Assembly (NCBI GenBank): GCA_964413715.1 | Contig: CAYPSN010000001.1 | Location: 135,573 to 199,572, forward strand | DNA from: an uncultured Candidatus Saccharibacteria bacterium | Lineage (GTDB): Bacteria > Patescibacteriota > Saccharimonadia > CAILAD01 > JADZBC01 | Reading direction: 5' to 3' | DNA: 64,000 nucleotides | In this document: positions 1 through 64,000 of the stretch, in pieces | Numbering within the stretch: position 1 is the stretch's first letter | Layout of the letters: each line of letters starts with the position of its first letter | Notes under the pieces: model-generated | What the model saw: only the letters and a program-made list of their open reading frames with translations | The model's database searches: none | Told to the model about the DNA's origin: nothing | Made by a program: the position numbers and the translations under genes

Positions 1-218
1 ACTACCTTCAGGGCATCTTGTCGGTTGAAATACACACCATTCGGTGCCGACTTGTCGACCGGCTGAACGGGGGTGAGGCCATATCGCTGCATGATCCTCA
101 CTATATGTGTTGGCCGTTTGTGGCCGAACATCATGCCTACCTCAGCAAGCGTCGCAAGCTTTGGTTTCTGCCGAGCTGCCCACCTCTGACGTTCTTGCTC
201 GATCTCGTCTATCGCCAT
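1..218 (-). CDS. hypothetical protein, truncated by window edge (start codon at 218..216; possible HTH-like small protein)
   Basis: ATG preceded by AGGAGTG 5 nt upstream; frame open to position 1; own TTGCTA-16-TATACT promoter on minus strand at 254..281; not in the ORF track because it runs off the edge. Confidence 0.45.
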   Translation of the reverse strand, partial: MAIDEIEQERQRWAARQKPKLATLAEVGMMFGHKRPTHIVRIMQRYGLTPVQPVDKSAPNGVYFNRQDALKV

Positions 219-253
219 GTTTTCACTCCTGCGTATAGGGTACGAGTAGTTTG

Positions 254-323
254 AGTATAGCTTGATTGGCCAGATTAGCAACCATAACAGATAATTGACA
301 AAATATAAGGCTTATGGTATTAT
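254..323. promoter_or_regulatory. divergent sigma70-like promoters (minus-strand TTGCTA/TATACT for ORF 1..218; plus-strand TTGACA 295..300 - 17 bp - TATTAT 318..323 for ORF 389..718)
   Basis: hexamers read directly from sequence with canonical spacing. Confidence 0.55.
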
Positions 324-388
324 GTCTAGGTTCAATGTCCACCGATTCTCGTGTGGGCACGAGCCCGCACCTACCCGGGGGAGGCCCC

Positions 389-718
389 ATGTACGAAAAA
401 CTGCTCGCTTCCTGGATCGTGCTTTGCGCGATACTCGGAGGTATCACCTGGAACTTTTACACGAAGTTCCAAGAAGCGAACCGTCTCTACGGGGAGCAAT
501 TCGACGCCACATCTCTTGAGCAGGTCTCTCATGCGATGGACAGAACCATGTTGGCATGTCTGTTGTTCAGCGGGGTTCTCGCTGTCGGAGCGTGCGCTTT
601 CATCGCCCATTACATCGGTTCGGCAAGTGAAGAAGGTTCGGACAGCGCGCAAGATGACGAACCTGACCCAGACACCCCCATGGATGCACCATGGGGCCAT
701 GAGTCGCGAGCGGCCTGA
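389..718 (+). CDS. GC-rich small membrane protein (2 predicted TM helices), ORFan
   Basis: ATG 389 with GGGGGAGG RBS 4 nt upstream; high GC vs flanks; hydrophobic segments; acidic C-terminus; followed by hairpin with TTCG tetraloop. Confidence 0.6.
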   Translation: MYEKLLASWIVLCAILGGITWNFYTKFQEANRLYGEQFDATSLEQVSHAMDRTMLACLLFSGVLAVGACAFIAHYIGSASEEGSDSAQDDEPDPDTPMDAPWGHESRAA

Positions 719-723
719 GGTGC

Positions 724-780
724 GGGCGGGGTGGAGTCTTCGGACTTCACCCCGCCAAACCCGTAATTATCTTTTGACGC
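724..780 (+). terminator. hairpin GGCGGGGTGGAGTC-TTCG-GACTTCACCCCGCC followed by AT-rich tract
   Basis: inverted repeat seen in sequence; T-tract not immediately adjacent so efficiency uncertain. Confidence 0.45.
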
Positions 781-876
781 CACCGTATTGCAGAGTGGTG
801 TTTTTGTTTACCAGTCATCAACAATTGACAGCTCTAAGCATAAGTAGTATGATAAGCGCAACTAAGTAAAACAAAA

Positions 877-1578
877 ATGCCTACTAAAAAATCAATTAAA
901 CCAAAGGGTCGTAAGCGCAAGCGCCAAACCTTCGACAAGCGTCTTGTACTGGCGGCTCTTATTTTAATCGGCCTGCTTGGCTTAGTCGTAGCAGGTCTAG
1001 CACCAGCCAAGACTGCTAAAAGTACCGGCTCACAGACAAAGACAGAACAGCAATCTACTGCATCTTCTACCAAATCCAAACAACCCAAAGCCGCAACGCC
1101 GACTAATAGCTCCGATACACCCAGCAGACCAAGCTCATCATCAAGCTCCCAGAACAAGCAGTCATCAAATAGCGGATCAACTCAGACCAACAACACAGCT
1201 CCCGTCAGCCAGCAGGGCGTTGCAGCTCCTGTATTCACTCCTACAGCTTCGGTTTCAAAAATCTTTGAAGAGATTACTGCCTGTGTACGCGAACGCTACA
1301 TCTTTAGTGGTCAAATTACAGCAAATATGGCCGGCACAGTTAACTGGAACTGGCTTCGTTGGGATGGCGGCACAAGTGGAGTCAGCGGCACGGTCACATT
1401 CGACAGTAATGGCAATACAAATGATGCCATGCCCTCATATGACTTCTGGATCCACCCAAATTATGATGTAAGTGGCTGGGTTGCGCTTCAGCTAACCTGG
1501 TCTGGTGGCAATTACACCACGCCTCACAGTAACTTTACTTATGTCGATGCCGATGTAAACCCAGGCGGCTGCCCTTAG
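877..1578 (+). CDS. membrane-anchored Ser/Thr/Gln-rich secreted protein
   Basis: basic N-terminus then TM helix (LVLAALILIGLLGLVVAGL), long S/T/Q low-complexity linker, C-terminal globular part; backbone-like GC. Confidence 0.6.
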   Translation: MPTKKSIKPKGRKRKRQTFDKRLVLAALILIGLLGLVVAGLAPAKTAKSTGSQTKTEQQSTASSTKSKQPKAATPTNSSDTPSRPSSSSSSQNKQSSNSGSTQTNNTAPVSQQGVAAPVFTPTASVSKIFEEITACVRERYIFSGQITANMAGTVNWNWLRWDGGTSGVSGTVTFDSNGNTNDAMPSYDFWIHPNYDVSGWVALQLTWSGGNYTTPHSNFTYVDADVNPGGCP

Positions 1579-1662
1579 ACTTTAGCAGTTTTGATACTAG
1601 TACGACGCTTTACGCCGGCGCAATTATTTACAAGAATTCACAACTTTCGTTATACTAAACAC

Positions 1663-2475
1663 ATGCATAAGCGTTATGGTTTTAGCGGGATAGAAGTAAT
1701 TTTGGTTCTAGCAATCATTGCTGCAGTTGGGGGTGTAGCTTGGTTTGGTTTGCGCGGCAATAACGCAAAAGATTCTAGTACTATAGCGAACGCTAAAGCC
1801 GTCACTTGGAGCTTTAACGGCACCGCTTGGGAAGCATCGGGCAAGCCACCGGCGTGTTCAAACCCAATACGCTTTAGCCAAGCGCCATCCGACTTATCAA
1901 AAGCAACTGCAGTGTTGTACCCAGGTCAAACCCGCGGCGGAAATTACAAACCACATGGTGGACTGCGCTACCCTGACGGGCAGAATAACGTCACAGTTAA
2001 AGCCATTTATGACGGTCGAGTTACAGAAGGCGCGCGCTATATCGAAGCAGGCGAAGTCCAGTATTTATTTACCATAGTAAACGATTGCGGCATTGCATAT
2101 CGTTTTGATCACTTACAGACGTTGAGTCCTAAGTTTCAAGCTATGGCTGATAAGTTGCCTGCCGCTCAGCCAAACGAGTCACGCACCACACGTTTTGACG
2201 ATCCTCTTGAAGTTAAGGCAGGGGAAATAGTCGCAACAGCAGTAGGGTTTCCTAAAATGCGCAACGCATCCTATGATTTAGGGGTATATGATCTGCGTAG
2301 CACCAACCAGGCCGCTCAAAGCGCTGAGTATCGCGCTAAACACCAACCCTGGCTGAATCAGGCTGCATACGCAGTGTGCTGGATCGACATGTTTTCAGCC
2401 AGTGACAACGCTATACTTGCGTCCTTACCCGGTGGAGACATGGTGAGCGGCAAACAAAGTGACTACTGCAAGTAA
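1663..2475 (+). CDS. type IV pilin-like protein (prepilin-type N-terminal cleavage/methylation motif)
   Basis: MHKRYG|FSGIEVILVLAIIAAVGG: G-F-x-x-E class III signal with Glu at +5 and hydrophobic helix; TATACT -10 at 1651..1656 only 6 nt before ATG (leaderless). Confidence 0.7.
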   Translation: MHKRYGFSGIEVILVLAIIAAVGGVAWFGLRGNNAKDSSTIANAKAVTWSFNGTAWEASGKPPACSNPIRFSQAPSDLSKATAVLYPGQTRGGNYKPHGGLRYPDGQNNVTVKAIYDGRVTEGARYIEAGEVQYLFTIVNDCGIAYRFDHLQTLSPKFQAMADKLPAAQPNESRTTRFDDPLEVKAGEIVATAVGFPKMRNASYDLGVYDLRSTNQAAQSAEYRAKHQPWLNQAAYAVCWIDMFSASDNAILASLPGGDMVSGKQSDYCK

Positions 2476-2780
2476 TGGCTAAGCAAGATCAGCGTCCAGG
2501 AATTCTCGGTGGTATTGTTTGGCTCTTTATTGCTAGCTCGGTAGTGACCCTATTATTACGTTTTGGCTATGACGCGCTCGGCAAGCAGCCACAGGGGAGT
2601 ATTACGGCACTTTTGTATGATTGGAGCAATACACTTTTGCTGCCAATTAGCTGGCTTGATAGCTATTTAGAGCTCCCCAAAACGTTTGCCAATGTTAGCC
2701 TAACTATCCCGCTCGCGATAGGACTCTATGTGCTTGTGGGCTGGCTTGTGATGGCAGTTATGGCTCGCAATCGAGGCTGA
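2475..2780 (+). CDS. small integral membrane protein (3 TM)
   Basis: ATG overlaps the stop of the pilin gene (TAATGG); hydrophobic throughout. Confidence 0.5.
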   Translation: MAKQDQRPGILGGIVWLFIASSVVTLLLRFGYDALGKQPQGSITALLYDWSNTLLLPISWLDSYLELPKTFANVSLTIPLAIGLYVLVGWLVMAVMARNRG

Positions 2781-2786
2781 GTCTGC

Positions 2787-2814
2787 TTGACAGCATACTT
2801 ATGAGGCGTAATAT
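2787..2814 (+). promoter_or_regulatory. sigma70-like promoter TTGACA-16-TAATAT
   Basis: read directly; sits at the low-GC to high-GC transition. Confidence 0.5.
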
Positions 2815-2859
2815 TAGGTGTACCTACCTGAAGAAGGTTGGTTCATCGGAGGTATCTCC

Positions 2860-3237
2860 TTGGTCGCACTCATGACTCGACCCGAGGCGCAGACCGTCGC
2901 GCCGAGCCGTCCCGACTACACACGCGCGGAGACGATCAACCTGATCAAGCGCGACGGCAGGTGCGGCACGATCCGTGCTCGCCTGCTGCTGTTCTTCGCC
3001 GAAGATCGCACCAAGCGTGGCTGTCACGGTCGCATGACCATGCTGCAAATGCTGCTGATCCATCCGGTGCTCGAGCGCATCATCCCAGATGGAGCGCAGG
3101 CCAAGCCAGGCACAGCACACGAGGCTCTCAACCAGCTCGATCCGCTGGGGCGTCCGTTCGTGCATGGCAAGGATCAGTTCCTGGGCGAGTGGTTCTGCCA
3201 CTGGAGCCTCGGCGTCCGGTTCGAGCCGCAGCGCTAG
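2860..3237 (+). CDS. GC-rich hypothetical protein (ORFan), about 125 aa
   Basis: plus-strand frame has GC3 near 90% versus about 60% for the overlapping minus ORF; GGAGGT 6 nt before in-frame TTG 2860; promoter upstream and terminator downstream in the same orientation; start uncertain (alternative ATG 2872). Confidence 0.5.
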   Translation: MVALMTRPEAQTVAPSRPDYTRAETINLIKRDGRCGTIRARLLLFFAEDRTKRGCHGRMTMLQMLLIHPVLERIIPDGAQAKPGTAHEALNQLDPLGRPFVHGKDQFLGEWFCHWSLGVRFEPQR

Positions 3238-3260
3238 TACGCGGTCAAGCAACCTCCGAA

Positions 3261-3303
3261 GGCCCGCATTGCAATAACGCAACGCGGGCCTTCTGCTTAT
3301 TTG
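3261..3303 (+). terminator. rho-independent terminator GGCCCGC-loop-GCGGGCC followed by TTCTGCTTATTT
   Basis: perfect 7-bp GC stem plus U-tract. Confidence 0.7.
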
Positions 3304-3335
3304 GTGCTATAATGGTCCAAACGGAGGGCACAATA

Positions 3336-3818
3336 ATGTTTGAGTGGTTTAAGGAATGGCGACGCAGTAGATTTCATCTCAAAACTCGACGCTTGTATGG
3401 TGGCCATCGTCACACTGCTGCGATGCTAGGCGTAGCCCAGGAACACCAGAAAGCTACCCAAGAGCTTCACGAGCACATCCATGCAGGGCAGGAAGCCAGA
3501 ATGGCTTCTATTGACACGTCGTTTAAAGACCCTCGCAATCAAGATCTCGCACGTCAGGCAGAAGTTGAATCAAAAGCTAAGCTCGAGCCGCTCATGGACC
3601 AAGACACTCAGGCTGCCGAGCAGTTGACGGCGGACAGGCAAAAAGATTATGACAAAGAGCTCAAAAAAGCCACCAAACACTACGCTCGACATCAGGATAA
3701 ATATTATGATGCAGCCGTCGAGGATATGCGCGAAGCAGGAATGGAGTTAAAGACAAATTCCCCTGAGCCCACCAAGGAATCAAAGCCGCCAAGAGACCCA
3801 GGCATTAAATTGGGCTAG
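3336..3818 (+). CDS. hypothetical charged/coiled-coil protein
   Basis: ATG 3336 with GGAGGG 7 nt upstream; extended -10 (TGcTATAAT at 3305..3313); low-GC codon usage, unlike the upstream GC-rich ORF in the same long track ORF. Confidence 0.6.
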   Translation: MFEWFKEWRRSRFHLKTRRLYGGHRHTAAMLGVAQEHQKATQELHEHIHAGQEARMASIDTSFKDPRNQDLARQAEVESKAKLEPLMDQDTQAAEQLTADRQKDYDKELKKATKHYARHQDKYYDAAVEDMREAGMELKTNSPEPTKESKPPRDPGIKLG

Positions 3819-3825
3819 AACAGAA

Positions 3826-3856
3826 GCCCCCGACCTAAGCCAGGGGCTTCTGTCAG
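3826..3856. terminator. bidirectional hairpin GAAGCCCCC...GGGGCTTC between convergent gene ends
   Basis: inverted repeat seen between stop at 3818 (+) and stop at 3853 (-). Confidence 0.5.
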
Positions 3857-4419
3857 GGGATGTTGCGAGTGTCTATGCTGCGTGAGTACGCTTCGAATAT
3901 CTCGTTTGCCTCCTTTCGAACCAAGCGCTCGGTATCACGCAACCGACGCTTGCTTACGACAGTGTGAACAATGTCGATCAAGATGCAGACTAGGGCAGCT
4001 ACAAAAATGGCGACCGTAACGACGACGTTCTCGCTCCTCGCCGATACTCTCAGCCAGCCTACCGCTACGCAGACCAGCCAAGACGTCCAGCAGGTGATCT
4101 TCACCCACAAAATTCGCTTTTCAGAACGGACGTACTGAGCAAGCAAGCGTCGTTGTTTCTGCTCCAGGCTGCCTAATCTGCTTTGCGCCTCTAGCACTGC
4201 CGTGCGTTGCTGCTGAACGTGCCTAACTCTAGCAGCAATTAAGGCATCGTCCTTGCGTGGAGCTTCTTCCAGCAGGTAGGTATCGAGATCACTCAAGATA
4301 CTGTCTGCCAGATTGCGCGCATTTCTGGTATTGTCGACTTCTTCGGCAAGCTGAAACTCCAGATCGATGTGCTGCCGAACACGACGAACACTTGGAAGCC
4401 AGCCCAAAATTCGCTTCAT
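3853..4419 (-). CDS. hypothetical protein with C-terminal TM segments
   Basis: ATG 4419 with GGGGGCAGC upstream; about 52% GC. Confidence 0.55.
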   Translation of the reverse strand: MKRILGWLPSVRRVRQHIDLEFQLAEEVDNTRNARNLADSILSDLDTYLLEEAPRKDDALIAARVRHVQQQRTAVLEAQSRLGSLEQKQRRLLAQYVRSEKRILWVKITCWTSWLVCVAVGWLRVSARSENVVVTVAIFVAALVCILIDIVHTVVSKRRLRDTERLVRKEANEIFEAYSRSIDTRNIP

Positions 4420-4487
4420 GCTGCCCCCAGGGCACTCGTAGATACGAAGTGAGCAAACTATATACTATTAATGCCAAAAATACAATA

Positions 4488-4982
4488 CTAAGCGCGACGG
4501 CGGGGTATAAATCGAGGTGTATTTAACTTATAGCGCGCGTAGCGTGAGCCGAACAGGGCTTCGAGCATGGCTTCTTCGCGCTGAGATTTTATCCATAGCA
4601 CCACAACAAGGCTGGCAAAGATCAACGCTCGGGCAATGCTTACTCGTATCAGTAATGTGCCAAGTGCCCATAGGATTATTCCGCTATATACTGGGTGGCG
4701 GACTCGCTTGTATAAGCCGCTGGTCGTGAGCTGGGCATTCTTTACGGGTTCGGCGAATATCGAAAGGGAATACTTGCGCAGTTGCCAGAGCGCTCGGGCA
4801 GCAATGTAGACACCACCAAGTCGCATGAGGTTGGCAAAGAGTATATGTAGCCCGCCCTCGCGTCGGCCAGGGAAGTACAAAACTGCAATCATCAAGCCAA
4901 GCTGAAGTGCAACCAAGATAATGCTGATAGTTTTTGGCTTTGGACTTACTGCATGCCGCCCGCTGCGTCTGCGCCGTTTCAT
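4488..4982 (-). CDS. isoprenylcysteine carboxyl methyltransferase (ICMT/PEMT) family membrane methyltransferase
   Basis: multi-TM protein with the family-typical RHPxY...ILWALG segment (VRHPVYSGIILWALG) and C-terminal acidic motif; -10 TATACT (4994..4989) only 6 nt before ATG (leaderless). Confidence 0.75.
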   Translation of the reverse strand: MKRRRRSGRHAVSPKPKTISIILVALQLGLMIAVLYFPGRREGGLHILFANLMRLGGVYIAARALWQLRKYSLSIFAEPVKNAQLTTSGLYKRVRHPVYSGIILWALGTLLIRVSIARALIFASLVVVLWIKSQREEAMLEALFGSRYARYKLNTPRFIPRRRA

Positions 4983-5043
4983 AGCCCAAGTATACCGCTT
5001 GTGCTTAATAAAATCGAGTAAATTATTTCAGGTACGAAAAGAG

Positions 5044-5087
5044 CCCCGGAGGGGAGTACAGGACTCTTCCGGGGCTCACGTGCGTAG
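5044..5087 (-). terminator. terminator of the AGAGCCCCG repeat family (GAGCCCCGG...CCGGGGCTC + TCTTTTCGTA on minus strand)
   Basis: hairpin plus U-tract read on the minus strand. Confidence 0.7.
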
Positions 5088-5099
5088 CCCTTGGTGGTC

Positions 5100-5480
5100 T
5101 CAGCCGAAGTACCAGCTGAAGCCGGCACCCATGATCATGCCTGCCATCAGACAGAGCATGGCTGGCAGGGCGATGGCAGCACGGATCTCGTTCTGCACGA
5201 GGTACGCCGATGGCTGCACCCAGTAGTTGGCGTACTTGGCATTCACCTTGCGGCGAGCGCGCAACCAGCCGAACAGGGCACCGATGTAGCCGCCGATCAA
5301 GGCACCACCGACCGCCCAGAGGAACGGAGTGGTGTTCTCCTGCCCGCCCGACGAACGGGTGGTGTAGAGGAACTTCAGCACCAGCCCCGGATCCATGAAG
5401 CGGATGTAGGTCATCACCGCGATGAGGCCGATGATCAGGCCGATGCCGACCTTGTACAGCACATCCTTCACGGCCGTCAC
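5100..5480 (-). CDS. GC-rich integral membrane protein (3 TM), ORFan
   Basis: GTG start overlaps the stop of the upstream small ORF (GTGA); high GC; hydrophobic. Confidence 0.55.
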   Translation of the reverse strand: MTAVKDVLYKVGIGLIIGLIAVMTYIRFMDPGLVLKFLYTTRSSGGQENTTPFLWAVGGALIGGYIGALFGWLRARRKVNAKYANYWVQPSAYLVQNEIRAAIALPAMLCLMAGMIMGAGFSWYFG

Positions 5481-5587
5481 TTGAGACCACTCAGCGCCCA
5501 GTACAGGACAGCCGAGGTTCCCACGGTGAACAGCGCCGTGAGGACGTTCTTCTGCAGCTCGGTGAGCTGCTTCTTTGCCTTGGCCAC
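5477..5587 (-). CDS. small membrane protein (36 aa) MAKAKKQLTELQKNVLTALFTVGTSAVLYWALSGLK
   Basis: AAGGAGG RBS 4 nt before GTG start; translationally coupled to downstream gene; not in the ORF track (under 60 aa). Confidence 0.45.
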   Translation of the reverse strand: MAKAKKQLTELQKNVLTALFTVGTSAVLYWALSGLK

Positions 5588-5624
5588 AGGGGCCTCCTTG
5601 ATGTAGGGAACTACGAACGTATGC

Positions 5625-5653
5625 ATATTACCATATTACTTATGCTTTGTCAA
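5625..5653 (-). promoter_or_regulatory. sigma70-like promoter TTGACA-17-TAATAT (minus strand) for the 5587..5100 operon
   Basis: read directly; shares the motif TTGACAAA...TATGGTAWTATG with the promoter at 295..323. Confidence 0.5.
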
Positions 5654-5871
5654 TAATATCCTCTCTGCTGCGGCGCAGAAAACATTGCGTTTTTAGACTT
5701 TCGTTCTTTTGAACTCATCAGCATAGAAACACATCTATGGAGTCTCCCGAGGGAGCCCACAATGAGCGCGCTTTTTGTTGCGCGCCCACCATGAGCGTCT
5801 CCTCAGGTGCCTGATTGTACAGGACTTTTTGGACGGATTAGCCGCCCTCTTCGCCTCTTGGGCTTGGGATG

Positions 5872-7605
5872 TCAGCGCTTGCCGAGGATGTGCAGCTCGA
5901 TCGTCGGCCTGATCTTGTTGTCGATCAGAGTGCGGTAGGTGTCCAGCTCGGCGTCCGTTGGGAAGTGCGCCAGCAGGGTGAGCAGCTCGATGGCCAACCA
6001 CTCCTGCAGGTGCATGATCCAGCGGTCGTTTCGAGCCGTGTGCCTGCCGTTGGTCTCGTCGAGCTTGACCCAGTCGGGGTGCCTGATGTTGAGCACCAGG
6101 GTTCCCGTGCTGGACTCGAACTCCCACAGGTGGGCGTTGCCAGCAAGCTCGTCGTAGCGGAACGACAGACCCTGGGAGCTTGCGCTCACAGAGCCCTTCT
6201 TGGTTCCACCCGACCCACCGGGATGCGGCTTGGTTGGGCGTTCGCCCTCACCGCTACCGCCGCCGGGCTTGCGCCCGCCGCTCGTGCCGTTGCCGCCACG
6301 AGTACCTGGCTCGTCATCGCCCGAGGTCTCACCCTCGGCCTTCTCGCTACCTCCGGGGTCCGGAGATGGTGCTCCGAAGCGCTTCCAGTCGGCGTCGGGG
6401 AATTGCTCGCTCAGTCGCTTGAGGCTCTCGTTGGCGAGGTCCTCGTAGCGGGAGCGATCCTGATCTTCCCGTTCCTCCTCGTAGAGCGCCTGCCCGACTT
6501 CCTCGTACCAGGTGCTCAGCACCAAGTACAAGCCGTGCAGGGGATCGTTGTACTTGAAGCTCTCCCGATCATCACGCAGGGTGATGTTCTCACATCGGAT
6601 GTAGCCCTCGAAGTACCCCGAGCAGAGCACGCTGGCAGCGTCGCTGACGAATTCCCAGAACTTGCCGGAGCGAGCCTGGTTGGCAAACGCCGTCATCGTC
6701 ACACCGAAGTCACCAACCTGGCGCATGACCTGCACCTTGCCCTCCCGCCTGCCGCGCTGTTGCGGCGCACGAAAGAGGGTGATGGTGACCTTGCCGGCGA
6801 TCGGGTCGGTGTACTCGACAACGTCGAGCGGATCTCCCTGGAACGACTGAGGTTCGATGTCACAAACCTCCTTGCTGCCGTTCGAGATCAGGGCGATGCG
6901 CACCTCGACACCCTTGCGCTGCATGGCGATGCCGAAGTTCTGACGGATCTCCGACACGAGCACTTCCAGGTCGATACGACTGACATGCCGGTCCTTGGTC
7001 AGGCCGTTCATCTTGATCATGGTCTGGTAGCGAACGCCGAAACGACCGCTCAGTTCACTGCGGAACTGCTGACCAGGATCCGGAAGCTTGTGGATCGACT
7101 TCCACGGGATGTGGAGCGTCTCGTGCTGAACTCGCACCTCTTCTTCTCGGAAGGTCCACACGTGGCCCTTCTTCGCACCACGTGCGATCGAAGCGAAGGT
7201 GTAGGTCTTGCACTTGTCGATTGGAGCCACGAGCCCCAAGCCGAACTCGCCCAGCTTGTCGGCATCCTTGATGGAGTTACCGATGTTGAGCAGAGCCTCG
7301 TTGAAGCCTGCCATCGTGGTGCCCTTGCCGTTGTCGAGCACGATCACCACTCGCTTGTCGAGATCGATACCGACGAAGATCAGGCTGGCGCCTTGATCGA
7401 TGCCGTTCTGAACCATCTCCTTGAGCGCTGCTCGCAGGGTGGGGTACCGATCTGCGTAGTACATGATGGCATTGCCTTGGTGGACACCGGCCGGGGAAGA
7501 CCCCGAACCGGCCTGGACAGCCTCAGCGGGTTCGCCGCTGGGGTCTTCTGTGGGTTCCTCAGCGGGATCGCCGCTGGGGTCATCTGTGGACTCAGCCACG
7601 GTCAC
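5872..7605 (-). CDS. GHKL-superfamily ATPase (HATPase_c_3; MORC/MutL-like ATP-binding fold) with acidic repeat N-terminus, Gly-rich linker and C-terminal domain
   Basis: N-box EMVQNGIDQ (ExxxNxxD), G1 box VLDNGKGTTMAGF (DxGxG), G2 box GEFGLGL present in order; 4-bp start/stop overlap with upstream gene; high GC. Confidence 0.75.
   Translation of the reverse strand: MTVAESTDDPSGDPAEEPTEDPSGEPAEAVQAGSGSSPAGVHQGNAIMYYADRYPTLRAALKEMVQNGIDQGASLIFVGIDLDKRVVIVLDNGKGTTMAGFNEALLNIGNSIKDADKLGEFGLGLVAPIDKCKTYTFASIARGAKKGHVWTFREEEVRVQHETLHIPWKSIHKLPDPGQQFRSELSGRFGVRYQTMIKMNGLTKDRHVSRIDLEVLVSEIRQNFGIAMQRKGVEVRIALISNGSKEVCDIEPQSFQGDPLDVVEYTDPIAGKVTITLFRAPQQRGRREGKVQVMRQVGDFGVTMTAFANQARSGKFWEFVSDAASVLCSGYFEGYIRCENITLRDDRESFKYNDPLHGLYLVLSTWYEEVGQALYEEEREDQDRSRYEDLANESLKRLSEQFPDADWKRFGAPSPDPGGSEKAEGETSGDDEPGTRGGNGTSGGRKPGGGSGEGERPTKPHPGGSGGTKKGSVSASSQGLSFRYDELAGNAHLWEFESSTGTLVLNIRHPDWVKLDETNGRHTARNDRWIMHLQEWLAIELLTLLAHFPTDAELDTYRTLIDNKIRPTIELHILGKR
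7523..7594 (-). repeat. tandem 36-bp direct repeat inside the 5' end of the GHKL ATPase gene (encodes acidic DPSGDPAEEPTE/DPSGEPAEAVQ repeats)
   Basis: cagcgggttcgccgctggggtcttctgtgggttcct / cagcgggatcgccgctggggtcatctgtggactcag. Confidence 0.8.
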
Positions 7606-8318
7606 CTTCCTTCTCGGTGTTGTGCACGAGCACGCTCGGAGTTGAGCGCGTTCAGGACTTGGGAAAGGTTGAACAAGCTGTTGGCCAGCTCGAACAACTC
7701 TTCGCCCGCCAGCTCACGCAGGCGGGAGCGCTGGGCTGGAGTCCAAGATTCCAGTGCCAGCAAAGCAAGGGGGGATACCCCTTTCACCATCGCTGCCAGT
7801 ACGGGCACCAGCACGTCGAATGCTGGCGCTTCCGCCAACACCTCTGGGGTTGCCTCTGGAAGCGGGGGAAGAGCACTTGGACTGAACGCACGCAGCTTGT
7901 CCTGCAGTCCGCTCTTGGCGTACTGCAAGCTTTCTCCGTACATCTCCTCCAGGCCCTCGACGCCCACAGCAGGCTGCATGGGCTCACGCCCACGCAGGAT
8001 CTGCAGCACGTCTTGGTTGTTCTTGACCCCGCTCAGCTGCTTGGCCTCATCGATCGTGATGACCGAGTAGGCGTACAGCTCGGCGAGGTACTGGTTGAAC
8101 TGCGGAATCCGAAGCTCGGGGATCTCATACCCGGCAGCCAGCACGAAGTGCCAGAGCCGAATCTCGAGGGTTCCCTGAGCCGGATTGCTGTTGGCTGTCC
8201 AGCGTTCCACGGAAGACCGCGCAGCCCCCACGAAATCACAGACGGGCTGTGTTCCATGATGGGTTACGAAGTCCGCCAGGGACGGCTGCAGCCACCGAAA
8301 TGGCTTGTGAACCTGCAT
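7602..8318 (-). CDS. hypothetical protein (238 aa), upstream partner of the GHKL ATPase
   Basis: ATG 8318 with AAGGAGCC RBS; longer track ORF start at 8378 lies inside promoter/operator sequence, so shorter start preferred; high GC. Confidence 0.6.
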   Translation of the reverse strand: MQVHKPFRWLQPSLADFVTHHGTQPVCDFVGAARSSVERWTANSNPAQGTLEIRLWHFVLAAGYEIPELRIPQFNQYLAELYAYSVITIDEAKQLSGVKNNQDVLQILRGREPMQPAVGVEGLEEMYGESLQYAKSGLQDKLRAFSPSALPPLPEATPEVLAEAPAFDVLVPVLAAMVKGVSPLALLALESWTPAQRSRLRELAGEELFELANSLFNLSQVLNALNSERARAQHREGR

Positions 8319-8387
8319 GGCTCCTTCTTGGGGGTTGATGGGTGGGTGGATTAGCGAACTAATCATCCCTTTTTTCAAAGGGCGATC

Positions 8388-8441
8388 GTCCGTAAACGGA
8401 CGTCTGTATTATTCTATCATCATATCTGTTTTTGTCAATCA
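8388..8441 (-). promoter_or_regulatory. promoter TTGACA(8441..8436)-16-TAGAAT(8418..8413) with perfect palindrome CGTCCGTAAACGGACG (8388..8403) at about +1, candidate operator
   Basis: read directly from sequence. Confidence 0.5.
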
Positions 8442-8663
8442 TTTTTTACGTTTATTATTGTTAACAAACGTAAATAGTTTAAAGATAGGCCGTAAGTGAT
8501 TTTACTTATATTAATTCGTCATGTGTCGTTGACAATTATGTAGTGCTTATTAGCAAGAATGACATTGCCCACCAACTCTCTCAAGAACCTACAGAATGAG
8601 CAGGGATTGCACCGCAGGAGTATAATATAAGTGTAAGGAGAGATACTCTCCACAGGAGGTTCT

Positions 8664-9176
8664 ATGGCTACCATATCATCTAACCTGCCGCTACTCGACA
8701 AGAGCACATCGACAACAGATTGCTGCCCCATCTTCCGGCCGAAAGACTGGGATGGCAAGGTCTTTACCTTCAAAGACAAGCCGTTTATTAAAGACCATAC
8801 GGTGAGTTTTTTGCACATTCCGCTCAATATGAGCAAGGTAATGGCGCGACTTTCTAAAACAGCTGAAGATGCTCATGCGAGTGCCGAGGACTTCATCCTC
8901 TTAAGCCAAGACACCTCTCCCTGGCATGCCGACCACTATTATGCGGTGTCGAAATCAATCAGTGGCGCCGAAAACGTCACACTAACTGGCACGTATTACG
9001 CCAAAGTATACGAAGGCGAGTACAAAGACATGACTAAGTGGTATAAGGACTTGATTGCTGCCGTAGAGCAGCGTGGCGATGAGCTCCAAGAAATCTACTT
9101 TTATTACACCACCTGCCCTAAGTGCACCAAGGTGTATGGCAAAAACTATGTGCTGGGCTTTGCAAAAATAGGGTAG
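8664..9176 (+). CDS. hypothetical protein with C-terminal CPKC motif, intermediate GC
   Basis: ATG with AGGAGG RBS; no family assigned. Confidence 0.6.
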   Translation: MATISSNLPLLDKSTSTTDCCPIFRPKDWDGKVFTFKDKPFIKDHTVSFLHIPLNMSKVMARLSKTAEDAHASAEDFILLSQDTSPWHADHYYAVSKSISGAENVTLTGTYYAKVYEGEYKDMTKWYKDLIAAVEQRGDELQEIYFYYTTCPKCTKVYGKNYVLGFAKIG

Positions 9177-9193
9177 CCAGCGACATACTGAAT

Positions 9194-9236
9194 ACGAAAA
9201 GAGCCCCGACTGGAGTCGTGGACTCTAATCGGGGCT
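9194..9236. terminator. bidirectional terminator of the AGAGCCCCG family
   Basis: GCCCCGA...TCGGGGC stem flanked by A/T tracts; between convergent genes. Confidence 0.7.
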
Positions 9237-9258
9237 TGTAGGGCCGTTGGTGCGGTGG

Positions 9259-9756
9259 CTAGACCGCGCGCAGGTGGGGAGCGGAGAGTTCCTCGGCCAA
9301 CTGCTGCAGAGCCTGCTGGTCCGCTTGCAGCTGAGCGAGCTGCTTGCGGCAGGTGGCGGCCTTATCTCTGTGGCTGGTGTAGCCCTGCGCCAGCATGTCC
9401 TCGCTGTACTGCAGCCGCTGCTGCACCGCCTTGATGGTCTCGCTGAGGATGGCCATGCGCTGCAGCAAGCAGGCCGCCACAGCCTGCCGGCTGTACTCGC
9501 CGAGCTTGGCGATCAGCTCCGGCTTGCCCTGGACCTGATCCAGGTAAGCGACGGCGGCGGCCACCTCCGCGTAGTGCTGGGTCGCCTTGCCGATCCGCTC
9601 CAGCGCTCGGTCGACGTCACTGTCGAACCGCGCCATCCAGGTGGTGTGGCGCTGCTCATGCAGCACCGCCAGGACGGCGATGAGCAGCAGCAGGAGGATC
9701 ACGGCGATCCCACCCAACAGCCACTCGGTCTTGGTCAGCTCTTCGAAGATGCCCAT
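9259..9756 (-). CDS. GC-rich membrane-anchored coiled-coil protein
   Basis: start at MGIFEEL (ATG 9756) with GAAAGGCGG RBS; N-terminal TM helix then Ala/Gln/Leu-rich helices. Confidence 0.55.
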   Translation of the reverse strand: MGIFEELTKTEWLLGGIAVILLLLLIAVLAVLHEQRHTTWMARFDSDVDRALERIGKATQHYAEVAAAVAYLDQVQGKPELIAKLGEYSRQAVAACLLQRMAILSETIKAVQQRLQYSEDMLAQGYTSHRDKAATCRKQLAQLQADQQALQQLAEELSAPHLRAV

Positions 9757-9803
9757 CGGGCACCACCGCCTTTCATTGTTTGTAGGGTACAACGGTCTGG
9801 TGA

Positions 9804-9832
9804 ATTATATCTTACATTTATTTATTTGTCAA
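9804..9832 (-). promoter_or_regulatory. consensus sigma70 promoter TTGACA-17-TATAAT (minus strand)
   Basis: exact consensus hexamers with 17-bp spacer. Confidence 0.6.
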
Positions 9833-9916
9833 TTGTATTTGACATATGTAAATCGGATTATCTTGCATGCATAATGGGCATTTTGCAAGTCATCTTATCC
9901 ATTTTGTTAAACGATA

Positions 9917-9945
9917 TTGACATATTCACTGCTATTGTATATAAT
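9917..9945 (+). promoter_or_regulatory. consensus sigma70 promoter TTGACA-17-TATAAT (plus strand)
   Basis: exact consensus hexamers with 17-bp spacer, then AAGGAGGGGG RBS and ATG 9982. Confidence 0.6.
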
Positions 9946-9981
9946 GCAAAGACTTCGCTCTAGACCCAAGGAGGGGGAGCC

Positions 9982-10338
9982 ATGACCGAAGACCGAATCT
10001 TCGAACTCGAGGTGGTCCGCGCCACCATTCCCGGACAGGCGCCCGGGCTCGTCATCTACCTGGTGGAGAGCCACGGCCTGTTGGCGGTGCCGCGCGAGAT
10101 CTACCGATCGAGCAACACCGGCCAGGCCATCGTGCTGCAGCATGGTACCGTCCCCAGCTTCGCAGCATGGGAGCCCGGTACCTTCACCGAGATCCGTGGC
10201 TACGAGGCCCTGCGCGAGCAGATCATGCGCGTGCTGGACCCGCCAGAAGATCTGATCAAGGATGCGAACACGCTGGCCGACACGATGGTCACCCATGTTC
10301 GTTCTGAGATCGAGCCCATGCCCGGGCAGTACGCGTAG
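9982..10338 (+). CDS. GC-rich hypothetical protein (118 aa), ORFan
   Basis: strong RBS; high GC; terminator downstream. Confidence 0.55.
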   Translation: MTEDRIFELEVVRATIPGQAPGLVIYLVESHGLLAVPREIYRSSNTGQAIVLQHGTVPSFAAWEPGTFTEIRGYEALREQIMRVLDPPEDLIKDANTLADTMVTHVRSEIEPMPGQYA

Positions 10339-10365
10339 CGAAGATCCGCCCCTGCATTGGGGCAC

Positions 10366-10403
10366 CCAGCCTCCCGGCTTACCCCGGGAGGCTTTCGCTT
10401 TCT
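10366..10403 (+). terminator. terminator AGCCTCCCGG-cttacc-CCGGGAGGCT + TTTCGCTTTC
   Basis: 10-bp perfect stem plus U-tract. Confidence 0.65.
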
Positions 10404-10427
10404 CAAGCAAAGGCAAAAAACAATACA

Positions 10428-10456
10428 TTGACTTTAGTGCTATATTCTTGTATTAT
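10428..10456 (+). promoter_or_regulatory. sigma70-like promoter TTGACT-17-TATTAT
   Basis: read directly. Confidence 0.55.
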
Positions 10457-10517
10457 ATGCCTCTGCAGATCAACTGTTTCGTACCTTAACCATTCCGTTC
10501 CGACCCAAAGGGGAAAG

Positions 10518-11264
10518 ATGTTCACTCGCTACACCAACTCACACCCAGCTGCGAAGGTGGTGATCTTCGCAGCAAGCCTCGGCCTCATGTACTGGGCCTT
10601 CTACCTCATCTACGGCAACCACACCTCAGCGATCCTGCTGGTGGGCAGCGTGGCCGTGCACGAGCTCGGGCACCTGGCGGCCTACCTGTACTACGGCCTG
10701 CGTGGTGGCATCATCTTCCTGCCGCCAATTGGCGCCGTGATGATCCCCAGCGATCAAGAAGCTGCCAAGCGCATGCAGGAGTGGCGCAAGGGCATCGTGG
10801 CGTTCGCCGGCCCGGCCGTGAACATCGGCCTGGCTGCCGTCGGCCTGGTCATGATCGTGTTCATGCCCGAGTGGCGCAACTTCGGCCTGATGATGACGTC
10901 GCTGAATGGCACCCTGGCGGCCTTCAACCTTCCCCCCTTCAGCTTGCTGGACGGGGGAAACGTCGCCAAGGCGTTGTTCAACAGCGCTGATGAGGCGGGT
11001 GACCGTCGCATCGTCTGGTACCTGACCCGGTCCATGATCGGTTGCTTCGTGGCCATGGCGCTGTTCGGCACGGTGTCGCTCATGCCGGTGTTGTTCATCT
11101 GGCGGCTGCACACTGCGGCCAACGACGACGACCCCTTGGCCTGGCGAGAGCCGACGGCCATGAAGAAGCGTGAGCTGCACCAGATGACGCGGCTCTACGC
11201 CGCAGCTGCCGTGGTGACGTTCTTCATCGCCGCGGTGTTCCGGTACTGGAACGACTACCGCTAG
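10518..11264 (+). CDS. peptidase M50 (site-2 protease-like) family membrane metalloprotease
   Basis: HELGH zinc-binding motif in a TM helix (VAVHELGHLAAYL), multi-TM architecture; ATG 10518 with AAAGGGGAAAG RBS; high GC. Confidence 0.7.
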   Translation: MFTRYTNSHPAAKVVIFAASLGLMYWAFYLIYGNHTSAILLVGSVAVHELGHLAAYLYYGLRGGIIFLPPIGAVMIPSDQEAAKRMQEWRKGIVAFAGPAVNIGLAAVGLVMIVFMPEWRNFGLMMTSLNGTLAAFNLPPFSLLDGGNVAKALFNSADEAGDRRIVWYLTRSMIGCFVAMALFGTVSLMPVLFIWRLHTAANDDDPLAWREPTAMKKRELHQMTRLYAAAAVVTFFIAAVFRYWNDYR

Positions 11265-11305
11265 CACGTGCTAGCACGCAGGGCGCGGTGGGCTGAAATA
11301 GGACC

Positions 11306-11349
11306 CACCGGCCTCCCGGCCTTCGGATTACCCGAAGGCTTTTTCTATT
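11306..11349 (+). terminator. terminator GCCTCCCGGCCTTCGG-attacc-CGAAGGC + TTTTTC; related to the 10366..10403 terminator
   Basis: hairpin plus U-tract; shares GCCTCCCGGC...TTACCC with the upstream copy. Confidence 0.65.
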
Positions 11350-11503
11350 ACTTGAATATTCCACCTGGCCATACCTCCTTACATGTCGCAATATTATTTC
11401 CTACAATGGGGTAAATAGAGCTATAGACCAAAGCAGCTGCCAGGTTCAAATAATGCGCGGGTCTTTACCGCGCCTCTGCGTAAACTGACCGGATGCATCA
11501 CAT

Positions 11504-11531
11504 TGACTAAACAGTATTTTTATGCTATTAT
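11504..11531 (+). promoter_or_regulatory. sigma70-like promoter TTGACT-16-TATTAT(TGCG)
   Basis: read directly; -10 context TATTATTGCG identical to the promoter at 19624..19652. Confidence 0.55.
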
Positions 11532-11566
11532 TGCGTTCTCACATTCGTCAACGGAAGGACAGTGAG

Positions 11567-11965
11567 ATGACCGACACGGTCGCATTGGAACCCGGCAAGG
11601 TCGAGGAGATCTTCCTGGACTGCCTGTTCAAGGAAGGCGAGGACACCAGCAACCACGTGCCTGCCGAAGGCATCACCATGATGGTCGGCTTCCACCCGGA
11701 GCGGCTCGAGAGCCACCGTGAGGAGATCAAGGCCCTGCTGGCCGAACTGCCCGACGAGTTCAAGAGCTCGGAGAGGGGTGGTGGCGGTGGCTGGTCGTTC
11801 CTCAACGCCTGCATGGATCGCCACGGCCAGCAGTGGACCGGTCTGCACAAGATCATGGAGCAGCTGGTGACCCTCGGCGTCGCTCTCGGCCTGGTGGACT
11901 ACACCCTGCCACGCGACATGTGGGGCGTCATGCCCGGAGGAGTGCCGTACTTCGTCGTCAAGTGA
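11567..11965 (+). CDS. GC-rich hypothetical protein (132 aa) with internal Gly5 stretch
   Basis: ATG 11567 with GGAAGGACAGTGAG upstream. Confidence 0.55.
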   Translation: MTDTVALEPGKVEEIFLDCLFKEGEDTSNHVPAEGITMMVGFHPERLESHREEIKALLAELPDEFKSSERGGGGGWSFLNACMDRHGQQWTGLHKIMEQLVTLGVALGLVDYTLPRDMWGVMPGGVPYFVVK

Positions 11966-12054
11966 CGACATCAGCCCGCATGGGCCGTCTGCCGGCGCGT
12001 CAGTCCGGCTCTTCCCAAGTTCATAATTTGAAAATTGTGAGTTTAGGAAGGTAT

Positions 12055-12105
12055 ATGAAAAGAGCCCCGAGAAGAGCTTGGGGCTCTTTTCGGGGCTGAG
12101 GGTAT
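12055..12105. terminator. bidirectional terminator, AGAGCCCCG family (two nested GAGCCCC units)
   Basis: AAAAGAGCCCCGAGAAGAGCTTGGGGCTCTTTTCGGGGCT. Confidence 0.7.
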
Positions 12106-12117
12106 GGCCAACTGGCA

Positions 12118-12600
12118 CTATCGGCGAAAGGACTGGGACCACTCCGACGCATCCATGGCGTCTTGTACGGCCATGTCGGTCATTTCGCGCTCGATGACCT
12201 CGCGTCGGATCCACGGGACAACCCCGTAGAAGTAGAAGATCAGGAGCAGGACGACCACCGCCCTGACTGCCAATTTGGCGATTCCGGACGCTTGGTAGCC
12301 GGTGTCATTCAAGACCGCCCAAATGCCCCCGAGGCAGATGGAGAGCAGCATGAATACCGCCACACCCATCAACGCCAGGATCGGCATAAGCCAGCACAGT
12401 CGCACTCGGAGCGTCTTGACCTGCTGAAGTCTCTGCTGCAAGCTGCCGATGCGTCGCGTCAGACTCACGGGTCGTTGCGGATACGGAAGCTGAACCCAGA
12501 GCGCCAACAGCTCATCGTGCGATGCCTGATAGCGCTCTTCGGCGTCCTGTAAGCGCATCAACACCGGGAACATTTCCCGGTTGAATTTCGTGTTTTTCAA
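12118..12600 (-). CDS. GC-rich membrane protein (2-3 TM), ORFan
   Basis: TTG start with GGAGGA upstream (alternative ATG 9 codons later). Confidence 0.5.
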   Translation of the reverse strand: MKNTKFNREMFPVLMRLQDAEERYQASHDELLALWVQLPYPQRPVSLTRRIGSLQQRLQQVKTLRVRLCWLMPILALMGVAVFMLLSICLGGIWAVLNDTGYQASGIAKLAVRAVVVLLLIFYFYGVVPWIRREVIEREMTDMAVQDAMDASEWSQSFRR

Positions 12601-12632
12601 CGTTCCTCCAAACGGGATATCACGGTCGTAAC

Positions 12633-12661
12633 ATTCTATAATGTTATAGGCATTATGTCAA
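12633..12661 (-). promoter_or_regulatory. sigma70-like promoter TTGACA-17-TAGAAT (minus strand)
   Basis: same -10 variant (aTAGAAT) as the 8413..8441 promoter. Confidence 0.55.
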
Positions 12662-12687
12662 TATATTACCTTGATATCTTAAGCGCC

Positions 12688-12733
12688 GACGAAAAGAGCC
12701 CCGAGGGGAGCAAGGGGCTCTCTTCGGGGCTCG
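12688..12733 (-). terminator. terminator, AGAGCCCCG family
   Basis: GAGCCCCGAGGGGAGCAAGGGGCTC plus TTTTCG on minus strand. Confidence 0.7.
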
Positions 12734-12749
12734 TTAGCCCTGCGGCGTC

Positions 12750-13109
12750 CTACACGCCAGGGTCAAGGCCGTGAGCGTGGAGCATGTCCGCACTCTCGCG
12801 CAGGAAGCTTTCGCCATCGGGTGAAAGCTGGTACAGGCGTGTGGTCCAGTCTCCCTGAACCAACCGAGGTGACGGCCACACGTAGCCTTCCTCGGCCTGA
12901 CGATTCAAGAGGTTCTGAAGGAAGTACACATCGCACTTGAGGTCGTCTGCCAGGTGTCGAAGCTCCTTGGGGCGACCGACGCGCTTGAGGTGGCAGAGCA
13001 CCACCCAGTAGTTGTTGGCTTCGAACTTCTTGTTAGCACGGATGCGCCACGCCCACACTCCCATGAGGAAGAAGACGAGGCACATCGTTATCTGAATGAG
13101 GAGTATCAC
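12750..13109 (-). CDS. GC-rich small membrane protein, ORFan
   Basis: GTG start at 13109 with GGAGGT upstream. Confidence 0.5.
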   Translation of the reverse strand: MILLIQITMCLVFFLMGVWAWRIRANKKFEANNYWVVLCHLKRVGRPKELRHLADDLKCDVYFLQNLLNRQAEEGYVWPSPRLVQGDWTTRLYQLSPDGESFLRESADMLHAHGLDPGV

Positions 13110-13157
13110 ATGACCTCCGTGGCCACTCGATGTTTGGAAGGGTCTATACGAAGTCGA

Positions 13158-13185
13158 ATTATATACTAAATATAAGATTAGTCAA
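13158..13185 (-). promoter_or_regulatory. sigma70-like promoter TTGACT-16-TATAAT (minus strand)
   Basis: read directly. Confidence 0.55.
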
Positions 13186-13217
13186 TGATTTCTATTGAAG
13201 CAGAGCTACGCTTATGC

Positions 13218-13246
13218 TTGTAAAAGAAGGTTGATGATTAGATAAT
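13218..13246 (+). promoter_or_regulatory. sigma70-like promoter TTGTAA-17-GATAAT
   Basis: read directly. Confidence 0.45.
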
Positions 13247-13285
13247 CACATAGTCCAAAGGCCACAACGAGTACTAGGAGGTAAC

Positions 13286-13468
13286 GTGGCAGTATTGAAG
13301 GAATTTTCGCTTCTGCGAACCGTGTGCGATGCATGTGGCGGCAACTACATGGCCATCGAGTCCACCGACGATCCCACCAAGGTGCAGCTGCTCTGCAGCT
13401 GCCGAGCAGTCCGCCTGATGTCCAGACAGAGCCCGGTGATCCGGCAAGCTCTGGAGGACTCGGAATGA
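13286..13468 (+). CDS. small Cys-rich (zinc-ribbon-like CxxC...CxC) protein, 60 aa
   Basis: GTG start 5 nt after AGGAGG. Confidence 0.5.
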   Translation: MAVLKEFSLLRTVCDACGGNYMAIESTDDPTKVQLLCSCRAVRLMSRQSPVIRQALEDSE

Positions 13469-13866
13469 ACCCCGTGGTTCTGCGCGTACGCTATCGGCCC
13501 ATCGGCATCGCCGAGGCCAAGGCACGTCAGCTGAGCAACGACAATGAAGTCGTACGTAGCGTCATGGCGGCGGTGGCGTTTCGTAGTTTCGGTGACAAGG
13601 TCGATGGGAAGCTCAAGGACCACGTGCGCCTGGAGTTCACTGCGGCCAGCCCGCTGGACTGCAACTGCCCAGCGATGTCGTTCGAGCTGGAGTGGACTGA
13701 TCCGGACATGACCCAGCGCAAGCTCGATGCGCGTTGCGATTCGCTCGCAGCCGCCCTGGTAGACCTCATGTCTGGACCGATCGACATGCTGGTAGTAGTG
13801 CGGGTAGGCAGCATGACGTCGCAGCTGGAGTCTTTCAAGCGACAGGCTACATCAGCCGCGCAATAA
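13465..13866 (+). CDS. GC-rich hypothetical protein (133 aa), ATGA-coupled to the upstream small protein
   Basis: ATG 13465 with GGAGGA 6 nt upstream, overlapping stop of the previous ORF; the track ORF 13324..13866 is in the same frame but starts earlier. Confidence 0.5.
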   Translation: MNPVVLRVRYRPIGIAEAKARQLSNDNEVVRSVMAAVAFRSFGDKVDGKLKDHVRLEFTAASPLDCNCPAMSFELEWTDPDMTQRKLDARCDSLAAALVDLMSGPIDMLVVVRVGSMTSQLESFKRQATSAAQ

Positions 13867-14023
13867 CAAACCACTTTTTGGCAAAGGAGGCCACGTAAAA
13901 GCCCCTTGCTGAAAGGTGGTTTTTACGTTGGTGGAGTTTGGAACTGATGTGAATCACAAAGTCCTAACGCACACATATATGATGTGTAACTTTGCGATTC
14001 CCTGATAGGGTATAATGTAGGTA

Positions 14024-15559
14024 ATGGCCAAAATGCAGCTGAGCAAATCTGAGTATATGATGTTTCTAAAACATCCCGCTTGGTTGTGGCTCAAAAAGCA
14101 CGCCAAAGACAAATTACCCCCGCCCGATGATAACTTGCAGGCGATGTTCGACGCTGGCAATACCTTTGAAAGCTATGCTGAGCAGCTCTTTGCTGGCGGC
14201 GTGCGCTTGGGATTTGATAACTACCAAGAGTATTTGAGCTTGCCTGAGCGCACCAAGCAAGCCTTGGCCGAGGGAACAAAGACGATCTTTCAAGGCAGAT
14301 TCGAACATGAAAAACTAACCTTTATTTGTGACGTGCTCGAGGTGGTGGGCGTGCGCATGGTTGATCTAACCGAGATTAAGTCGAGCACCACCGCTAAAGC
14401 TGATCATGAATACGACCTTGCCTTCCAAGTGTATGTGCTAGAAAAGTGCGGCTGGCAGGTGCGCAACGTTGCGGTGGTGCATGTAAATAACGAATACGTC
14501 CGCAGTGGTGCGATTGACCCCAATAAGCTGTGTAGCAAAACAGACGTTAGCCACGCAGTGCGCCAAAGACTTTCCCAAACTGAGCGTGACATTCAATCCG
14601 CCCTGAAAGTTATGAGCGAGCCCACCATGCCAAATCCCTCGCCGGCACGCTGTCGGCTCGGTAGCCTAAAAGAATGGCTGACCATATACAAAGGCTTGGT
14701 TGATGTCGAAGAGGGGAGTATTTACGAACTTTGCCGGCTCGACCCGAGTTTGATTGCGGTGCTGGAAGAGGAAGGCATTACTAAGCTGCGTGACATTCAC
14801 CCCGACTACGTGCAAAAACCCGCCCAAAAACTTCAACTCGAGGTGGTGCGCAGCGGCAAACAGATTGTACAAAAAGATAAAATTCGCAGCTTTCTTGATG
14901 GCCTTGAGTACCCACTGTACTTTTTTGACTACGAAACGCTCTCGAGCGTAGTACCGTACTTTGATGGTATGCGCCCATACGGTCAGTATCCCTTCCAGTA
15001 CTCATTGCACGTTATTGACTACCACGGCGCCACGCCTCGCCACATGAGCTACTTGCACAAACACAACTCAAATCCAGCCGAAAGCCTGAGCGCAACACTA
15101 AGCAAGCAGATTGGCCCAAGTGGCACGATATTGGCATGGTACATGGGCTTTGAAAAGGCCTGCAACACGACGCTTGGTGAAATGGCACCCGAGTACGCCG
15201 AATTCTTCGCTAATATCAACAAGCGGATGCAAGATTTGATGTTTCCGTTTAGTAAAGGCTGGTATGTGGATGCGGCGTTTGGCGGCAGCGCGAGTATTAA
15301 AAAGGTTTTACCAGCCCTGGTGCCAAGCTTGAGCTATAAAGAACTCGACATTCAAGAGGGTGGAGCTGCTCAACGCCTGTGGATGGAGGCTGTATTGGAG
15401 GGCAAACGTGACGACGAGAAGGACTCAATTCTAGCCGCACTCGACAAATACTGCGAGCTCGATACTTGGGCAATGGTGGAGATATTCAACTTTTTAACCC
15501 AGTTGGTTGGCGAAAACAGTATCGTGGGCAAGCCTCAACAGCTGGCGCTGGATTGGTAA
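14024..15559 (+). CDS. DUF2779-like protein: PD-(D/E)xK nuclease core (VDLTEIK) fused to DnaQ-like DEDD 3'-5' exonuclease motif I (FFDYET)
   Basis: LSKSEY...HPAWLWL N-terminus typical of the family; leaderless (TATAAT 14011..14016, ATG 14024); backbone-like GC. Confidence 0.7.
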   Translation: MAKMQLSKSEYMMFLKHPAWLWLKKHAKDKLPPPDDNLQAMFDAGNTFESYAEQLFAGGVRLGFDNYQEYLSLPERTKQALAEGTKTIFQGRFEHEKLTFICDVLEVVGVRMVDLTEIKSSTTAKADHEYDLAFQVYVLEKCGWQVRNVAVVHVNNEYVRSGAIDPNKLCSKTDVSHAVRQRLSQTERDIQSALKVMSEPTMPNPSPARCRLGSLKEWLTIYKGLVDVEEGSIYELCRLDPSLIAVLEEEGITKLRDIHPDYVQKPAQKLQLEVVRSGKQIVQKDKIRSFLDGLEYPLYFFDYETLSSVVPYFDGMRPYGQYPFQYSLHVIDYHGATPRHMSYLHKHNSNPAESLSATLSKQIGPSGTILAWYMGFEKACNTTLGEMAPEYAEFFANINKRMQDLMFPFSKGWYVDAAFGGSASIKKVLPALVPSLSYKELDIQEGGAAQRLWMEAVLEGKRDDEKDSILAALDKYCELDTWAMVEIFNFLTQLVGENSIVGKPQQLALDW

Positions 15560-15562
15560 GCC

Positions 15563-15859
15563 GTGCGTAATTGGTCATTCAAGGCTAAAGTATGGCTGTG
15601 GCCTGGTGAAGCTGCCTGGCACTTTGTGAGCTTGCCGCAAGATGTGTCGAACGAAATCAAAACATTGTTCGAAGGCCAAACCAGAGGTTGGGGATCACTG
15701 CCCGTTAAAGTAAATGTTGGCGAGACAACTTGGAAGACTTCGATTTTCCCTGACCGAAAGTCAGACGCCTATATACTGCCGCTGAAGGCTAGTGTGCGCA
15801 AGGCCGAAGGCCTAGCTGTTGATTCTGAGCACAGCTTTGATCTAGTAATTCTTGTTTAG
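15563..15859 (+). CDS. DUF1905 family small protein
   Basis: KVWLWPGEAAWHFVSLP...VGETTWKTSIFP signature; 4 nt after the previous gene. Confidence 0.6.
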   Translation: MRNWSFKAKVWLWPGEAAWHFVSLPQDVSNEIKTLFEGQTRGWGSLPVKVNVGETTWKTSIFPDRKSDAYILPLKASVRKAEGLAVDSEHSFDLVILV

Positions 15860-15864
15860 AACAT

Positions 15865-15892
15865 TGATTTTATCTCATAATTAAGGCATAAT
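15865..15892 (+). promoter_or_regulatory. sigma70-like promoter TTGATT-16/17-CATAAT
   Basis: read directly. Confidence 0.45.
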
Positions 15893-15939
15893 AACCAAAT
15901 CTTGCCCAGCGGGGGCGAGCAGACCCGAAAGGGGATTCG

Positions 15940-16389
15940 GTGGGACTTCTCAGGAAGTACGAGTGCACCACAGGGATCTACGATCCCAGGTTTTACCACA
16001 GGGCGACTGCAGCCATCCGTGCAGAATGCCGAGAGGCTGGGGTGAGGTGCAGCAAACCAGATGCCACCCTTGCTGCGAGGGTCCTGCTGCAAGTGGCATA
16101 CGACGCAGATGCCGAGCCACACTTCTGCGGTGGTGGGCGTGCGAGGATGCTCAGCGACGAACACTCGAAGCGCCTGGAACGGATCTTCGCTGTGATCATG
16201 AGGCCGAACATCACCAACCCGATTGCAGACTCCGCACATGGACTCTGCAACAGCATGCTTGGTGGCAATGAAGGCTTCAAGCGAACCGTGAGACACGGCA
16301 GGACCCACCTGCAGATCACAGGCTCCGAAGTGATCGGAGTGGACCCTTCTCTCCAGAACGCGTCACCTGTGCTTCTGCAGCTGAAGTAG
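15940..16389 (+). CDS. GC-rich hypothetical protein (149 aa), ORFan
   Basis: GTG start with AAAGGGGA RBS; terminator downstream. Confidence 0.5.
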   Translation: MGLLRKYECTTGIYDPRFYHRATAAIRAECREAGVRCSKPDATLAARVLLQVAYDADAEPHFCGGGRARMLSDEHSKRLERIFAVIMRPNITNPIADSAHGLCNSMLGGNEGFKRTVRHGRTHLQITGSEVIGVDPSLQNASPVLLQLK

Positions 16390-16401
16390 GTGGTACGACC
16401 A

Positions 16402-16450
16402 GCCACCCCAAGAATGATGAACCGTCACTCCTTGGGGTGGCGTTTCATTT
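16402..16450 (+). terminator. terminator GCCACCCCAAG...CTTGGGGTGGC + GTTTCATTTG
   Basis: 11-bp perfect stem. Confidence 0.7.
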
Positions 16451-16453
16451 GAC

Positions 16454-16482
16454 TTGAAAAATAACAGCCTACCTGGTATGAT
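16454..16482 (+). promoter_or_regulatory. sigma70-like promoter TTGAAA-17-TATGAT
   Basis: read directly. Confidence 0.5.
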
Positions 16483-16552
16483 TCTAAGCCGTACTTGTGC
16501 GATTTGTACCCATCCCGCTGCGTTAGCGCGCAGCACATAGCGAAAGTGAGCC

Positions 16553-16915
16553 ATGACCACATACACGAGTGAGTCGATTGCAGAGGGTCTGGAGTTCTTC
16601 TGCGAGGGGGCGCAGATGGCGTTCCTGACAGAGCCAGACGACACCAACGCCAAGCGGTTCCTGAAGGGCTACATCACCGGCCAGGAAGATGCCGCACTGC
16701 TGCATCTCACGGGCAAGCTGTTGGCTACGGGCATGCCCATCCGTCTCGGCACCGGCGTGTTCAACCACACTGCGCGCGAGACGCTGGAGATGCTGCTCAA
16801 CGCCTACCTGTGGCCCTACTTCTGCGAAGACGATCTGGTCGAGCAGAAGATCCGTGCCAGCAGCCACTGCGGCCAGCTCCCTGCGCCCAAGCGCCGCGCC
16901 CAAGCCGCCGCGTAG
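16553..16915 (+). CDS. GC-rich hypothetical protein (120 aa), ORFan
   Basis: ATG with GAAAGTGAG upstream; hairpin plus T-tract at 16945..16972. Confidence 0.5.
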   Translation: MTTYTSESIAEGLEFFCEGAQMAFLTEPDDTNAKRFLKGYITGQEDAALLHLTGKLLATGMPIRLGTGVFNHTARETLEMLLNAYLWPYFCEDDLVEQKIRASSHCGQLPAPKRRAQAAA

Positions 16916-17027
16916 CACCGAACCACTCCTGCGGGAGGCATTACGCCACTCGAAGGGGTGGTGTTTTGTTTTACTTGCCTTGCATTTTGGCTTTCAAATT
17001 TCTACAATAGAGCCACACATTAACATA

Positions 17028-17189
17028 ACCTAGTATCGAGAGTGCAGTGAGAGATCTAGCTCTATGACCTGCCGGCAACCACTTTGTAAAAGAACGGTGC
17101 CCCTTCTAGCCCTGTGCGGGAAAGATAAGTGATAGACTTAACTCCTTTTTCCTGCCGGTGGCGGGATAGATACGAAAGGAGTTTTTTTT
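17028..17189 (+). promoter_or_regulatory. SAM-I (S-box) riboswitch with expression-platform terminator (CTCCTTTTTCC...GGAAAGGAG + T8) in the metK leader
   Basis: conserved S-box blocks recognisable: GAGAGTGCAGTGAGAGA, TATGACCTGCCGGCAACC, GGTGCC, GAAAGATAAG; directly upstream of metK. Confidence 0.65.
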
Positions 17190-18161
17190 ATGGCCAAACT
17201 AACTAACCTGCGAACCGCCGAAAGTGTCAGCCCCAAGCACCCCGACAAATTGTGCGATCAAGTCAGCGATGCAATATTGGATGCATACTTAGCCAAAGAC
17301 CCTACGTCCCGAGTAGCAATTGAAGCACTTGGTGGGCACGGTCAGCTGGTGGTGATGGGTGAGGTTACCAGCACGGCGACGATAGACATTGCCCCAATTG
17401 TGCAGCGCATTGTGGGCGACATTGCACTCAGTACCATCATCGTGGAGCAAAGCCCCGAGATTGCCCAAGGAGTCGATACTGGCGGAGCTGGCGACCAGGG
17501 CATAATGATTGGCTACGCTTGCAGCGAAACACCCGAAGCCTTACCGCTCGAAGTAGTGTTAAGCCGTCAGCTCAATCAGTATTTGTTTGAGCGCTGGCCG
17601 TTCGATGGCAAAACACAAATAACGTTGCGAGGAGACCAGATTGTTGCCGTGGTGGCGAGTTTTCAAAACGCAGCTACCGACGAATTGAAACAGGCAATTG
17701 CCGAGTGGCTGCAAAGCAAGCCCACGAGCAAACAACTTGCCATTCACGCCAATCCGGCGGGCGAATGGCGCCAGGGTGGATTTAAGGCTGATACGGGCCT
17801 GACTGGTCGCAAGTTGGTGGTGGATAATTACGGCCCGCGCATTCCAATTGGCGGTGGTTGCTTTAGCGGCAAAGACGCCAGTAAAGTCGATAGATCGGCC
17901 GCTTACATGGCACGTAAGATTGCGCTGGATTATCTTCGTAAGCGTGAAGCAAGTGAAGTATTTACTAGGCTTGCGTATGCAATAGGCTACGATCAGCCAC
18001 TTGAGGCTAGTATCATAATTGACGGCAAACAAGAAGCCGTGGTTGGCTATGACTTGTCGCCACGGGGCATCATTAAGCAGCTTGACTTAACCAAGCCACA
18101 GTTTGAAGCCACGGCGCGCTATGGGCATTTTGGCCATGGTGAATTTAGTTGGGAGAAGTAA
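17190..18161 (+). CDS. metK: S-adenosylmethionine synthetase (short form, 323 aa)
   Basis: SESVSPKHPDKLCDQVSDAILDAYL and GAGDQGIMIGYA signatures. Confidence 0.85.
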   Translation: MAKLTNLRTAESVSPKHPDKLCDQVSDAILDAYLAKDPTSRVAIEALGGHGQLVVMGEVTSTATIDIAPIVQRIVGDIALSTIIVEQSPEIAQGVDTGGAGDQGIMIGYACSETPEALPLEVVLSRQLNQYLFERWPFDGKTQITLRGDQIVAVVASFQNAATDELKQAIAEWLQSKPTSKQLAIHANPAGEWRQGGFKADTGLTGRKLVVDNYGPRIPIGGGCFSGKDASKVDRSAAYMARKIALDYLRKREASEVFTRLAYAIGYDQPLEASIIIDGKQEAVVGYDLSPRGIIKQLDLTKPQFEATARYGHFGHGEFSWEK

Positions 18162-18198
18162 CGAAAACGAAAAACCGCCCACCAGGGCGGAATTTCGC
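18162..18198. terminator. bidirectional terminator CCGCCCACCAGGGCGG flanked by A5/T-rich tracts; copy 1 of a ~50-bp repeat
   Basis: perfect 6-bp stem, loop ACCA. Confidence 0.7.
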
Positions 18199-18215
18199 CC
18201 CGACGAGCGGGAGAG
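18165..18215. repeat. repeat copy 1 (GAAAAACCGCCCACCAGGGCGGAATTTCGCCCCGACGAGCGG), about 80% identical to copy at 19658..19712
   Basis: aligned by eye. Confidence 0.6.
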
Positions 18216-18218
18216 GGT

Positions 18219-18635
18219 CTAGTCGACCGGAACTGCTTGAGGCGTCGCACTGCCTGCGAGCACGACGCTAACGTCTTGCTCGAGATCTCGGGACATTGCC
18301 ACGTCCAGCGGCAACTCGCCATTCCGAGGTGAGGCCAGACGAGAGCACACCCTGTCGTACAAGCTGGCCGCAGCCGGCCCATGCGGCGCCAGCAAGATCC
18401 GATTGTTGTCCGCCATCAAGGAGACGTGCACTCCCTGGAGTCCTCGACAGAGATGGTTCACCGCCGAATATCCGACAGGCGTCAGTCGGCGACCAACAGC
18501 CAGGTGATAGGCGGCAGATCCGAAGTCAGCTCGAGAAGTTGGATCGACGTAGAGAGGTTCTTCGCTGGTCAGAACCAGCTCACCACCCCCTTCTGAGCGG
18601 TCGTAGGCAGTAACCCGAACTTGCATTTCTCTCAC
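18219..18635 (-). CDS. GC-rich hypothetical protein (138 aa)
   Basis: ATG with GAGAAAGTGAGAGAA upstream; likely co-transcribed with 18657..18902. Confidence 0.5.
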   Translation of the reverse strand: MREMQVRVTAYDRSEGGGELVLTSEEPLYVDPTSRADFGSAAYHLAVGRRLTPVGYSAVNHLCRGLQGVHVSLMADNNRILLAPHGPAAASLYDRVCSRLASPRNGELPLDVAMSRDLEQDVSVVLAGSATPQAVPVD

Positions 18636-18656
18636 TTTCTCGTTGTGGGGTGGGGA

Positions 18657-18902
18657 TTACTCGTTGGTTGGGCCGAAGTAGCCCTCATGCTCAAGCAGCC
18701 CTTCGAACCGGGCCACTCCATCAAGTGCGTTCTTGCGCATCCTTGCGCTGCGGTAATGCAGCTCACGCTTGATCTTGGGGTCCAACCTACGCATGTAGTA
18801 CGGATCCGAGAGCACACGTGCGATTACCTCGTCGCACCACTGGGTACTCATCTTGCTCGGGTATACACCTTTCGGTACATAGCGAGCGGGCCCTGTAGCC
18901 AA
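18657..18902 (-). CDS. GC-rich hypothetical protein (81 aa), TTG start
   Basis: GAGGAAGAG upstream of TTG; start uncertain. Confidence 0.45.
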   Translation of the reverse strand: MATGPARYVPKGVYPSKMSTQWCDEVIARVLSDPYYMRRLDPKIKRELHYRSARMRKNALDGVARFEGLLEHEGYFGPTNE

Positions 18903-18961
18903 ATTCTCTTCCTCTAGTTCGATGATGAGCGGATTACTACATTACCATGAAATAAGTATTC

Positions 18962-19016
18962 TTACAATAACGAAAGCCGCCCCACGGGGGAGAGGCGACT
19001 CTCTGCCGTGGGGCGG
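18962..19016 (-). terminator. terminator CCGCCCCACGG...CCGTGGGGCGG + CTTTCGTTATTG (minus strand)
   Basis: 11-bp stem. Confidence 0.65.
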
Positions 19017-19032
19017 ATGGGTTGTACTTGGG

Positions 19033-19584
19033 TCAGTCGAGGGTTGCGTCGGTAGTGACAACCTCGTTGGCCTTGGCCACGAAGCGTCCGAGGACGGCCA
19101 GCCCCTTGGGGCCGACGAAGGATGCCCGACGTGCATGGCGAAGAACGCTGCGAACCTCATCCTGGAACTCGGAGAAGTAAAAGACCTTGGCCAAGGTAGC
19201 CAGGTCAACCTCCCTTGCGCCTGCCGTTCGTGCAGGCATGAGCGGGCTGTCGCTGCAGCTGAGAGGATCCTCTTGCACGATGCTGACAGACATCCAGATC
19301 GAAGTGATCACCTTGACCAGGTATCCGGTCTCGCGCGGCGAAAGATCGAGGTTGCGACAGATCCGCTTGCGGACCACTTCCGTGATCATCACGCCGGACA
19401 AGTCGATCACCCCTTCAGGCGGACCATCAGAGCCCTTCTTCTGCTTCTTGCCGGACTTCTTCTTCGAAGCCCCCTTCTTCGGCGGCGCCTTGAGCTCGGC
19501 CTTCTTGGAGAGCTTGGGCTTCTTGCCCTTGCCCTTCTTGTTCTTCTTGGCGCCCTTCTTGGGCTCCTTCTTCTTGCTTGCCAT
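19033..19584 (-). CDS. protein with about 50-aa lysine-rich (AKKA/KKG) N-terminal tail resembling histone H1 / actinobacterial HupB C-tails, plus unknown C-terminal domain
   Basis: MASKKKEPKKGAKKNKKGKGKKPKLSKKAELKAPPKKGASKKKSGKKQKKG; high GC. Confidence 0.55.
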   Translation of the reverse strand: MASKKKEPKKGAKKNKKGKGKKPKLSKKAELKAPPKKGASKKKSGKKQKKGSDGPPEGVIDLSGVMITEVVRKRICRNLDLSPRETGYLVKVITSIWMSVSIVQEDPLSCSDSPLMPARTAGAREVDLATLAKVFYFSEFQDEVRSVLRHARRASFVGPKGLAVLGRFVAKANEVVTTDATLD

Positions 19585-19623
19585 GCCGCGCTTCTTTCTG
19601 TAGTTGGACGGCTGAACTTCGCA

Positions 19624-19652
19624 ATAATACTATATTTTGCGTAATAAATCAA
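19624..19652 (-). promoter_or_regulatory. sigma70-like promoter TTGATT-17-TATTAT(TGCG) (minus strand)
   Basis: read directly. Confidence 0.55.
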
Positions 19653-19657
19653 TACAA

Positions 19658-19712
19658 CCGAAGAACCGCCCACCAGGGACGGAATCTCCGTCCGCAGTGA
19701 GCGGATTGTTTT
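19658..19712. repeat. repeat copy 2 (GAAGAACCGCCCACCAGGGACGGAATCTCCGTCCGCAGTGAGCGG)
   Basis: aligned by eye to 18165..18215; contains hairpin GGACGGAGATTCCGTCC. Confidence 0.6.
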
Positions 19713-19729
19713 GGCAGGGTAGAGCTCTG

Positions 19730-20374
19730 CTAGCGATACCGATAGCGCCTCAGCCGTCGCCAGTAGGGCCAACGCCGCTTGAACTTGCAGCGCAAGCACT
19801 TGCAGACGTTCCAGTGCGTCCGACTGAACCGCTGGCAACGCCAACAGTGGCAGTGGCTGTGTTGCCGCCTTGGAGCGTCGCGCCAGTTCTTCCAGCGCGA
19901 AAACAGTGAGTTGTCATACCAGTACAGCCGCAGCTTGAAGCACTTATACAAGCACCAGCCCACTAGCTGCTCGAGACACAAACCAAGCAGCAAGGATCCG
20001 AAAGCGATCGCTGGCCAGGAATTAGCCAACGTAAAGCTGAACTTTTCACCTCCGCCCAAGTCGAGCATCCACAGAGTGTAGAGCCCACCGAGCGAGATGA
20101 GCAGACCAACTAGCCCCAACCAGCGCAGCGAACTACGCAAGCGTACTTCGCCAGCCTGATCATCGGCCTGGTCGTAGAACGGCGTGCGTTCATCCTTGCT
20201 TGAACCGAAGTGATCAGTATGAGTCTCTTCAACGATCAGGCCCCGCAGCCTATCCGCCTGCGGTGCTGGCTGGGCCATGAAGGCTTCGAGCGTGACCTCA
20301 AGCACAGGGTCCTCGGTGCCAAAAACCTCCTCGACAGCTGCGAAGAGGTCGTCTGGTACTTCATCGTCAGCCAC
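19730..20374 (-). CDS. membrane protein with acidic N-terminus, 2 TM helices and Cys/Arg/Trp-rich C-terminal tail (CxCxxC x2); 3' part uncertain
   Basis: GTG start with AAGGAGGT RBS; promoter TTGATT-17-TATAAA at 20417..20445 (minus); the C-terminal 75 aa also reads open in another frame. Confidence 0.4.
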   Translation of the reverse strand: MADDEVPDDLFAAVEEVFGTEDPVLEVTLEAFMAQPAPQADRLRGLIVEETHTDHFGSSKDERTPFYDQADDQAGEVRLRSSLRWLGLVGLLISLGGLYTLWMLDLGGGEKFSFTLANSWPAIAFGSLLLGLCLEQLVGWCLYKCFKLRLYWYDNSLFSRWKNWRDAPRRQHSHCHCWRCQRFSRTHWNVCKCLRCKFKRRWPYWRRLRRYRYR

Positions 20375-20445
20375 AGCCGACCTCCTTGATTCGATGTATA
20401 GGAACGAATAGATAGATTTATACGCTGATGAGCAGCATAAATCAA

Positions 20446-20850
20446 CCTAAACAAAAAGGGCCGGGGGTGGGGAGACGAATCCCCCCACCGCACGACCTCA
20501 ACTCGGAGGGATCGGGCCCGCAGACCATCCCAGCGCTCAGCACGCCCCCTTCGGCCGAGTAGCGTACGCCGCCACCGGTGCGATACGCCTCCCGGCGTAT
20601 CTTCCACAATCGTGGTGAGTCCCTGTCTTTCCACTGGGCAGTGGGTGAGTATTTTAGCTTTCCGCTGCGCCTCTACTGGCACTTTTACCTAGCTTATCCA
20701 GCACCCGAGCCCAGATTTGGCTGCTTCGGACAGGGGTGGGGGTCTTTAGGCTAGGAGAGAATCTGAGATTCTCTTAGTTTGGCCGCAAGCAGCCTAGATG
20801 ACGATGGTCACCATGTGGGCTATATTACGCCTTTTTTGAGTAAGTTCAAG
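20446..20850. ncRNA. candidate structured non-coding RNA or long structured UTR, class unknown
   Basis: about 400 nt GC-rich, no credible ORF/RBS; dense perfect hairpins (e.g. GATACGCC-tccc-GGCGTATC, GAGAGAATC-tga-GATTCTC); bounded by A5/T6 tracts. Confidence 0.3.
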
Positions 20851-20854
20851 CCTA

Positions 20855-21193
20855 TTATTTATTATCGGACTTTTCGTACTCGCGAATCTTGCGTCGTGCG
20901 ATTGTACTACGAAGCAGGTTGTTGAGGAATGCAGCAATAATACCAATACCGATGAGGAGATAGAAGATAGTAAAGAGTTTACCTAAGTCTGTCTTGGGCG
21001 TAATGTCGCCGTAGCCGACAGTGGTAAGAGTCACCACGCAAAAATAAAGGGAATCAAGCCAGCGTAAACCTTCTACGTAATGGTAGAACACCACGCCAAT
21101 TGCCAATACAGACATTACGCCGAGAGCGATGAGGCGAAAGTTACGCCGAATAGCGTGGGCTTCTTTGGGTGTTAAATCATCTTTGGGTTTCAT
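20855..21193 (-). CDS. minimal two-TM potassium channel (KcsA-like)
   Basis: TTVGYGD selectivity-filter signature between two TM helices. Confidence 0.8.
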
Positions 21194-21235
21194 AAACTTT
21201 ATTGTACCACGGGCCGTGATGGCCGAACGCTAGGG

Positions 21236-21263
21236 TTGCCATAACCTAAGCTTATGCTATAGT
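21236..21263 (+). promoter_or_regulatory. sigma70-like promoter TTGCCA-16-TATAGT driving the aroQ-tyrA leader
   Basis: read directly; ATG of leader peptide 7 nt downstream. Confidence 0.5.
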
Positions 21264-21269
21264 TATATC

Positions 21270-21335
21270 ATGTCAAAGCACGAACTTCGCGCATTTTCAT
21301 ACTATTACACCGACACCTTTCGTGGCGGCTATTAG
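21270..21335 (+). CDS. leader peptide MSKHELRAFSYYYTDTFRGGY (21 aa; 4 Tyr, 2 Phe) of a putative transcription attenuator
   Basis: leaderless ATG; Tyr-Tyr-Tyr run; 3' end (GTGGCGGCT) is complementary to the 5' arm of the downstream terminator (AGCCGCCAC). Confidence 0.5.
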   Translation: MSKHELRAFSYYYTDTFRGGY

Positions 21336-21367
21336 CATGTATTAAAGCTCATAAACAAACTATAAGT

Positions 21368-21390
21368 CAGCCGCCACACGGCGGTTTTTT
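21368..21390 (+). terminator. attenuator terminator AGCCGCC-ACAC-GGCGG + TTTTTT, 19 nt before aroQ ATG
   Basis: hairpin plus T6. Confidence 0.7.
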
Positions 21391-21409
21391 ATTTACAAGG
21401 AATTTAAAC

Positions 21410-21709
21410 ATGAACATACAAACAACTACATTAACAACTCTTCGGACTAAGCTTGATGCAATCGACGACCAGTTGATAAATATATTGGCAGAGCGGTTTG
21501 AACTCACGAGTCAGGTAGGCGAATACAAAGCCAAACACCATCTTCCTGCTATCGATTTGCAGCGAGAAGCAGAGCAGTTTACTCGAATTAGTGAACTTGC
21601 CCTAGCGAAAGGCCTCGACCAAGACTTCGCACGGTCCTTCTTGAGGCTGATCATTGACGAGGTCGTGCGTAATCACGAAGCAATCCGAAAAGATCAGAAC
21701 CATGTGTAA
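21410..21709 (+). CDS. aroQ: chorismate mutase (AroQ class)
   Basis: LRTKLDAIDDQLINILAERFELTSQVGEYK matches the AroQ fold consensus; 99 aa. Confidence 0.8.
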   Translation: MNIQTTTLTTLRTKLDAIDDQLINILAERFELTSQVGEYKAKHHLPAIDLQREAEQFTRISELALAKGLDQDFARSFLRLIIDEVVRNHEAIRKDQNHV

Positions 21710-22409
21710 ATCAATCACATCTATCGGAATAATCGGCAAAGGTGCATTCGGTACACTAGCATTTAGCCTGGTGCCCAGCGGTGTTGCTCGGCACACGTTT
21801 GGGCCAGAGGATAACCAAGAGCAATTCTTGAAAGTTGCGCACTGCGACGCCATTCTTCTTGCCATACCTCTAGGCTCCTACGAGGATGTATTAACAAGAC
21901 TCAAACCACATCTACACCCGGCAACCCTGCTGATTGATGTGTGCTCGGTTAAACTAGGGCCAGCGGAAATCATTGCCAGGCTGCTACCTGAACACAAGGA
22001 GGTCTTACTTACTCATCCACTATTTGGCCCCGAGACGTACTCACGAAGTGGCAGCAGTGCCACGCTCGTCGTTTGCACAGAGCTAACTGGGAAATCAAAG
22101 GATTTTATTAGGTTCTGCAGGGAACAGCTAAATATGAGCATAGTCGCCATGACACCCGAGAAGCATGATAAGGAAATGGCGTTCGTGCATGCCATGACGT
22201 TTTTTATAGCTCGTGGTCTGCGGGAAATCAATCTTGATCATCTCGTGCTTGAGACGCCGTCATTCCGGCATATCAAGCAACTAGCCCATCTGGATAGGAT
22301 ACATAGTCAGGAACTTTTTGAGACCATTGAGCTTGGCAACCCCTATGCAGCTATGGTCAGAGAACACCTCATCGCCAACCTGGAGCGAACCAACAATTCT
22401 CTAAAATAG
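21702..22409 (+). CDS. tyrA: prephenate dehydrogenase
   Basis: IGIIGKGAFG NAD-binding motif; start overlaps aroQ stop (ATGTGTAA). Confidence 0.8.
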   Translation: MCKSITSIGIIGKGAFGTLAFSLVPSGVARHTFGPEDNQEQFLKVAHCDAILLAIPLGSYEDVLTRLKPHLHPATLLIDVCSVKLGPAEIIARLLPEHKEVLLTHPLFGPETYSRSGSSATLVVCTELTGKSKDFIRFCREQLNMSIVAMTPEKHDKEMAFVHAMTFFIARGLREINLDHLVLETPSFRHIKQLAHLDRIHSQELFETIELGNPYAAMVREHLIANLERTNNSLK

Positions 22410-22482
22410 TAAATAACCTTAAGCGAAACGCCCACCTCCATGGGCGCTTCGTAAAGCGATGGAAGTGGGCGGGGAGCTGGCC

Positions 22483-22926
22483 CTAGTTGCGGACCACCTC
22501 GATGCACGGTTCCGTGACGGGGCCGACGACGAGCATCTGCGGCTCGCGGTAGACGCCGGTCGGGAGGTCGAGGAATGGGGCATCTGGCCCGTTGAGGAAC
22601 ATGTTGTCCTCGTCATCCCAGGATGGCTCATCTGCCAGCGCCATGGCGATCACCTCGTAGGTGTAGCCGGTCAGGATCTGGAAGTACTTCCGCACCGTCT
22701 CCTCGTCAGCTCGATCGTTGCCGTCAGCTTCGTTCATGAAGTCCGCCAGCTCGTAGCGATCTCGACAAGACTGGTTGTAGGTCACCCGCACGAAGTGCGT
22801 CATGCCGTTCTCGATGCAGAAGGACTGCACTCTCTCCGATGGAACGTCACCGATGACCAACAGCACGTGCTGGCTGGATCCCGAGTGGTCGGGAATGTCG
22901 ATGTATTCTCCTCCGGCTGCACCCAT
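22483..22926 (-). CDS. GC-rich hypothetical acidic protein (about 147 aa)
   Basis: start at MGAAGGEY (AAGGAGG 5 nt upstream) preferred over the longer track ORF; promoter TTGACA-17-TAATAT at 22998..23026 (minus). Confidence 0.5.
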   Translation of the reverse strand: MGAAGGEYIDIPDHSGSSQHVLLVIGDVPSERVQSFCIENGMTHFVRVTYNQSCRDRYELADFMNEADGNDRADEETVRKYFQILTGYTYEVIAMALADEPSWDDEDNMFLNGPDAPFLDLPTGVYREPQMLVVGPVTEPCIEVVRN

Positions 22927-23064
22927 GGCTGCCTCCTTGGTCCTGCTACTGGCTTCGGCCAGCACCTTACACACTGCGTGCAAGGAATTAGAGCATTATA
23001 TTAGTATAAATAACCTATTTTGTCAATGCTTACGGTTTTACAACAAGAGGAGTAAAATAGTGGT

Positions 23065-23958
23065 ATGAAAGCCGCCCTCAAAATATCTCGTGTTAGCAAG
23101 AAGTTTGGTAAAAAAACTGCCGTCAGTAACGTGAGCTTGGTAGTTTCCGAAGGAGAAATATTTGGTTTTTTGGGCCCGAATGGTGCAGGCAAGACGACTA
23201 CCATACGGCTCATCCTAAATCACATCAGCCCGAATGCTGGCCGCATTCATGTATATGGCAAAGACAGCGTACAGCACTACGAAGCAGTCCATGCACGCAT
23301 TGGCTACTTAGCAGGCGACATGGCGATGTATACGGGCCTGAGTGGCTGGAACTATCTGAAATTTATGATGAATTTACGCGGCATTCGCGACATGACAGAA
23401 GTGAATCGGCTGGCAGAGGTACTTGAGGCTGACTTAAAGCCGAAGATTAAAACCCTATCGCGTGGCAATCGCCAAAAAATCGGCATTATTGCTGCGATGG
23501 CACACAAGCCCAGCCTTTTGGTACTCGATGAGCCAACCAGCGGACTCGATCCGCTCATGCAAGAAGTGTTTTATTCACTACTGCGCGAGCACAAAAAAGC
23601 TGGTGGCGCGACGTTTATGTCGTCACACAACCTCGCCGAAGTCGAAAAGGTCTGCGACCGAGTTGGATTCATTCGCTCCGGCAAACTTATAGAGGTCAGT
23701 AGTGTACGCGAACTGCGCAAAGCGGCGACCAAAGAATATCGCATCACCCTGGCCAGCACGCCTAACCCAGCGCATTTCAAGAACTTCAGCAGTGTAAGTA
23801 ACGTCGAAATAAGCGGCAAGGAAATTACCTGCAGTGTGAAAGGCCGGCTCAATGAGTTAATTCGGGTACTGAGTAAATATGACGTGGTAAACATCGAAAG
23901 CCGTGAGCTCGAACTGGAAGAAGTTTTCATGAACCTATACGGAGAGCGCCATGTTTAG
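23065..23958 (+). CDS. ABC transporter ATP-binding protein
   Basis: Walker A GPNGAGKTT, signature LSRGNRQK, Walker B LLVLDEPT. Confidence 0.85.
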   Translation: MKAALKISRVSKKFGKKTAVSNVSLVVSEGEIFGFLGPNGAGKTTTIRLILNHISPNAGRIHVYGKDSVQHYEAVHARIGYLAGDMAMYTGLSGWNYLKFMMNLRGIRDMTEVNRLAEVLEADLKPKIKTLSRGNRQKIGIIAAMAHKPSLLVLDEPTSGLDPLMQEVFYSLLREHKKAGGATFMSSHNLAEVEKVCDRVGFIRSGKLIEVSSVRELRKAATKEYRITLASTPNPAHFKNFSSVSNVEISGKEITCSVKGRLNELIRVLSKYDVVNIESRELELEEVFMNLYGERHV

Positions 23959-24748
23959 AACCATATTTACCAAAACTCTTTATGACAAACGTTGGATGAT
24001 CTTTGGCTGGAGTATCGGCCTCGCCATTATGAACGCAGTGAACATGGTGTTTTACCCATCATTTGCCAACAGTAGTCAGTACACCGAGCTACTCAATCAG
24101 ATGCCGCCGGAGCTCAAAAGCCTGGTTGGGCAATCGCTAAACTTTGGCAAAATCGAAGGCTACACCAACAGCCAAATCTTTGCACTGAACTTACCTTTAC
24201 TGCTGATTATTCTAGTTATCATGTTTTATTCAGCGACATTAGCAGGCGAGGAAGACAGCGGCACACTCGGAAGCCTGCTTGCACAACCCGTCAGTCGGGC
24301 CAAAGTCTTGGCTCATAAGTTCCTGGCTGGTGTTACCATTACAGGTATTGTATCGATCCTAAGCTGGGTCGGACTAATTGCTGCAATTAAGGCAATTAAT
24401 TACGACATTAGCTTGGTACGAACTCTAGCCGCTACGTTGCAAGCAATGGGTCTGGCACTGGTGTTTGGCAGCTTGGCATATGCAATTGGCGCCATTTCAG
24501 GCAGGCGGTCGTTGGCAGTCTCGGTGCCGACCGTTCTTGCCGTAGCTAGCTTCTTTTTATATTCACTAGCAGCTGGCGTAAAGTCGCTCGAGCCCTATCG
24601 CGTACTGTCGATGTTCTACTACTACAACAAAACCAACGTGCTAGAAAGTGGTCTTAACTATGCAACTTTGGCAGTATTTATAGCACTTACCCTTGGCTTT
24701 GTCGCCCTTGCCTGGCTCGGTTTCCGCAAACGCGACATAAGAAACTAG
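23951..24748 (+). CDS. ABC-2 type transporter permease
   Basis: 6-TM hydrophobic protein overlapping the ATPase gene. Confidence 0.75.
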   Translation: MFRTIFTKTLYDKRWMIFGWSIGLAIMNAVNMVFYPSFANSSQYTELLNQMPPELKSLVGQSLNFGKIEGYTNSQIFALNLPLLLIILVIMFYSATLAGEEDSGTLGSLLAQPVSRAKVLAHKFLAGVTITGIVSILSWVGLIAAIKAINYDISLVRTLAATLQAMGLALVFGSLAYAIGAISGRRSLAVSVPTVLAVASFFLYSLAAGVKSLEPYRVLSMFYYYNKTNVLESGLNYATLAVFIALTLGFVALAWLGFRKRDIRN

Positions 24749-24868
24749 GGATTTTTATAGCTCTGCATAATTTGTTCGTCGCAACGCAGTAAAGTGCTTG
24801 CGCCTTCTTGCGAACCCATACATAATACATAGCGTCCGTTTGTACCACTACAACAGAAAAGAGCAACG

Positions 24869-25348
24869 GTGAGTGACAGCACGCAAGTCAAATCGAGAAC
24901 GGCGGCACCTCCATGGGAGACCACCCAGGGTGGCAACATCGCCTGGAAGATTGGGGCAGAAAAGAGGGCCGCGACCGAAGGCGTGAGCGTGGCGGTAGCT
25001 GCCGCTCGCGAGTACGTCGGGTACGACAAGAAACGCCAACGGCGCCACCTGCTGGAAGACCTGCCGACGGCCGACGAGGTCAAGCTGGCTGCGGAGCACG
25101 CCCCGAACTACCTGGAGACCCTGCTGAGCAGGCTGGGCGGTGCGATCAGGCGTGAGCTGATCAGCCGGCGAGCACCCAACGCACCGGTGCGCTGCGAGCT
25201 GCTGGTCAACGAAGGCGAGCGGGAGTTCATCCAAGAGCTGCTGAAGCTTCGCGGCTACAGCAGCAGCTGGGATGACACCCACGCACTCGACATGGGCAGC
25301 CTGCAGGACGGTCGCAGCAACCAGGTGCTGCTCCTGCACATCCCCTGA
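24869..25348 (+). CDS. GC-rich hypothetical protein (159 aa)
   Basis: GTG start; high GC; terminator 25364..25410 (ACACCCGATG...CATCGGGTGT + CATTTTTG). Confidence 0.5.
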   Translation: MSDSTQVKSRTAAPPWETTQGGNIAWKIGAEKRAATEGVSVAVAAAREYVGYDKKRQRRHLLEDLPTADEVKLAAEHAPNYLETLLSRLGGAIRRELISRRAPNAPVRCELLVNEGEREFIQELLKLRGYSSSWDDTHALDMGSLQDGRSNQVLLLHIP

Positions 25349-25363
25349 GCTCAGCCAAGAGCT

Positions 25364-25410
25364 AACACCCGATGGTGCCACTACGGCATCATCGGGTGTG
25401 TTCATTTTTG
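25364..25410 (+). terminator. rho-independent terminator
   Basis: 10-bp stem plus T-tract. Confidence 0.65.
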
Positions 25411-25502
25411 CCATAATAATCAAAGAGATGAGTTGATGTATAATACATCTTGACCTAGAGGCGGAGGAGTCCGCACCTTCACACATAGAGGAGGTGGACA
25501 GA

Positions 25503-27131
25503 GTGTCCACACAATCAGAGTTCCTGACCGAAGTTGACGGCCACACAGTCGTCACCCCGGCCGGCAAGGAGTGGCTGGCCAAGATCCTGACCTCTACCGA
25601 GGACCAGGTGTATGCCTTCATGTCCGAAGCCGACCCCGTGATCGTGGCTGCGGCCATGGCTCGGCTCAGCCGTCGTGCTGGAGACATGCGGGTTGCCCTG
25701 CTCGACGAGTTCGCCGGCGATCCTGCCGACGCACCCAAGCTGATCAAGCGAGTCGTCACCGAATATGGCGATGACTCGGTGCAGCAGCTCATCACCATCC
25801 AGTTCGTAGTGGAGGGCGCCAGCAACATACTGACCAAGCTGCTGGAGTGGGGTCGGATCGGTGCAGCGTACCTGGAGCAATCCACGCGCTACATCTACTT
25901 CGACGAGAAGGGTCCGGACGGGAGATACCTGTTCTATGTCCCGGAATCACTCGAACCAGTGCTCGCCCAGCGTTACGAGCGTGACATGAACACGATCTTC
26001 GACATCTACTCGGAGGTCGTGCGTCGCGTCACCGAGCACGTGCGCGCTACCAATCCCAGGCCAGACAAGGCCGAGGACCCGTTCGGGCACAAGGGCTGGC
26101 CTGCAGTTACGCGAGCGCAAGCTTGTGATGCCGCACGTCCGCTCTTGCCGGTGGCAACCAAGTCAACCGTCGGTTTCGCCATGAGCGCGCAGGCCGTCGA
26201 TGCACTGGTGATGCGGCTGCTTGCCCATGAGCTGCCCGAAGCCCAAGCGGTCGGCCGCAAGATCCTCGATCATGCCAGGCTGGTCGTTCCAGCGTTCCTA
26301 GAGCGCACTGACCGGCCTGACCGCGGAGGGCTCACTACAGAGTACTGGCGAGGCACCACTTCGGCCATGGCCGAGCTGGCAGACGAGTTGCTGCCGGCAG
26401 AACCCGCATGGTGGGACATGCGGTCGGTCAAGCTGACCAGCTATTGGCCGCACAGCGAGCTGGACTTGGCGCCAGCGATGCTGTTCGATCACTGCGGATT
26501 GTCACTTCGTGGCATCCAGACGCAGCTGGAGATGCACCGCGACTCGCACCGGGTCAAGGAGCAGATCCTCCAGGCATACGTGGGTGATCGGCTAAACCGT
26601 CGCCACAAGCCCGGCAGGGCGCTAGAGACAGCGCACTTCAGCTGGGAGCTGGTTGCAGATTACGGCGTGTTCCGCGATCTGCAGCGCCACCGTATGGTCG
26701 ACGACCTGCGCTGGCAGCAACTACACCCTGGCTTCGGCTACGAAGTGCCCGAGCTGGTTATCAAGGCTGGCTGTGGAGGTCTGTTCGAGCAGGCCTACGC
26801 CATCTCGGAGCAGTTGTTCTCAGCTATGGCAACTGAGCACGCGGTGGAAGCGCAGTACGCAACCCTGCTAGGTCACCGCATGCGGTTCTGCATGACCACC
26901 AACCTGCGGGAGCTGTTCCACATGCTGGAGTTGCGCACCAGCCCCCAGGGGCACCCTGGCTATCGCAAGCTGTGCCAAGAGATGTACCGCGAACTGCGGT
27001 TCGTCTATCCGCGTTTGGCAGCCGCTATGCAGTTCGTCAATCAGAGTGACAACCTGGACGAACTCACCCGCATGGCAGCCGAACGCGCCACTGCAGCCAA
27101 GTTGGCGGGGCTGGACCAGCCAGAGGGCTAG
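25503..27131 (+). CDS. tandem-domain flavin-dependent thymidylate synthase (ThyX)-like protein, about 540 aa
   Basis: C-terminal half has ThyX RHR motif (FRDLQRHRMVDD) and NLRELFHMLELRTSPQGHPGYR; N-terminal half has a degenerate ThyX-like block (QFVVEGASNILTKLLEWGRIGAAYLEQSTRY); high GC; start uncertain (GTG 25494 or 25503). Confidence 0.6.
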   Translation: MSTQSEFLTEVDGHTVVTPAGKEWLAKILTSTEDQVYAFMSEADPVIVAAAMARLSRRAGDMRVALLDEFAGDPADAPKLIKRVVTEYGDDSVQQLITIQFVVEGASNILTKLLEWGRIGAAYLEQSTRYIYFDEKGPDGRYLFYVPESLEPVLAQRYERDMNTIFDIYSEVVRRVTEHVRATNPRPDKAEDPFGHKGWPAVTRAQACDAARPLLPVATKSTVGFAMSAQAVDALVMRLLAHELPEAQAVGRKILDHARLVVPAFLERTDRPDRGGLTTEYWRGTTSAMAELADELLPAEPAWWDMRSVKLTSYWPHSELDLAPAMLFDHCGLSLRGIQTQLEMHRDSHRVKEQILQAYVGDRLNRRHKPGRALETAHFSWELVADYGVFRDLQRHRMVDDLRWQQLHPGFGYEVPELVIKAGCGGLFEQAYAISEQLFSAMATEHAVEAQYATLLGHRMRFCMTTNLRELFHMLELRTSPQGHPGYRKLCQEMYRELRFVYPRLAAAMQFVNQSDNLDELTRMAAERATAAKLAGLDQPEG

Positions 27132-27193
27132 TTGCCCTTCATTACTACCTGAATGAGATCCCGGTAGTCATGTTTGTTTTTCAAACAGATCTC

Positions 27194-27228
27194 GGGCCCC
27201 GCGGCAACGCGGGGCCTTTATATTTTGC
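27194..27228 (+). terminator. terminator GGCCCCGCG-gcaac-CGCGGGGCC + TTTATATTTTG
   Basis: 9-bp perfect GC stem. Confidence 0.7.
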
Positions 27229-27323
27229 AAATAGCATTATTCCTTAAGCTTGCTTTGTGAGGATTATGGTTCGATAATTTAGGTAAGAGAGTGATCGATG
27301 AGACTAACTCAGCTGAGGTCAAT

Positions 27324-29045
27324 ATGCAGAAGCGACTGAAACAAATTATCTTTGGACTCATGATGGCCGGCCTACTTGGCTTAGCCACTCCAGCAGCACA
27401 AGCAAGCACCCAGGCAACTGCCCAGGTTAGTTTTACCTTCGATGACGGGTTTCGAAGTGCCTACACGATTGCTGCGCCTACGCTGGCCGAATATGGCCTG
27501 GTTGGCACCAGCTACCCAATAACGAGCTGTGTAGGAACGCCAACGCGACAGTGTCCGGTTAAAAACTTTGGCTTTATGAGCTGGGCGCAAATCCAAGCCT
27601 TGCAAAACCAATATGGTTGGGAGGTGGGAAGTCATACGGTAACACATAAGGCTATGACCACACTTACGGCCGCCAAAGTCAGCCAAGAACTCATTAATAG
27701 CAAAAATGCTCTTACAAACCACGGCATAGCCGCCAACGCCTATTGCTCGCCATATGGTGACTACAGCAATAATGTGATTGCAGCTGTTGCTCGTAACTAC
27801 ACCTCGCACCGCGGTTTTGCCGACACTGGCTACAATACGTTTCCATATAATGATTACCTGCTGTACGTTCAGCCAGTACAGGTGGGAGTTTCTGTGGACC
27901 AAGTCAAAAGCTACATTGATTATGCAAAAGCCCACAATATGTGGCTGATTTTGGCCTTCCATGACATTAGCCCAACTCCCAGCCAAGACCCCAATGATTT
28001 TCAGTACAGCTCGGCCGACTTAGAAAGCATTGCTGCCTACACGGCCAGCCAGGGAGTCGCCTCGACCACGATCAGCCGTGGACTAGTGAGTGGCAATAAT
28101 TTACTCACGAACGGAGACTTTACGAGTGGCTTGAGTGCTGGCTGGACTACCGATGCACCCACGCTGATTAAGCCAAATTCCCAAAACAAAGGCAGCTATC
28201 CAGGCGCTACACAGTCCATCGAACTCAATAGCGGCACCACAAATAAGCATCTGTTTTCGCCCAAAGCAGGCATCGAAGCTGGGCAGGCTTACGTATTAAA
28301 GACGTTTTTGAATGTAGTGAGTATCGACAGCGGAGAAGTTGGTTTTTATATCGATGAATATGACGCGACTGGAAACTGGATAAGCGGTCAATATAAGCGC
28401 GGTGAACGGAGTGCATTTGTCGAGAATGTGAATTTTGAATACATTCCTTCCTCAGCCAATGTAGCGCAAGCTCGCTTGCAAATCTTTACCACTGCCAATT
28501 CGGGCATAAAAGCCTACGTTGATAATGTGCAGTGGTTGAGCCAGGGAAGAACCATAACTCCGCCATCGCCACCCGAACCGAAGCCAGAGCCAACCAATCT
28601 GCTACCAAACGGAAATTTCGACAGTGGCCTGAGTCAGGGCTGGTGGACTGACAACCCTACAAATATTTCGACCGTAGTAGCAAACTTAGGTGGCGTAAAT
28701 AATCGCGCTGCTATTGAATTCCGCGCTGGCACGACTAACTCGCACCTATTTTCACCAGCTGTTGCTGTGCAGCCAAGCACAACGTACACAATAAAGAACT
28801 GGCTCCTCGTCGACACGATCTCTAATGGCGCACTGGGTTACTACATTGATGAATATGACGCGGCGGGCAACTGGGTGAGCGGCCAATACAAGGCGAACAT
28901 TTGGCAACTATACAATGGCGAATACGAACTTAGCTATACGCCAACTAGCAGCACTGTGGCCAAGGCTAGCCTACAGATAATTGTGAGTGGCGGAAGTGGT
29001 CTGCACGGCTACGTTGATGACGCACGTTGGTATGTCAGCCAATAG
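27324..29045 (+). CDS. secreted polysaccharide deacetylase (NodB-like) with two C-terminal carbohydrate-binding-module-like repeats
   Basis: signal peptide; FTFDDGFRSAY NodB motif; two about 150-aa repeats beginning NLL(T/P)NG(D/N)F...GW. Confidence 0.75.
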   Translation: MQKRLKQIIFGLMMAGLLGLATPAAQASTQATAQVSFTFDDGFRSAYTIAAPTLAEYGLVGTSYPITSCVGTPTRQCPVKNFGFMSWAQIQALQNQYGWEVGSHTVTHKAMTTLTAAKVSQELINSKNALTNHGIAANAYCSPYGDYSNNVIAAVARNYTSHRGFADTGYNTFPYNDYLLYVQPVQVGVSVDQVKSYIDYAKAHNMWLILAFHDISPTPSQDPNDFQYSSADLESIAAYTASQGVASTTISRGLVSGNNLLTNGDFTSGLSAGWTTDAPTLIKPNSQNKGSYPGATQSIELNSGTTNKHLFSPKAGIEAGQAYVLKTFLNVVSIDSGEVGFYIDEYDATGNWISGQYKRGERSAFVENVNFEYIPSSANVAQARLQIFTTANSGIKAYVDNVQWLSQGRTITPPSPPEPKPEPTNLLPNGNFDSGLSQGWWTDNPTNISTVVANLGGVNNRAAIEFRAGTTNSHLFSPAVAVQPSTTYTIKNWLLVDTISNGALGYYIDEYDAAGNWVSGQYKANIWQLYNGEYELSYTPTSSTVAKASLQIIVSGGSGLHGYVDDARWYVSQ

Positions 29046-29080
29046 CTTGAGATACAAGCATAAGCAGTAATACAATATAT

Positions 29081-29108
29081 TTGCCATAAATCAAGAGCAG
29101 TGTATAAT
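29081..29108 (+). promoter_or_regulatory. sigma70-like promoter TTGCCA-16-TATAAT
   Basis: read directly; immediately followed by the hairpin at 29116..29142. Confidence 0.45.
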
Positions 29109-29115
29109 GGGTTGT

Positions 29116-29142
29116 AGAGGGTGTTTGGCCCTCTTTTTTTAA
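29116..29142 (+). terminator. hairpin AGAGGG-tgtttgg-CCCTCT + T8 (terminator of upstream gene or attenuator of the sortase operon)
   Basis: 6-bp stem plus T8. Confidence 0.55.
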
Positions 29143-29159
29143 TGCCCAAAGGAGGACGT

Positions 29160-29357
29160 ATGTACGGAGGTATGGGTGGTGGAATGATTGGCGGCGGTGG
29201 AACTGCAGCAGCAGCAACCACAGCAGCAATCGTCCTACCAAACACAGGCGCACCATGGACGCTAGAAGCTCTAGCGGTCGTAAGTGCACTCGTAGGTACA
29301 GCAATCGTTGCAAGCACTGTTGTGCGCGCAATGGCTGGCAAATCCTACACCAAATAA
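29160..29357 (+). CDS. 65-aa Gly-rich LPXTG sorting-signal peptide (MYGGMGGGMIGGGG...IVLPNTGAP + TM + RAMAGKSYTK)
   Basis: AAAGGAGGACGT RBS before ATG 29160; LPNTG, hydrophobic helix and positively charged tail form a complete sortase signal; no N-terminal signal peptide. Confidence 0.55.
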   Translation: MYGGMGGGMIGGGGTAAAATTAAIVLPNTGAPWTLEALAVVSALVGTAIVASTVVRAMAGKSYTK

Positions 29358-29393
29358 TGCTGGGCTGGAGGGTCCTAGTAGGAATTATTACGC

Positions 29394-29984
29394 ATGAAGA
29401 AATCTTCGATTCTCCTCACCATTCTCGGCACCACCCTCATCGTCTTCGGACTCAGCGTATTTGCGTATTCGCGTACGATCGCCCAACAGGGCACGAGCTC
29501 TGTAGAGCAGCCGTCACAAAAAACTGCACAGGCACCACAGAACGCTCAGCGCGTCGAAGCCACCATTTACGATAAACCAAGACTCCTCATTATTCCTCGG
29601 CTCGGCCTAACGCTCCCCGTAATTGACGGCCTATACAACCCAGCTACTAAACAGTGGAACGTCAGCAACGCCGCCGTGCAATACGCCACCATCACGACAC
29701 CTGCCAATAATAATAGTGGCAATACCTTTATATATGGTCACAATTTTCCTGGCCTGCTCAAGCGTTTGCCGGAACTGCAAGCTGGTGATGAGATTATACT
29801 CGTGACTGAAAAGGGCTATTGGTTTACCTACCGTCATACTAGCCGCAAAGAGACCAATCCGCTTGATGACAGTTTGTTTTACTACAGCGGCCCACCAATT
29901 GTCACCATGCAAACGTGTTCTGGCGTATTCGACCAAAACCGCCTGCTCTTAACCTTTGGCCTCGTGAAGGTAGAGAAGTCATGA
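29394..29984 (+). CDS. sortase family transpeptidase
   Basis: N-terminal TM anchor; His (IYGHN), Cys (TMQTCSG) and Arg (NRLLLTF) in canonical order. Confidence 0.8.
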   Translation: MKKSSILLTILGTTLIVFGLSVFAYSRTIAQQGTSSVEQPSQKTAQAPQNAQRVEATIYDKPRLLIIPRLGLTLPVIDGLYNPATKQWNVSNAAVQYATITTPANNNSGNTFIYGHNFPGLLKRLPELQAGDEIILVTEKGYWFTYRHTSRKETNPLDDSLFYYSGPPIVTMQTCSGVFDQNRLLLTFGLVKVEKS

Positions 29985-31270
29985 TTCGCACAATTGCCTT
30001 CTATACTTTTATAACGCTAAGCTTTATTAATGTCTTGCACTATGGCGCTTACCTGGTAGGAGCAAACATTTACGACATTCGTGCGCTCAAGACTAAACAT
30101 CGAGCGAGCAAACGCAGACGACACCGCGAAGTCCCACTGGTCAGTGTGTTGGTGCCAGCCCATAACGAAGCCCTCACAGTGCTGCGCTGCCTGGAATCGA
30201 TTCACAAAAACAGCTATCGCAAACTGCAAATTATCGTCATAAACGATGCGTCAACTGATGAAACGGGCACTATAGCACAAGACTTTGCCAAGACTCACCA
30301 AAATAGTCGCAGAGATATTCGCGTCGTAAACAAGCGGCGCAATGTAGGCAAAGCAGCCGCCTTAAATTCCGTATTGCGCCGCGGCTATGTGCAAGGCGAC
30401 TTAGTTATGACGCTCGACGCCGATTCATTCATCGCACCTGACGCAATTGAAAAAGCCGTGAAGTATTTTCACGATCCAAATGTAGCAGGTGTAGCAGCGA
30501 ATGTCAGAATCATGCATCAGTCTTCGATCCTGGGTATTCTCCAGCGCTTCGAACACATGATTGGCTACCGATCAAAGAAATTCTATGACGTATCGAATAG
30601 CGAGTTTGTTGTTGGTGGCGTGGCCTCGACCTTTCGGAGAGAGGCAATGTCGCAAGTTGGCTACTATAATACCAATACTGCCACCGAGGACATTAGCTTG
30701 AGTCTTAAAATAGTCTCTCAGGGCAATAAGGGCTCACGCATCGTTTATGGCGTAGACATTCGGGCTATGACCGAAGGTGTGCAAACCTACAGAGCTCTTT
30801 TGAAACAACGCTACCGCTGGAAGCTGGGTACGCTGCAAAACCTGATCCAGTTCCGCAGCTTAGTGTTTAATCGTGACCGCAAATATTCAAGGATGCTAAC
30901 GTTTTACCGTATGCCGATGGCTTTTTTGAGCGAACTTATGCTACTCGTAGAACCAATCATTGTGCTGTACTTACTAGTACTATCACTGCGTCAGGGCTAC
31001 GTTGGTTTTGTCGCTGGTGCGTATTTGCTTATCTCGCTGATTACCGCCATTACTCTTTGGCAAGACGAGCACTTGCCGCTTAAACAAAAGGTAAGGCTCA
31101 GTGCCTACGTACCGTTCATGTATTTTGCGTACTACATTATGAATACCGTGCAAATTCTTGCCGTAATTCAATGTGTGCTCAAGCCAAAACGACTTTTAGG
31201 TGAAGCCAAAGAAGGCAATATGTGGAAGTCACCGGAGCGACTGGGCAAACACCTCTTAACTAGTTCGTAG
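29981..31270 (+). CDS. family 2 glycosyltransferase (processive, membrane-integrated; PgaC/cellulose-synthase-like)
   Basis: DAS/DAD motifs and QRYRW (QxxRW); N- and C-terminal TM segments; ATGA overlap with sortase. Confidence 0.8.
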   Translation: MIRTIAFYTFITLSFINVLHYGAYLVGANIYDIRALKTKHRASKRRRHREVPLVSVLVPAHNEALTVLRCLESIHKNSYRKLQIIVINDASTDETGTIAQDFAKTHQNSRRDIRVVNKRRNVGKAAALNSVLRRGYVQGDLVMTLDADSFIAPDAIEKAVKYFHDPNVAGVAANVRIMHQSSILGILQRFEHMIGYRSKKFYDVSNSEFVVGGVASTFRREAMSQVGYYNTNTATEDISLSLKIVSQGNKGSRIVYGVDIRAMTEGVQTYRALLKQRYRWKLGTLQNLIQFRSLVFNRDRKYSRMLTFYRMPMAFLSELMLLVEPIIVLYLLVLSLRQGYVGFVAGAYLLISLITAITLWQDEHLPLKQKVRLSAYVPFMYFAYYIMNTVQILAVIQCVLKPKRLLGEAKEGNMWKSPERLGKHLLTSS

Positions 31271-31279
31271 AGTGAATCC

Positions 31280-32317
31280 CTAGCTGGCCTTTTTGGGCAA
31301 TTGCACTTCGAGGCCATCGAGTTTGTCGTGCGGCGACTCATCTATGCAGGCCGATAGGGCAGCGAGAATGGCAGATTCATCAGCGTTTTGGCCAATAAAT
31401 ACTAGCCGAGTTTCGGGCGTTTGGTCGTGCCAATTATCCCAAGTAATTTCTGCCCGTGTACCGACGAGTTGGTAGATGTACTTTCGCTCATGCCCCTTTG
31501 TGCCAAGATCCACAAAACCTTTGGCGCGATATATGCTGGTGGGGATCTGTGTGTTTACAAATTCCTGAAATCGCAATGGGTGTAGCGGTTTGTCGCTCGT
31601 GAAACTGAACGTTTGGTAGTGAGAATGGACGTGATCGGCGTGCTCGTGATCATGTTCTTGCAGCTTTCGCGCATCGCGTTGAGAAAATACGTCTTGATCG
31701 AGCAGCAAATGAACTTCAACTTCGCCGCGGGTAGCTTCGAGAATCCTTGCTTTAGGATTAATGCTACGCACTAATGAGCGAATGTCTTTGATTTTAGCTG
31801 CAGGCACCAAATCAACTTTATTAATAACCACAAAATCACAATACTCAATCTGCTCACTGGCCGTACCGTGCTCCTGGGCATTTTTTTCTAAGTTTTCAGC
31901 ATCGAGAACCGTAATAATGCTATCGAGATATACTCGTTGGCCTATTGTCTCTTTGAGCGTCATGGCCAGATCCTTTGGCTCAGCTAAGCCACTAGCTTCG
32001 ATAATTATGTAATCAATGTTTGTGTCAGCATAAGCAAACTGATTAATCGCTTCCTGCAAATCAAGCGTTTCAAGGCTACAGCAAATACAGCCATTGGTGA
32101 GTTCGAGCTTCTTGTCAGTCTTATCAGCAATGAGTTCGGCATCGACATTAATATCGCCATAATCATTTACTACCACGCCAATGTTAAGGCCTTGATTGTG
32201 GGTCAGGAGGTAGTTAAGTAGGGTAGTCTTGCCAGCACCCAAAAAACCAGTTAGTACGGTAATGGGGAGTTTTTTAAAGTTAGGGTCTTTTTGTGGTCCG
32301 CTCTGCGTTGTTGTCAT
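31280..32317 (-). CDS. COG0523 (CobW/YciC/ZigA-like) metal-chaperone GTPase
   Basis: GFLGAGKTT P-loop, GCICCS motif, His-rich region (HDHEHADHVHSH); start at MTTTQSG with TATGAT -10 7 nt upstream (leaderless). Confidence 0.8.
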   Translation of the reverse strand: MTTTQSGPQKDPNFKKLPITVLTGFLGAGKTTLLNYLLTHNQGLNIGVVVNDYGDINVDAELIADKTDKKLELTNGCICCSLETLDLQEAINQFAYADTNIDYIIIEASGLAEPKDLAMTLKETIGQRVYLDSIITVLDAENLEKNAQEHGTASEQIEYCDFVVINKVDLVPAAKIKDIRSLVRSINPKARILEATRGEVEVHLLLDQDVFSQRDARKLQEHDHEHADHVHSHYQTFSFTSDKPLHPLRFQEFVNTQIPTSIYRAKGFVDLGTKGHERKYIYQLVGTRAEITWDNWHDQTPETRLVFIGQNADESAILAALSACIDESPHDKLDGLEVQLPKKAS

Positions 32318-32359
32318 AGATCTATCATACCTAAAACCACAGAGTCGTGCTGCAGACGT

Positions 32360-32388
32360 GATGGATATGCTTGCGGGAAGGCCTAATT
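32360..32388 (+). promoter_or_regulatory. sigma70-like promoter TTGCGG-17-GATAAT
   Basis: read directly. Confidence 0.4.
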
Positions 32389-32431
32389 GGCACGATAATA
32401 ATGTCGATCCGCCCACAACCCAAGGATAAAC

Positions 32432-32863
32432 ATGGAAAGCTACCAAATCCAAATCGATGTTGATCCAGTGGACGGCATCATGTTGCACCTCAAGATGCCC
32501 ACGGGAATGGCCGAACACAGCGCCCTCGCCGATGAAATCGAGCTGTATAAGGCGCTGTTCGAGATCTCGAGCAGAATCACGAATGAGCTACCAAGAAACC
32601 TTCGGATCCACCCTGCTGTTCGTAGGGCCCAGATCGAAGAACTTGTTGACCAACTGCGAAGAGCATTTATCGCTCGTGCGGGGACAGCAACGAGCTGGTT
32701 CGGAGCTCTCAACGTGCTCGGACCTATGCCGCATGTTCCAGGATTGCTCAAGGATCCAACTGCGGGCTGCAGGGCTCTATCCGTTCTAATCCATGAGCTC
32801 ATGGAACACGGGGCGCAATTCACCGAGAAGAGTGCCACACCACCGTGTATCGATGAAGACTAG
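32432..32863 (+). CDS. hypothetical protein (143 aa), moderately GC-rich
   Basis: ATG with CAAGGATAAAC upstream. Confidence 0.5.
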   Translation: MESYQIQIDVDPVDGIMLHLKMPTGMAEHSALADEIELYKALFEISSRITNELPRNLRIHPAVRRAQIEELVDQLRRAFIARAGTATSWFGALNVLGPMPHVPGLLKDPTAGCRALSVLIHELMEHGAQFTEKSATPPCIDED

Positions 32864-32868
32864 AACCC

Positions 32869-32946
32869 AAGCGGCAGGGTGGGGTGGCCAAGGAGCTACC
32901 CCGCCCACGCGACCTATGAATTACGATATTCATGGGTCGTTTTTCG
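32869..32946 (+). terminator. two hairpins ending GACCTATGAAT...ATTCATGGGTC + GTTTTTCG
   Basis: read directly. Confidence 0.6.
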
Positions 32947-33004
32947 TATAAATCACCTATGCGCTTATGCTACAATATAGGTGATTTTATAATTTGAGAT
33001 CTGG

Positions 33005-34714
33005 GTGGCAGAACTAGCGAATTCTTTATCTAAATACGAGCGAGTGGTGAGCTATGGTGCCGCCGGCGTACAGGCCGGTGCATTGCTGGCTATTGTAGTG
33101 GGTACAGCCCTAGGGCTCATTACCGACCACCAGCTGATTATCAGTTTTGTGATAGCACCGCTCTACATTGTAGGCCTAGGCTATGCGTTGCTTGGCCTAA
33201 AGCCAATGACGCAGCGCAAACCAGACTTAGCCTTGCTACTACTCGTAGCACCGCTCGCCATCAGCACTCTTATAATGGCCTACCTCGAGGGCGGCATTGA
33301 ATCTGGCTACTATCTTTTCTGGCTCGTTCTCATTATGACAAGTGGTATATCGGGCATTATGGCGGTGGACACTACCATTAGTGTCGGTATTGCCTACTAT
33401 TTGTTGCTTGCCGGTGTCAGCTTCGCCAGCGGCAAAAACTACGTAGGCGACTGGCCAGAACTCGTGGCGACGCTGCTGGCAATGTCTGTGGCATACGTGA
33501 TCGCCCAGCAGGCCGAGCAGGTAACGCGTAACCGCGAAAAAGCCGAGAATTTAAGCGGCCAACTGGTCGGCGAACAAAGCAAAATCGAGCTAATGATAGA
33601 AGAAATCGCCGATGCGGTAATTGGCGTGAACCAAAGCTGCCAAATTGTGGTGTTTAATCGAGCAGCAGAAGAACTTACCGGCTGGGATCGGGCGAGTGCC
33701 ATGGGGCTTCATTACAACAATGTCTTGGGGCTTCACGACCCGAAAGACCGTGCGATTCAAGATTCTTCTGATCCGTTTTTAAAGGCCTTTGAAGCGAGCG
33801 GCAAAATTAAGCTCGACGACTACTATATACTCGGCAAAAATGATGAAAAAATCATCTTTTCAATTGCGGTAGCGCCCACCAAAGATGCGTCTGGTAACTT
33901 AAGTGGTGCTATCGCGATTTTCCACGACATTAGCGAGCAAAAAGCCCTACAGCGCGAGCGAAACGAGTTTGTATCGACCGCCTCGCACGAAATGCGGACA
34001 CCCGTTGCAGCCATCGAGGGCTATTTGTCGATGGCGAGCAATCCAAGGCTTGCTCAAATTGACGTGCGCGGCAAAGACTATATCGAAAAAGCGCACCAAG
34101 CAGCATTGCACCTGGGCAAGTTGTTCCGCGACCTGCTGAGCGTTACCAAACTAGAAGACCGCACACTCAACGACCACCCAGAGGTTTTTAGCCTTGCTGA
34201 GTTAACCAAACAAACCGTTGAAACGATTAATATGCTTCCAAGAGAAAAGGATGTAGTTTTGAGCTTCCGAGCTGAAAGCAAATTAATGGGCAGCAAAACG
34301 GTACTGCCGCTAGCCAACGTACTGGCCGACAAAGACCGCGTGCAGGAGGCGCTCAATAACCTCATCGATAACGCAATAAAATACACGCCACGTGGCAAAG
34401 TTGAAGTCACACTCGAAGAGGCCGACAGTCACGCTATTGTGCGTGTTGCCGACACGGGCATGGGCATTAGTCCAGAAGACCAGAAGCACTTGTTTGAAAA
34501 GTTCTATCGCGTTAATAATTCGAAGACGCGCGAAATAGGCGGAACCGGGCTCGGCCTATACATAAGCCGCAACCTAATAGAGCACTATGGTGGAAAAGTT
34601 AACGTTAAAAGCTCGCTCGGCAAAGGCAGTATTTTTTCATTTTCACTACCGCTTGCTTCAGAGCGACAAGCCAACTATAATAATGTCAAAGAGAGGGTAA
34701 AAAACAATGGCTAA
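33005..34714 (+). CDS. membrane sensor histidine kinase (multi-TM, PAS, HisKA, HATPase_c)
   Basis: H-box STASHEMRTPVAAIEGYL; N/G1/G2 boxes (NLIDNAIKYT, DTGMGI, GGTGLGL). Confidence 0.8.
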   Translation: MAELANSLSKYERVVSYGAAGVQAGALLAIVVGTALGLITDHQLIISFVIAPLYIVGLGYALLGLKPMTQRKPDLALLLLVAPLAISTLIMAYLEGGIESGYYLFWLVLIMTSGISGIMAVDTTISVGIAYYLLLAGVSFASGKNYVGDWPELVATLLAMSVAYVIAQQAEQVTRNREKAENLSGQLVGEQSKIELMIEEIADAVIGVNQSCQIVVFNRAAEELTGWDRASAMGLHYNNVLGLHDPKDRAIQDSSDPFLKAFEASGKIKLDDYYILGKNDEKIIFSIAVAPTKDASGNLSGAIAIFHDISEQKALQRERNEFVSTASHEMRTPVAAIEGYLSMASNPRLAQIDVRGKDYIEKAHQAALHLGKLFRDLLSVTKLEDRTLNDHPEVFSLAELTKQTVETINMLPREKDVVLSFRAESKLMGSKTVLPLANVLADKDRVQEALNNLIDNAIKYTPRGKVEVTLEEADSHAIVRVADTGMGISPEDQKHLFEKFYRVNNSKTREIGGTGLGLYISRNLIEHYGGKVNVKSSLGKGSIFSFSLPLASERQANYNNVKERVKNNG

Positions 34715-35162
34715 AATTTTGCTAGTAGAAGACGATGTGGCACTGCGCGATGTGTATTCTGCGCGCCTGCAAGCCGAAGGCTATACAATTGTGACTGCCT
34801 CGAACGGCGAGGAAGCACTCGCAGCTGCAGTCAAGGAAATGCCTGACCTCGTATTGCTCGACGTCATGATGCCACGCATCTCTGGTTTTGACGTGCTCGA
34901 CATTTTGCGCTCAACCCCAGAAACGAAAGCCGTCAAGGTAATTATGATGACCGCCCTGAGTTCACCAGAAGATCACGCTCGTGGCGAAAAGCTCGGCGTC
35001 GATAAGTATTTGGTAAAATCCCAAGTTACGCTCGAAGAAGTAGTGGCGAACATTGCCGAGGTAATTTCGCATGGCGGCGGTAATGCAGCTGCGGGCGAGC
35101 CAGTTGTTGGCGGGCCAAGCCAACCAACACCACCTCCTGCAGCCCCACCCGCGGCGCAATAA
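34707..35162 (+). CDS. single-domain response regulator (receiver only) with Pro/Ala-rich tail
   Basis: LLVEDD...D (phospho-acceptor LLDVMMP)...K; overlaps the kinase gene by 8 nt. Confidence 0.8.
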   Translation: MAKILLVEDDVALRDVYSARLQAEGYTIVTASNGEEALAAAVKEMPDLVLLDVMMPRISGFDVLDILRSTPETKAVKVIMMTALSSPEDHARGEKLGVDKYLVKSQVTLEEVVANIAEVISHGGGNAAAGEPVVGGPSQPTPPPAAPPAAQ

Positions 35163-35219
35163 TACCTATTCGCAACATAGCCCTGGGCAGCCTAGCTATA
35201 GCTTTGCTATAATAAGATT

Positions 35220-36620
35220 ATGAAAAGAACGCTAATCGACCAGCTTACTCAAGCGGTCGATACACAAGTGAAGATTTTGGGCTGGGTAAGTGTCCGTCGT
35301 GATCACGGAAAACTCATTTTTTTAGACGTGCGCGACAGCACGGCCACCGTTCAAGTGGTGTATCAATTGAGTGACCAAGACAAAGAACTTATTGAAACGC
35401 TGAAGCCTGAATCAGTCGTAGAGATTATCGGCCAAGTCAAACAACGGCCCGAGCGCATGGTGAATCCAGAAATGAAAACCGGCACAATCGAACTTGGTGC
35501 CGAAAAAATTCACGTAATCAATCAAGCTCAAACCCCGCCATTTGAAATTCATGACAAGCACACCGAAGCAGGCGAGGAAGTGCGCATGCAATACCGCTAC
35601 CTCGATTTGCGCAACGAACGCATGCAGCACAACATTCGATTCCGCCATCGCTTTATCAAGGCTTTGCGCGACTACTTGGACGCTCGTGATTTTGTAGAAA
35701 TTGAAACACCAATTCTCACGAAAAGTAGCCCCGAGGGAGCACGAGATTTTATTGTGCCTTCTCGATTGAGCGAGGGTAGTTTTTACGCCCTACCGCAAGC
35801 ACCACAGCAGTTTAAGCAGCTGCTTATGGTGGCAGGTTTTGAACGTTATTACCAAATTGCTCGTTGCTTTAGAGATGAAGACCTGCGCCTGGATCGCCAA
35901 CCCGAATTTACCCAGCTTGATATTGAAATGAGCTTTGTGGACCAGGAAGCAATTTTAACGCTGTGCGAAGACATGTTCCGCGAAGTTATTCGCGAACTAC
36001 TCCCTGAAAAGAAAATCCCTGATAGTTTCCAAAGACTCACCTACGATGAGGCCATGAGCAAACATGGCAGCGATAAGCCTGACCTGCGATCCAACAAGAA
36101 GGATGATGATGAGCTGGCGTTTGCGTGGGTTACTGATTTTCCAATGTTCGAGCGCGACAATACCGGCAAAATTACCTTTGCACACAATCCATTCGCACGA
36201 CCGCGCGATGAAGACCTGCACTTACTTGATAGCGATAACCCCGAAGACCTGCTTAAGGTCCGTGCCTACTGCTATGACTTAGTGCTCAATGGTGTTGAAA
36301 TTTCTTCGGGCAGCTTACGCATTCACGACCCAGCCTTGCAACACAAAATCTTTACACTCATGGGACTGAGCGACGAACAGACCAAAGAGAGATTTGGTGC
36401 TTTTATGAAAGCATTCACCTTTGGCGCGCCACCGCATGGCGGACTCGCTCCGGGACTGGATCGATTGATTATGGTCTTACTTAAGCAAGACTCTATTCGA
36501 GACGTCATTGCTTTTCCAAAAACGGGCGACATGCGCGACTTAATGCTTGGCGCACCAGGAAAAGCAGCATCAGAACACTTGCGCGAGCTTGGTTTGCAAG
36601 TGCGTAAACAAGAGAAATAA
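35220..36620 (+). CDS. aspS: aspartyl-tRNA synthetase, archaeal/eukaryotic-type (class IIb)
   Basis: class II motifs incl. FRDEDLR, GGLAPGLDRLIMVL; 466 aa. Confidence 0.85.
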   Translation: MKRTLIDQLTQAVDTQVKILGWVSVRRDHGKLIFLDVRDSTATVQVVYQLSDQDKELIETLKPESVVEIIGQVKQRPERMVNPEMKTGTIELGAEKIHVINQAQTPPFEIHDKHTEAGEEVRMQYRYLDLRNERMQHNIRFRHRFIKALRDYLDARDFVEIETPILTKSSPEGARDFIVPSRLSEGSFYALPQAPQQFKQLLMVAGFERYYQIARCFRDEDLRLDRQPEFTQLDIEMSFVDQEAILTLCEDMFREVIRELLPEKKIPDSFQRLTYDEAMSKHGSDKPDLRSNKKDDDELAFAWVTDFPMFERDNTGKITFAHNPFARPRDEDLHLLDSDNPEDLLKVRAYCYDLVLNGVEISSGSLRIHDPALQHKIFTLMGLSDEQTKERFGAFMKAFTFGAPPHGGLAPGLDRLIMVLLKQDSIRDVIAFPKTGDMRDLMLGAPGKAASEHLRELGLQVRKQEK

Positions 36621-36636
36621 CGAGGGTCGGGCGGAC

Positions 36637-37338
36637 ATGCAGCAATACACTGTACTTCTGGACAATTTCGAAGGACCGCTGGATCTACTGCTTCAGCTTG
36701 TTGAGCGCAATAAGTTAGATATTCGCGAGGTGGCAGTCAGCCAAGTTACCCAAAGTTACTTAGAGCACCTGCAACACTTTGAAATCGAACAAGAGGAAAT
36801 GGGGCAATTCCTCACTATTGCGTCACAGCTATTGCTGACTAAAAGCAAACGAATACTGCCAAACCAAACGGCCGATAATGCAGGCGAAGAGCCGGCCCAA
36901 GATGTTATTGCCAGGCTACAGACTTACCAACAGTTCCGCGAACGAGCAGAGGCATTGCGCCAGAAATTCAACTCACCGTTCATATCTCGGCCCGAGCCAC
37001 AACTAGGAATCTCGGCAAAAGTTCGCCGGGGTATCAACCTAAAGCCCCAGGAACTGCAAAGAACTTGGGAACAGCTCAACAAACTCCGTAAGGCTGTGGC
37101 AACTGTTCATACAGTGCAGACAAAACCGCTGAGCCAGAGCGAGGTAATAGCATGTGTTCTTACCAGACTCACTGAGCAGAGCGAGTTAACGCTCGATACG
37201 CTCATCAGGAACGCCGGCAGCCAGCATGAGGCAATATTATGCTTTTTGGCTATTTTAGAACTCGGTCGTCAGAACAAGGCTCGTATTGTACTCGTAGATA
37301 ATGAAACCGTTTTGATTCAGCCTGGAGTGATGGTGTGA
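36637..37338 (+). CDS. scpA: segregation and condensation protein A
   Basis: MQQYTVLLDNFEGPLDLLLQLVERNKLDI N-terminal signature. Confidence 0.8.
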   Translation: MQQYTVLLDNFEGPLDLLLQLVERNKLDIREVAVSQVTQSYLEHLQHFEIEQEEMGQFLTIASQLLLTKSKRILPNQTADNAGEEPAQDVIARLQTYQQFRERAEALRQKFNSPFISRPEPQLGISAKVRRGINLKPQELQRTWEQLNKLRKAVATVHTVQTKPLSQSEVIACVLTRLTEQSELTLDTLIRNAGSQHEAILCFLAILELGRQNKARIVLVDNETVLIQPGVMV

Positions 37339-37820
37339 ATCGCCAGGTCGCCAAATTGCATGCCTTACTATTTGCCCAGCCGGGCGGCGTAAGCCTGCAG
37401 GACGTAATGGAGTTCTGCCAAACAGGCCAACAAGCTACCTTGGCCCTCCTAGCTCGCTTAGAGCAGTGGCTAAAAGGTAGTGGTGTGAGCTTATTTGAGC
37501 ACAAGGGGGTCTATGCCTTAGTTGTCGATCAAGAAGTCTCCGCTGCTATTGAAGAATTTTCACCTTCACAAAAACTTGATCTGACCCAGCCCATGCTGGA
37601 GGTACTAACCATTGTCGCTCACAGCCAACCCTGCACGAAACAAAGCATCGACGAGATTCGTGGGGTTAACAGCGAGCAAACCATTCGCAATTTACTACAG
37701 CTCGGATTGATTGAGGAATCAGTAGACCCAGCTGACCCTCTGGCGCTTACTCAACTAATTACTACCAGAGACTTTCTCATGCATGCAGGCCTCAAAAACA
37801 TTGAGGAGCTCACGTCATGA
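37335..37820 (+). CDS. scpB: segregation and condensation protein B
   Basis: tandem winged-helix; overlaps scpA stop. Confidence 0.8.
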   Translation: MNRQVAKLHALLFAQPGGVSLQDVMEFCQTGQQATLALLARLEQWLKGSGVSLFEHKGVYALVVDQEVSAAIEEFSPSQKLDLTQPMLEVLTIVAHSQPCTKQSIDEIRGVNSEQTIRNLLQLGLIEESVDPADPLALTQLITTRDFLMHAGLKNIEELTS

Positions 37821-38509
37821 ACACTCGCCTCAACAAACGCATGGTCGAACTTGGGCTGGTTTCTTCTCGACGTAAAGCTGATGAACTTATTCAGACTGGC
37901 GGCGTAAAAGTAAACGGTAGTCCGGTTGAAAACCTGGCAACACGAGTCTCAGAAGACGACAGTGTGACCCTGTATGGCCGTAGCGGCAAAGCAAAGGCCA
38001 ACATTACCATCGCTTTCAACAAACCTGTTGGATACATTTGCACCCATCGATCACAGCGCAATGGGCAAAAAACTATCTTTGATTTGCTGCCACTTAATTT
38101 TGCCAGCCTGAAAATTGCTGGGCGACTCGACAAAGATAGCCAGGGCCTCATGCTGTTATCTTCGGATGGTGAACTTATTCAAAAAGTCTCACACCCATCC
38201 CAAGGAAAAAGTAAAACCTACAGTGTCCATCTCGATAAAAAAGTTGACAACGACGACCTCAGCAAACTACTGGCTGGAGTAAAGCTTGCCGACGGCATGA
38301 GTAAATTCGCGGAGGCACGTCGCATCAAACCACAAATTATCAGGGTCGTACTCACTGAAGGGCGCAACCGCCAAATCCGCCGCAGCTTCGAAGCGCTCGG
38401 TTACAAAGTTATAAAACTTGAGCGTACAAAGATTGGCAACATGACGCTTGGACTCCTCAAGCCAGGTGAACATCGTTTCATTAAACCAACAGAGGTGCTC
38501 GATGCTTAA
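37817..38509 (+). CDS. RNA pseudouridine synthase (RsuA/RluB family) with S4 domain
   Basis: S4 motif LVSSRRKADELIQTGGVKVNG; catalytic GRLDKDSQGLMLL. Confidence 0.8.
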   Translation: MNTRLNKRMVELGLVSSRRKADELIQTGGVKVNGSPVENLATRVSEDDSVTLYGRSGKAKANITIAFNKPVGYICTHRSQRNGQKTIFDLLPLNFASLKIAGRLDKDSQGLMLLSSDGELIQKVSHPSQGKSKTYSVHLDKKVDNDDLSKLLAGVKLADGMSKFAEARRIKPQIIRVVLTEGRNRQIRRSFEALGYKVIKLERTKIGNMTLGLLKPGEHRFIKPTEVLDA

Positions 38510-39419
38510 TGCCATATCTGGCTTTTTGCTCGTCATAAGCAGCCTGCTGCCGGCTAATACTGCCGTACTCGCACTTCGCGAGAATGTCACCCAGCAAGCA
38601 GTACGCAACACTACGGACACTACGCCGAGGGTGCAATCAATTACGAGCAGCTACGCAGCCTTACCAACGACGATGCAGAGTAGTGATGCAGCAATCGACG
38701 CAAAAGCTGCTAAGTTTTACGACATTGGCTCAGCACGAACATTACTTGCTAAAAATACTGACACTCGGCTGCCAATTGCTTCGATCACCAAGATCATGAC
38801 GGCCCTCGTGATATTGCAGAACCATGAGTTAAACGAAACAGTCACAATTCCGGCGCTACCACCACAGCTAGACGGCAGCCAAGCCATGGGCATTAAGCCA
38901 GGCGAGCAATTTGTGCTTTCTGAAGCGCTCGTGGGCATGCTGACGCTGTCGGCGAACGACATGGCCCAGGCCTTAGCGATTTGGGACAGTGGCAGCGAAG
39001 AAGAGTTTGTGCGCAAGATGAATCGCATGGCAGCAGAGTGGGGACTTGCGAACACCAAATATAGTGATGCCACTGGGCTGAGCAGCGAAGGCGCCTACTC
39101 AACAGCTGATGATTTAGTCGTACTCGCAACGATCGCACTTAGGAGCGGCTTTGTACGACAAGCCACCAGCCAGCCGCGCTACACAGTGCGAACCACCACC
39201 GGCAAGCCTTACGTTGTAACTACCACCAACCAGCTGCTTGGCAAAAACGGCGTGATTGGACTCAAGACGGGCTACACACTAGCGGCCGGTCAATGCCTCG
39301 TAAGCCTGACAAGACAAGGTGGACGTGAGATAATTGGAGTGATTCTGGGCAGCAGTGATCGATTTGGACAAACCAGACTTACGCTCAACCGCATAGAACG
39401 AATATATGAATGGAAGTAA
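38502..39419 (+). CDS. D-alanyl-D-alanine carboxypeptidase (PBP5/6-like, peptidase S11)
   Basis: signal peptide; SITKIM (SxxK), SAND (SxN), KTGY (KTG). Confidence 0.75.
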   Translation: MLNAISGFLLVISSLLPANTAVLALRENVTQQAVRNTTDTTPRVQSITSSYAALPTTMQSSDAAIDAKAAKFYDIGSARTLLAKNTDTRLPIASITKIMTALVILQNHELNETVTIPALPPQLDGSQAMGIKPGEQFVLSEALVGMLTLSANDMAQALAIWDSGSEEEFVRKMNRMAAEWGLANTKYSDATGLSSEGAYSTADDLVVLATIALRSGFVRQATSQPRYTVRTTTGKPYVVTTTNQLLGKNGVIGLKTGYTLAAGQCLVSLTRQGGREIIGVILGSSDRFGQTRLTLNRIERIYEWK

Positions 39420-39420
39420 C

Positions 39421-40761
39421 ATGAACAAAATTAAGAAACCAGTCGTACTCATCATTGGCCAGCCCAACGTGGGAAAATCAACTCTCTTCAATCGCCTAAC
39501 CAATACTAATCAGGCAATTGTGGCGGACGTTGCGGGCACCACTCGTGATCTTGTCGAAGGCGAGGTAGAATGGCGCGGGCAAGCATTTCAGCTGGTAGAC
39601 AGTGCTGGGCTCGCCAAGTCAGATGATTTTTTAGTCCGCCGTGCTCAAGATAAAATTGCCGAATCTATTGAACAGGCCGACCTGGTTGTGATGCTGGTTG
39701 ATGCAACGGTACCGATTGATGCGCACGACCGCAAAGTCGCCCAGCAAATATTAAAAAGCGACAAGTCAGCCATCCTCGCGCTCAACAAAGTTGATAAGAC
39801 TCAAAAATCTGGCCCCGCCGATTCGTTTGAACGATTGGGCATTAAGCACATCGTACCACTCGCCGCCATAAGCGGGCAGGGTAGTGGTGATTTATTGGAC
39901 GCCATAGTAGAGCAAATTGAGGCACCACCAACCGAGCTGGCCGAAACTGATTCCAACACCATTCGAGTAGCCATCCTTGGTCGACCCAACGTGGGTAAGT
40001 CAAGCCTACTCAATAAGATTATTAATTCACCTAAGGCACTGGTTTCAGACGTGGGTGGTACAACGCGCGACATTAATTATGGCTCGGTTGAGTTCGGTGG
40101 AAAAACGATTGTCTTTGCCGATACTGCCGGGTTGCGTCGTCCGGGCAAGATCGACCGAGGCATAGAGTACTTTTCAAGCTTACGTACCAAAAAAGCCATT
40201 GCCTGGGCACACGTTTGCTTAGTTCTCTTGGATGCCAATGAGAGCAACGTAGCACAAGACCAGAACATCGCTGGCTTGGTCAAAGAAGCTGGCAAGGGCT
40301 TGGTGCTCGTAGTCAACAAGTGGGACGCCGTCGAAGACAAAGACGACAACACGATGCAGCGCTTAGCGAATTACATTAGCGCTCGGTATCAGTTTGTATG
40401 GTGGGCGCCGCTTATCTTTACTTCGGCAATCACCGGGCTTAATCTAGATAAAATCTTTGAGCTCATTACCAACATCCACCACAACACCAGTACTACTTTG
40501 CCCACAGCCAAGCTCAATAAGATTCTGCAGCAAGCCACGGCCAAACAGCCGCCAGTTGGCCTAAAGAATACACACCCTAAGCTGAACTACATAACCCAAA
40601 CCGGCACAAATCCGCCCGAATTTACGATTTTCGCCACACATCCAGACATGATTCAGTTCTCTTACCCTCGCTATCTGGAAAACGTCTTGCGTGAGAACGG
40701 CGAATTTGCCGGTACTCCTATAAAAATCATCTTCCGGCACAAACGCAAGGAGGAGCGATGA
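39421..40761 (+). CDS. der: ribosome-biogenesis GTPase Der (EngA), tandem GTPase domains + KH-like domain
   Basis: two G1 motifs GQPNVGKST / GRPNVGKSS. Confidence 0.9.
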   Translation: MNKIKKPVVLIIGQPNVGKSTLFNRLTNTNQAIVADVAGTTRDLVEGEVEWRGQAFQLVDSAGLAKSDDFLVRRAQDKIAESIEQADLVVMLVDATVPIDAHDRKVAQQILKSDKSAILALNKVDKTQKSGPADSFERLGIKHIVPLAAISGQGSGDLLDAIVEQIEAPPTELAETDSNTIRVAILGRPNVGKSSLLNKIINSPKALVSDVGGTTRDINYGSVEFGGKTIVFADTAGLRRPGKIDRGIEYFSSLRTKKAIAWAHVCLVLLDANESNVAQDQNIAGLVKEAGKGLVLVVNKWDAVEDKDDNTMQRLANYISARYQFVWWAPLIFTSAITGLNLDKIFELITNIHHNTSTTLPTAKLNKILQQATAKQPPVGLKNTHPKLNYITQTGTNPPEFTIFATHPDMIQFSYPRYLENVLRENGEFAGTPIKIIFRHKRKEER

Positions 40762-41327
40762 AGCTTGTTGTTGGCTTGGGTAATGTAGGCGCGCAGTTCG
40801 CAAACACCCGTCACAATGCAGGTTTTATGGTCGTAGATGAGCTAGCAAAGCAACTCGATGCCACCCCGTGGGAACACAAACCCAAACTTTTTGCCTTTAC
40901 AGCTACCAGCTTAGTTGGCGCAGACAAAGTAATGCTCGCTAAGCCCGATACCATGATGAATGTGAGTGGCAAAGCCGTGCGAGCCTTGATTGATTTTTAC
41001 AAAATTCCACTCGAAGATGTTTTGGTGGTTTCTGATGATTTAGACTTAGCGTATGGAAAAATCCGCGTGCGCCAGGGAGGCAGTAGCGGAGGACAGAATG
41101 GCTTGCGCTCAATCATTGACTCGGTTGGAGCAGATTTTGTGCGCATGCGAATCGGCATCGCCAGCGAAGATAGACGCGAACATGCTCCAAGTAACTTCGT
41201 ACTCAGCAGCTTTAGCGACTCCGAAGCAAAACATTTACCAACTATTATAAGTGAGGCCACACAAATTGTCCGCCAACTCATAACTGACGGTGTAGAACAT
41301 ATTTCTAAGACAATTTTAGACAATTAG
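40758..41327 (+). CDS. pth: peptidyl-tRNA hydrolase
   Basis: MKLVVGLGN...RHNAGF signature. Confidence 0.9.
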   Translation: MKLVVGLGNVGAQFANTRHNAGFMVVDELAKQLDATPWEHKPKLFAFTATSLVGADKVMLAKPDTMMNVSGKAVRALIDFYKIPLEDVLVVSDDLDLAYGKIRVRQGGSSGGQNGLRSIIDSVGADFVRMRIGIASEDRREHAPSNFVLSSFSDSEAKHLPTIISEATQIVRQLITDGVEHISKTILDN

Positions 41328-41454
41328 CCCAAAATTCGACTGCTTCAGTAGCGATACTTATACGAACAGTTTAGAATTAAAAGAGACTCGCTTCAGTTAA
41401 GGAGTCGAGTCCGTTTTAACACCCTCTAATGCCCCCTATATATTTGGGATTTTG

Positions 41455-41600
41455 CAGTCGCTTCAAAATAAGACCGTGGCAATTAAAGGGAGTAATCTGC
41501 TCCGAGAACCTAAAGGAGGGTGAGTTTTAGGTTTAGCCTCGAGAGCAGATTACTCACTTCAATAATGAGGTGAGTATTGGTGTGAGGTGCACTCTCTTGA
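41455..41600 (+). ncRNA. candidate small structured RNA (long stem GAGTAATCTGCTC...GAGCAGATTACTC enclosing a second hairpin)
   Basis: 13-bp inverted repeat in a 400-nt gene-free gap between pth and dprA; no ORF. Confidence 0.25.
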
Positions 41601-41725
41601 AGCCATTTTTAGGTGGCTTTATAAGAGCCTATGTATACTAACATAGTATAAGCTTTTTGTCAACACTTTTTACAGGAGAATATTCTTACCTTTTATGCTT
41701 TACAGGTTAGAATACTAATATTTCT

Positions 41726-42571
41726 ATGCAATATATAGATTATAAAAGCAACAATTTTCCGCTACTGTTACGCGATATAAGCTCACCACCAAAAGAGCTT
41801 TTCGTACTTGGGAACATACCCGATCTACCAATGGTCGCAATTGTAGGAAGTAGAGCCGTGACTGACTATGGCCGCCAAATGACCTACCGCCTAGCTTACG
41901 ACTTGGCAAAAGCTGGCTTGTGTATAGTGAGCGGCTTGGCACTCGGCGTAGATGCCATAGCACACCGAGCAGCGCTTGAAGCCAAGGGTGCCACATTGGC
42001 AGTGCTAGCTGGCGGACTCGACTGCCCATCACCACGCTCGAATTATGGACTTATGCAAGAAATTCTAGCAGCTGGCCATGGTGTAATAAGTGAATACCCG
42101 GCAGGGACAACTTCATTCAAACAGAACTTCCCGGCGCGTAACCGTATTATCGCCGGTCTTAGCCTGGCAACTGTCATAACGGAGGCTAATGCCAGTAGCG
42201 GCTCGCTTATTACCGCTAATTTTGCTTTGCAGGAAAACCGCCTCGTCATGGCCGTTCCAGGCAACGTTACCAGCCCGCGCTCAGCTGGACCAAATAATCT
42301 CCTGAAATGTGGCGCCAAGCCAGTTACCGATGCTGTTGATGTGCTCTCTGAGCTAGGCCTAGAGAGTACCGTCGTAAAATCGCAAAAGCGCAAGGCAGAC
42401 TCAGCCGAAGAAGCACGCCTTATGGAATTGATCGAATCAGGGTACCTTACCACACATGATTTAATTGATAACTGCGACATATCGGCCGATAAAATCGCCA
42501 GTATGCTGAGTCTGATGGAAATAACCGGCAAAATCCGCAATATTGGTGCTGGCCAATGGGTGCTTACCTAG
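41726..42571 (+). CDS. dprA: DNA processing protein DprA (Smf)
   Basis: Rossmann-like core GSRAVTDYG...SGLALGVDAIAHRAAL...AVLAGGLD. Confidence 0.8.
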   Translation: MQYIDYKSNNFPLLLRDISSPPKELFVLGNIPDLPMVAIVGSRAVTDYGRQMTYRLAYDLAKAGLCIVSGLALGVDAIAHRAALEAKGATLAVLAGGLDCPSPRSNYGLMQEILAAGHGVISEYPAGTTSFKQNFPARNRIIAGLSLATVITEANASSGSLITANFALQENRLVMAVPGNVTSPRSAGPNNLLKCGAKPVTDAVDVLSELGLESTVVKSQKRKADSAEEARLMELIESGYLTTHDLIDNCDISADKIASMLSLMEITGKIRNIGAGQWVLT

Positions 42572-42641
42572 AATAATCTTGTAAAACCACTCAAACGAGG
42601 TAATAATATACTGGTTCACACCTCAATGCCGGGAGGCTACC

Positions 42642-42980
42642 TTGAACCTACAACATCAATACAGTGTTCCAGCCAGATCAACCTCTAAGCCAGAGGGAGG
42701 CATCGCCACCTTCTGGCTCGTCATGATCATCCTAGGACTCGCTGCATTGTTCGGAGTGACCATCTGGGCTGGCTTCACCAACCGGAACCCCCTGATAGAA
42801 CAGCCGAGCAGGAAGACCGTTCGCGAGATAGATGACGCCACAACCTACAAGGTGATCTACCTGGGTGAGAAGTGGCTGTACTGCATTGCTGGTTACGAGG
42901 GTCAGGCCCAAGTGATCAACAGCTGCGACTACAGCCGCTTCTACCGCGACCATCCGAAGCTGGGCAACAAGCCGAGCTGA
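42642..42980 (+). CDS. GC-rich small membrane-anchored protein (112 aa)
   Basis: TTG start 5 nt after GGGAGG; single TM. Confidence 0.5.
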   Translation: MNLQHQYSVPARSTSKPEGGIATFWLVMIILGLAALFGVTIWAGFTNRNPLIEQPSRKTVREIDDATTYKVIYLGEKWLYCIAGYEGQAQVINSCDYSRFYRDHPKLGNKPS

Positions 42981-43222
42981 ACTTGGCCAAAGAGGGGTGG
43001 GGCGGTAATGATACGCCCCACCAAAGAACTATGCATACACGCGACTTGAGAGCAAAGCCTTCAGGTCGCTTTGCATTTGAGTAACACTGTCTTACAGATT
43101 GGTATTTTGACAAGTCCATAACCACTCTGTATAGTCTCTGATTGTGACTTTAAGCCAACCTTCATGGTGGCTTACTATATTAACTTGCAAAGCAACCTTA
43201 TAAGCATTAGCATTACAAAGAC

Positions 43223-45529
43223 ATGACCAAAAACCTCGTAATCGTAGAAAGCCCGGCCAAGGCAGAAACAATTGAGAAGTACTTGGGTAAAGAATTCCAG
43301 GTACTCTCGAGCATTGGCCACATTCGCTCCATCGCCAAAAAAGGCAAGGGTGGCGCTGAACCTATTGAGGTACAAAACGGCTTCAAAACTACCTACGAAG
43401 TTGATCCAGAAAAAAAGAAGGTGATTACTGAACTCAAGAAGGCCGTTAAATCAGCTGAGGCTGTGTGGCTCGCTACCGATGAAGACCGCGAAGGGGAGGC
43501 TATTGCATGGCATTTATGCAAAGTGCTCGGCCTAGATACGAGCAAAACGAAACGTATTGTATTCCACGAGATTACCGAGTCCGCGCTAAAAGAAGCAATA
43601 GCTTCGCCACGCACGGTGGATATGAAGCTGGTAGAGGCTCAACAGGCGCGACAGATCCTTGACCGGATTGTAGGCTTTGAGCTTTCGCCGGTCGTATGGC
43701 AGAAGGTACCTGGTGGCAAATCCGCCGGACGCGTACAATCGCCAGCCGTTCGACTACTTGTGGAGCGCGAGCGAGAAATTCGTGAGTTCAAACCAACTGA
43801 GCAGTATAAGATTACAGCGGAATTTCAGCATAAAGCCGAACCGTTCAAGGCCGAGTTGCCAACAAAGTTTGAGAGCGAAAAGGCAGCTCACGATTTCCTA
43901 AAGAGCCTCATTGGTGCAGATTTTAGTGTGTCAGATGTAGCTACCAAACCCAGCAAGCGCAACCCTGGTGCACCTTACACCACTAGTACCCTGCAGCAAG
44001 ATGCCAACTCTCGGCTCGGCTTTAGCGCCAAAGCCACCATGACAGCAGCGCAAAAACTCTACCAAGAGGGTAAAATCACCTACATGCGTACTGATTCAAC
44101 GAACCTGAGTGAGCAGTCGCTTAAACAAATAGAGCAGTATATTGGCAGTCAGTTTGGCATAAACTACCAACACCCTCGCCGATTCAAGACAAAGTCGTCC
44201 AGCGCCCAGGAGGCCCACGAAGCAATTCGACCGACTGATGTTTCCCAAGAAAAAGTCAGCAGCAATGCATACGATCAAAAACTCTATGATTTAATTCGCC
44301 GACGCACCCTAGCCAGTCAAATGGCGCCAGCAGAGCTGGAACGAACCAACGTAACTATTAACATCTCAACCGCTGCGGAGACTTTTGTAGCCAAGGGGGA
44401 AGTGGTGCTTTTCGATGGCTTTATGAAGGTTTACGGCGGCGGCAAGCAAGATCCTGACCTATTACCAGCCCTTGAGAGTGGCGACGCCTTACAGCTCAAC
44501 ACCGCCCAGGCAAAACAAATTTTCAGCAAGCCACCAGCCCGATATACCGAAGGTAGTTTGGTGAAAAAACTCGAAGACCTCGGTATCGGCAGGCCCTCTA
44601 CGTACGCAACAATTATTTCGACTATCCAAACACGGGGTTATGTCGAGAAGGGCGAAGGTGAAGGTGAACCACGTGATATTATTTTGCTGTCATTAGACAA
44701 CAAAGAAGTTAAGAAGGAAGTTATACAAGAAAAAACAGGCGCCGACAAAGGAAAGCTCGTTCCGACTCCGAGTGGGGAGCTGATCAGTGATTTCTTACAT
44801 GCCTACTTTACCCAAGTGGTGGACTACGGCTTTACAGCTAAAATCGAAGATGAGCTCGATGAGGTTGCAGCCGGCAAAATGCCGCGCAATACTATGCTCA
44901 ATGACTTTTACGAGCCATTTCATAGCTTGATTAAAAAGTCAGGCACTATCGAGCGTGCCGCCGTGGCACAAGCCCGCGAAGTTGGCGTTAACCCCAAAAA
45001 TGGTCGCATGATTTACGCCCGTTTCGGCAAATATGGGCCAATGCTACAGATGGGCAGCACCGACGACAAAGAAAACAAGCCGACATTCGCTCCTATGCCT
45101 GCCGGCAAGCGCATCGATGACGTTTCGCTCGAAGAAGCGCTGGTAATGTTTAAACTGCCGCGTACTGTTGGCCAAACAGCAGACGGCGAAGAAATCACCG
45201 CCAATATCGGCCCGTTCGGCCCATATGTAAAAATCGGCAAACTCTATGTATCTATTAAGCCAGAAAGTCCCTTCGACATCACCCTAGAGCGCGCACGAGA
45301 GCTTATTGAAGCCAAGCAAGCAGCTGAAGCAGCTAAGTTCATCCAGCAGTTCAAAGACGAGGGCATTGATGTGATTAATGGTCGATACGGCCCCTACGTA
45401 ACCGATGGCAAAAAGAATGCCAAGCTGCCCAAGGATGAAGATCCAGCCAAAATTTCACTCGAAAAACTTAAGCAAATTCTAGACGAAGCGCCTCTTAAAG
45501 CAAAGCGTCCACGTCGTCGCAAGCCCTAA
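43223..45529 (+). CDS. topA: DNA topoisomerase I
   Basis: Toprim N-terminus (LVIVESPAKA...ATDEDREGEAIAWH), active-site region, basic C-terminal tail. Confidence 0.95.
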   Translation: MTKNLVIVESPAKAETIEKYLGKEFQVLSSIGHIRSIAKKGKGGAEPIEVQNGFKTTYEVDPEKKKVITELKKAVKSAEAVWLATDEDREGEAIAWHLCKVLGLDTSKTKRIVFHEITESALKEAIASPRTVDMKLVEAQQARQILDRIVGFELSPVVWQKVPGGKSAGRVQSPAVRLLVEREREIREFKPTEQYKITAEFQHKAEPFKAELPTKFESEKAAHDFLKSLIGADFSVSDVATKPSKRNPGAPYTTSTLQQDANSRLGFSAKATMTAAQKLYQEGKITYMRTDSTNLSEQSLKQIEQYIGSQFGINYQHPRRFKTKSSSAQEAHEAIRPTDVSQEKVSSNAYDQKLYDLIRRRTLASQMAPAELERTNVTINISTAAETFVAKGEVVLFDGFMKVYGGGKQDPDLLPALESGDALQLNTAQAKQIFSKPPARYTEGSLVKKLEDLGIGRPSTYATIISTIQTRGYVEKGEGEGEPRDIILLSLDNKEVKKEVIQEKTGADKGKLVPTPSGELISDFLHAYFTQVVDYGFTAKIEDELDEVAAGKMPRNTMLNDFYEPFHSLIKKSGTIERAAVAQAREVGVNPKNGRMIYARFGKYGPMLQMGSTDDKENKPTFAPMPAGKRIDDVSLEEALVMFKLPRTVGQTADGEEITANIGPFGPYVKIGKLYVSIKPESPFDITLERARELIEAKQAAEAAKFIQQFKDEGIDVINGRYGPYVTDGKKNAKLPKDEDPAKISLEKLKQILDEAPLKAKRPRRRKP

Positions 45530-45672
45530 GCCTTAATCTGTTACTACAAAATATTCATCGATTTTTTGTGTTGACTAATACCATTGTATATAGTATAATT
45601 GCTCATGTCGTATTCGATCATAAGCCGTTGGCTGATCGAAATAACTGCTAACAGCGAGGGTGAACGTAAGCA

Positions 45673-46701
45673 ATGACTAAAACGAACCGAACTCAATATC
45701 AACTAGAAGATTTACGAGCCATGATAGAGGCTTCACTCGAGATTTTGCGTAAAGACAGAGACCGCGAAATCTTAAGTAAGCGCCATGGTATTCTTGGTAA
45801 TGAACCACAAACACTCGAGCAAATCGGCCAGCAAATGGGTATTACTCGTGAGCGGGTTCGCCAAATCGAAAAAGCTGCTCTTACACGCATCCGCCAAGAA
45901 GAGGAGCTGAATCCTGCGTTAACAAAAGAAGTCCTAGCAGTACTCAATAACAAAGGTGGTATTGTACGTTTTGAATACATTACAGATGAGCTTACAGGTG
46001 GCGATTTTGCCCCAGAGCTTGGTTTTATTATCCGAACGAATCCAAAGTTTCACTATCTGGATAAAAACGACCTGCATGACAATCTAGTATTGCTAGCGGA
46101 CGTATACACCAGCGAAGATGTTAAAGCCCTTCATGATGAAATTTATAAAGCCACAAAGGCAATCGGCAAACCGGGCAAGTTTTCACTTATCGCGGCAAAA
46201 ATCGATGGCCCACACAAACCTGAGTCACTCAAAGAAATTGCCTATGCATCAGCAAAATTAGCTGAGCTGGAGGACAATTGGGGACTTAGCAATTGGCCAG
46301 AAGTGAATCCGAAGAGTATCCGCGACAAGGTATATTTGGTGCTTAAGAAAAACGGCCGACCTATGCATTTTTCAGATATTGCCAATAAACTGAGTCAAGT
46401 TCAGGCAAATCCAAAGAAAGTAACTACCCAGGCAGTGCACAACGAACTTATTAAAGACAAGCGTTTTGTTTTAATCGGTCGCGGTATTTATGCATTAGCG
46501 GAATGGGGCTACCAAGCAGGTACGGTAGCTGATATCATAGAAGAGATCCTACGAGAAGAGTCACCTTTAAGTAAAGAAGAAATCGTACGCCGCGTCCTAG
46601 CTCGTCGCCAGGTTAAGGTAACGACGATTGCACTCAACTTACAGGAAAAACCACAATTCGAACGAGTTGCTAAAGCAACTTACCAGCTTAAAAAGGCGTA
46701 A
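45673..46701 (+). CDS. sigma-70 region-4-like HTH protein with large C-terminal domain of unknown function
   Basis: TLEQIGQQMGITRERVRQIEKAALTRIR matches the sigma-70 region 4 HTH. Confidence 0.6.
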   Translation: MTKTNRTQYQLEDLRAMIEASLEILRKDRDREILSKRHGILGNEPQTLEQIGQQMGITRERVRQIEKAALTRIRQEEELNPALTKEVLAVLNNKGGIVRFEYITDELTGGDFAPELGFIIRTNPKFHYLDKNDLHDNLVLLADVYTSEDVKALHDEIYKATKAIGKPGKFSLIAAKIDGPHKPESLKEIAYASAKLAELEDNWGLSNWPEVNPKSIRDKVYLVLKKNGRPMHFSDIANKLSQVQANPKKVTTQAVHNELIKDKRFVLIGRGIYALAEWGYQAGTVADIIEEILREESPLSKEEIVRRVLARRQVKVTTIALNLQEKPQFERVAKATYQLKKA

Positions 46702-46710
46702 AACATACTA

Positions 46711-49395
46711 ATGGACATTTTTGCTACGACACTGGGTGCTATATTTTCATTTGTAGGTATAGTGCTATTTAAGTATTGGGGCTGGCTACTCATTGCAGCC
46801 TATTTAGGCTGGAAAATCGTCAAGAATAACAAAGCAACGGCATTCGTGCAGCAGTCTGAGCACGCCATCTTGCAGATTATTGTGCCGAAAAACAATGAGA
46901 AAAAAGAACTCTCTGCCGAACAGCTGTTTGCTAGTTTGCATGGTATTTTACGACCAAGCAGCGAAACCGAATCAGGTGAAGTCATTCAAGAACATATTAG
47001 CTTTGAAATTGCCTCCGAAGAAAACGTGATTAACTTCTACGTCTGGGTACCAAAACACCTCAAGAACTACGTGGAAAGCCAAGTCTACGCTCAGTACCCA
47101 ACCGTGCAGATTCAAGAAGTGAGCCATGATTATGCCCAGAAGGACCTCAAGGGTAGAGAAGTGCATACCGCCGAGGTTGTGCTGGACAAAGATGATGTCT
47201 TACCAATCCGAACGTTTCCAAGTTTCGAAGTTGACCCCCTGGCCGGTATTACTACAGCCCTTACCAAGTTAGCAGAGACGGAGGAGCTATGGGTGCAGTT
47301 CTTGATGCGCCCCATTGACGATAGTTGGCATAAACGATCCATCCAATACATCGATGAAATAACCAAGGGCAAAGCACCGCGCTTTGGCGCCACCTGGGAG
47401 CAGAAGCTCATTATGATACCTTTTCAATGGATAGGCGCACTCATCCATGCTGCTTTTATTGGACCCAATGCAGCAGCTGACAAGAAGGATGACAAAAAAG
47501 ACGCCAAGAAAGAGCTTAGCACTGGTCAGAGCACCATAAACGCCGCGGTAGAGACTAAGGCCCAGAAGCTTGGCTACCAGGTAAAAATTCGCGTGGCCTA
47601 CATTGGTGGCGATGCGCCAGCCGCACGTCAACGCGTTCAAGCCCTGGTTGGTGGTTTTAAGCAGTTTAATACCATTAACCTCAATGGCTTTTCTGGCAGC
47701 AGCATACACAGCGGGCAAGAAGCATTTGGCGAATACCAAGCTCGATACTTCGGCGACGAAGGGTTTATTCTGAACATTGAAGAACTTGCTAGTTTGTACC
47801 ACTTGCCGCACATCTCGGTAGAGACGCCAAATATCGCCTGGACCTCCACGAAAGTAGGCGAGCCACCAACTAACTTGCCGACCCTATCTAACACAGCCGC
47901 TGGTGATTTAAGTTTGTTTGGCACTACCACCTTCCGCCAGGGCGACATCAAATTCGGCATTAAACGCAGCGACCGCAAAAGGCACTTCTACGTTATCGGT
48001 AAGAGTGGATCAGGTAAGTCCTTCTTGCTCGAGCTGCTTGTGATGTCTGACATCTACCATAATGAAGGCTTTGCCATTGTGGACCCGCACGGCGACTTTG
48101 CTCAAGACATGCTACGCCACATTCCAAAAGCGCGGCTTGACCAAGTAGTCTACTTTAATCCGGCCGACACCGAGTGGCCAATTGCGTTTAACCCAATGGA
48201 AAACGCTGACCCGAATATGCGTGCCTCGATTGCATCTGAAATCGTTGGTGTACTTAAGAAAATGTTTGGAGACTCTTGGGGTCCACGACTTGAACACATC
48301 CTGCGCTTTACGCTTCTTGCCTTACTCGAAACACCAGATGCCACACTGCTTGGGATTACGCGTATGCTCACCGATAAAACCTACCGAAAGCATGTTATTA
48401 ATAACGTAACTGACCCTGTCGTGCGTGCCTTCTGGGTAAATGAATTTGCTTCTTGGAATGATAAGTTTGCCTCTGAAGCCGTTGCGCCAGTTCTTAATAA
48501 GGTCGGTGCCTTCACGGCCAACCCACTGATACGTAATGTACTTGGCCAAACGAGATCGAGCTTTGATATTCGCAAAATCATGGATGAAGGCAAGATTCTT
48601 GTTGTCGACCTTTCGCGTGGACGACTCGGCGAAGATAACGCGAGTATTTTGGGTGCTTTAGTTATTACTAAAATCCAGCTGGCAGCTATGAGTCGTGCCA
48701 ATATCGTCAATATCGATGACCGACGTCCATTCTACTTGTACGTTGACGAATTCCAGAACTTTGCAACTGATTCATTCGCCGTGATTCTGTCTGAGGCACG
48801 TAAGTACGGCTTGTACCTCACAGTAGCCAACCAGTACATTGCCCAAATGCCTGATGAAGTAAAAGACGCTGTATTCGGTAACGTTGGCTCGATGGTGAGC
48901 TTCCGAGTCGGCAGTGAAGATGCCGCCTACTTAGCAAAGTATTTTGAGCCAGTCTTTGAGCCGCTCGATCTTGTAAACCTTGGCCTGAGACAAATCTATG
49001 TAACCATGAGTATCGATGGTGAAACGAGCTTGCCGTTCTCTGCTCGTACATTGAGCATTCCAAAACCGGCGCATGACCATACTCCTGAGATTATTGAGCT
49101 TAGCCATCAGCACTTCAGCACGCCACGTACAGAAGTAGAACGCGTTGTAGCTGAATGGTGGGGGACTAATCAGAATGAAGAAAAAGCGAACACAGCAGAT
49201 GGAGCAACCAAAGAGCCCCAAATACCTACCTTCAATAAACATAAACCGAACATAGAAGGTATTGAGCCAAAACAGTACAGTGCCCAAGTTGCCAAACAGC
49301 GCAGTGGGCAGCACAAAAAAGCAGGCGATAGAGGTAGCACCAGAGGTTCAGGTGGTGCAAACCATGGTGGGCGCAACAGATCACGTCGTAAATAA
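46711..49395 (+). CDS. membrane-anchored VirD4/TraD-like type IV coupling-protein-family ATPase
   Basis: N-terminal TM pair; Walker A GKSGSGKS, Walker B LYVDEFQNF; C-terminal TraD-like region. Confidence 0.75.
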   Translation: MDIFATTLGAIFSFVGIVLFKYWGWLLIAAYLGWKIVKNNKATAFVQQSEHAILQIIVPKNNEKKELSAEQLFASLHGILRPSSETESGEVIQEHISFEIASEENVINFYVWVPKHLKNYVESQVYAQYPTVQIQEVSHDYAQKDLKGREVHTAEVVLDKDDVLPIRTFPSFEVDPLAGITTALTKLAETEELWVQFLMRPIDDSWHKRSIQYIDEITKGKAPRFGATWEQKLIMIPFQWIGALIHAAFIGPNAAADKKDDKKDAKKELSTGQSTINAAVETKAQKLGYQVKIRVAYIGGDAPAARQRVQALVGGFKQFNTINLNGFSGSSIHSGQEAFGEYQARYFGDEGFILNIEELASLYHLPHISVETPNIAWTSTKVGEPPTNLPTLSNTAAGDLSLFGTTTFRQGDIKFGIKRSDRKRHFYVIGKSGSGKSFLLELLVMSDIYHNEGFAIVDPHGDFAQDMLRHIPKARLDQVVYFNPADTEWPIAFNPMENADPNMRASIASEIVGVLKKMFGDSWGPRLEHILRFTLLALLETPDATLLGITRMLTDKTYRKHVINNVTDPVVRAFWVNEFASWNDKFASEAVAPVLNKVGAFTANPLIRNVLGQTRSSFDIRKIMDEGKILVVDLSRGRLGEDNASILGALVITKIQLAAMSRANIVNIDDRRPFYLYVDEFQNFATDSFAVILSEARKYGLYLTVANQYIAQMPDEVKDAVFGNVGSMVSFRVGSEDAAYLAKYFEPVFEPLDLVNLGLRQIYVTMSIDGETSLPFSARTLSIPKPAHDHTPEIIELSHQHFSTPRTEVERVVAEWWGTNQNEEKANTADGATKEPQIPTFNKHKPNIEGIEPKQYSAQVAKQRSGQHKKAGDRGSTRGSGGANHGGRNRSRRK

Positions 49396-49977
49396 CGCAC
49401 GTTATTCAAAAGTAGAGAAGTTAAGCAAAAAGAATCCACTGCCGTAAAAGCTGTGACTTCTCTATCTTTACGCAAAATATTAGGGAGACCTTAGTACCCC
49501 TATATACATATTATGGAGCTAGTTTCCTGCGCTTGTTGTCGCGTATAGCATATATACAGCGCCAGAATAGACTTTAACGCATCCTACAAGCTTCTAAAGT
49601 CGTCTTGCTAATAAATAGGCTGCAGAACACGAGTAAGAGTGAGTAGCTTACTATGCGGTGAAGTTGGTACGAGTATTACGAAGTATTAAGCACCTAACTA
49701 ATTATAACGATTTTGCCTACATATAGGCCAAAAGGAGAGGTATAAACACACAGCTCAAAGCATAAAAACTATATGTCGCACAATGTACCTTTTGCGACGA
49801 ACACCTAAGTTATTAATACATTTGTGTATTTAAACAATTTATATCAAATATTTGGGTTTTTGATTTTTTCTAATTTTTACCCGCCTATACTATCCCCGTG
49901 TGCTTACCTTAGACGGCTACTTCTTAGGCATATATTTGTTCAGACAAAAACCGAACTTAATGAGGGTGGTTTTAGCC

Positions 49978-50772
49978 TTATTTGTAAAAAACTTTGCCAG
50001 CGATCCGTAGATCAATGTATTCCTTGGGGCTAATCTTTTTCGCCATAACAGAACGATAATCCATTATCTGCCCTTCTACATTACGTGTAGTATCAAACTT
50101 AATCACTATCCCCTGCTTTGTCTTAATGGCCAGTTCGGTTGTTGTTTCTGGCACACTTATCGAGGCTACCACAACACCTGCGCTAGCTAACTTTGTATTC
50201 AAATCAGTCACAAATGCCACAAAGCTACTTGGTACGATTTTTTGACCGGTTTTTACTGGTAAATTCGTGCTATCCTCCACCGTTGGCAACGACGTATTGA
50301 GCTTTTGTTGTTCGGCGTACGCCACGCCATTACCTGATAGTACAAAAACCGAACTACCACTCTTCCACTGCAACGTGGCCTGCTGCTCTTTAATGGTTAC
50401 TCGCAAGCCACCGAGTAAACTACGCTCCACCCGCACTTCTTCTAATTGGTAATTTGCGGCCCTTAACTCTTTAGCCAGGCCTTCTGGATTAACAAAAATA
50501 GCATTATCGCCCAAGAAGGACTTATTTAACAGTGCCACAACTTGCTGCTGTACTTCGGCGGCAGTCAACTGTTGGTTGCCACGAACGGCAATTGTGCGGA
50601 CGCGAAACAGGGGTGAAAAGATTACAATATAAAACAAGCTTAGAACCACTAGCAAAGCTAGAATCGGCTTAATATAGCGCCCTACATGAATCTGTTTTTT
50701 TGGCTGCTCATAGTTGGGCCGATACCCTCCTGAAGTGCCAAAACTAACCTTACGCCCTCCTCGTTGCTGCAC
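49978..50772 (-). CDS. ftsQ: cell division protein FtsQ/DivIB-like (TM + POTRA)
   Basis: position at end of dcw cluster; N-terminal TM; POTRA-like region. Confidence 0.7.
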   Translation of the reverse strand: MQQRGGRKVSFGTSGGYRPNYEQPKKQIHVGRYIKPILALLVVLSLFYIVIFSPLFRVRTIAVRGNQQLTAAEVQQQVVALLNKSFLGDNAIFVNPEGLAKELRAANYQLEEVRVERSLLGGLRVTIKEQQATLQWKSGSSVFVLSGNGVAYAEQQKLNTSLPTVEDSTNLPVKTGQKIVPSSFVAFVTDLNTKLASAGVVVASISVPETTTELAIKTKQGIVIKFDTTRNVEGQIMDYRSVMAKKISPKEYIDLRIAGKVFYK

Positions 50773-50775
50773 CTG

Positions 50776-51921
50776 CTACTTCTCCCCTTGCCCGACATTA
50801 TGCAGAATCTTGGCCAACCGCTTGGCAGCGTCTTCTTGCGCAAACTTCATAAGCGTGCTGCCAAGATAGCGCATGTCGTTTGGCGAAGCAAAAAGCTTTT
50901 CTATTTCGTTTAATAAGCGCATACCGGTGAGATCTTTCTCTAGCAACAAGCGAATTGCACCGGATCGTGCCAAGTATTGCGCGTTTACTAGCTGCTCGTT
51001 ATTGGCAGCCGTCGGCAGTGGGATGACAATTGCAGGCTTACCCCAATGCATAAGCTCAGACAAGCTATTCGCACCGCCACGCGACACAACTACATCGGCT
51101 AAGGCATATGCCAAGCCCATTTCGTCTCGCAAAAAACTCTGTGGCTTGTAGCTAGCTTGCACTTCTTTGGGCATGCGACTCGCCAAGAAACGTGCTCGCT
51201 CAATATCCGCCTCTCCCACTACATGAATTACGTTATATCGCTTCGCAAACGCCTCCATGTGGTCAAACACAGTACTGTTAACAGCTTGTGAACCCAACGA
51301 ACCACCAAAGATAAGTATGTTTGGTTTTTGTTCTGTTATCTCAAAGTGCATTCTTGCTTCACTGCGCGACCCGGTTAACGCGGCACTGCGTAACGGATTA
51401 CCCGTATAGACCAGGTTGGTTAACTTGTAGTCTTTATAGAACTCCGTCGGAAAACCTGTCGCCAAGACTTCTGCATTCTTGGCTAAGATTTTGTTGGTCA
51501 TACCAAGCACCGTGTCGGAATCATGTAAAACAAGTGGGATCTTGAGCCACTTGGCAGCCAAGCCAACAGGCAGACCAACGTAGCTGCCTTTTACAAATAC
51601 GACGTCTGGCTTATACTTGCGCACCACTTGGTACGCTCGAAATACGCCACCATTAAACTTAAAAAAATCTTTAAAATTATGCCAATTCGTACGCGCGTCA
51701 ATTGCCGCCTCGTAAAACTTTCGGCCGTAGCGTCGGAACTTACCCGCTGGTATGCGCACGTATTCGATACCCGCGCCAGCAAGGATTTTTTGTTCCATAG
51801 CACCGCCAGAACCAATAAAGAGAACTTCTAAGTTTTTATCGAGACGTCTTAACTCTTCGAGTACCGCCAGTATGGGCGAAATATGACCCGCCGTTCCGCC
51901 CCCCGACACCACTATTCGCAT
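50776..51921 (-). CDS. murG: UDP-N-acetylglucosamine--N-acetylmuramyl-(pentapeptide) pyrophosphoryl-undecaprenol GlcNAc transferase
   Basis: MRIVVSGGGTAGHISP N-terminus. Confidence 0.9.
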   Translation of the reverse strand: MRIVVSGGGTAGHISPILAVLEELRRLDKNLEVLFIGSGGAMEQKILAGAGIEYVRIPAGKFRRYGRKFYEAAIDARTNWHNFKDFFKFNGGVFRAYQVVRKYKPDVVFVKGSYVGLPVGLAAKWLKIPLVLHDSDTVLGMTNKILAKNAEVLATGFPTEFYKDYKLTNLVYTGNPLRSAALTGSRSEARMHFEITEQKPNILIFGGSLGSQAVNSTVFDHMEAFAKRYNVIHVVGEADIERARFLASRMPKEVQASYKPQSFLRDEMGLAYALADVVVSRGGANSLSELMHWGKPAIVIPLPTAANNEQLVNAQYLARSGAIRLLLEKDLTGMRLLNEIEKLFASPNDMRYLGSTLMKFAQEDAAKRLAKILHNVGQGEK

Positions 51922-53086
51922 CTGTTGTCTCCTTTAGAGTGTATTTTGAAATATTTTGCAGGATACCCACCGCGGCAAGCGACGCAAGCATACTCGTGCC
52001 ACCGTAGCTGATAAAGGGTAAAGGAATACCCGTGAGAGGTATGAGGTTTAGCATGGCCATAATGTTGATAATAGCCTGAAAGCCAAACCAGCCTACAATG
52101 CCTATCGAAACGAGCCTGGAGAAATCATCAGGCGCACGCCGTACGATGTTGAGTCCTCTATATATGAGGACCGCAAAAATCCCTACAACTGTCATGGTAC
52201 CCCAAAGCCCAAATTGCTCGCCGAGAATGGCGAAAATCGAGTCATTGGTTGATTCGGGCAAGTAGCCATAAGACTGCAAGCCTTTCCCCAAGCCCTTCCC
52301 TAGTATACCACCTGAGCCCAGTGCAATTAAGGCCTGATTGATGTGATAACCGGTACTACTCACGTCCTCTTTATGGTTGAAAAAGGTCATAACACGGGCC
52401 AAACGATATGGCTGAATCAAGATCATCGCCACGCCGCCGGCAGCAAAAATACCCAGTGTGCCGCCATAGAGCCACAATGGCATGCTGGACATAAAAAGCA
52501 TACTCATGCCAGACAGTAGCAAAACCATGGCGCTGCCCATGTCTCGCTGTACAAATACGGCCAAAAACGTGGCCGAACCTAAAATCAGCAAGAACGGCAC
52601 GAGCCCTTTTGCAAAGTTACTTAGTTGCGACTTGTTTTTATCTAACCATGTGGCTAAATATAAAACCAAACTAAGCTTGAAAAACTCTACAGGCTGGAAG
52701 CTAAATCCGCCCAAACGAACCCAACGCGTTGCACCATTGGCCGAGTTCGACAAACCTGGGATGAGGACCAAAAGCATCATCACGAACGTGGCGATAAACA
52801 TATGAAGTGAATATTTACGCCAAAAATCATAGTGGATCTTAGATACTCCGTACCACACCAGCAAACCAAGCCCAAAAGCAATTAATTGAGTGCTAAAGAA
52901 CGTGTTTTTACCACTACTTCCACCGGTAATTGATAATTTCACAATTGAGCCAGTTGCATAGAGCATGATTAGCCCTATTGCTACCAGCGCAAACACCAAT
53001 ACTGTCAGTAAATAGTCTGGTTGGTGAGCTCGCCCCGTGTCGGCATGAGCCTGCCTAGCGCCATTTACTACCCTCCTGCCGACCAC
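51836..53086 (-). CDS. ftsW: peptidoglycan glycosyltransferase FtsW (SEDS family)
   Basis: 10-TM SEDS protein; 3' end overlaps murG start by 86 nt. Confidence 0.85.
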   Translation of the reverse strand: MVGRRVVNGARQAHADTGRAHQPDYLLTVLVFALVAIGLIMLYATGSIVKLSITGGSSGKNTFFSTQLIAFGLGLLVWYGVSKIHYDFWRKYSLHMFIATFVMMLLVLIPGLSNSANGATRWVRLGGFSFQPVEFFKLSLVLYLATWLDKNKSQLSNFAKGLVPFLLILGSATFLAVFVQRDMGSAMVLLLSGMSMLFMSSMPLWLYGGTLGIFAAGGVAMILIQPYRLARVMTFFNHKEDVSSTGYHINQALIALGSGGILGKGLGKGLQSYGYLPESTNDSIFAILGEQFGLWGTMTVVGIFAVLIYRGLNIVRRAPDDFSRLVSIGIVGWFGFQAIINIMAMLNLIPLTGIPLPFISYGGTSMLASLAAVGILQNISKYTLKETTDANSGVGGRNGGSYFAHTGGTRRVKTSR

Positions 53087-53087
53087 C

Positions 53088-54119
53088 CTAACCTCGTGCT
53101 ATCAAGCCGATAATAATACCTAGGACCGAGCAGACGGCACCAATCACCCAAAACCGCATTGTAACTTTGGTCTCAGGCCAACCAATCGCTTCAAAATGAT
53201 GATGCACGGGAGCGGATAAGAAAATTTTGCGCTTAAAGATCTTTTTAGAAAGTATTTGCAACGAACTTGATCCGGCTTCAGCTACAAAAACTGCGCCGAT
53301 AATTGGCAAAATAAACACCGTGTTCGTCAACATGGCTACCATACCAAGCGCTGTGCCCAGAGCAAACGAGCCGCTATCGCCCATAAAAAAGCGAGCTGGA
53401 TAGATATTAAACCAAGTATAAGACAGCACAGCGCCAACCACAGCTGCACAGAAGGCTGCTATGCCGATATTACCCTGTACGAGCGCTATAACCGAGTATG
53501 CTCCAAAGGCTAGGGCAAGCAAACCGCCAGACAGACCATCGAGGCCGTCGGTAATGTTGACGGCATTGGCGGTAGAGATAATGACCAGCATGAAGAGCGG
53601 GATGTACCATAAGCCAATCTCAAAACCACCTACTGCCGGCACGTGGATGATGCTAAAGCCTAGCTTAAAGTAAAAGTAAAAAGCACCCAGTGTAGCGACC
53701 AGTAAGATAAGTAAAAACTTAATCTTGCTGCGTAAGCCAGCCACACCCTTGCCCGAACCACGGATGTTGATAAAGTCATCCAATAGCCCAACTAAACCAG
53801 CACCAACGAGGCCAAACAGTGGCAAGTAGGTCTGCGACCTGCTCCAGTTGAGTAGCAGGGTCACGACCGATATAGCGACAATCATGACCACTCCCGCCAT
53901 CGTAGGGATGTGGCGTTTGTGCTTGGCAGCATGAAGTTTGTGGAAGATCGGCGCTTTTTCGCCAGTCGTAGCCGTGTCGCGGATTTGCTTCCAGGCCTTA
54001 TACTTGAAAGCAAAGTGAGTGTAAATTGGGGTTAGCAGCATGGCCACTGAAAAACCCAAAAATGCCTGCAAAAGTATTCGTGATAATTGATCGAAGCTGA
54101 TGGTAATTGTTTCTGACAT
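53088..54119 (-). CDS. mraY: phospho-N-acetylmuramoyl-pentapeptide transferase
   Basis: conserved MraY TM core incl. FMGDSGS. Confidence 0.9.
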   Translation of the reverse strand: MSETITISFDQLSRILLQAFLGFSVAMLLTPIYTHFAFKYKAWKQIRDTATTGEKAPIFHKLHAAKHKRHIPTMAGVVMIVAISVVTLLLNWSRSQTYLPLFGLVGAGLVGLLDDFINIRGSGKGVAGLRSKIKFLLILLVATLGAFYFYFKLGFSIIHVPAVGGFEIGLWYIPLFMLVIISTANAVNITDGLDGLSGGLLALAFGAYSVIALVQGNIGIAAFCAAVVGAVLSYTWFNIYPARFFMGDSGSFALGTALGMVAMLTNTVFILPIIGAVFVAEAGSSSLQILSKKIFKRKIFLSAPVHHHFEAIGWPETKVTMRFWVIGAVCSVLGIIIGLIARG

Positions 54120-54151
54120 AATGAATCTATTCTAGCATATTATCCAGTTAA

Positions 54152-55891
54152 TTATTTGGGCGGCACTTGGTAGTACTTTAGTAGCATTTTTGCCACTGTA
54201 GCAAAGGCCGGCACGGCAGTCTTTTCAGCAAAACCATCGACCTGCGGGTAGTCAATTCGCACTAGCATGACGAACTTGGGGTCCTCGACAGGGGCAAAAC
54301 CAACAAAGCTACCAACGTTTTTACGCTCCTCATACCCGGTACCGTCAGCCTTCGCCACCTGGGCTGTACCGGTTTTACCTGCGATGCTATAGCCTGGCAT
54401 TTTCGTAGCCCAGCCTGACCCCTTTTCAACTACACGTGTCATCATCGAGGCCGTCTCAGCCGCCGCCTGAGGGCTGATAACTTGTGAGTTAATGAGTTTT
54501 GGCTGGCTCTTCTTTACCTTGCCGTCAGCCTGCACTACGCCACCCACAAGGTATGGTTGGTACAACTTGCCGCCATTAGCAATTGCCGTAACTGCCTGAA
54601 CCATCTGCATACTCGTTACAGCAATACCCTGGCCGAATGTCATGTTGGCATAATCAACATCATAAGTGGAAGGCGGCTTTACTCGCACCGAAGCCTCGCC
54701 AGCCTGCTCTATGCCTGTACGCACGCCAAAGCCAAACTTGGCAATATATTGTGAGAACAAGTCTTTGCCGGCCCTGTTAATCTTGCCGCTGTCACCACCA
54801 AGCTGTTTTAAGATAAACACCATGCCAGTATTGAGCGACTTCTGAATGACGTCGTACATATTCTGCACACCGTACTTTTTATTCTCAGCATTGCGGATTG
54901 TCTTGCCGCTCACTTCCACCTCACCAGTGTCGTTATAGGTTGTTTCGGGTGTAATTTTATCTGCATCAAGCGCCGAAGCCATTGTAATTACCTTAAACCC
55001 AGAGCCAGGCTCGTATAAATCAGTCACCGCGCGATTACGAAAAACAGCGTAGTCCTTAACCTTGCCGTATTCATTAGGATTATAGTCGGGATAGTTGACG
55101 AGGGCTTTTACAGCGCCACTACTCGGGTCAACCACCACAATACTGCCCGATTCGGCACGGTTTTCTTGCACGGCTTTCTCCAAAGCCTGAGCAGCCACCA
55201 GCTGAATGCTGCGATCAATCGTAAGCACCACATCCTTACCATTCTTTGGCTCAATAATGGTGTTTTCGTTACTGACAATCGGCACACCCATACTGTCTGT
55301 TGCGGCCTTCAGGAGGCCATTCTTGCCGGTCAGATCTACATTTAGGTACTCCTCGAGGCCATATTGACCATCACCATCACTATTTACATAGCCGATTACG
55401 TGCGAGAGCAAATTGTTTTCTGGATAATAGCGGTAGTCTTTTTGGCGCAACACAACGCCCGGTATCTTTAGCGCTCGAATCTTGCTGGCTTCCTCGCTGC
55501 TTACGCGCTGCTTAAGCTCGATGTAGCGTGATTTTTTGTACGTTAATTGGTCGCGCAGCGTGGTTTCATCTAGGCCAGTGACGCGCGCTAGCTCGCTAGC
55601 TGCTCGTTTGGAATCAGGAATGAATTTCGGGTCAACATAGAGCATGCTCAACTTTTGATTGAGCGCCACTGGGTAGAGCTCGCCGTTTTCGTCCAGATAA
55701 ACCTGGCCCCTGGAAGCTGGGATTTCGAATTTACGTGACTGCTGAGAATTTGCTCGCGCTTCGTAGTCTTGGCCCAAGACTACCTGAACCTGGAAAAGTC
55801 GAAAGACAATTACAACAAGACAACCGCCGAACACGGCGATTGAAAGAAAATTGAGGCGCCTTTTGGCCTGAATTTCGCGCGTAAAACCCAA
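54152..55891 (-). CDS. ftsI: penicillin-binding protein (FtsI/PBP2-type transpeptidase)
   Basis: N-terminal TM; SxxK (SGFK), SxN, KTG(T) motifs. Confidence 0.85.
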   Translation of the reverse strand: MGFTREIQAKRRLNFLSIAVFGGCLVVIVFRLFQVQVVLGQDYEARANSQQSRKFEIPASRGQVYLDENGELYPVALNQKLSMLYVDPKFIPDSKRAASELARVTGLDETTLRDQLTYKKSRYIELKQRVSSEEASKIRALKIPGVVLRQKDYRYYPENNLLSHVIGYVNSDGDGQYGLEEYLNVDLTGKNGLLKAATDSMGVPIVSNENTIIEPKNGKDVVLTIDRSIQLVAAQALEKAVQENRAESGSIVVVDPSSGAVKALVNYPDYNPNEYGKVKDYAVFRNRAVTDLYEPGSGFKVITMASALDADKITPETTYNDTGEVEVSGKTIRNAENKKYGVQNMYDVIQKSLNTGMVFILKQLGGDSGKINRAGKDLFSQYIAKFGFGVRTGIEQAGEASVRVKPPSTYDVDYANMTFGQGIAVTSMQMVQAVTAIANGGKLYQPYLVGGVVQADGKVKKSQPKLINSQVISPQAAAETASMMTRVVEKGSGWATKMPGYSIAGKTGTAQVAKADGTGYEERKNVGSFVGFAPVEDPKFVMLVRIDYPQVDGFAEKTAVPAFATVAKMLLKYYQVPPK

Positions 55892-55905
55892 ATACCCCCC
55901 GTTCT

Positions 55906-56235
55906 TTATTTGGCCTGATCTACATAGGTCACGTTGTCGACAGCGACCATAGACTTAGCAACGTTCGACTCGCGTGCCGCCGATATCGACTGCAAACGTG
56001 CCGCATCAACCTGTAGCTTCTCTTTCTTGGCAAGCAAGTCATCTCGACTAGCAGACAATTGCGACAACTTGTAGTTGAAGGTTGAAGTCTTCGTTACCTG
56101 CGACAGATATAATAATGATAGCAAAATCACCAAGCTAATCAACATAAGGACAATCGTAAAGGGTCCCGATGTGATCTGGGTTTGGTTTCTGGTAAAGTTC
56201 TGGTTTCGACGCATTGCGACCGTTGCGGTAGACAT
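55906..56235 (-). CDS. ftsL: FtsL-like small bitopic cell-division protein
   Basis: position between rsmH and ftsI; TM helix then coiled coil. Confidence 0.6.
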   Translation of the reverse strand: MSTATVAMRRNQNFTRNQTQITSGPFTIVLMLISLVILLSLLYLSQVTKTSTFNYKLSQLSASRDDLLAKKEKLQVDAARLQSISAARESNVAKSMVAVDNVTYVDQAK

Positions 56236-56262
56236 CGTTTCTCCTTTTGTTTTTTAGATAGT

Positions 56263-56400
56263 TTTATTTTTGTTTTTGTTTTTGTGGCGAACTTTTTGGT
56301 AATTACTTAATTACGCGAACTTTGAGCTTAACAGCTCGGCTACGACCTTTTACTTGAACTGACATCGTTATGCCTCCTTTTGTTTTTGTTATTTTGTTTT
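56263..56400. repeat. (TTTTTG)n / (CAAAAA)n low-complexity repeats in the ftsL-rsmH spacer; further copies at 57319..57339 and 57485..57510
   Basis: read directly. Confidence 0.7.
56303..56365 (-). CDS. candidate 20-aa basic micro-ORF MSVQVKGRSRAVKLKVRVIK
   Basis: GGAGGC 5 nt upstream of ATG; too short for the ORF track. Confidence 0.3.
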   Translation of the reverse strand: MSVQVKGRSRAVKLKVRVIK

Positions 56401-57285
56401 CTCAACGGCGCGTAGCTTAGCGCTACGGGCGCGCGGGTTAAAATCTTTTTCATCCAAGCCACTCATGGGCTTTTTGGTAACTAACACACATTCTGGAATT
56501 GACACTTCCCTACCCATGGCATCTTTTTCTGGTGTAACGAGACGCTTGAAGTAGCGCTTTACTATTCGATCCTCTAAAGAATGAAAAGTAATTACCGCTA
56601 GTCTTCCGCCTGGCTTGAGCTGACGAATGGCTGCTGGCAAAACCTCTTCGAGGGCACGCAATTCTTGATTTACTGCGATACGTAGCGCCTGAAACGTGCG
56701 GGTTGCGGGGTGAATTTTACCCCTTCGCCCGATTGCTCGCTCTACCAAATCAGCCAGCTGCAATGTGGAAACAATAGTCCTCACCTTCCTCGCTTCTACT
56801 ATTGCCTTCGCTATCTGCCGACTCTTTCGTTCCTCGCCGTAATGATAGATGATGTCGGCCAACTCGCGTTCGCCCAAGCTGTTTACCAAATCAGCCGCCG
56901 TATCTCCCTGAGTCTGATCCATTCTCATATCAAGCGGACCGTCCTGCATGAAGCTAAAACCACGCTGAGCGTCATCAAGCTGTACCGAGGAAACCCCGAT
57001 ATCAAGCAGAATCATATCAGCACTTGGCAGCTCTAGTTCGGCTAACTCTGCGAAGTTTGCTTGTTTGATGGCCACGTTATCGTGATCAGCAAATCGCTGG
57101 CGCAAGGCCTCGATTGCAACCGAATCTTGATCGACCAAATAGCCGAAGCCACTTGACCCCACCTGTGCAAGCAAACGTGCACTATGGCCACCAAAACCGG
57201 CTGTAAGGTCAATAAAAACCTCACCGCGCTCGGGTCTAAGCACCTCTATCACTCTTTCGAGTAAAACTGGTATGTGTCTTTCCAT
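56389..57285 (-). CDS. rsmH: 16S rRNA (cytosine1402-N4)-methyltransferase
   Basis: MraW family SAM-binding motifs; position after mraZ. Confidence 0.9.
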   Translation of the reverse strand: MERHIPVLLERVIEVLRPERGEVFIDLTAGFGGHSARLLAQVGSSGFGYLVDQDSVAIEALRQRFADHDNVAIKQANFAELAELELPSADMILLDIGVSSVQLDDAQRGFSFMQDGPLDMRMDQTQGDTAADLVNSLGERELADIIYHYGEERKSRQIAKAIVEARKVRTIVSTLQLADLVERAIGRRGKIHPATRTFQALRIAVNQELRALEEVLPAAIRQLKPGGRLAVITFHSLEDRIVKRYFKRLVTPEKDAMGREVSIPECVLVTKKPMSGLDEKDFNPRARSAKLRAVEKTK

Positions 57286-57560
57286 ATGTCAAGGTTACCT
57301 ATTCAGCAGCCAGTTGTCTATTTTTGTTTTTGTTTTTCGAGTAGTAAGCCAACGAGAGAGGTGTTGGCTTGTGTGGCAAGGACTTGTTTTGATTGAATAA
57401 GTCCTTGAAAAGTGTTTGTGAGGTGGAGTTTTGTTGGTACCTGGGGCAATGAAGCGTTCCCCACTGTTCGCTTACTGACTGCCGAATAGCTAACTTTGAT
57501 TTTTGTATTTGTTTTTGTAAAAGTACTGTTTCTAGTCAGGCTAGAAACCCCTCAGCTGCC

Positions 57561-57935
57561 TTACGCTGCGCTTATGCGCCAGTATTTACCAGCGCGCACC
57601 GCTACGACATCACGCTTGATGCCGGCGTAAGCCAAGTGATGAGCTTCTAAAATAACTCTCCCCTGTTTGTTGTCCAGGCTTGCTACCACTTTGCCAGTTC
57701 GAAACTTTACGTTTAAATCAGCTACGTGCTCGTCAAGGATGTTGCCTTGCAATGCTGATTCCATTTCGTTGTCCCAAACTTCTTTCGAGTAAAGGTGCAG
57801 GTAATTTTTAAAACCTTGGGTAATAACAACTTCACTTCCGAATTCCTCGTGCAATTCTTTCGGTATGGTTAACCGATTCTTTTCATCTAGTTTGCGTTGG
57901 AAGAAATCCATTGGTGTTTGTTTTTCCTTACCCAC
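57561..57935 (-). CDS. mraZ: transcriptional regulator MraZ (short form)
   Basis: two MraZ/AbrB-fold half-domains (KNRLTIPKEL, KQGRVILEAHH). Confidence 0.75.
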   Translation of the reverse strand: MGKEKQTPMDFFQRKLDEKNRLTIPKELHEEFGSEVVITQGFKNYLHLYSKEVWDNEMESALQGNILDEHVADLNVKFRTGKVVASLDNKQGRVILEAHHLAYAGIKRDVVAVRAGKYWRISAA

Positions 57936-58123
57936 TTTTACCCACTACAGCTATTATACGCCGCTGCTCTACCCACTGTAAATAGGTTTGAGCCTAATTT
58001 CTTACGATTCGCCTAGAGTGTTTCAGGTTTTTATTAAAGCCAAAACGTCACTATACCGAACACACCATGAACAAATAATTTGTACAATTTCCCTAATGCG
58101 CTTCGAGTCCGTATAATGCAGAT

Positions 58124-58615
58124 ATGAGAAGAAAAAGAATCGACAGTGACTACGTACGCAGCTCGTTTTTCGGGATTGAAGATAGTTTAGTTTCGACTAC
58201 AGGGCTCATAGCAGGGGTAGCCGTCGGCTCACAGAATGCCAAATACGTCATCTTAGCTGGGCTCGTAGGCATTGCTGTAGAAGCCGTTTCTATGGGGGCC
58301 GGAGAATTTTTGGCCGAAGAAACCGAGCACGACTTGGTTAAAAACGACAAAGCCAATCCCCTATTAGGCGGAATCATCATGCTCATTAGCTACGCACTTG
58401 CCGGCCTGGTGCCCCTTCTACCTATTATTCTAATTGGTGGCAAAGAGGCATTACCCGTCAGCATAGTGGCAGCGCTCATTGGCCTCTTCTTGCTCGGTCT
58501 TGCCAAGGGCAAGATTACTGGTCGCAAAGCCCTTCGCAGCGGCCTAGAAGTACTCATAATCGGCGGCATTGCGGCTGGGATCGGCATTGCCGTAGGTGTA
58601 ACCCTTAAGATCTAG
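58124..58615 (+). CDS. VIT1/CCC1-family metal (Fe/Mn) transporter
   Basis: FGIEDSLVSTTGLIAGVAVGS signature; multi-TM. Confidence 0.75.
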   Translation: MRRKRIDSDYVRSSFFGIEDSLVSTTGLIAGVAVGSQNAKYVILAGLVGIAVEAVSMGAGEFLAEETEHDLVKNDKANPLLGGIIMLISYALAGLVPLLPIILIGGKEALPVSIVAALIGLFLLGLAKGKITGRKALRSGLEVLIIGGIAAGIGIAVGVTLKI

Positions 58616-58679
58616 GCATAGTAATTATTGACTATTCATCATTTTTATGCTAATGTAGCATAATTCGCCATCGCGGACC

Positions 58680-59267
58680 TTGGCTACGAAGGACTCGTGG
58701 CAAGAACCTACGGAATCGAGATACATCATGTTCAGTGGACTCACCGACGGAACGTGCGAAGCGGCAGTCGAGCTGATCAAGCCCGTTCTGGAACTCGGGG
58801 CGTTCAAGCGCACCGACGGCCAGCTCATCGTGCTGGACCCCAGCCGCCCCTACACCAAGGACTTCGAGGATCTGGAGAGAGAGATCGCCGCAGGAGACGA
58901 AGAGGCTCTGCGCAAGTTCTGGCTCGAGGTGGTACTCAACGAGTGGGACTTCGGCGACAAGGCCAACTGGGAACACCCCTACGACTTCGTGGCCGCCTCC
59001 AAGGCCTTCATCTCGTGGCGAACCGGCCTGCCCAGCCACATGGTGCAGCAGCTCTACCCGTACCTGTACAAGCAGGGTGACACCAAGTGGGGTGGCAGCA
59101 CTGTCCTCCCCGGTGGCCTCGTGATCGCCTTCTCGGGCGTCGAGTGGTACTACGACCAGATGATCGCCGAGATGATGGGTTCCGCTATCAAGGCGGTCTG
59201 CCTCGCCGGCATGAAGCCGGTGCTGGCAGACGACAGCATCACCTTCCTCGGTGACCATCTCGGCTGA
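58680..59267 (+). CDS. GC-rich hypothetical protein (195 aa from TTG, or 179 aa from ATG 58728)
   Basis: promoter TTGACT-17-TAATGT at 58628..58656; start uncertain. Confidence 0.5.
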   Translation: MATKDSWQEPTESRYIMFSGLTDGTCEAAVELIKPVLELGAFKRTDGQLIVLDPSRPYTKDFEDLEREIAAGDEEALRKFWLEVVLNEWDFGDKANWEHPYDFVAASKAFISWRTGLPSHMVQQLYPYLYKQGDTKWGGSTVLPGGLVIAFSGVEWYYDQMIAEMMGSAIKAVCLAGMKPVLADDSITFLGDHLG

Positions 59268-59286
59268 ACTGCCAGGGCCCTACACC

Positions 59287-59337
59287 AAGAGCCCCGAATG
59301 AGAGCCTTAACGCTCCATCCGGGGCTCTCATTCGTTT
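59287..59337. terminator. bidirectional terminator, AGAGCCCCG family, between convergent gene ends
   Basis: CGAATGAGAGCC...GGCTCTCATTCG plus GAGCCCCG...CGGGGCTC. Confidence 0.7.
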
Positions 59338-59343
59338 AGTCAG

Positions 59344-60702
59344 CTAATTCTCTAGCTTGGCCTTTAGGTAAGCCGGCAGCTCTTCAATCTTAATCCGCTC
59401 TTGCGCCATGGTGTCTCGATCGCGCACCGTCACAGCCTTGTCTTCTAAGCTATCAAAGTCGACCGTTACGCAGTATGGTGTACCAATCTCGTCCTGGCGA
59501 CGGTAGCGGCGGCCAATTGACTGTGTTTCGTCATACTCTAGGCTATATTCGCCGCCTAATGAAGTATAGACTTCCTGGGCAAGACCACTGAGTTCTGGTT
59601 TTTTGCTAAGTGGCAAAATCGCCACCTTAATTGGAGCTAAATCTTTATGAAAACGCATTACAACGCGCTTTTCGCCTTTTACATCCTCTTCGTCGTAGGC
59701 GTCGAGCAGAGCCTGCATAAAGAGTCGGTCAGCACCCACAGAAGTTTCCACTACCCACGGTATTACATGCTCGCCCTTTGATTCATCAAAGTATGTGAGC
59801 TCTTTGCCAGAGTATTTACTATGCCGCGACAGATCCCAATCGCCACGGTTATGAATACCTTCAACTTCCTTAAAGCCAAATGGAAAGTCGTACTCGATAT
59901 CCCAAGCTTCTTTGGCATAGTGAGCTCGCTCATGCGGGCCGTGTTCGCGAAAACGCAGTTTCGTTTTGGTGAAGTAACGTTGGTGCCAAGCCATGCGTCG
60001 CTCTTTCCAATCAGCATAAATATCACCCGCTTGCTCCGGCAACACAAACATCTGCATTTCCATCTGCTCGAACTCCCGCTGGCGGAACAGAAAGTCTCCT
60101 GGCGTTATTTCATTTCGAAACGCCTTACCAATTTGCGCGATACCAAATGGCAACTTCTTGCGAGCTGTATCAACCACATTGGCGAAGTTTGTGTAAATCC
60201 CCTGACACGTCTCACCACGCAGGTAGGCAATTGCCTTATCGCCCTCTACCGCCCCTAGCGAGGTCTGCATGAGTAAATTAAACTCACGTGGGTCAGTCCA
60301 GTCTTCGCCGCCACAGTTTGGACACTTCAGCCCTTTGAGTCCAGCAATTAGCTCATCGTAGTCGGTACTATCAATATCGACCAGCTTATCTGCCCGAAAG
60401 CGCTTCTTGCAGACTTTGCAGTCTACCATTGGGTCACTAAAGCGTTCGGTGTGCCCACTGGCCTCCCATACTCGTGGGTTTTGGATGATTGCGCTATCTA
60501 AGCCAACAATATTCGGGTTACTATTTACCATGGCCTGCCACCACGCGCGCTTCAGGTTGTTTTTGAGCTCTACGCCGTAGGGACCGTAGTCGTAAAATCC
60601 AGCAATACCACCGTAAATTTCACTTGCTTGAAACACAAAGCCGCGCCGCTTGGCATAGCTTACTAACTCTTCCATTGATAAGGTTGGTTTGTTTTGACTC
60701 AT
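59344..60702 (-). CDS. glyQS: glycyl-tRNA synthetase, dimeric archaeal/eukaryotic type
   Basis: class II motifs; 452 aa. Confidence 0.9.
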   Translation of the reverse strand: MSQNKPTLSMEELVSYAKRRGFVFQASEIYGGIAGFYDYGPYGVELKNNLKRAWWQAMVNSNPNIVGLDSAIIQNPRVWEASGHTERFSDPMVDCKVCKKRFRADKLVDIDSTDYDELIAGLKGLKCPNCGGEDWTDPREFNLLMQTSLGAVEGDKAIAYLRGETCQGIYTNFANVVDTARKKLPFGIAQIGKAFRNEITPGDFLFRQREFEQMEMQMFVLPEQAGDIYADWKERRMAWHQRYFTKTKLRFREHGPHERAHYAKEAWDIEYDFPFGFKEVEGIHNRGDWDLSRHSKYSGKELTYFDESKGEHVIPWVVETSVGADRLFMQALLDAYDEEDVKGEKRVVMRFHKDLAPIKVAILPLSKKPELSGLAQEVYTSLGGEYSLEYDETQSIGRRYRRQDEIGTPYCVTVDFDSLEDKAVTVRDRDTMAQERIKIEELPAYLKAKLEN

Positions 60703-60739
60703 AGGCCATATTATACCTTAAAGCCCAACGAGAGTGAAT

Positions 60740-61447
60740 TCAGGCCAGTATCTGCTCTGAACGAAACCGTACGCCGAATTGATAATCATAAAAGCGCTCA
60801 GCCGTAGATTGTGCTTCGAGGGCTAAGTCTACCGCATTCACCACCCTCGCAACTTGGCTCAATGGGTTGCTAAAAATTAAACGCCACAGCTTCAGCTGAT
60901 CGGGCGACATCTTCGCGCTCGCCTCGTCAGTCGGCTGAACGCTTAATTGACCAGACTGCAAAAGCAAATAATAGGCAGTTGTACCGTGATCTGTAGTCAG
61001 CTCGGGGCGATGCCCCATTGGTTGCAGTAAGCGTACGTAAAAATAATGACGAACAAGCTGCGGATCCAGGCCGTTCTGGAGGCCGCTTAAACATTCCAGG
61101 AGCAAATCAAAGACTTCGGGTTGCGGCTCGTCTTCGGGCAAGATTTTATCGCATATTTCTAATAGTAAGTGCGCCAAAGCAAGTTTGCCCAAATCGCCAT
61201 CTGCGGGGTTAAAATACTGCTTGCCCTGAGCCGACGTAATGACGTCTAAGTTTCTGCCCTTTGCCATACGTACATCCGAAACGACGAAGGGTTCTAGGTG
61301 GCCAGCAAGTTTGCTCCGACCTCTTCGTACCCCCTTTGCCACAGCGCGAATCTTACCTAAATCAGGCGACAGAAGTGTGAGAATACGGTCAGCTTCGCCG
61401 AGGCTGTGTCGCCTGAGAAGGATTGCCTCTGTTTTGTAATACGCCAT
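60740..61447 (-). CDS. recO: DNA repair protein RecO
   Basis: N-terminal OB fold MAYYKTEAILLRRHSLGEADRILTLL. Confidence 0.8.
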   Translation of the reverse strand: MAYYKTEAILLRRHSLGEADRILTLLSPDLGKIRAVAKGVRRGRSKLAGHLEPFVVSDVRMAKGRNLDVITSAQGKQYFNPADGDLGKLALAHLLLEICDKILPEDEPQPEVFDLLLECLSGLQNGLDPQLVRHYFYVRLLQPMGHRPELTTDHGTTAYYLLLQSGQLSVQPTDEASAKMSPDQLKLWRLIFSNPLSQVARVVNAVDLALEAQSTAERFYDYQFGVRFRSEQILA

Positions 61448-61456
61448 GGTCCCCTC

Positions 61457-61840
61457 CTAAGAAACTGCAGAGGTGACTTCTTTTAGGACGTGTTCTGGCG
61501 TGACCTTTGACTTGACCAGATACGCTACCACGCCCAGGGCATCGGCAACTTCGTCGTCCATATCTACTTCGGAGCCAGTTAAGTTTGTCAGAATAATAAC
61601 CGGGCAATGCATCGTATCAGGATTCTTACGCAGCTCCTTGAGCACAGCTAAGCCATTTACCTTTGGCAACAAGATGTCGAGCAGCACAACATCAGGAGTA
61701 TGCTCAGCCACTACCTGCTTGGCTTCATGGGCATCATGCGCCAACAGCACTTCATAGCCAGCTAGCTCCAGCTTCAGCTTATACATACGCGCCAAAAGCT
61801 GATCGTCTTCGATCATGAGAATTTTCTTCTTTCTAGCCAT
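61457..61840 (-). CDS. single-domain response regulator (receiver only), paralogue of 34707..35162
   Basis: ILMIEDD...LLDILLP...YLVKSKVTPEHV. Confidence 0.8.
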   Translation of the reverse strand: MARKKKILMIEDDQLLARMYKLKLELAGYEVLLAHDAHEAKQVVAEHTPDVVLLDILLPKVNGLAVLKELRKNPDTMHCPVIILTNLTGSEVDMDDEVADALGVVAYLVKSKVTPEHVLKEVTSAVS

Positions 61841-61866
61841 ACCCCTCCCGACTTCTTATGCTTAGC

Positions 61867-62577
61867 TTAGCGCAGTTCAGCGCTAACATCAACCAAGCTC
61901 ATCTGCTGGATGATTGCCAAGTGTAGATGAACGCTCCTGCGCCGCACATGCTGGCGAGTCACCATACGCGCGCCAGCACTTCGTAGCAACACAAAGCCTG
62001 TGGCGAGCGACATAAACTCGCCAGGCGCCAAAGGATACCGATCAGACCCCAGGCGCGTCAATTGGCAGAGGTATTCATACTGTTCTCGATTAACTCTCTG
62101 CCAATCCAAGTGCACAATCAGATCCGTCTTGCGCTGCTCAAAACGCACCACAACCCGCCGTGCATTCGGCTGCGTAAACTGCCGAACCATCAGTAGTAGT
62201 CCCTCGCTCAGAGCATCATAGCCCACCATGACCAGCGGCAACGGTCGCTTGCGCAAACCTACAAATCGTATGCCCGTTGCTGCAGACAAGCGGGCGAACA
62301 ATTCGTCCAGACGCCCCGGCGATAACTCAGCGGATGCATTGTAGTGTTTTTGCGCCAGCGCAATGCTCCGCATTACATGCTGCGCACGCTCAGCAGCAGT
62401 TTGCGCATCCCGTATGATTGTCGGGTGCAGCTTGCGATAGCTGGTGTCACCAAGCATGTCAAGATAGCCATGAATAGCACTCAGTGGACTTTGTGCGTAA
62501 TGGCTCATCCAATGCAAATAACCTCCATACGATGCGGTGGAGGTTATTGCTATTTTGTTCACCCTGCCCTGCTTCAT
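61867..62577 (-). CDS. histidine-kinase-like protein: HisKA H-box (HYAQSPLSAIHGYLDML), degenerate ATPase domain
   Basis: H-box recognisable; N/G boxes not; adjacent to response regulator. Confidence 0.55.
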   Translation of the reverse strand: MKQGRVNKIAITSTASYGGYLHWMSHYAQSPLSAIHGYLDMLGDTSYRKLHPTIIRDAQTAAERAQHVMRSIALAQKHYNASAELSPGRLDELFARLSAATGIRFVGLRKRPLPLVMVGYDALSEGLLLMVRQFTQPNARRVVVRFEQRKTDLIVHLDWQRVNREQYEYLCQLTRLGSDRYPLAPGEFMSLATGFVLLRSAGARMVTRQHVRRRSVHLHLAIIQQMSLVDVSAELR

Positions 62578-62626
62578 GCTTATACGCTACGTTCTTTACG
62601 GACGCGAGGCAAGCATAAGCGGAGTC

Positions 62627-63331
62627 TTACGGAATAAGCTTGGCAGTTTGAAGCATTTGATTGTAGGCGTCAGCATAGTTTTTGTTGTTGTCGGTCTGTA
62701 GAAGCATCGTCTTGTCACGCAATGGCACAATTGTGGCGGTACCAACTGCATCTTTTGCATCTTTATTGATTTTGCCAACATACTGATAGCCTTTTATACC
62801 TGATACTTCTACTTCTGTTCGCTTAGCGCCCTTATTGGCAAACTCATCGTATTCCTTTTTCATTGATTCAAACGACTTGTCTACTAGTGTAAAGCGTAAA
62901 GCATGCTCGTCGGCGATCTGGCTAACATAGTCTGGGTCAATCAAGCCATCAACCGGCTTTGAAGAAGTAGAATCGACCGAGAGGTTCCAGGCCTTAGGAA
63001 AGGTAATTTGAAAACTACCATTTACCACCGGCGCAGTGTAGGTTCTGGTGCTACTAATAGTGGCTTTATTATAAGCAACGGTGTCGGCCTCTTTCTGTGC
63101 CGCCTTACCATCGCTCACGCCTTCGTTGTAGCGCGCATCCAAAGCTGCCGAGGTAGTCGATGCCCCCGCTGCAAACACCAGAGTCGTGATAAGCAAAATA
63201 ACCGCGACGATACTTACGCCTATCAGCATAAGTTTGGTGCGTTTTAGTTTCTCGATCGACGGTTTACCCTGGGGCTCAACCGGCATTGGTTGAGGAACTG
63301 GGCCCATCATCATGGGGTCTTGTGGGGGCAT
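62627..63331 (-). CDS. membrane-anchored Pro-rich N-terminus extracytoplasmic protein
   Basis: single TM after Pro-rich N-terminus. Confidence 0.5.
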   Translation of the reverse strand: MPPQDPMMMGPVPQPMPVEPQGKPSIEKLKRTKLMLIGVSIVAVILLITTLVFAAGASTTSAALDARYNEGVSDGKAAQKEADTVAYNKATISSTRTYTAPVVNGSFQITFPKAWNLSVDSTSSKPVDGLIDPDYVSQIADEHALRFTLVDKSFESMKKEYDEFANKGAKRTEVEVSGIKGYQYVGKINKDAKDAVGTATIVPLRDKTMLLQTDNNKNYADAYNQMLQTAKLIP

Positions 63332-63337
63332 ATTCTC

Positions 63338-63862
63338 CTAGCCTTTCTTTAATGTATCCTGGCCAGGCTCCCAATCCACCGGGCAGAGTCCGCCAGTCTG
63401 CAACGCTTTAACTACTCGCAAAGTCTCTTCGACACTACGACCAACATTTCCATCTGAAACTACGATGTAGCGCAAGTTCCCTTCTGGATCAACGATGAAG
63501 GTTCCGCGCTCAGCTGTACCGTCGCTTTCATTCAGCACTTCGTAGTCACGTGCCAATGTATGGGCCGTGTCGGCTAGTATCGGGAATTTCACCTCGGCTA
63601 GGTCTCTCTCGAACCAAGCCTTGTGTGAGTGAACACTATCAGTCGATGCTGCAAGTACTACCGTGTCGACTTTTTCAAATTCCTTTTCAGCTTTAGCAAA
63701 ACCTTTGATCTCAGTTGGGCAAACAAAGGTAAAGTCTCTTGGGTAAAAGAACAATACTACCCACTTCCCCTTATAGTCGTTAAGACTAATTTCGGTAAAG
63801 TCCTTGCCCGAAACGTAGGCTGGTTGTTTAAATTCTGGTGCTGGTTGATTTAGTTTTAACAT
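63338..63862 (-). CDS. peroxiredoxin (AhpC/TSA/Bcp family)
   Basis: FTFVCPTE peroxidatic-Cys motif. Confidence 0.85.
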   Translation of the reverse strand: MLKLNQPAPEFKQPAYVSGKDFTEISLNDYKGKWVVLFFYPRDFTFVCPTEIKGFAKAEKEFEKVDTVVLAASTDSVHSHKAWFERDLAEVKFPILADTAHTLARDYEVLNESDGTAERGTFIVDPEGNLRYIVVSDGNVGRSVEETLRVVKALQTGGLCPVDWEPGQDTLKKG

Positions 63863-63878
63863 ATTACAACTCCTTTCT

Positions 63879-64000
63879 TTTAAGCTTCGTGGTGAGCCAC
63901 GCGTTTATTTATTTCTTCCCAGTCAATGGCCGCCATGAACTTGGTAACGTATTCTTTGCGAGCTGTACCGTAATCTAAAAAATACGCATGTTCATACACG
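63879..64000 (-). CDS. sodA: Fe/Mn superoxide dismutase, C-terminal fragment (gene continues beyond window)
   Basis: YEHAYFLDYGTARKEYVTKFMAAIDWEEINKRVAHHEA matches the SOD C-terminal domain; stop at 63879. Confidence 0.7.

Follow-up and report, generated by a model that had tools for sequence, protein, structure and literature searches.

What does a 21-codon ORF with a run of Tyr codons do directly in front of the genes for chorismate mutase (CM) and prephenate dehydrogenase in an uncultured Candidatus Saccharibacteria bacterium? The stretch of DNA in which this question arises, hereafter the window, is 64,000 nt long. According to its initial annotation, the region between a promoter and aroQ-tyrA is an attenuator that senses tyrosine, and possibly phenylalanine, through a ribosome translating a leaderless transcript. 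Our evidence, which is computational throughout, supports the tyrosine-sensing part of this proposal: the conservation of the micro-ORF and of the antiterminator, the folding of the RNA under a masking ribosome and the Tyr-specific enrichment of such leaders in front of tyrA make it likely that a ribosome-mediated (leader-peptide) transcription attenuator senses charged tRNA-Tyr here and controls aroQ-tyrA.

Gene context of the leader

Both genes behind the leader (Table 1) are assigned by profile searches: the best NCBIfam matches of the aroQ product are chorismate mutase models, and the NCBIfam matches of the tyrA product are prephenate dehydrogenase models. The tyrA ATG (21702) and the aroQ stop codon (21707-21709) overlap by 8 nt in the junction ATGTGTAA, as the initial annotation had it, and the same overlap is found in relatives. 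The ACAAGGA before aroQ, which contains the Shine-Dalgarno sequence, shows no variation among relatives. Upstream of the leader lies a gene for an ion-channel protein (20855-21193), and because this gene is divergent, the terminator at 21369-21390 cannot be its own. The 181-aa ORF downstream of tyrA has no Pfam or NCBIfam match, and no other convincing leader-type attenuator turned up when the entire window was scanned. The TyrA protein is 91% identical to a protein encoded on contig CAZCAO010000001.1 of a Candidatus Saccharibacteria metagenome-assembled genome (MAG), and its closer homologues are nearly all found in MAGs of Saccharibacteria or Patescibacteria.

Table 1. Coordinates of the leader elements and of the genes behind them in the window
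Feature	Position	Strand	Basis or remark
-35 element TTGCCA	21236..21241	+	Promoter scan; begins 34 nt before the leader ATG
Extended -10 element TGcTATAGT	21255..21263	+	Promoter scan; hexamer TATAGT at 21258-21263
Leader ORF, 21 codons and stop, MSKHELRAFSYYYTDTFRGGY	21270..21335	+	ORF reading, conservation
Segment 1, CAUACUAUUACACCGACAC	21298..21316	+	5' half of the 1:2 hairpin, holds the Tyr codons; RNAalifold consensus, four relatives
Putative regulatory Tyr codons 11-13, TAC TAT TAC	21300..21308	+	Run common to otherwise unrelated leaders
Segment 2, GUGGCGGCUAUUAGCAUG	21322..21339	+	Pairs with segment 1 or segment 3; folding
Conserved spacer element CAAACTATAAG	21356..21366	+	Paired in the 2:3 fold; rest of the spacer variable
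Intrinsic terminator	21369..21390	+	Scan; segment 3 AGCCGCC(AC), loop ACAC, segment 4 GGCGGUU, then U6
Shine-Dalgarno sequence AAGGA of aroQ	21397..21401	+	Read from sequence
aroQ, monofunctional chorismate mutase, 99 aa	21410..21709	+	Pfam CM_2, E = 3e-21
tyrA, short prephenate/arogenate dehydrogenase, 235 aa	21702..22409	+	Pfam PDH_N, E = 5e-15

A predicted leaderless start

The promoter described in the initial annotation is found as described: the -35 and -10 hexamers are 16 nt apart and score 10 of 12 in our scan, and 6 nt (TATATC) separate the -10 element from the leader ATG at 21270, the A of which is the seventh base past the -10. By itself, a match of this kind is not significant (3 in the region versus 1.9 expected), which is compatible with a quite different reading of the locus, namely that a long 5' UTR contains a constitutive partial terminator or an RNA-stabilizing structure, made up of the hairpin and the U-run, and that the ORF is untranslated and its Tyr codons incidental. 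Among relatives, the TTG of the -35 element is unchanged in 5 aligned sequences with varying flanks, TATAGT and the preceding TG are invariant in the window and in L005, L001, L003 and L004, and the 6-nt interval from the -10 to the ATG is constant in length and variable in sequence. No Shine-Dalgarno-like sequence precedes the leader ORF in the window or its relatives; the downstream aroQ, unlike the leader ORF, has one. In 9 of 11 Saccharibacteria leaders, the -10 element ends 6-7 nt before the start codon, likewise without a Shine-Dalgarno sequence, and across phyla, proteobacterial loci included, a -35 TTG(AC) starts 34-36 nt before the start codon in 21 of the 23 leaders checked. Because of this spacing of the -10, the lack of a Shine-Dalgarno sequence and the constant distance of the -35, the prediction that the leader transcript begins at the A of the ATG or directly beside it, and hence is leaderless, is well supported by the sequences.

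Conservation of the leader ORF

The ORF reading agrees with the initial annotation in that 4 of the 21 codons specify Tyr, three in the run and the fourth at codon 21, and codons 9 and 17 specify Phe. Four relatives (L005, L001, L003 and L004) share the layout of the window, in which the leader lies between the divergent ion-channel gene and CM-tyrA; their TyrA proteins are 91, 72, 67 and 65% identical to that of the window, respectively, and their CM proteins 70-88%. The 21-aa leader peptide is 100% identical in all four. The five-sequence alignment of the leader ORF contains six variable columns, in codons 6, 9, 12, 13, 16 and 17, all of them synonymous third positions, and the differences at codon positions 1, 2 and 3 amount to 0, 0 and 10-24%, compared to 10-26, 5-16 and 22-56% in the adjacent CM gene (about 20, 6-13 and 40-56% without the closest pair, the window and L005). 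The spacer between the leader stop and the terminator is only 65-91% identical among the close relatives. Variation with a period of three thus points to a translated sequence under purifying selection, and on this comparative basis we infer that the leader ORF is translated. With six of six variable sites synonymous and at codon position 3, the pattern would be unexpected for the untranslated RNA of a constitutive partial terminator.

The same pattern can be used to argue for another role of the leader. The whole peptide, including MSKHELRAFS, is 100% conserved where CM and TyrA are only 65-76% identical, and the restriction of changes to third positions represents a constraint stronger than sensing demands. 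It could therefore be proposed that the 21-aa product is a functional micro-protein, or the short terminated RNA a trans-acting sRNA, so that the Tyr run and the terminator would not be solely a cis sensor; the bearing of distant lineages on this proposal is considered below. The leader is absent from some loci: no Tyr leader was found in L006, L007 and L022, and no clear one in two relatives with 47% TyrA identity (L169 and L170), which contain only a possible relic, TAGTGGCGGCT.

Alternative RNA structures

Downstream of the ORF, the hairpin AGCCGCC-ACAC-GGCGGTT (21369-21386), with a 7-bp GC-rich stem that is kept in relatives, and a T6 run (21385-21390) constitute the terminator, which, as initially annotated, ends 19 nt before the aroQ ATG at 21410. 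The claimed complementarity between the end of the ORF and the 5' arm of this terminator holds to the letter: GTGGCGGCT (21322-21330) and AGCCGCCAC (21369-21377) are exact reverse complements of each other. The minimum free energy structure of the whole window leader is the antiterminator, in which GUGGCGGCU pairs with AGCCGCCAC. The 2:3 duplex alone has an energy of -19.8 kcal/mol compared to -7.6 in dinucleotide shuffles (z = -6.0; none of 300 shuffles reaches it), a complementarity so far beyond that of shuffles that it speaks against a terminator that merely happens to follow a Tyr-rich ORF. Segment 2 covers codons 18-21, the stop codon and 4 nt past it, and the spacer element CAAACTATAAG pairs with CUAUUAG of segment 2 and thereby lengthens the 2:3 antiterminator; folded with this extension, the 2:3 helix has -17.8 kcal/mol in the window, and the 3:4 terminator hairpin -11.0 to -11.5 kcal/mol.

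The RNAalifold consensus of four relatives corresponds to the terminated state, which combines the terminator with a 1:2 hairpin that joins leader nt 29-47 (CAUACUAUUACACCGACAC) with nt 53-70 (GUGGCGGCUAUUAGCAUG). This conserved hairpin, which contains the Tyr codons, was absent from the initial annotation; since it pairs the Tyr codons with the 3' end of the ORF, the leader would follow the classical four-segment design. The 1:2 hairpin has an energy of -8.1 kcal/mol in the window and -10.5 to -13.0 in L001 and L003 (-13.0 in L003), and the free window RNA favors 2:3 over 1:2 at equilibrium. Given the weakness of 1:2 (-8.1) relative to 2:3 (-17.8) in the window, untranslated transcripts may read through.

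In the wider set of leaders, the antiterminator reaches p <= 0.05 in 15 of 23, and its strand starts 9-16 nt past the Tyr run in 19 of 23 (12 nt in the window). Classical covariation is almost nonexistent in the alignable Saccharibacteria, the only double change being in the A/U extension of the terminator stem, and is uninformative because the pairing segments are nearly invariant; support for the predicted structures comes instead from lineages that cannot be aligned. The distance of 9-16 nt between the Tyr run and the antiterminator strand is about one ribosome half-footprint.

T-boxes and many riboswitches also act through a terminator/antiterminator pair, and with such a pair in front of an amino-acid gene, the leader might instead be an RNA switch that binds a metabolite or a tRNA (a riboswitch or a Tyr T-box, for example) and not a translated sensor. 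Searches against Rfam 15 detected no leader family (Phe_leader, Trp_leader, His_leader, Leu_leader, Thr_leader or others) and no T-box in window positions 20000-23000 at E <= 10, and no family at gathering score in 13 representative related loci. Moreover, the leader is only about 120 nt long and contains no conserved structured aptamer, and its conservation pattern is set by codons, not by helices, all of which leaves hardly any likelihood to such a switch. Four weak Rfam hits (snR40, Hammerhead_II, AgvB and mir-190_2) were far below the gathering scores and were dismissed as chance matches.

Ribosome position and the predicted fate of the transcript

The tyrosine-sensing attenuator favored here predicts that the position of the ribosome decides between the alternative structures. 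In masked folding, which the initial annotation proposed as a check, a switch appears in the nascent RNA but not in full-length equilibrium folds. In the latter, ribosome masks produced no clean switch: in L001 and L003, the terminator is dominant at every ribosome position, as would also be the case if it were constitutive, and in the window, the terminator probability is 50-82% with the ribosome at the Tyr positions. Because the short GC-rich terminators of L001 and L003 dominate the full-length fold, we instead folded nascent RNA that ended at the terminator loop and lacked segment 4, masking a ribosome footprint from A site -15 to A site +12. Under these conditions, the 5' arm of the window terminator is 100% sequestered with the A site at codons 1-14, including Tyr codons 11-13; sequestration falls to 83% at codon 15 and to 13-24% between codon 16 and the stop codon. 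Of 25 leaders, drawn from all the lineages, about 20 show a comparable decrease no more than a few codons past their first aromatic run. As equilibrium folding shows no switch, the mechanism has to be kinetic, as in known attenuators.

From the sequence elements, their conservation, the period-3 pattern and the alternative pairings with their geometry, we infer a transcription start, translation of the ORF, stalling and a response to tyrosine, which would be connected as follows. Transcription would start at or beside position 21270, the A of the leader ATG, and the 5' AUG would serve as the initiation site for a 70S ribosome. When Tyr-tRNA is plentiful, this ribosome would reach the stop codon (21333) and cover segment 2 (21322-21339) while segments 3 and 4 are being made; the 3:4 hairpin and the U-run could then form, and transcription would end at about 21390. 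When Tyr-tRNA is scarce, the ribosome would stall at Tyr codons 11-13 (21300-21308), melting the 1:2 hairpin or preventing its formation. The footprint of the stalled ribosome would fall short of segment 2, which could pair with segment 3 as soon as the latter emerges; the resulting helix, with its 9-bp core and extension, would block the terminator and let the polymerase enter aroQ-tyrA.

The remaining aromatic codons of the ORF fit this scheme less directly. The fourth Tyr, at codon 21, sits where a stall would favor termination, and its conservation may be structural rather than regulatory because the UAU-UAG it forms with the stop codon pairs in both 1:2 and 2:3. The suggested sensing of phenylalanine was rejected as unsupported because the single Phe codons 9 and 17 are not conserved in the L009 and L010 leaders and are badly placed, codon 17 lying within the zone where a stall would favor termination.

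Tyr leaders in distant lineages

Beyond the four relatives that share the peptide, the design is retained where the peptide is not. Saccharibacteria with 42-49% TyrA identity have different leader peptides in an unchanged arrangement: MLIFTANTTYYARYYNRGAYL in L009, MLIFVANSNYYARDQYCGAYL in L010, MVSISTARNYYAALV in L012, and (M)KKINV(N/S)FYYYP in L165, L166 and L167, where a GTG start codon follows TATAGT or TATACT at a distance of six nt. Each of these leaders has its own terminator and a strand complementary to the 5' arm of that terminator. In L165 and L166, the strands co-vary, with AGCGGU/ACCGCU in one and ACGCGG/CCGCGU in the other. Thus, the Tyr-codon runs that the initial annotation proposed to look for in front of orthologous genes are indeed kept in distant loci, together with the terminator, the complementary strand and the same spacing; the lack of conservation that it would have taken as refutation is not seen.

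We scanned both strands of the window and 164 further loci (165 sequences) for short ORFs with YY or at least three Tyr codons followed by a terminator and found Tyr leaders directly before tyrA in many additional lineages. These include Brucella (formerly Ochrobactrum; MIKALINTRSYYAPLI), with B. (Ochrobactrum) grignonensis and B. pseudogrignonensis (MIKALINTRSYY(A/T)PLI), Terasakiella pusilla DSM 6293 (MKNVCPLFVSFYYSPLT), Acetobacteraceae and Rhodospirillales (MIRTAASRYYRPRH), Planctomycetota (MQRSSYYFYRRYFSFF...) and unclassified bacteria (...NNYYYPTS... and ...SAYYYPLL...). The Tyr run is the only feature common to these otherwise unrelated leaders. By strict criteria, only about 29 of the 165 tyrA loci carry the element.

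The association with tyrA is strong and specific for Tyr. In the stretches of up to 420 nt in front of tyrA homologues, which total 64.6 kb, we counted 30 short ORFs with YY and a terminator behind them, compared to 6 in the rest of the fetched loci (1,642 kb); the rates of 0.465 and 0.0037 per kb correspond to an enrichment of about 127-fold. Doublets of 17 other residues are enriched just 2-11-fold upstream of tyrA, a degree of hitch-hiking that is expected because the same terminators are shared, and DD, MM and WW are absent there. A Tyr-specific enrichment of 127-fold before tyrA, found across phyla, speaks against coincidence, and taken together with the third-position pattern and the shuffling results it makes a constitutive terminator with incidental Tyr codons highly improbable.

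The distant leaders bear likewise on a micro-protein or trans-acting sRNA as the primary product. At greater distance, the peptide is unconserved except for the Tyr run and the codons of segment 2; other phyla have unrelated peptides and yet keep the geometry of Tyr run, antiterminator and terminator; and the element is always located directly upstream of tyrA or CM-tyrA. We therefore regard this proposal as improbable. Such a product could also exist alongside attenuation, as is reported for rnTrpL/peTrpL of Sinorhizobium.

Comparison with known systems

Attenuators of the classical type have been described for Trp, Phe, His, Leu, Thr and Ile/Val, with Cys as a more recent addition. In our model, the geometry of the window leader is that of the classical trp and pheA attenuators. 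The pheL-pheA attenuator of E. coli (Rfam Phe_leader; PMC11802643; PMC5343134) resembles the attenuator predicted here in having a short ORF with an aromatic codon run before a gene of the Phe/Tyr branch that contains a chorismate mutase, alternative 1:2, 2:3 and 3:4 helices, an intrinsic terminator, and stalling as the means of reading charged tRNA. However, pheL-pheA senses Phe, regulates a CM-prephenate dehydratase rather than CM and prephenate dehydrogenase, and relies on Shine-Dalgarno-led translation, and there is no sequence or covariance-model similarity between the two leaders. The aroR leader before aroF of C. glutamicum (Neshat et al. 2014, summarized in PMC11802643), with Phe-Tyr-Phe, is reported to respond to limitation of Phe but not of Tyr. 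It is likewise a leader-peptide attenuator in aromatic amino-acid biosynthesis with a Tyr codon in the regulatory stretch, and is the nearest case found to a Tyr leader before tyrA, although it controls a DAHP synthase rather than tyrA and belongs to a different phylum.

Leaderless translation of the leader, which the initial annotation proposed and the sequences support, would not be as unusual as stated there: trpL1, leuL and ilvL of Streptomyces lividans are transcribed leaderless (PMC8079986), and the leaderless short poly-Cys ORFs of mycobacteria are Cys-responsive attenuators (bioRxiv 10.1101/834739). In these actinobacterial leaders, as predicted for the window, the transcript starts at the start codon of an ORF that lacks a Shine-Dalgarno sequence, and expression of the operon depends on a run of cognate codons. 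Their cognate amino acids are Trp, Leu, Ile/Val or Cys but in no case Tyr, and a canonical intrinsic terminator is missing from several of them, in contrast to the clear hairpin and U-run of the window leader.

Tyr-specific T-box leaders occur in Firmicutes, where they bind uncharged tRNA directly and need no translation. In Enterobacteria, TyrR represses aroF-tyrA, and the tyrosine genes of gammaproteobacteria are under the control of TyrR or TrpR (PMC5343134). Like the proposed attenuator, TyrR and the Tyr T-boxes turn genes of tyrosine biosynthesis or charging off when tyrosine is plentiful, and the T-boxes also share the terminator/antiterminator pair. TyrR, however, is a DNA-binding protein, and neither TyrR nor the T-box involves a leader peptide. 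In the full-text open-access literature, we found no description of a Tyr-codon leader before tyrA, an absence that is not proof of novelty, and nothing relevant on Saccharibacteria combined with either leaderless transcripts or chorismate mutase/prephenate dehydrogenase. The ribosome-stalling mechanism itself is textbook knowledge; it is the specificity for Tyr and the wide distribution that appear to be new.

Implications of the Tyr leaders

Together with about 30 further loci, the window indicates that a short, ACT-less tyrA is controlled by a Tyr-codon leader in several phyla. As the carriers include cultivable alphaproteobacteria (Brucella and Terasakiella pusilla DSM 6293), the prediction of attenuation is directly testable. 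The leader suggests that some Saccharibacteria keep and finely regulate the terminal pathway to Phe and Tyr, and those that have it probably rely on leaderless translation coupled to transcription. As far as the literature that we could find goes, this is the first predicted attenuator of its kind for CPR bacteria. For annotation, the family of Tyr leaders would warrant an RNA or leader model of its own, and it draws attention to a 21-codon gene overlooked by gene callers.

The complete conservation of the ten N-terminal residues of the leader peptide in the close group exceeds the need of a pure sensor. A more speculative possibility, to which we assign a low likelihood, is that Saccharibacteria reuse a re-codable leader cassette and that the invariant 21-aa peptide also works in another capacity, whether as an arrest peptide, as a trans-acting peptide or as an sRNA. 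If verified, such a system would be, to the extent of the literature that we could find, the first case of cis-regulatory attenuation demonstrated for CPR/Patescibacteria, as well as direct evidence that transcription and translation are tightly coupled in these reduced epibionts and that they sense aromatic amino acids autonomously. The ORFs behind the leaders of L045 have no Pfam match, and one of these leaders is Trp-rich (R1 model, 28 bits, E about 0.007). In L045, the scaffold ..ACC GAC ACC..CGUGGCG..AACCGCCACA..GGCGGUUUUU, which in the window carries YYY before CM-tyrA, carries FYFFWF before another gene.

Conservation of the leader peptide

In a comparison with lineages whose TyrA is only 65-72% identical, the first ten codons of the window leader (MSKHELRAFS, window:21270-21299) are no less strictly conserved than the Tyr run or the pairing segments. 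The predicted 5' hairpin is not kept in these lineages, and the strict conservation of MSKHELRAFS is left unaccounted for by the attenuator model.

Among the Saccharibacteria relatives, the tyrA locus L022 lacks a leader ORF (L022:2660-2700); its chorismate mutase (CM) gene start consists of TATACT followed after 6 nt by ATG, such that, judging from the sequence, this gene itself looks leaderless, which points to leaderless starts being common among Saccharibacteria of this group. A recognizable Tyr leader was not found in the relative with 47% TyrA identity either (L169:1150-1220, L170:1-90). Upstream of CM, this relative retains ATATAGTGGCGGCTCC, possibly left over from the part of a window-type leader that comprises segment 2 and the stop codon.

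Aromatic-run leaders at other loci

Leaders with a Tyr-Tyr pair, of the form ...S/R-YY-x-P-L/R..., precede tyrA in alphaproteobacteria (see table). The distance from the start of TTGAC to the ATG in the alphaproteobacterial tyrA leaders is 34-36 nt (35 in most); by their sequence, the Tyr-Tyr leaders are apparently leaderless as well. They are open to experiment, cultured Brucella/Ochrobactrum species and Terasakiella pusilla DSM 6293 being among the carriers.

At another locus, L048, a single tyrA homolog is preceded by a tandem pair of Tyr-run leaders. The mixed aromatic runs of the leaders in L087 and L017 suggest that Phe is sensed along with Tyr in some lineages.

Two additional leader-type elements, each with its own terminator, were observed in the Saccharibacteria contig L045, downstream of a cluster that consists of tyrA, pheA (CM-PDT-ACT) and a class IV aminotransferase gene. 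The ORFs behind them either have no Pfam match or are truncated at the locus end.

Leaders at tyrA loci and the segment downstream of tyrA in the window
Feature	Coordinates	Peptide	Remarks
Alphaproteobacterial Tyr-Tyr leaders	L064:2824-2921; L073:2824-2921; L055:2838-2938
Alphaproteobacterial Tyr-Tyr leaders, further loci			L107, L128, L132, L039, L060, L063, L101, L141, L111
Tandem Tyr-run leaders	L048:2453-2569 and 2598-2713	MNLIKQQMNNYYYPTSIVQKLR and MFPKNNVYYYGSLQEACFKVPK	Separate terminator for each
Mixed aromatic-run leaders before tyrA	L087:464-569 and L017:1720-1877	MSQLQTSNYFYFTSPRLAVCSVRS and MICKSAAFFFYVDPLLAAAV
L045 leader 1	L045:2682-2803	MKQLVSQFYFFWFTDTSAWRTVSMYQ	Shares its RNA scaffold with the leader in the window (85 bits with the R1 model)
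L045 leader 2	L045:3350-3472	MNQQLTRNNWYWLHHFRWRLATYW	Trp-rich
Segment between tyrA and the ABC-transporter genes	window:22410-23064		655 nt; 56% GC

The segment downstream of tyrA

The segment that follows tyrA in the window is richer in GC than CM-tyrA (48%), and its 181-aa ORF has no match in Pfam or NCBIfam. Two of the fetched tyrA loci, L002 and L004, have no counterpart of this segment, the gap there being 84 nt. A copy with 81% similarity, along with partial repeats thereof, is present in L005, and an IS1595 transposase occupies the site in L001.
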